Assembly: GCA_039024555.1 (NCBI GenBank)
Contig: JBCCQQ010000093.1
Coordinates: 1-17,574 of the forward strand
From: Cyanobacteria bacterium P01_D01_bin.156
GTDB taxonomy: Bacteria > Cyanobacteriota > Cyanobacteriia > Phormidesmidales > Phormidesmidaceae
DNA: 17,574 nt
Reading direction: 5' to 3'
Shown: piece by piece, positions 1 to 17,574 of the stretch
Numbering within the stretch: the stretch's first letter is position 1
Layout of the letters: each line of letters starts with the position of its first letter
Made by a program: the position numbers and the translations under genes
Notes under the pieces: generated by a model
The model's input: the letters and a program-made list of their open reading frames with translations, nothing else
What the model was told of the DNA's origin: nothing
The model's database searches: none

Positions 1-177
1 GATTGCACAAAAATAAAATTCCAAGCAGGATTTTATTAAGCAACGTCCTCCCCTTAACAAGGGGAGGTGCCGTAGGCGGAGGGGTCTTCGGCCATTTGCG
101 CTAGTTTTCCAGACCCCTCCCTGACGGTTCCCCTTGGCAAGCCTTATTAAGATGTCTTATTTTCACGCACTTCCCTA
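1..177. mobile_element. Possible MITE-like element with imperfect terminal inverted repeats, left end cut by the window edge
   Basis: GATTGCACAAAAATAA (1-16) resembles the reverse complement of TTATTTTCACGCACTT (157-172), about 11/16 matches. These ends enclose an inverted pair of cyanobacterial palindromic repeats (48-141). The right end abuts a TA at 176-177. No transposase present. Confidence 0.4.
48..141. repeat. Inverted pair of cyanobacterial GC-rich palindromic short dispersed repeats (CTCCCCTT-N-AAGGGGAG type)
   Basis: 48-86 CTCCCCTTAACAAGGGGAGGTGCCGTAGGCGGAGGGGTC. Its reverse complement matches 14112-14150 at 36/39 nt. A degenerate inverted partner lies at 112-141 (GACCCCTCC...TCCCCTTGGCAAG). 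Confidence 0.85.
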
Positions 178-306
178 AGTCCATCCGTTAATAGTTTGAC
201 AAAGCTGTTGCCGCACTCGAGTTCGGGTACCTAGCGCAGACTGTATTCTCAAGGCAACTTTTTCCTACATACACTCCAAGCTTCTACCAATCGGTAGAGG
301 CTTTTT
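177..306 (+). pseudogene. 3' tip (K-S-I-R-stop) and 3' UTR of an apparent paralog of the 3933..4394 gene
   Basis: AAGTCCATCCGTTAA (177-191) parallels AAGTCCGTAGTCCGCTAA (4377-4394). The downstream blocks CTGTTGC..CTCG, CTGYATT, GCAA..TTTTC and ACACTCCAAGC plus terminator recur in the same order at 4395-4528. Confidence 0.5.
278..306 (+). terminator. Rho-independent terminator
   Basis: 11-bp stem AAGCTTCTACC / GGTAGAGGCTT (one G-U pair), 4-nt loop, followed by a T run. Nearly identical to 4500-4528. Confidence 0.75.
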
Positions 307-526
307 CTATTGCATACTTGCTCATCGTGATTTACAGGTACCTGTTGCCTATTGTTGCAAAAATAATTTCAGAAATTTTGCGTCTAATAAATCCTTGTTG
401 CCACTCTTCTAGAGATTATTGCATAAATCGTAAAACCCTCTATTCATAAGGATTCTGGCATTGCTTCCTGTAGAAATAAGCGTCTATACTCACATCACAT
501 AAGACGCCAACAAGGAGCACACCTCC

Positions 527-949
527 ATGAAGCCACAACCCAAACGACGCCCTAGACGTCAACGATCCAAATTTTTTATTGCCAAACAACATCGATACCG
601 ACTTTTGGCTGGAACTGCATGTATTGTTTTCGGCGCTAGCCTTGGCCTTGGCCTACGGTTCCAATCTGCTTCTGCTAAAAAAGACCTTTGTCAGAACATT
701 GTCTCTAGTCAAACTGTTCTCTCACGACAACAACTGACTCAGCTACTCACTGTGCCCGAACGGGAAAATCGTCAGGCTATTGAAACCATTGTCGAAGCTC
801 CCTACTGCACCTTAAACGCTATTGAAGTGCGGGCTGGAGTGACCGCCGAACGGGCTGCCTATCCTCTAGCCTTTGACCCGAATACGTGGCTAGTGGTGCT
901 GTACGAAAATGAGGAGTATGTGGGCTATGGCTTTAAGCTTCAACACTAA
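527..949 (+). CDS. Conserved cyanobacterial hypothetical membrane-anchored protein; periplasmic domain possibly BamE/SmpA/BLIP-like
   Basis: 140-aa ORF with AAGGAG upstream. Very basic N-terminus, one hydrophobic helix (LLAGTACIVFGASLGLGL), then a two-Cys domain with pattern LSRQQL..L....RQAIETIV..P...Y......WLVVLYE...YVGY.F. Confidence 0.85.
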   Translation: MKPQPKRRPRRQRSKFFIAKQHRYRLLAGTACIVFGASLGLGLRFQSASAKKDLCQNIVSSQTVLSRQQLTQLLTVPERENRQAIETIVEAPYCTLNAIEVRAGVTAERAAYPLAFDPNTWLVVLYENEEYVGYGFKLQH

Positions 950-953
950 AAAC

Positions 954-1382
954 ATGTTCACGTTAACTGGTGTTGCACTACTAACTCTATTGGTTGCCTG
1001 CCAGTCAGCACCCGCACCGCGCAGCATCGCCGTTCAACAAACCTGGGAACTACAGGTGGGTAAACGAGTAGGCGACTATCTCATTAGCAGTGGCCTGGGC
1101 GATATCACCCTAGAGCTGGGGGGTGACTCGGTGCAGATGCCGTTTGATGGCAAAGTGCAACCGATGGATGAGTACTGTGTGGCGCTCACTAGCCCAGAGG
1201 TACCGGCTTATCTGTTTCGTCTCTGTGGTATCAAGCGCCCTAGTCTAGGGCAACACAGTCAGGGGCACACCATTGGCCGTACACAGCGCCTGGTGTTCGC
1301 TGCGTTTAGAAAAGAACCCAATGGCACCTGGGCATTGATCGAACCCGCTAATGACTTGATTTCACAGTTTTTTATGGAGTAA
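954..1382 (+). CDS. Lipoprotein with a degenerate (probably inactive) M23/LytM peptidase-like domain
   Basis: ATG at 954 (in frame with the 909 ORF call, 4 nt after the previous stop) gives MFTLTGVALLTLLVA-C, a lipobox. The segments YLISSGLG, DI...G..V..PFDGKV and G....G..IG match the M23 scaffold, but the HxxxD and HxH histidines are absent. Confidence 0.75.
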   Translation: MFTLTGVALLTLLVACQSAPAPRSIAVQQTWELQVGKRVGDYLISSGLGDITLELGGDSVQMPFDGKVQPMDEYCVALTSPEVPAYLFRLCGIKRPSLGQHSQGHTIGRTQRLVFAAFRKEPNGTWALIEPANDLISQFFME

Positions 1383-1388
1383 TTCATC

Positions 1389-2174
1389 ATGTGCGATCGC
1401 GGGCTCTTACCGCTAGCTCTTATCCTTTTGGGGGCCGCTCCGGCCCCAGCTCAGGACATTGCGCTTACCTTTAATACACCCGTTGAAAAACCTGACCAAT
1501 CTATGAGTAGAGGCATCAATGACCATTCTTCTTTAAAGAAAGCATCGAAGCCACCTACCTCAACTGGTAACGTTAGCCTTAGCTTTGCGCCCAAGCCTGT
1601 ACAGACTGCCAAAGCCCCCATTACCCAAATAGTTCTCCACACCTTAGAAGTCTTATTTCATGGGGGAAGTGATTCCCTAGTGGCTCGCGCTGTGGGTAGT
1701 GCCGAGGGGACTCGCACAGCGGATGGGGGGTATACATCTGCATATTATGGCCATGTAGACCCCGGCAACCGTAAGTGGAACCTGGGCAGTTTTTCCTATC
1801 AGCACGGGGCCAAGTCCCCTGCTGCAGCGGATGAAAAACAGCTCAAACGACTGTACAAACAGGCTTTAAATCTACGGCAACAGGCCAGCCAGCAGCAGCT
1901 TACCCTATCCCTAGCAGAGGAACTGAATGGCATTGATCTAGCCAATCAGGCACCGCTGGCGGCTTTGGATCGAGGCTATATTGACTGGCTAGCCATTGCC
2001 CGACAGCAGTCTATGGATGAAGTGGACCGCATTACCTGGGCTAGAACCCGTGCTTTTTTGGACCCCGATAGCGGCCGGTGGAACGCACCGGGTTTAGGCA
2101 ACACGCTGGAATCTATCCGCTGGGATCAGGCGAGACGGCAACAAGCTGTGCAACAGGCAATTGAGCTGGAGTGA
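1389..2174 (+). CDS. Exported protein with a putative lysozyme-like (muramidase/lytic transglycosylase) domain
   Basis: 261-aa ORF 6 nt after the previous stop. Signal peptide ends APA-Q, followed by a P/S/T/K-rich linker. Then AVGSAEGT (Glu at a helix end, as in lambda-type/GH104 lysozymes) and a YYGHVDPGN...NLGSFSYQ beta-hairpin segment. Confidence 0.7.
   Translation: MCDRGLLPLALILLGAAPAPAQDIALTFNTPVEKPDQSMSRGINDHSSLKKASKPPTSTGNVSLSFAPKPVQTAKAPITQIVLHTLEVLFHGGSDSLVARAVGSAEGTRTADGGYTSAYYGHVDPGNRKWNLGSFSYQHGAKSPAAADEKQLKRLYKQALNLRQQASQQQLTLSLAEELNGIDLANQAPLAALDRGYIDWLAIARQQSMDEVDRITWARTRAFLDPDSGRWNAPGLGNTLESIRWDQARRQQAVQQAIELE
1393..1400. repeat. HIP1 octamer GCGATCGC (also at 3981, 4564, 8013, 8178, 8733, 12789)
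   Basis: Seven exact copies seen in 17.6 kb. HIP1 over-representation is an established cyanobacterial hallmark. Confidence 0.9.
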
Positions 2175-2532
2175 GCCACAACAAAGATCACAAAATATCT
2201 ATTGGAACTGATGAAACGGCACCTGTATGACTGCTCAGAAGCGGATAAGGACAACTTAGAAAAGACATTGTAGTATCTATAGCCTTTGATCATTCCTCAG
2301 AGGCTTTTAATGCCCAAAATTTACCGTTGTGCTCCTCAGCGTGATGTCACTTCCTTCAGAGGAGATGCTGTGAAAAGTCTTACCGTCCGTTTTATTGTCT
2401 AAATCAACAAGATAAAAAGCCTTGTGATTGCTATCAACCTGTTTTCTTGAATAATCCCGAAAATCCTCTAACCAAGCTTTAGTTATCGATTAACGGACAA
2501 AGCTCAATGAGACATCCTTAAATTGACTTTAC

Positions 2533-2575
2533 AAAAATATACAAAGAGGGTGCAGATATCAATATCTGCACCCTC
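2533..2575 (-). terminator. Rho-independent terminator of rbp
   Basis: Perfect 14-bp inverted repeat GAGGGTGCAGATAT-CA-ATATCTGCACCCTC (2546-2575), followed on the minus strand by TTTGTATATTTTT. A second imperfect hairpin lies at about 2587-2633. Confidence 0.8.
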
Positions 2576-2642
2576 CTAGAATGAACTGACGTCAATAGCT
2601 GGTAACTACGGAAAAAGTTACCGCTGCAGCGTCAAGCAGTGA

Positions 2643-2918
2643 TTACCAACTCTTTTTGCGGCCACCACTGCGATTTTCACGGGGCTTAGCCTTATTGACC
2701 TTTAGCGCCCGTCCCATCCACTCTGCACCATCCAGTGCTTCAATGGCTGCTTCTTCTTCAGAGTCAGCACTCATTTCCACAAACGCAAAACCGCGCATGC
2801 GGCCAGTTTCACGATCGGTTGGTAAATGCACACTCTTGACCGTTCCATATTCCTTAAATACATCTTCTAAATCATCACTTGTAGCGTCGTAAGACAGATT
2901 GCCTACGTAAATTGACAT
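2643..2918 (-). CDS. rbp: RRM-domain RNA-binding protein (cyanobacterial Rbp family), 91 aa, short non-Gly-rich tail
   Basis: MSIYVGNLSY (RNP2) and RGFAFVEM (RNP1), plus AIEALDGAEWMGR.LKVNKAKPRE. The true start is ATG 2918 with GGAG upstream, not 3023. Confidence 0.97.
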   Translation of the reverse strand: MSIYVGNLSYDATSDDLEDVFKEYGTVKSVHLPTDRETGRMRGFAFVEMSADSEEEAAIEALDGAEWMGRALKVNKAKPRENRSGGRKKSW

Positions 2919-3051
2919 GGTTTTTCTCCAAAACTTAGGAAATACATAGAGGGAAGCTTCGAGAAGGGCAATGTCAATGGACAAAAGCAAAAACTCGTTA
3001 ATACTAGAAACAAAAGTTACCAACCGATTCTTTTTCTCTGAAGCAACTATA
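2919..3051 (-). promoter_or_regulatory. rbp promoter and conserved 5' UTR boxes
   Basis: On the minus strand: -10 TATAGT (3046-3051), box III-like TTCAGAGA (3035-3042), exact box II TTTGTTTNNAGT (3003-3014), box I-like TTCTCGAA (2958-2965), and RBS TTTGGAGA. These resemble the boxes described for cold-inducible Anabaena rbp genes (consensus recalled, not searched). Confidence 0.7.
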
Positions 3052-3421
3052 GCTCATGAATAGGCTTCTTAGACTGGTGTTAAGGACTGTATTAATTTTG
3101 CTTAGAGTTTAGTACTCCTAAACAAAGGAGCTCACCAATGGATATCTCATCAGAGTCGTTTGACGGATAAAGGCCAGCACCCAATCAGGTCACTGATATT
3201 TCTTCTTGCTTACGTTAGAGAGTCTTATCTTTAGAGAATATCTTCTTTGAACACAGCTCTTGGAAATCTCGTGTTTTGTAGAAGAAGCCCTGGGTTAGAT
3301 CGTTCTGGGTGCTGTTGTATTTTAAGGGGTATGAGTCTACCTGTTCAGCGCTACAAGGCACTGGACAACGGCATAAGTTCTATCAAAAGTTATTGATATA
3401 TACCTAATTGCTCTAGTCAAC

Positions 3422-3437
3422 AGTGATCAGGGACACA
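3422..3437. promoter_or_regulatory. Candidate CRP (SyCrp1-type) binding site
   Basis: AGTGA-TCAGGG-ACACA versus TGTGA-N6-TCACA (8/10). Confidence 0.4.
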
Positions 3438-3526
3438 AACTAAGAAAACTTGATGCTTGTGTAAGTAGATAATAGGCGTATCTTGCTAGGCGTAGGTAGG
3501 TGGCATCGTTGGCATATAGTGAATTC

Positions 3527-3655
3527 ACAGACAACTCAACTTATTGCATAACGTTCTATTTCAACCCTATATCTGAGCAGACAGGGCACTGTATTGCTCA
3601 ACCCTTTATATCTAAACGAAGCCTTCATGGACTCTAGTGTTCGTGGAGGTTTCTT
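3527..3655 (+). ncRNA. Candidate small RNA, about 130 nt
   Basis: -10 TATAGT at 3515-3520, an internal hairpin at 3574-3600 flanked by two copies of TCAACCCT(TT)ATATCT, and a terminator stem 3619-3652. It has no convincing ORF and is colinear with the 3' UTR at 4395-4528. Confidence 0.5.
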
Positions 3656-3780
3656 ATTGGTGCATTCTGCATTCCTTCTGCTCAGACTACTGAAACGGTT
3701 AAAACTGAGCTTTGTTATCGAGGATGCAGGTTTAAAGTGAGCGCGGGCTATGCCTGCCCAGCCCGTGACCTATTAATTCT

Positions 3781-3796
3781 GGTGATCGCTATCACG
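3781..3796. promoter_or_regulatory. Candidate CRP (SyCrp1-type) binding site upstream of the secreted repeat-protein gene
   Basis: GGTGA-TCGCTA-TCACG versus TGTGA-N6-TCACA (8/10, core GTGA/TCAC intact). Confidence 0.5.
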
Positions 3797-3932
3797 TGGT
3801 TTCCTCAGGTAATTTCAGAAACCCCTTAAGCAACGTTCAGTTGCCAGTCAGATAGCGTTCAGCTGCCCCCGGCATTCTTGTAATCAATGAAGCAAGTCCA
3901 ATACTTCACTGATTCACCAAGGAGCTTTAATT

Positions 3933-4394
3933 ATGAAACGCACTATTCTTTCTGCCTTAACTGTTCTTGTTGCGACAGCTGCGATCGCACCCGTTGCCTC
4001 TGCTATCGAGCCCGCTCGCTTCAATATTCAGTCCACTCGCCTCGAAGAACTGGACAGCCGCACTAAGAACTCCGTCCACAAGCTACGGGTTGGGCATCTA
4101 AATAACCAGTCCAAAGCTATTGAAGATATCCAAGCAGCTCGACTAGATGCTCTAGATATTCGCACCAAAGCTGTTGAAAATATCCAGGCTGAGCGTCTAA
4201 ATGGTTTGGATGCTCGTGATAAAAACAGTGTTCACAAGCTACGTCGTGAGCACCTAAACAACCAGACCAAAGCCGTCGAAGATATCCAAGCAGTTCGACT
4301 AGACGCTCTAGATATTCGCACTAAGGCGGTAGACAACATCCAGGCTGAACGTCTAAGTGGTTTGGATGCTCGTACGAAGTCCGTAGTCCGCTAA
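3933..4394 (+). CDS. Secreted/periplasmic internally repetitive protein of unknown function
   Basis: AAGGAG RBS and a classic Sec signal MKRTILSALTVLVATAAIAPVASA. The mature part is seven 16-18 aa units with consensus IQAxRLxxLDxRTK. Has its own terminator. Confidence 0.9.
   Translation: MKRTILSALTVLVATAAIAPVASAIEPARFNIQSTRLEELDSRTKNSVHKLRVGHLNNQSKAIEDIQAARLDALDIRTKAVENIQAERLNGLDARDKNSVHKLRREHLNNQTKAVEDIQAVRLDALDIRTKAVDNIQAERLSGLDARTKSVVR
4023..4379 (+). repeat. Intragenic 156-bp (52-aa) tandem repeat, about 2.3 copies, each made of 16/18/18-aa subunits
   Basis: NIQ codons start at 4023, 4179 and 4335 (period 156). NSVHKLR and DIQA.RLDALDIRTKAV blocks each occur twice, with mostly synonymous differences. 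Confidence 0.92.
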
Positions 4395-4499
4395 CAGATA
4401 CTGAACTGTTGCGGTGCTCGGTGTAGACTCCGTAATCTTTAAGAGTCTGCATTGCTTTAGAGCAATCACCCTTTTCACTCTTAGATCCTCACACACTCC

Positions 4500-4528
4500 A
4501 AGCCTCTACCCATACGGTAGAGGTTTTT
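4500..4528 (+). terminator. Rho-independent terminator of the repeat-protein gene
   Basis: AAGCCTCTACC-CATAC-GGTAGAGGTTT followed by TT. Confidence 0.8.
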
Positions 4529-4571
4529 CTGTTAACGGTATGTAGTGGTTATGTCTTAGGATTGCGATCGC

Positions 4572-4601
4572 AAAAAAAGACCTAACCGAGGCTAGGTCTT
4601 T
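4572..4601 (-). terminator. Rho-independent terminator of the ATP-grasp gene
   Basis: Stem AAAGACCTA (4576-4584) / TAGGTCTTT (4593-4601). A7 at 4572-4578 gives a U7 tail on the minus strand. Confidence 0.75.
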
Positions 4602-4619
4602 CACTTACTTTCTAAACGG

Positions 4620-4721
4620 TAGGGCCGTTTACCCTTTAGGGCCATTTACCCTTTAGGGCCGTTTACCCTTTAGGGCCGTTTACCCTTTAGGGCCGTTTAC
4701 CCTTTAGGGCCGTTTACCCTT
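4620..4721. repeat. 17-bp tandem repeat x6 (TAGGGCCGTTTACCCTT)
   Basis: Units start at 4620, 4637, 4654, 4671, 4688 and 4705, with one G>A change in unit 2 and no spacers. The last unit contains the stop codon of the ATP-grasp gene. Confidence 0.97.
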
Positions 4722-5868
4722 GGAGTGCCAGTTCTCTGCTAGCGTCTGCTGAAGCCGCTACTTCAAAGTCACCATTTAATCGAGCTTTTAACTCCTGATC
4801 TAACGCAAACTGTTCCACTGGGGAGCCCGCCAGCAGTACGCTGATTTCACCCACTTTTATCTTGCCCCAGTTAATCAAGATGACGCCTCGGCCCTTATAT
4901 GGATTAAACGCAATATCAGTTAGGTCAATATCTCGAAGCGACCGTAGGTGCGTTTTATAGGTAGCGCTACTCCAACAAGGAATCTCTAACCTCTGGGCAA
5001 CCAGCGTTGGATAAGATGAACCATTAAAACGTGGATTGCACTCAATTGCTAGATATTCCACACCGTTCGATGTAGGAACAACTGCCACATCAACCGCAAA
5101 GATTCCTTGCATCCCGTGCTCTGCTAACCAGTTAGCCAGAGGTTTAATCTCCTCCCAAGGGGTATGTTCAGAGGGATAACGATTACCCCGGTGAACGCAG
5201 CCTTCTAAAACCTGTTCTGACACTAGCAGCGGTTGTACACCCTCAGCGGTTACCCGATACTGCAGGTTCAAAAAAGCAGAGGCTTGTACTTCTGCCTGAA
5301 TTTGTAGGGATGCATTTGGGTCCAACTGGGCAAAGGCATTGTCTAAAGCCGATTGATCGACACAGCGGGCAATTCCTGCTCCATGGTCAGATACAGCGGG
5401 TTTAACATAGCAAGGAAAGGGAATATCCGATGCCGCTTTAGCCGCCGCCAGATTAGCAAACCGCCGTGTCTTGGGGACAGGAACTCCTAAGTCTTCAGCT
5501 AGTTGGATAAAGTTGTTCTTGGAGTTGATAAATTCAACAACCTCACACCACCGAGAATTTAGTTGAGTAAAAAACTGACGATGCTGTTGGTGAGAATTGA
5601 CCGCATCTCCAAAGAAGTAAAATGAGGGCTCATACTCACTATGGTGATTAATTTCGTTTAGAGAACATGACCAGATAACATTATGACAGTGAGAAAGACC
5701 AATCTGAGCATAGTGGTCCACAATGTAGGTCCATTCTGATACCAATTCAGGATTTATCTGGATCTTATCCTTAGGCCTTGTCAAAGCTAGCGCTCGACCG
5801 GAAAAGAGATGGTTGCCTGCTTCATGGTCATGGGTGCTGAGGGTAATATCGTGGTTGAAAATTCTCAT
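4714..5868 (-). CDS. ATP-grasp fold ligase of unknown substrate
   Basis: 384 aa with ATP-grasp motifs NSKNNF..LA..LGVPVP, FPCYVKP..SDHGAGI, IQAEV, GIFAVDV and IECNPRFNGS. The N-terminal region resembles a pre-ATP-grasp domain. Confidence 0.9.
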   Translation of the reverse strand: MRIFNHDITLSTHDHEAGNHLFSGRALALTRPKDKIQINPELVSEWTYIVDHYAQIGLSHCHNVIWSCSLNEINHHSEYEPSFYFFGDAVNSHQQHRQFFTQLNSRWCEVVEFINSKNNFIQLAEDLGVPVPKTRRFANLAAAKAASDIPFPCYVKPAVSDHGAGIARCVDQSALDNAFAQLDPNASLQIQAEVQASAFLNLQYRVTAEGVQPLLVSEQVLEGCVHRGNRYPSEHTPWEEIKPLANWLAEHGMQGIFAVDVAVVPTSNGVEYLAIECNPRFNGSSYPTLVAQRLEIPCWSSATYKTHLRSLRDIDLTDIAFNPYKGRGVILINWGKIKVGEISVLLAGSPVEQFALDQELKARLNGDFEVAASADASRELALQG

Positions 5869-6098
5869 GGTCCTAAAGTGTGGTGTAGAAGTGTTCGAAT
5901 TTTAAAAGCGACGGAACAGGCATTAATTAGCTTGATCGGTCAGATTGGATCCAATCAATCTGACAAATGTGTTGCGATTGATTGGATTTTCAACAAGCTG
6001 CTAGCAAAAGAGCTCCTAAGAGAGCGTGTAGAAGATTGGTATCGTTGCTGAACTCTAGAATTTAATAGAATTCGTGTACGGTGTGATAACTGCTGGCA

Positions 6099-6698
6099 CT
6101 AGGCACACTGCATAGCTTTGCGTTCAGTATTTTCTGCACTATGCTGTCTGGATTTAGCAGTACTGATTTTATGACTAGATAGCTGTTGCGAAGCTGAAAA
6201 ATCAGATACTAATTGTCGATTCTTCTCTGACAAAAGCTGAGACAACACTAACTGAACAGAGGGTTCACAGGACTGTAGAAGCTGTCTAAATGTTTGTAGT
6301 GCAACAGTTTTTAAATCGTTTTGGATCTTTAGAGTCAACACCTGGTTAAGCCCAATTGCCAAGGAGTAGGGAGCCATCTTAGTCAGGCTGTACTTTGCTA
6401 AAACCGGTATTGACTGTTCAACAAAGATGTCTTGCTTACACAAAATTTTGACTAGCGGCAGAACAATGGCGCTACCAAACTTAGGAAACAACTGGGACAG
6501 CTGCTTACGAGTATCTTGAGATTGGCTGGTGATAAACAGATAAACTGCCAAACCTAGAAAATCGTCAAAGTCATAGGAATCAAGGTGTTCACCCACACCT
6601 TCCTGATTTGCAAGGGTGTACACCACCAGCCAATCAGTATGCTGAAGTGTGTGTTGACTGTGGAGTGTAACAAAACCTGGACTAATCGAAGTAGACAT
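6099..6698 (-). CDS. Short HEAT-repeat-like protein resembling the N-terminal half of cyanobacterial NirB-type proteins
   Basis: 199 aa, predicted all-helical. The pattern DW...L.LA......DTRKQLSQLFPKFGSAIVLPLVKIL...LA..SL...LK.VA...F.QL recalls PBS-lyase HEAT/NirB proteins (recognised from memory). Confidence 0.6.
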   Translation of the reverse strand: MSTSISPGFVTLHSQHTLQHTDWLVVYTLANQEGVGEHLDSYDFDDFLGLAVYLFITSQSQDTRKQLSQLFPKFGSAIVLPLVKILCKQDIFVEQSIPVLAKYSLTKMAPYSLAIGLNQVLTLKIQNDLKTVALQTFRQLLQSCEPSVQLVLSQLLSEKNRQLVSDFSASQQLSSHKISTAKSRQHSAENTERKAMQCA

Positions 6699-6889
6699 AA
6701 GCAGAAAGCTAGCTACATGCTAGTTTGGGGTTTACCAGAAGTTAAGCAGTTAAGGGAAAGTGTGTGATACCAACAGCGTTTGCAACGCCAAAATGAACTA
6801 TCAACTCAAAACCTGAAGCGTTTGCCTGAGCAATCAGAAACGTAAAACTAGTTAAATGCGATGCCTCGCCATAAACCTGAGGCAATTAA

Positions 6890-6903
6890 GTATCAATCGA
6901 TAC
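6890..6903. promoter_or_regulatory. Candidate NtcA binding site
   Basis: GTA-TCAATCGA-TAC, an exact GTA-N8-TAC with extended symmetry GTATC..GATAC. Confidence 0.6.
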
Positions 6904-6937
6904 GCTTTTCTAATTATGTTGTACAACCTATCAAAGC

Positions 6938-6951
6938 GTATTGCAAGCTAC
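6938..6951. promoter_or_regulatory. Candidate NtcA binding site
   Basis: GTA-TTGCAAGC-TAC(A), reading TGTAGC..ATAC on the minus strand, 48 bp from the other site. Confidence 0.55.
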
Positions 6952-7299
6952 AGAATGAAAAAAATTGCCCTAGCCATCAGGGTCTCATGACATTCAAGAT
7001 GGGGATCGCCCGATATATGGGGTATTTCACAAAAAAGCCCCGCTCTAATTCGAGGTCACGTGAGTAATATTTATCGAACTGAGAGATCGTCAGCGCCTTT
7101 AGGAGCGGGTATGTATGGTGCAGGTTTATTGCGAATACCTACAGATATTAAGCCGGTTTGAACCAGTCGGTGTATTAACCATCGGTTTCTCATGCTGAAT
7201 ACGTTAATTTTCCGACTTGGCAGGTTACGAGCTGAGAAAAGTTACAGCCGTTATATGAGATAAACTCACTCCAAGGAGTCACAATGGTGATTTTTACAG

Positions 7300-8097
7300 T
7301 TACTCGATAACAACTGCGTTGGCGTGACAATCTTTCAGCCATCGCTGAACCGCTTGCCCAATACTCCCCTGACTGCTATCGCGCGGCGGTAATAGCACAC
7401 TCTCTTGGTCACCAATGGCGGAAAACATAAATGCCATTTGCCACCCTGCATCACTGGGTACCAGAAACAGCCAGTGAAAATGTTGAATTGAGGTGGCATC
7501 TAGACCAGAATATTGTCGTTCTAGGGTGGTAAAGAATAGCTGATAGGTCTGCTGACTAATATCCGCCTGAGTCGTGTACACACGATCCCTGATTTCTAAA
7601 GGCATCTGATCAGGTTGGCTGGCTGTAATGACATAGGCGGGCCGATAGGCGGTGGCAATGTCTCCTACACTGCTTTGGAGAATACGGTTGGTATAGCTAG
7701 GAATGTCTCGTACCAACAGATTGGAAAGGGTGTCAAAGTCCTGTGGACAGGCTGTTTGCTCTCGAATAAAGCCGGTCTCAGATATTTCGATCGCTTCGAC
7801 TGTTTCAGGCTCTTTTGTTTCAGGTGCTTGGTCAGTCGTGGGGAGAGTCGGAGGGGTAGGAGGGTTAGGAGACTCTGCAGGTGGAGAAGCCGGAGGGAGA
7901 TCTAGAAGCTGGGCTAGGCTAGGGGAATTCCCGAAAAGAATGCTCCCAATGAGCATGCCGCTTAGTAATGCAGGGAAACTTATCAGAGAGCCGGGTTGTC
8001 TGCCATTGTGAGGCGATCGCAAGGAACGGCTCCTACCAACTTGTTTACTGACTAGGTTTAGTGAATAGCGCACAGCTCCAACATTATCCAATTTCAT
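7300..8097 (-). CDS. Conserved cyanobacterial hypothetical exported protein; start uncertain
   Basis: Open frame directly behind pyrF, with ATG 8097 overlapping the pyrF end. Hydrophobic signal-like stretch ending SLA-Q, a Pro-rich linker, then a domain CP....L...L.RD.PSY.NR...FFTTLERQY...FHWLFL...GW...MFS...PPRDSS.G.IGQAV..WL.DC. Confidence 0.8.
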
Positions 8098-8800
8098 CAC
8101 AGATTCGTTGAAATGCTGCCGCCGGGTCTGCCGCTTGGGTAATGGGTCGACCAATGACCAGATAGCTGGCTCCCGCTGCGATCGCATCTGCCGGTGTCAT
8201 CGCCCGCTGCTGATCCCCCTTAGCCGCCCAGGTGGGACGCACCCCTGGACACACCAGTAAAAAGTCATCGCCACAAATACGCTGCAGGGTGTCTGCTTCC
8301 TGAGGGGAGCAGACAATCCCACTAAGGCCGCTATCCTGGGCCAGCAATGCCATTTGGGTGGCATAGTCCGTCAGCTCTAAGGAGACCTTGAGCTCAAACG
8401 CAAGATCCCGTGTATTGATGCTGGTGAGTAGGGTGACGGCAATCAGGTTAGGGGGCGGGCAGTTGGCTTGGGCAGCCCCCTCTAGGGCAGCCGCCTGGGC
8501 TGCTTTAAGGGCGGTGCCCCCGGCTGGGGCGTGGACGGTGACGAGATCCACACCATAGCGACCGGCGGCGCGGCAGGCTCCGGCCATGGTATTGGGAATG
8601 TCGTGAAATTTTAGGTCCAAAAAGATGCGCTTTTGTCGCTGTTTTAGCTGCTCTAGTATGGCGGGGCCGCAGCTAACAAATAGCTCCAGACCCACTTTCC
8701 AAAAGGTAACCTCAGGAATAGCATCGAGCAGTGCGATCGCATCCTCAAACGTGGGCACATCCAACGGCACAATAATCTTTTCAGCTGCGGTTTGTCCCAT
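8084..8800 (-). CDS. pyrF: Orotidine-5'-phosphate decarboxylase
   Basis: [27 protein letters not shown] signature, [20 protein letters not shown]. Start overlaps the tyrS stop (TAATG). Confidence 0.98.
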
Positions 8801-10041
8801 TACGCCACCAGCCTTACAAACTTTTTCTTACCCACCTGGAGCACCTTGCCCGTGAGTTCATCAGGGCTAGCAAACTCAATATTGGGGTCGGTAATTTTTT
8901 CCCCATCCAGCTTGACCGCCCCACCTTTAATCTGGCGACGGGCATCGCTGCTGCTGCTACATAGCGGTGTGGCCCCCAGCAGATAGAACGCCTTTGCCGG
9001 AAAGTTAACGGCAGCTAGGTCAAATTCTGGCACCGCCTCAGCTTGGCCTGTCCCCCTCTGCACCAGATTAATGGCATCCTTTTGGGCCTGCTGGGCGGCA
9101 GCGTCTCCGTGGTATTGGCCAGTCACATCCAGGGCCAGCTGCTTCTGCGCTTCCCGAGGATTGTCGGGTAGGCTGCTCAAATCCTGCTTTGTAAGCAGTT
9201 CAAAGTAGTTCTTAATCAGATCGTCCGGCACCTTCTCCAGTTTGGAATACATGGATAGGGGATCTTCTTGAAGGCCCACATAGTTGCCCAGGGATTTGGA
9301 CATTTTTTGGGTGCCATCGGTGCCCAGCAGCAGCGGTAACAACATGCCAAACTGGGGCGTTAGCCCAAAGTGGCGCTGCAGGTCACGCCCCACCGCCACA
9401 TTAAATTTCTGGTCCGTGCCCCCCAGTTCCACATCCGACTGGAGCGCCACTGAGTCGTAGCCCTGGAGCAGCGGGTAGAGAAACTCATGTAAATAGACCG
9501 GGTTACCTTGGTCGTAGCGTTTGGCAAACCCTTCTTTGGCGAGCATTTGGCCCACGGTCATGGTGCCCAGCAGCTCAATGATTTTGCCCAGGTCCAAATC
9601 CGATAGCCATTCCGAGTTGTAGCGAATCTCTAAACGACCGGGGGTGTCAAAATCCAAAATGGGTCGTACCTGCTCAATGTAGGTTTCGGCATTGGCCTTA
9701 ACCTCCGCTTCCGTCAGCTGTTTGCGCACCTCTGACTTACCCGTTGGGTCACCAATGCGGGCGGTAAAGTCCCCAATTAGTAGGATTGCCGTGTGGCCCG
9801 CATCCTGAAATGCCCGCAGCTTTCTGACCGGAATACTGTGGCCCAAGTGAATTTCCGACCCGGTTGGGTCGATGCCTAGCTTAATGCGCAGGGGGCGATC
9901 GCTTTTCTGGAGTCGGGCCAACAAGTTTTCATTGGGGTCCTCAGATTCAGGCTGGTGGGGAAATACATCACTAACGCCGCGATAGATCCCATCAAATTCG
10001 CTGGGAATAGAGGGCATGACAAAATTGGAAGCCTCGGTCAT
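8800..10041 (-). CDS. tyrS: Tyrosine--tRNA ligase
   Basis: [13 protein letters not shown] (HIGH), [37 protein letters not shown], and a C-terminal S4-like domain ([18 protein letters not shown]...QVGKKKF). Confidence 0.98.
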
Positions 10042-10062
10042 GGTGAGTTGCTATGGGTAGAC

Positions 10063-10194
10063 ATGGGCATTGCTGATCCTCGAAATAATTGTCAATGGGT
10101 TGGGCTATCCCTTAAATCAGCAATGGCGAATGGGCATTGCTGATCCTCGACATGATTTAAGTGGATTGGTTTATTCCCCTAAATCAGCAATGAC
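10063..10194. repeat. Two tandem 65-bp elements with 10-bp terminal inverted repeats (CATTGCTGAT...ATCAGCAATG)
   Basis: Copies at 10063-10127 and 10130-10194. The first 21 nt are identical, TAAATCAGCAATG is shared, and the centres are diverged. Confidence 0.9.
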
Positions 10195-10705
10195 TAAAAA
10201 TGCGCCGTGAACCATCAATAAATCTCCGCACAATTGACTAAGTTTCTAAAATGGCCTAGACATTTGGACGGAATCCACTATAGTGGCGGATAACAAATTT
10301 CAAATTTCCCATTAAAACGAATGGGAAACCGTCAGCGAGTGCTTATCATAGGACACTCAGGAAAGGCTCGAGCAACCTATTCACCTAAGCTGCTTAAGAT
10401 CATAGGAATGCCAGTCACCCTGCCCATTTGCCGCTGCTGATTCGGAAATGAACCGATGTGCATGTACATATCGGACCCTATTGGTAACTTCATCCCGAGC
10501 ACCAGCAGCGCCCAAATCATTCTACTGGTCAGATGAATCTGCCGAAACCATAAACGTCTGCTGTTTTACTCTGTTCTAGTCAAAGCTATTTTTTCCTTTT
10601 AGGAAATCAATTGTTTTAACTTGAATGTTATTTGGCTACTTTTAATGGCTGTGAGCCTTATAATTTATGGCCCGCCGTGTATTTACGTAAGGATGTAGCG
10701 TATCT

Positions 10706-12628
10706 GTGGCATTTAATACTATTCGTCAATCTAGAGTTCCTTTAGCCCTGCAGGGTGAGCCCAAGCTACTCCAGCATATTCAAGATGTATTGCAGATCAG
10801 TGGAGCCACGCTGCTGACGGCGACCATGCTATGTAGTGCGGTGGCGGCAGGTGGCCTGGTGGGACTGGCCATTAGCTTCAGAAATTTGCCAGATGTGCGA
10901 GCTCTGCGTAACTACATTCCTACAGAAACCAGCTACATCTACGATATGGAGGGCAACCTCCTAGACAGTTTGCACGATGAGGCCAATCGAGAGGTTGTTG
11001 ACCTCAATCAGATTTCTCCCCACTTAAAGCGGGCCGTTCTAGCGGTGGAAGATAGCGACTTTTATACCCACACTGGCATTAATCCGGTGGGTATTGGTCG
11101 AGCGTTTTTGGCTAACTTTCAAGCGGGTAATACGGTTCAGGGTGGTTCCACCATCACCATGCAGCTGATTAAGAACCTGTTTTTAACCCCCCAACAGGCC
11201 ATCAGCCGGAAGGTGGCGGAGGTTGTTTTATCCCTGCGTCTGGAGCAGATTTTCGAGAAAGATGAAGTTCTCGAAATGTATCTTAATCAGGTTTACTGGG
11301 GCCACAATACCTACGGTGCAGAGACTGCGGCCCAAAGCTACTTTAATAAGTCATCTAAGGATTTAACCCTGGCGGAAGCGGCCATGATGGCTGGACTGAT
11401 TAAGGCTCCAGAAGGTTTGAGTCCCTTTGTGGACTATAAAGCGGCCAAACGGGAACAGTCCCTGGTGCTAAATCGGATGGCTAAGCTGCGGTGGATTTCG
11501 CAGGCGGAAGCAGAGGCGGCTAAAAAACAACCCCTACGACTAGGGGAAGTTACTTCGTTTATCTCTAGCAAGGCCCCCTATGTCACCGAAGCGGTGGTAC
11601 AAGAACTCCAGGAACAGTTTGGCCAAGAAGCGGTGGTCAAAGGGGGAATGCGGGTACAAACCACCATCGATATTAAGCTCCAGAGTCTGGCCAAGCAAAC
11701 GGTCAAGTGGGCCCATGCCAATCGCTTTGCCAATGGGGCCATTGCTGACCAAATTGCCCTAGTGGCGGTTGATCCACGCACCCACTATGTAAAGGCCATT
11801 GTCGGTGGCGTAGACCATAAAAGCAGCCAGTTTAATCGAGCGGTGCAGTCCCGTCGTCAGCCGGGGTCTTCCTTTAAGCCCTTTGTGTACTACGCTGCAT
11901 TTGCCTCGGGGCGCTACACCCCTGAAAGCATTATTGGGGATTCCCCCGTCAGCTACCCCGATGGGTCTGGCTACTATTCTCCTAAAAACTATGGCGGTTC
12001 CTTTATGGGCAGTATGCCGATTCGGCGGGCTTTGGAGCTGTCTCGCAATATCCCTGCGGTGAAGCTGGGCCAAGCAGTTGGCATTTCTCGGGTGATTGAT
12101 GTGGCCCGCACGCTGGGTATTGAAAGCCCTATGGACCCAGTGATTTCGTTGCCCCTAGGTTCAGTGGATCTAACTCCCATGGAAATGGCCGGGGCCTATG
12201 CCACCTTTGCCAATAATGGCTGGCACTCTGATCCAACGCTGATTGCCCAGGTAACGGACAGCGATGGTAACGTGCTACTGGACAATACGCCCAAACCCCA
12301 GCTGGTTCTGGATCCTTGGGCGACGGCGGCCCTTAACGATGTATTGCGGGGAGTGCTTGAGCGAGGCACAGCCACCAATGCCCGCATTGGCCGACCGGCG
12401 GCGGGTAAAACCGGGACTACCGACTCCCAGCGGGATGTTTGGTTTGTGGGCTATGTGCCCCAGCTGTCGGTGGCGGTGTGGGTAGGCAACGACGACTACA
12501 GTCCCATGGGTCGCGGGGCGACGGGGGGTAGCTATGCGGCACCCATCTGGCGTGACTATATGGTGCAAGCGTTACGGGATCAGCCGGTACAAAATTTCCG
12601 GCGTCCGTCTGAGTTTATTCGCCCTTAG
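10706..12628 (+). CDS. mrcA: Class A penicillin-binding protein (PBP1A family transglycosylase/transpeptidase)
   Basis: GTG start and one N-terminal TM. GT51 motifs EDSDFYTHTG, QGGSTITMQL, RKVAE, KDEVLEMYLN. Transpeptidase motifs SSFK, SRN, KTGT. Confidence 0.95.
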   Translation: MAFNTIRQSRVPLALQGEPKLLQHIQDVLQISGATLLTATMLCSAVAAGGLVGLAISFRNLPDVRALRNYIPTETSYIYDMEGNLLDSLHDEANREVVDLNQISPHLKRAVLAVEDSDFYTHTGINPVGIGRAFLANFQAGNTVQGGSTITMQLIKNLFLTPQQAISRKVAEVVLSLRLEQIFEKDEVLEMYLNQVYWGHNTYGAETAAQSYFNKSSKDLTLAEAAMMAGLIKAPEGLSPFVDYKAAKREQSLVLNRMAKLRWISQAEAEAAKKQPLRLGEVTSFISSKAPYVTEAVVQELQEQFGQEAVVKGGMRVQTTIDIKLQSLAKQTVKWAHANRFANGAIADQIALVAVDPRTHYVKAIVGGVDHKSSQFNRAVQSRRQPGSSFKPFVYYAAFASGRYTPESIIGDSPVSYPDGSGYYSPKNYGGSFMGSMPIRRALELSRNIPAVKLGQAVGISRVIDVARTLGIESPMDPVISLPLGSVDLTPMEMAGAYATFANNGWHSDPTLIAQVTDSDGNVLLDNTPKPQLVLDPWATAALNDVLRGVLERGTATNARIGRPAAGKTGTTDSQRDVWFVGYVPQLSVAVWVGNDDYSPMGRGATGGSYAAPIWRDYMVQALRDQPVQNFRRPSEFIRP

Positions 12629-12661
12629 ACCGTTTCAAATTATGTAAGCAGAGGGTGGCCT

Positions 12662-13969
12662 ATGTTTGATGACAATAGCTCTGCTGATGATTCACTCCAT
12701 GGGTTGCTGAACCAGTATGCTCAGACGATGGCCGCTCTGGGCCGTTCAAGCAGTGCCCCAGAGACTGTTTTAGATGCGTTGTTGGTGCGCGATCGCATCC
12801 AGAACCTATTAAAAGACGGCACCCTAAACGGCGAGGATTTAGTCCGTCTAGATCAGCTCGATGCCCAGCTTAAAACCCACGAAGATACCATTAGCCAAAC
12901 CCCGGACCTAGGCCGCTGGCGAGGCACCTATCAGCCAGAGACTGATGCCTGGTGGTGGCACCCAACCGCCAAAAATGCCAAACAGCGAAACCGTTATGAC
13001 TGGCTGTGGAATGGTTTATCGGTGGCATTCCTTACCGTATCAGCCAGCTTAATTTTAAATACGGCCTCCCGGTTTTGGAGTGGCGGCATTGCCTCAGCAG
13101 GTACGCTGGCAGTAGCCGCCCAAAGTGTAATGACGCTGATTGTGGGTAAGGGAGCACTAACGGACTCGGGGCGAAAAGCCTGGGAGCAGATTTTAAAGCG
13201 GCGAGGGGTGCCTGAGTACCACTGGCAGGAATGGAGCTGTGGGGCAGCAGGTGTTGTTTTGCTAGGCGTAGCAGCTATCCACGGGTCGATGCCTCGGTTT
13301 GCCACCTGGTATAACGGCTGGGGCGTTAAGGATTACGAGGCGGATCGTTTAGCTAGTGCGCTGCAAAACTATCAGGTGGCGATTAACCTTAGCCCTGACT
13401 ATGCCGAAGCGTACTACCACCTGGGGGTGCTATACGAGGATTTGCAACAGCAGGCAGATGCCATTGAAGCGTATCAGTTTGTGGTGGAGCGGGGACCTGA
13501 TGTGGTTGACCTACAAACCTGGTTAGAGGCCAATAACAACCTAGGCCGACTGTACATTTTGCAAGAAGATTATCGGGCGGCGGTCACCCTGTTGCTGCAG
13601 GGCTCTGAAGAGGTTTCTGAACAGGTCGTAGAAGAGGGTACTGCAACAGACCTAGCCAAGGTGGAGTACAGTTTGCTTAAAAATTTAGGCTGGGCTCGGT
13701 TGGAACAAAAACGCTATGCCGAAGCAGAAGCCTCTTTAGATGAGGCAATTCTGGTATTGGAAGACAGTCTCTCTGGTGATGAATCTGTCATTAATCCGGG
13801 GTCTGCCTATTGTTTAATGGCGCAGGTATTAGATGCCCAGGAGCTAGTCGGTGAAGCCGATGGCTTTTGGGAAACGTGTCTGATCGAAGCCGATGCAGGG
13901 AATCCAGATGAGGATACTTGGCTGGGGGTATACGAGCAGAGATTGCAGGCGGAAGAGGCTGGCGAATGA
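12662..13969 (+). CDS. Membrane protein with C-terminal TPR repeats
   Basis: 435 aa. Helical N-terminal domain ending in WR....P...AWWW, 2-3 hydrophobic segments, then TPRs (ALQNYQVAINLSPDYAEAYYHLGVLYE; ANNNLGRLYI; LLKNLGWARLEQKRY). Confidence 0.9.
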   Translation: MFDDNSSADDSLHGLLNQYAQTMAALGRSSSAPETVLDALLVRDRIQNLLKDGTLNGEDLVRLDQLDAQLKTHEDTISQTPDLGRWRGTYQPETDAWWWHPTAKNAKQRNRYDWLWNGLSVAFLTVSASLILNTASRFWSGGIASAGTLAVAAQSVMTLIVGKGALTDSGRKAWEQILKRRGVPEYHWQEWSCGAAGVVLLGVAAIHGSMPRFATWYNGWGVKDYEADRLASALQNYQVAINLSPDYAEAYYHLGVLYEDLQQQADAIEAYQFVVERGPDVVDLQTWLEANNNLGRLYILQEDYRAAVTLLLQGSEEVSEQVVEEGTATDLAKVEYSLLKNLGWARLEQKRYAEAEASLDEAILVLEDSLSGDESVINPGSAYCLMAQVLDAQELVGEADGFWETCLIEADAGNPDEDTWLGVYEQRLQAEEAGE

Positions 13970-15348
13970 GCGTTGGAATATGGAAAGGGGAAGTGTCCGG
14001 TCTCTCCCTTACGAAGGGGGAGTTAGAGGGGGTTAGACGACCGGAAATGCCAGTTTTCAGAACTTGTGTATCCTTCAGGGAGGGGGTTCAACAGGAGGCG
14101 CAAGTATCGAGGACCCCTCCGCCTGTGGCACCTCCCCTTGGTAAGGGGAGTACATTAGCGGTTGGTGATGGGGCGAAGGGTATTCAGGTCCCCCTAGCCC
14201 CACAATACTGGGGGAGACAAGACTCAAAGCCCCCAGTATTGGGGGGTTGGGGGCCGCCAATACGCTTGTCATATTACAAAACTCTCGGTCTTCTGCTTGT
14301 ACTACAGACCTTTTTCCCTTTAGCCGCTTTGGCGTCTGCTCGCATTGTTACTATTCAGCGTGGCACTGTTCAGGTGCAGCGTCGCGGTAGTTCTGGCTAC
14401 GAGACGGGGCGTGTGGGCACTCGGCTAAATCCGGGGGATGCGATTTTGCCGAGTCGGCGGGCGCGGGTGTTGGTGCAGTGTCCTGGTAGTGCCAGGGGAC
14501 GGCGGGTAAGGGCGGGGCGGTTGTCGGGGCTGCGGGTGATTTGTCCAAATTTGTTGCGTTCTACCGATCCGCGTGGGGATAGTAGTTTGCCGCAGCTGCT
14601 GGAGGGGCGGTTTCCATTTAAGCCGCAGGTGTTGGGGACGGTTCCTAGGTTTTACTGGCCTGGATTGGCAGGTACACCGGAGTATCAGGTGCAGCTGCTA
14701 CAGCAGACCTATGTGCAGCCAGAGTCGGCGGATGAGTTTAGTTTTGCTGCGCCTGAGCTAGTGGAGACGGTGGTATGGGAGGCCACTGTGAATAACAATA
14801 GTCTGTTGTATTCCGGGCCGGAGTTTGAACCGGAGGGGCGGTATCGACTGCGGGTGATGGTGGGTGATGAGCTGCACTATGGGGTTGTTTTTGAGGGTTT
14901 GGCACTGGACCAGCGAGATGAGGTGAGTGCCGCTATTGCTGCTGTGGTGGGTGGGGAACAACTTGTTGAGCAGGCGTTGCCAGTGGCGTATTTGCAGCTG
15001 GAGCAGGAACTGTTTTGGGAGATGGTGAGTACGCTGCGACCAGCGGTGGAAGCGGGTGGTGCTTCGGCGGAAATGCATCGGTTGTTGGCGGAGAGCTATT
15101 TGCAGCTGGGGCTGTATGGGCTGGCGGAAACGCACTTTGGTACGGCGGTGGCGCTGGCGGATGAGGGGGATGATTTGCGGACTCGGGCTGAGGGTTGGGT
15201 TGGGTTGGCAAAAGTAGCGGCGGCACAGCAGGATGAGGCGTTGGTGCGGCAGCGGTTGGAGATGGCGCAGGTTTTGTATGGGGTGTTGGAAGAGGATGAG
15301 GGTTGGGGGCGGACGATTGAGGAGTGGTTGGTGGGATTGGCAGAGTAG
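13966..15348 (+). CDS. Exported protein with a beta-rich (FecR-like/Ig-like) N-terminal region and C-terminal TPR; N-terminus built from in-frame palindromic repeats
   Basis: ATG 13966 overlaps the upstream TGA (ATGA). A signal-like segment (YKTLGLLLVLQTFFPLAALA) only appears at about aa 100, followed by GTVQVQR....Y.....G..L..GD.I, P.FYW......YQV and a TPR (LLAESYLQLGLY..A...F..A). A later start (e.g. TTG about 14266) is possible. Confidence 0.8.
   Translation: MSVGIWKGEVSGLSLTKGELEGVRRPEMPVFRTCVSFREGVQQEAQVSRTPPPVAPPLGKGSTLAVGDGAKGIQVPLAPQYWGRQDSKPPVLGGWGPPIRLSYYKTLGLLLVLQTFFPLAALASARIVTIQRGTVQVQRRGSSGYETGRVGTRLNPGDAILPSRRARVLVQCPGSARGRRVRAGRLSGLRVICPNLLRSTDPRGDSSLPQLLEGRFPFKPQVLGTVPRFYWPGLAGTPEYQVQLLQQTYVQPESADEFSFAAPELVETVVWEATVNNNSLLYSGPEFEPEGRYRLRVMVGDELHYGVVFEGLALDQRDEVSAAIAAVVGGEQLVEQALPVAYLQLEQELFWEMVSTLRPAVEAGGASAEMHRLLAESYLQLGLYGLAETHFGTAVALADEGDDLRTRAEGWVGLAKVAAAQQDEALVRQRLEMAQVLYGVLEEDEGWGRTIEEWLVGLAE
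14002..14255. repeat. Cluster of three different cyanobacterial palindromic repeats
   Basis: 14002-14033 CTCTCCCTTACGAAGGGGGAGTTAGAGGGGGT; 14112-14150 (36/39 to the reverse complement of 48-86); and the imperfect inverted pair 14187-14214 / 14230-14255 (CAATACTGGGGG / CCCCCAGTATTG). Confidence 0.88.
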
Positions 15349-15382
15349 GGCAAGTGTTGATCGGTTTGTAGCGTTAGTGGTG

Positions 15383-15518
15383 ACCCACCCCGCCTGACCG
15401 GCACCCCTCCCGAGAGAGGATGGATTGAGGAATTATTCTCACTAGACAGATGCTTACTTGCAAAACTCAGACAACCAGCTGAGCACTTTCCCCTCCGGGG
15501 AGGGGCTCCGGGGTGGGT
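15383..15518. repeat. Inverted pair of ACCCACCCC...CCCCTCCC-type palindromic repeats in an intergenic region
   Basis: 15383-15420 ACCCACCCCGCCTGACCGGCACCCCTCCCGAGAGAGGA and 15488-15518 TTCCCCTCCGGGGAGGGGCTCCGGGGTGGGT. Confidence 0.8.
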
Positions 15519-15649
15519 TTCTGGACTATTGGCTGCCAACACATATAGCCATAGCTTGGAAAAATCCGAAATTTTGATTGTGATGCTGTAAGAAGTTTGT
15601 AGGCCAATGTATAAAAATACTTGGTAGGTCATCGCCCCTTCGCTTTCCT

Positions 15650-17574
15650 ATGCTCCAATCTCGTCAGCTTCTAAATACGGTTTTTATGGTGACCTCCCTG
15701 GGGTTACTATTTCCCCAGATTGCCCAAGCGGCGTTGGTGGAGCGAGCTGAACCAACCTGGTCAGAATCTAAGCTGGAGAAGCTGAAAAAGCTAGAATTAC
15801 TGCTGGCCAAGTCAACGCAAGTCGCTCAAACTGACCCAAGAAAAGCAGAAGCCGATCAATTAAGGCTTGAAGGCATTGAACAAGCCAAACGTAGTGATTG
15901 GCAAGCAGCGCTGGCTACCTGGCAGCAAACATTAGCCATTTATCAAAATATTGGCGACCGGGTTGGTGAAGCCAAAACCCTCAACAACATTGGCATTGTG
16001 AATCGATTGTTGGGGAACTATCCGGAGGCATTGGACTATTACGCCCGAAGTCTGGTGGTCACCCAAGAAATCGGAGATCGGGCCACTGAAGCCAAAACCC
16101 TCAACAACATTGGCATTGTGAATCGCTCGTTGGGGAACTATGCGGAGGCATTGGACTATTACGCCCAAAGTCTGGTGATTACACAAGAAATCGGCGACCG
16201 GGACGTTGAAGCCCAAACCCTCAACAACATTGGCGTTGTGAATCACTTATTGGGGAACTATCCTGAGGCGTTGGACTATTACGCCCAAAGTCTGGCGATC
16301 AAACAAGAAATCGGTGACCGGGCATCTGAAGCCCCAACCCTCAACAACATTGGCGAAGTGAATCGCTCGTTGGGGAACTATCTAGAGGCGCTGGACTATT
16401 ACGCCCAAAGTCTAGTGATTACACAAGAAATCGGCGACCGGGCATCTGAAGCCCAAACCCTCAACAACATTGGCCTTCTGAATCGCTTGTTGGGGAACTA
16501 TCTAGAGGCGCTGGACTATTACGCCCAAAGTCTAGTGATTACACAAGAAATCGGCGACCGGGCATCTGAAGCCCAAACCCTCAACAATATTGGCAATGTG
16601 AATCGCTTGTTGGGGAACTATCCTGAGGCGTTGGACTATTACGCCCAAAGTCTAGTGAGCACACAAGAAATCGGTGACCGGGCCGGTGAAGCCAACACCC
16701 TGGCAAATATCGGTTTCTTGTTTGAAACTCAAGAGATACCTGTATTGGCAATCACCTTTTTAAAGCAGGCTATTAATATCTATGAGGATATCCGCAGTGG
16801 CATTCAGTCTCTTGAACAGGCTTCACAAGAGAACTTTAAAGCTAAGAATGAAAACAACTATCGAGCTTTAGCAGATTTACTTCTACAACAAAACCGAGTG
16901 CTAGAGGCCCAGCGGGTAATCGACTTGCTTAAAGTACAAGAGCTAGATGACACATTACGTGGTGTGCGCGGTAACTCATCTACCGCATCTGGCGTGCCTC
17001 TACTGGAAGAAGAAAAAACTCTTCTAGCCCGAAGTCAGCAGATTTTTCAACAAGGCATTAGCATCTCTCAAGAATTGGGTGAGCTGAGGCAAATTCCTCT
17101 GGCAGACCGCACCACCGCCAATAACGAGCGCATTTTTTCCCTAGAAAACCAACAGTCAGAGCTACTCACAGCGTTTTTAGACTTTGTTGCCAGCCCTGAA
17201 GTAGCAAATCTCATCGCTAACCTCAGCGACATTGCCAAACAGGGAGATCTCGTCACCAAACTAGCCAGCGACGAATTTATTAACCTGCGCAACAACCTGG
17301 CCGATATCGAAAATGCGGCGCTGATTTATCCCCTCATCCTTGAAAATCGACTAGAGCTCGTGCTGGTTACCAGCAGCGGTCCACCTACCCACTACCCCAT
17401 CACCGTCGATGAAGACACTCTGCGAGATACTGTTTTTGAGTTTCAGCAGGCCCTAAGAGATAAAACCAGTACCCCCGAACCCCTAGCCCAAAAGCTCTAC
17501 GACTGGATTATCCCAACAGATTTAGAAGCCGCCCTTGAGCAGCAGGGCATCGATACCATTCTCTATGCCCCAGA
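15650..17574 (+). CDS. Secreted TPR-repeat CHAT-domain (caspase-HetF family) protein, partial; runs off the window
   Basis: Hand translation from ATG 15650 is open to the end: signal MLQSRQLLNTVFMVTSLGLLFPQIAQA, TPR array, YRALADLLLQQNRVLEAQRVIDLLKVQEL, ALIYPLILENRLELVLVT, and AQKLYDWII...LE....IDTILYAP (CHAT N-terminus). The catalytic His/Cys are not inside the window. Confidence 0.93.
   Translation, partial: MLQSRQLLNTVFMVTSLGLLFPQIAQAALVERAEPTWSESKLEKLKKLELLLAKSTQVAQTDPRKAEADQLRLEGIEQAKRSDWQAALATWQQTLAIYQNIGDRVGEAKTLNNIGIVNRLLGNYPEALDYYARSLVVTQEIGDRATEAKTLNNIGIVNRSLGNYAEALDYYAQSLVITQEIGDRDVEAQTLNNIGVVNHLLGNYPEALDYYAQSLAIKQEIGDRASEAPTLNNIGEVNRSLGNYLEALDYYAQSLVITQEIGDRASEAQTLNNIGLLNRLLGNYLEALDYYAQSLVITQEIGDRASEAQTLNNIGNVNRLLGNYPEALDYYAQSLVSTQEIGDRAGEANTLANIGFLFETQEIPVLAITFLKQAINIYEDIRSGIQSLEQASQENFKAKNENNYRALADLLLQQNRVLEAQRVIDLLKVQELDDTLRGVRGNSSTASGVPLLEEEKTLLARSQQIFQQGISISQELGELRQIPLADRTTANNERIFSLENQQSELLTAFLDFVASPEVANLIANLSDIAKQGDLVTKLASDEFINLRNNLADIENAALIYPLILENRLELVLVTSSGPPTHYPITVDEDTLRDTVFEFQQALRDKTSTPEPLAQKLYDWIIPTDLEAALEQQGIDTILYAP
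15950..16714 (+). repeat. 120-bp (40-aa TPR) tandem repeat, 6 full units plus a partial seventh
   Basis: Units start at 15950, 16070, 16190, 16310, 16430, 16550 and 16670. Consensus IGDRxxEAxTLNNIGxVNRxLGNYxEALDYYAQSLVITQE. Confidence 0.97.

Follow-up and report, generated by a model that had tools for sequence, protein, structure and literature searches.

A cyanobacterial gene cluster predicted to encode a BamE/BLIP-fold membrane protein, a degenerate LytM lipoprotein and a lysozyme-fold enzyme candidate

Closest described systems and layout of the locus

EnvC and NlpD are activators of amidases, and NlpD is a lipoprotein. In these proteins, as in Csd2 of H. pylori, a degenerate M23 fold serves protein-protein control (PMC9662197). 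In Caulobacter crescentus, the inactive LytM domain of DipM, a soluble protein of the division site that also contains LysM domains, was reported to bind and stimulate lytic transglycosylases; the study deals with DipM together with SdpA/SdpB and AmiC, the stimulated enzymes being glycan-cleaving autolysins (10.1101/2022.09.10.507391). PrgK of pCF10, involved in Gram-positive conjugation, is reported to be a single polypeptide in which a degenerate LytM domain down-regulates a lysozyme-fold muramidase and is tied to a trans-envelope machine (10.1101/2024.02.15.580431).

The locus described here shares with these systems a predicted, catalytically inactive LytM fold, carried by protein B, but its architecture differs from each of them. 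Compared with EnvC, NlpD and Csd2, B lacks a coiled coil or LysM domain; the enzyme it would control is a putative glycan hydrolase rather than an amidase, and the partner is a BamE/BLIP-fold protein and not FtsEX. Unlike DipM, B is reduced to a minimal lipoprotein that occurs beside, or fused to, a membrane protein of BamE fold; the new putative hydrolase encoded with it is unrelated and has a candidate docking motif. In contrast to PrgK, the module consists of separate genes, and no T4SS is found in the window (the whole stretch of 17,574 nucleotides that was analyzed). By analogy, the module may work like a LytM factor-autolysin pair with an architecture that is not that of EnvC, NlpD, or DipM.

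Gene A (527-949, 140 aa), gene B (954-1382, 142 aa), and gene C (1389-2174, 261 aa) are all located on the forward strand and separated by 4 nt (A/B) and 6 nt (B/C), in agreement with the preliminary description of this DNA. The 4-nt gap presumes that B starts at ATG 954, which was retained because the lipobox cysteine is then residue 16; an in-frame ATG at 909 would overlap A. None of the three proteins matched Pfam or NCBIfam, a PDB sequence search with their profiles returned nothing, and a PHROG scan gave a single, non-significant row (A, E 0.39). Homologs numbered 134 for A, 122 for B, and 1,062 for C, and all the named ones are cyanobacterial and annotated as 'hypothetical protein', as had been anticipated. 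Promoter and terminator scans of the region stayed at chance level.

The core domains of A, B, and C are all under purifying selection (dN/dS 0.04-0.24 where dS was computable, window versus 17 loci). A separate export signal had been proposed for each gene, and these signals, scored by our own pattern and hydropathy rules and not by SignalP, recur in homologs: an N-terminal transmembrane helix preceded by basic residues in 92 of 109 A homologs, a lipobox-like cysteine in 107 of 115 B homologs, and a hydrophobic stretch with A-x-A followed by an LxF motif in 96 of 120 C homologs. The low dN/dS values indicate that A, B, and C are real, constrained proteins.

Predicted folds of the three proteins

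Protein A has a basic N-terminus, a single transmembrane helix at about residues 26-43 and, on the periplasmic side, a BamE/BLIP/OsmE-like domain (about residues 55-140) with a conserved cysteine pair, C55 and C94. It had been regarded as a membrane anchor, but A is not an anchor only; its periplasmic domain had been missed. The folds of A and B were modelled from a natural A-B fusion of genome G029 and not from the proteins of the window. With Z scores that are middling alone but, for both halves of the fusion, consistent in kind, the A half matched BamE (Z 7.0, rmsd 3.3, 74 aligned), BLIP-type structures (Z 6.2-6.5), OsmE (Z 6.3), and the immunity protein BtiO (Z 6.0). An Atlas match for the window's own A gave the same BamE/BLIP lead (TM 0.54-0.62), and a Pfam scan of the 83 members of the A alignment yielded no meaningful match, whether to BamE, BLIP, or another family. 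The likeness to the BamE/OsmE/BLIP superfamily, BtiO included, is thus one of fold: in contrast to these proteins, A has a type II transmembrane anchor, where the lipoprotein BamE has a lipobox, a conserved cysteine pair, and an extended conserved hairpin, evolves slowly, and is coupled to a dead M23 domain. On these models, A has a BamE/BLIP fold without belonging to those families.

In B, the lipobox cysteine (Cys16, codon 999-1001) is followed by a single domain. Comparison with nine active M23 domains by hhalign gave P 58% and E 1e-4, the HxxxD loop being deleted in the alignment and HxH replaced; HxH was present in 0/53, 0/79, and 1/23 B homologs from three sets, versus 9/9 of the active M23 controls. 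The B half of the fusion (VIA) matched pseudoalterin, LytM, DipM, EnvC, and SpoIIQ with Z 7.0-7.8, including the DipM LytM structure 7qrl (Z 7.6, rmsd 3.8, 100 aligned), and Foldseek probabilities for its M23/LytM matches reached 1.0. The PrgK LytM domain was also among the fold matches (Z 6.6). No Pfam match was found for the B alignment of 79 members, nor were LysM or coiled-coil targeting domains found in B. These results corroborate the proposal of a dead M23 lipoprotein: as modelled, B is an M23/LytM fold that has lost its zinc and catalytic motifs, and a degenerate LytM domain predicted to lie outside the cytoplasm, as in LytM factors.

A and B were found in the same 13 genomes of an even sample of the phylum (301 genomes), on which a profile of the A-B fusion gave one extra, weak match. 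Among the best 80 of 296 GTDB B loci, A was upstream of B in 61, and full A-B fusions accounted for 21 of the 150 sequence clusters listed; the fusions that were inspected have the transmembrane anchor and no lipobox. The model of the G029 fusion (pLDDT 85, pTM 0.84, 23-row alignment) contains a disordered linker, and a pTM of this order across a floppy linker suggests, from one shallow alignment, that the A and B domains pack against each other. The natural fusions support the partnership of A and B that had been put forward, and from sequence and model together, it is very likely that the two proteins bind each other.

These fusions also bear on a different explanation, in which A-B would be a structural envelope scaffold in its own right, SpoIIQ-SpoIIIAH-like or a BamE-type accessory, and C a frequent, co-regulated neighbour without any binding to it. 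The fusions join A to B, the loci examined contained no fusion of C with either A or B, the identity correlation is 0.84 between A and B versus 0.71 with C, and SpoIIQ is among the fold matches of B. We nevertheless regard this explanation as quite unlikely, because a linker motif, described below, is tied to the C proteins of A/B contexts and kept through a swap of the catalytic domain, and A, B, and C are nearly always present or absent together in 41 relatives.

Protein C consists of a Sec-type signal peptide (about residues 1-21), a low-complexity linker, and a lysozyme-superfamily core domain (1641..2171, forward strand; residues 85-261 were modelled). The core model had a pLDDT of 96 and a pTM of 0.92 from a 56-row alignment. 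In a comparison with 48,161 PDB representatives (VIA), the top 50 matches were nearly all lysozyme-superfamily proteins or T4-lysozyme fusions, at middling scores (Z 7-9), the best being P22 lysozyme (Z 8.7, rmsd 4.2, 136 aligned), followed by a phage endolysin (Z 8.5), a chitosanase (Z 8.3), and MltE (Z 8.1). Endolysins also headed the Foldseek list, but no PDB match reached E<=0.001. In the model, E106 (codon 1704-1706) lies at the end of the second helix and is followed by a beta-hairpin with D124, N127, N131, and G133; D183, N186, and Q187 form a later cluster. E106, D124, N131, and G133 were conserved in 90 of 93 C homologs, the remaining three showing gaps (fragments). The top structural matches and the conservation of E106 are consistent with the lysozyme fold with a helix-end Glu that had been suspected, so that the predicted folds of both B and C do relate to those named at the outset, M23 and lysozyme.

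A lysozyme-like fold, a helix-end Glu, and a following beta-hairpin are likewise found in GH24 lysozymes, GH46 chitosanases, and SLT (GH23) enzymes. C differs from all of them by having no HMM or profile match, a structural identity of 8-15%, and invariant motifs that are peculiar to it, D-P-G-N and D-x-x-N-Q, and so looks like an undescribed lysozyme-fold family. When compared by hhalign with 25 near-identical cyanobacterial GH24 lysozymes, a set of low diversity, C gave no match (P 0.2%), and in the absence of a profile match to GH24, C is not GH24 by sequence. GH24 phage lysozymes have a Glu-Asp-Thr triad, usually with short spacing; the invariant E106, D124, and N131 of C have a longer Glu-Asp spacing and an Asn in the place of Thr.

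From its modelled fold, C very probably is a hydrolase; it would cut peptidoglycan as either a muramidase or a lytic transglycosylase. Elsewhere, C domains occur joined to active M23 peptidases or SLH domains, and these fusions, together with the phage contexts described below, point to peptidoglycan as the substrate. It could be argued that C, placed by A-B, acts in a chitosanase-like manner on another amino-sugar polymer of the sheath or exopolysaccharide, as GH46 chitosanases reach scores on a par with those of lysozymes (7c6d, Z 8.3, 152 aligned; 4olt, Z 7.7, 15% identity) and C has no sequence-level match to GH24. No Pfam match of C to GH46 was found, its structural score (Z 8.3) being tied with lysozymes. 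The M23 and SLH fusions, the lysis-type neighbourhoods in phages, the replacement of C by an SLT-like protein at one locus, and the LytM-fold partner make such a substrate very unlikely.

Distribution of the genes and of the linker motif

In the phylum sample, C was present in 22 of the 301 genomes. Twelve of the 13 A/B genomes have C, adjacent in nine and elsewhere in three, the thirteenth being G095, and 10 of the 22 C genomes carry C without detectable A/B. Among the 41 relatives, 32 have A, B, and C, eight have none, and one genome, 65% complete, has A only. The best 80 of the 296 GTDB B loci comprised 37 A-B-C arrangements (11 with a gene D), 23 A-B, one D-A-B, and 19 B alone; an adjacent C was thus absent at 43 of the 80, of which five end early downstream at contig ends. 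Synteny, on which the preliminary description had made its proposal of a three-gene operon depend, is therefore conserved in other genomes, but in the core operon the three genes are joined by a fourth, D. Most named carriers resemble Leptolyngbya, Nodosilinea, Leptothoe, or Adonisia, in a list biased to close matches. Cultured carriers include Leptolyngbya sp. PCC 7375 and PCC 6406.

The hetR gene was found in all 13 A/B genomes and in 74 of the 301 genomes overall. As kin are not independent, this association is a clade pattern. A/B was detected in 0/35 and 0/14 genomes of the two largest hetR-positive families, and two genomes carry A, B, and C where hetR was not found. These observations weaken the idea, raised initially, that the module acts in septal nanopores or filament fragmentation, and argue against a general septal-junction function.

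The genome from which the window comes contains a second operon, D-A-B-C, on contig C58, beside a fur-like gene and dnaN-dnaA, and also a lone A, a truncated C paralog, and a fusion of an active M23 domain with C. D combines a predicted cytoplasmic coiled coil with a transmembrane hairpin at its C-terminus and matches no Pfam or NCBIfam family. In a quick C tree, which was midpoint-rooted and gave long-branch warnings, the window's C fell into a D-less clade of 27 rows (SH-aLRT 99) with varying flanking genes. Judging from this clade and the varied flanks, the window holds a derived, lineage-expanded copy of the core D-A-B-C operon, which lies beside the fur-like gene in the same-family loci examined. 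Owing to the limits of the tree, no phage-to-host direction is claimed.

That the D-less copies, including that of the window, are multi-copy with variable flanks also fits an effector-immunity system, in which C would be an antibacterial lysozyme that the cell releases against competitors, A (with B) its immunity protein, and the A-B loci without C (23 among the best 80 of 296) orphan immunity genes. Among the structural matches of C is 4nso (Z 5.5), whose title names an effector-immunity complex and which we take to be VgrG3-TsiV3, and C also gave a weak VgrG3-like Atlas lead. BtiO, matched by the A fold (Z 6.0), is a T6SS immunity protein, and membrane-anchored BamE-like immunity proteins are described (PMC12419801). 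This explanation is unlikely in our view, since rapid divergence and hypervariable cassettes were not found and purifying selection is strong (the dN/dS values given above). C is the most conserved of the three proteins (mean identity 0.62, versus 0.56 and 0.53 for the two partners), its core showing about 60% identity across families. Its signal peptide is ordinary, ten genomes have C without detectable A/B, the core operon keeps its place beside the fur-like gene in the same-family loci examined, and the linker motif is kept across a catalytic-domain swap.

This motif, [VI]-x-L-x-F, also written [VI]-A-L-[STNED]-F, is repeated in the N-terminal linker of C. The first copy (1458..1478, forward strand, residues 24-30) lies just past the predicted cleavage site, and the second covers 1572..1592 on the same strand (residues 62-68). 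It was found in 52 of 55 A/B-adjacent C proteins (98 copies, 1.39 per 100 aa, versus a mean of 11 and a maximum of 24 in shuffled linkers), in 6 of 22 other cellular C proteins (0.18 per 100 aa), and in 5 of 9 viral C proteins (0.17 per 100 aa), counts that are no statistical test because the rows are related and that were obtained with a pattern tuned on the same related sequences. In loci obtained after the pattern had been fixed, the motif was present in 5 of 6 intact A/B-adjacent C proteins versus 1 of 8 others. The sole motif-positive protein among these eight has an incidental match inside its signal peptide. The strict motif is absent from the A-B-fusion locus L167.

A stronger point than these counts is the survival of the motif through a change of catalytic domain: in G095, a secreted SLT-like protein (Pfam E 0.008, below the cut-off) stands in the place of C and carries two copies of the motif. 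A search of the whole genome to which the window belongs found no convincing other secreted, motif-bearing client. Taken together, the sequences suggest that the motif is probably a docking signal for C on the A-B scaffold.

C-type domains were also found in 11 viral contigs, four of them fused to M23, four at the C-terminus of large proteins, and three in secreted, motif-bearing proteins with an adjoining terminase gene. Two phage records match C, namely a 990-aa Autographiviridae protein and a Microcoleus phage cluster in which the C domain lies among amidase, endopeptidase, and M23 genes. The large phage proteins ending in a C domain (950-1010 aa) would, from their size and position, be ejection proteins. 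Some gp15-like proteins are reported to have lysozyme activity (PMC8954989). Of 34 stretches in viral contigs that were candidates for a relative of B, none was confirmed.

The viral occurrences, the three viral copies with both signal peptide and motif, and the BLIP fold of A, which is an enzyme-inhibitor fold, could also mean that A-B inhibits or decoys cyanophage C-type lysins, the cellular C being a captured copy held in check. Such an anti-phage role is highly improbable: the four large-phage-protein versions show the motif at background rate only, most A-B genomes have an intact, conserved cellular C, and the position of D-A-B-C on the chromosome is stable.

Putative cell-wall remodelling module and its significance

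On balance, we consider it fairly probable that A, B, and C form a cell-wall remodelling module in which C, a new glycan hydrolase of peptidoglycan, is held and regulated by an A-B scaffold. C would be exported to the periplasm, where it would cut the glycan strands of peptidoglycan by means of E106. A, anchored in the cytoplasmic membrane, and B, the dead-LytM lipoprotein, would pair as a heterodimer without catalytic activity, to which C would be recruited by the [VI]-x-L-x-F motifs repeated in its floppy linker. Since C would be captured by the scaffold, cutting would take place only where the scaffold sits; docking would confine the activity of C and probably switch it. In the core copy, D would probably position the scaffold from inside. 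As DipM stimulates its targets and PrgK dampens its own, A-B could either activate or restrain C. The process that we favour is a local opening of the wall, in growth or division or for a trans-envelope machine.

An extension of this remodelling module that seems possible, although rather doubtful, is that A-B is a plug-in platform in which A clamps the dead-LytM lipoprotein B and the pair recruits interchangeable glycan hydrolases (C or SLT), whether in cis or in trans, by a short linear motif. The undescribed C family would then be shared with cyanophage particle and lysis proteins, and phages with a secreted, motif-bearing C could use the platform of their host.

A full-text search of the main texts of non-subscription papers, which leaves a mention in a proteome table possible, found no description of the module, which is real, conserved, and apparently undescribed. 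The control of autolysins by dead LytM proteins is known mostly from proteobacteria and firmicutes, and the module would be its cyanobacterial version. If this is true, it would consist of three or four unannotated families, with BamE/BLIP as a new partner fold and docking through a short motif. As a new lysozyme-fold family in cyanobacteria and phages, C would suggest a function for more than 1,000 proteins now called hypothetical, and may also supply candidate cyanophage lysins.

The core operon and scattered copies of its genes

The core D-A-B-C operon, in which A encodes a TM-anchored protein of predicted BamE/BLIP fold, B a lipoprotein with a predicted degenerate M23/LytM fold and C a protein with a predicted lysozyme-superfamily fold, was located in the window's own genome (G000) on contig C58 (36195-39700), and also at loci L174-L178. 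It adjoins a fur-like regulator gene, and dnaN-dnaA were also found beside it in the window's genus. Gene D encodes an unannotated protein with a coiled coil and a C-terminal TM hairpin, and a D-A pair without B-C was observed at L179.

A lone divergent A paralog was found on contig C6 of G000 (149787-150254), flanked by photolyase-like and low-molecular-weight phosphatase-like genes and close to murB/murC-like genes, all annotated by inspection. Most same-genus genomes carried an extra, weak-scoring A copy similar to this paralog. B stood alone in Nodosilinea-type loci (L084, L093, L097, L109, L110, L112, and similar), between a glycosyltransferase-like gene on one side and a large membrane protein gene on the other. 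At L173 (G323:C1:2366672-2367201), the C gene of an A-B-C copy was split over two frames, and this copy is probably a pseudogene.

Repeats, hairpins, and neighboring genes in the window

The first 190 nt of the window (1-190) hold a MITE- or REP-like element, a dispersed repeat some 140-200 nt long. More than 25 other contigs carry it in full or in part (78-100% identity), often at their ends. Strong hairpins were detected upstream of A (278-303, 11 pairs) and in the interval that separates C from an RNA-binding (RRM) gene convergent with it (2544-2577, 15 pairs).

Farther downstream, a secreted 153-aa protein made of short repeats (3933-4394) had no significant family match and many paralogs in its own genome, several on contig C5 and others on C3, C90, and C118; the C118 paralog, like the window's copy, lies downstream of a C-type gene, in this case a C paralog, and is near an integrase-like gene. 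No connection to the A-B-C module was seen for the ATP-grasp protein (4714-5868), two unannotated ORFs (6099-6698 and 7300-8187), the PBP1A-like gene (10706-12628, by inspection), or the TPR protein cluster (12662-17574), whose last protein looks CHAT-like by inspection.

C domains and GH24 matches in phage contigs and putative mobile elements

Viral contigs L131-L133 encode a phage version of C that has a signal peptide and carries the linker motif ([VI]-x-L-x-F) twice. Its gene was located upstream of terminase and portal-type genes, and neither A nor B was seen in the flanks fetched around it. In genome G321, GH24 lysozymes were matched ten times; eight of these matches had nearly the same score and lay on different contigs, which suggests a repeated prophage or mobile element.

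Fusions of an active M23 domain to C were found in G000 (C43:10827-11960, L150) and at L172, L170, L134, and L136, the L170 fusion being present as two overlapping frames. These fusions sit in mobile-looking clusters with parA/parB-like, membrane protein, and ATPase-like genes, and may serve as the wall-cutting enzyme of an element that transfers DNA between cyanobacteria.
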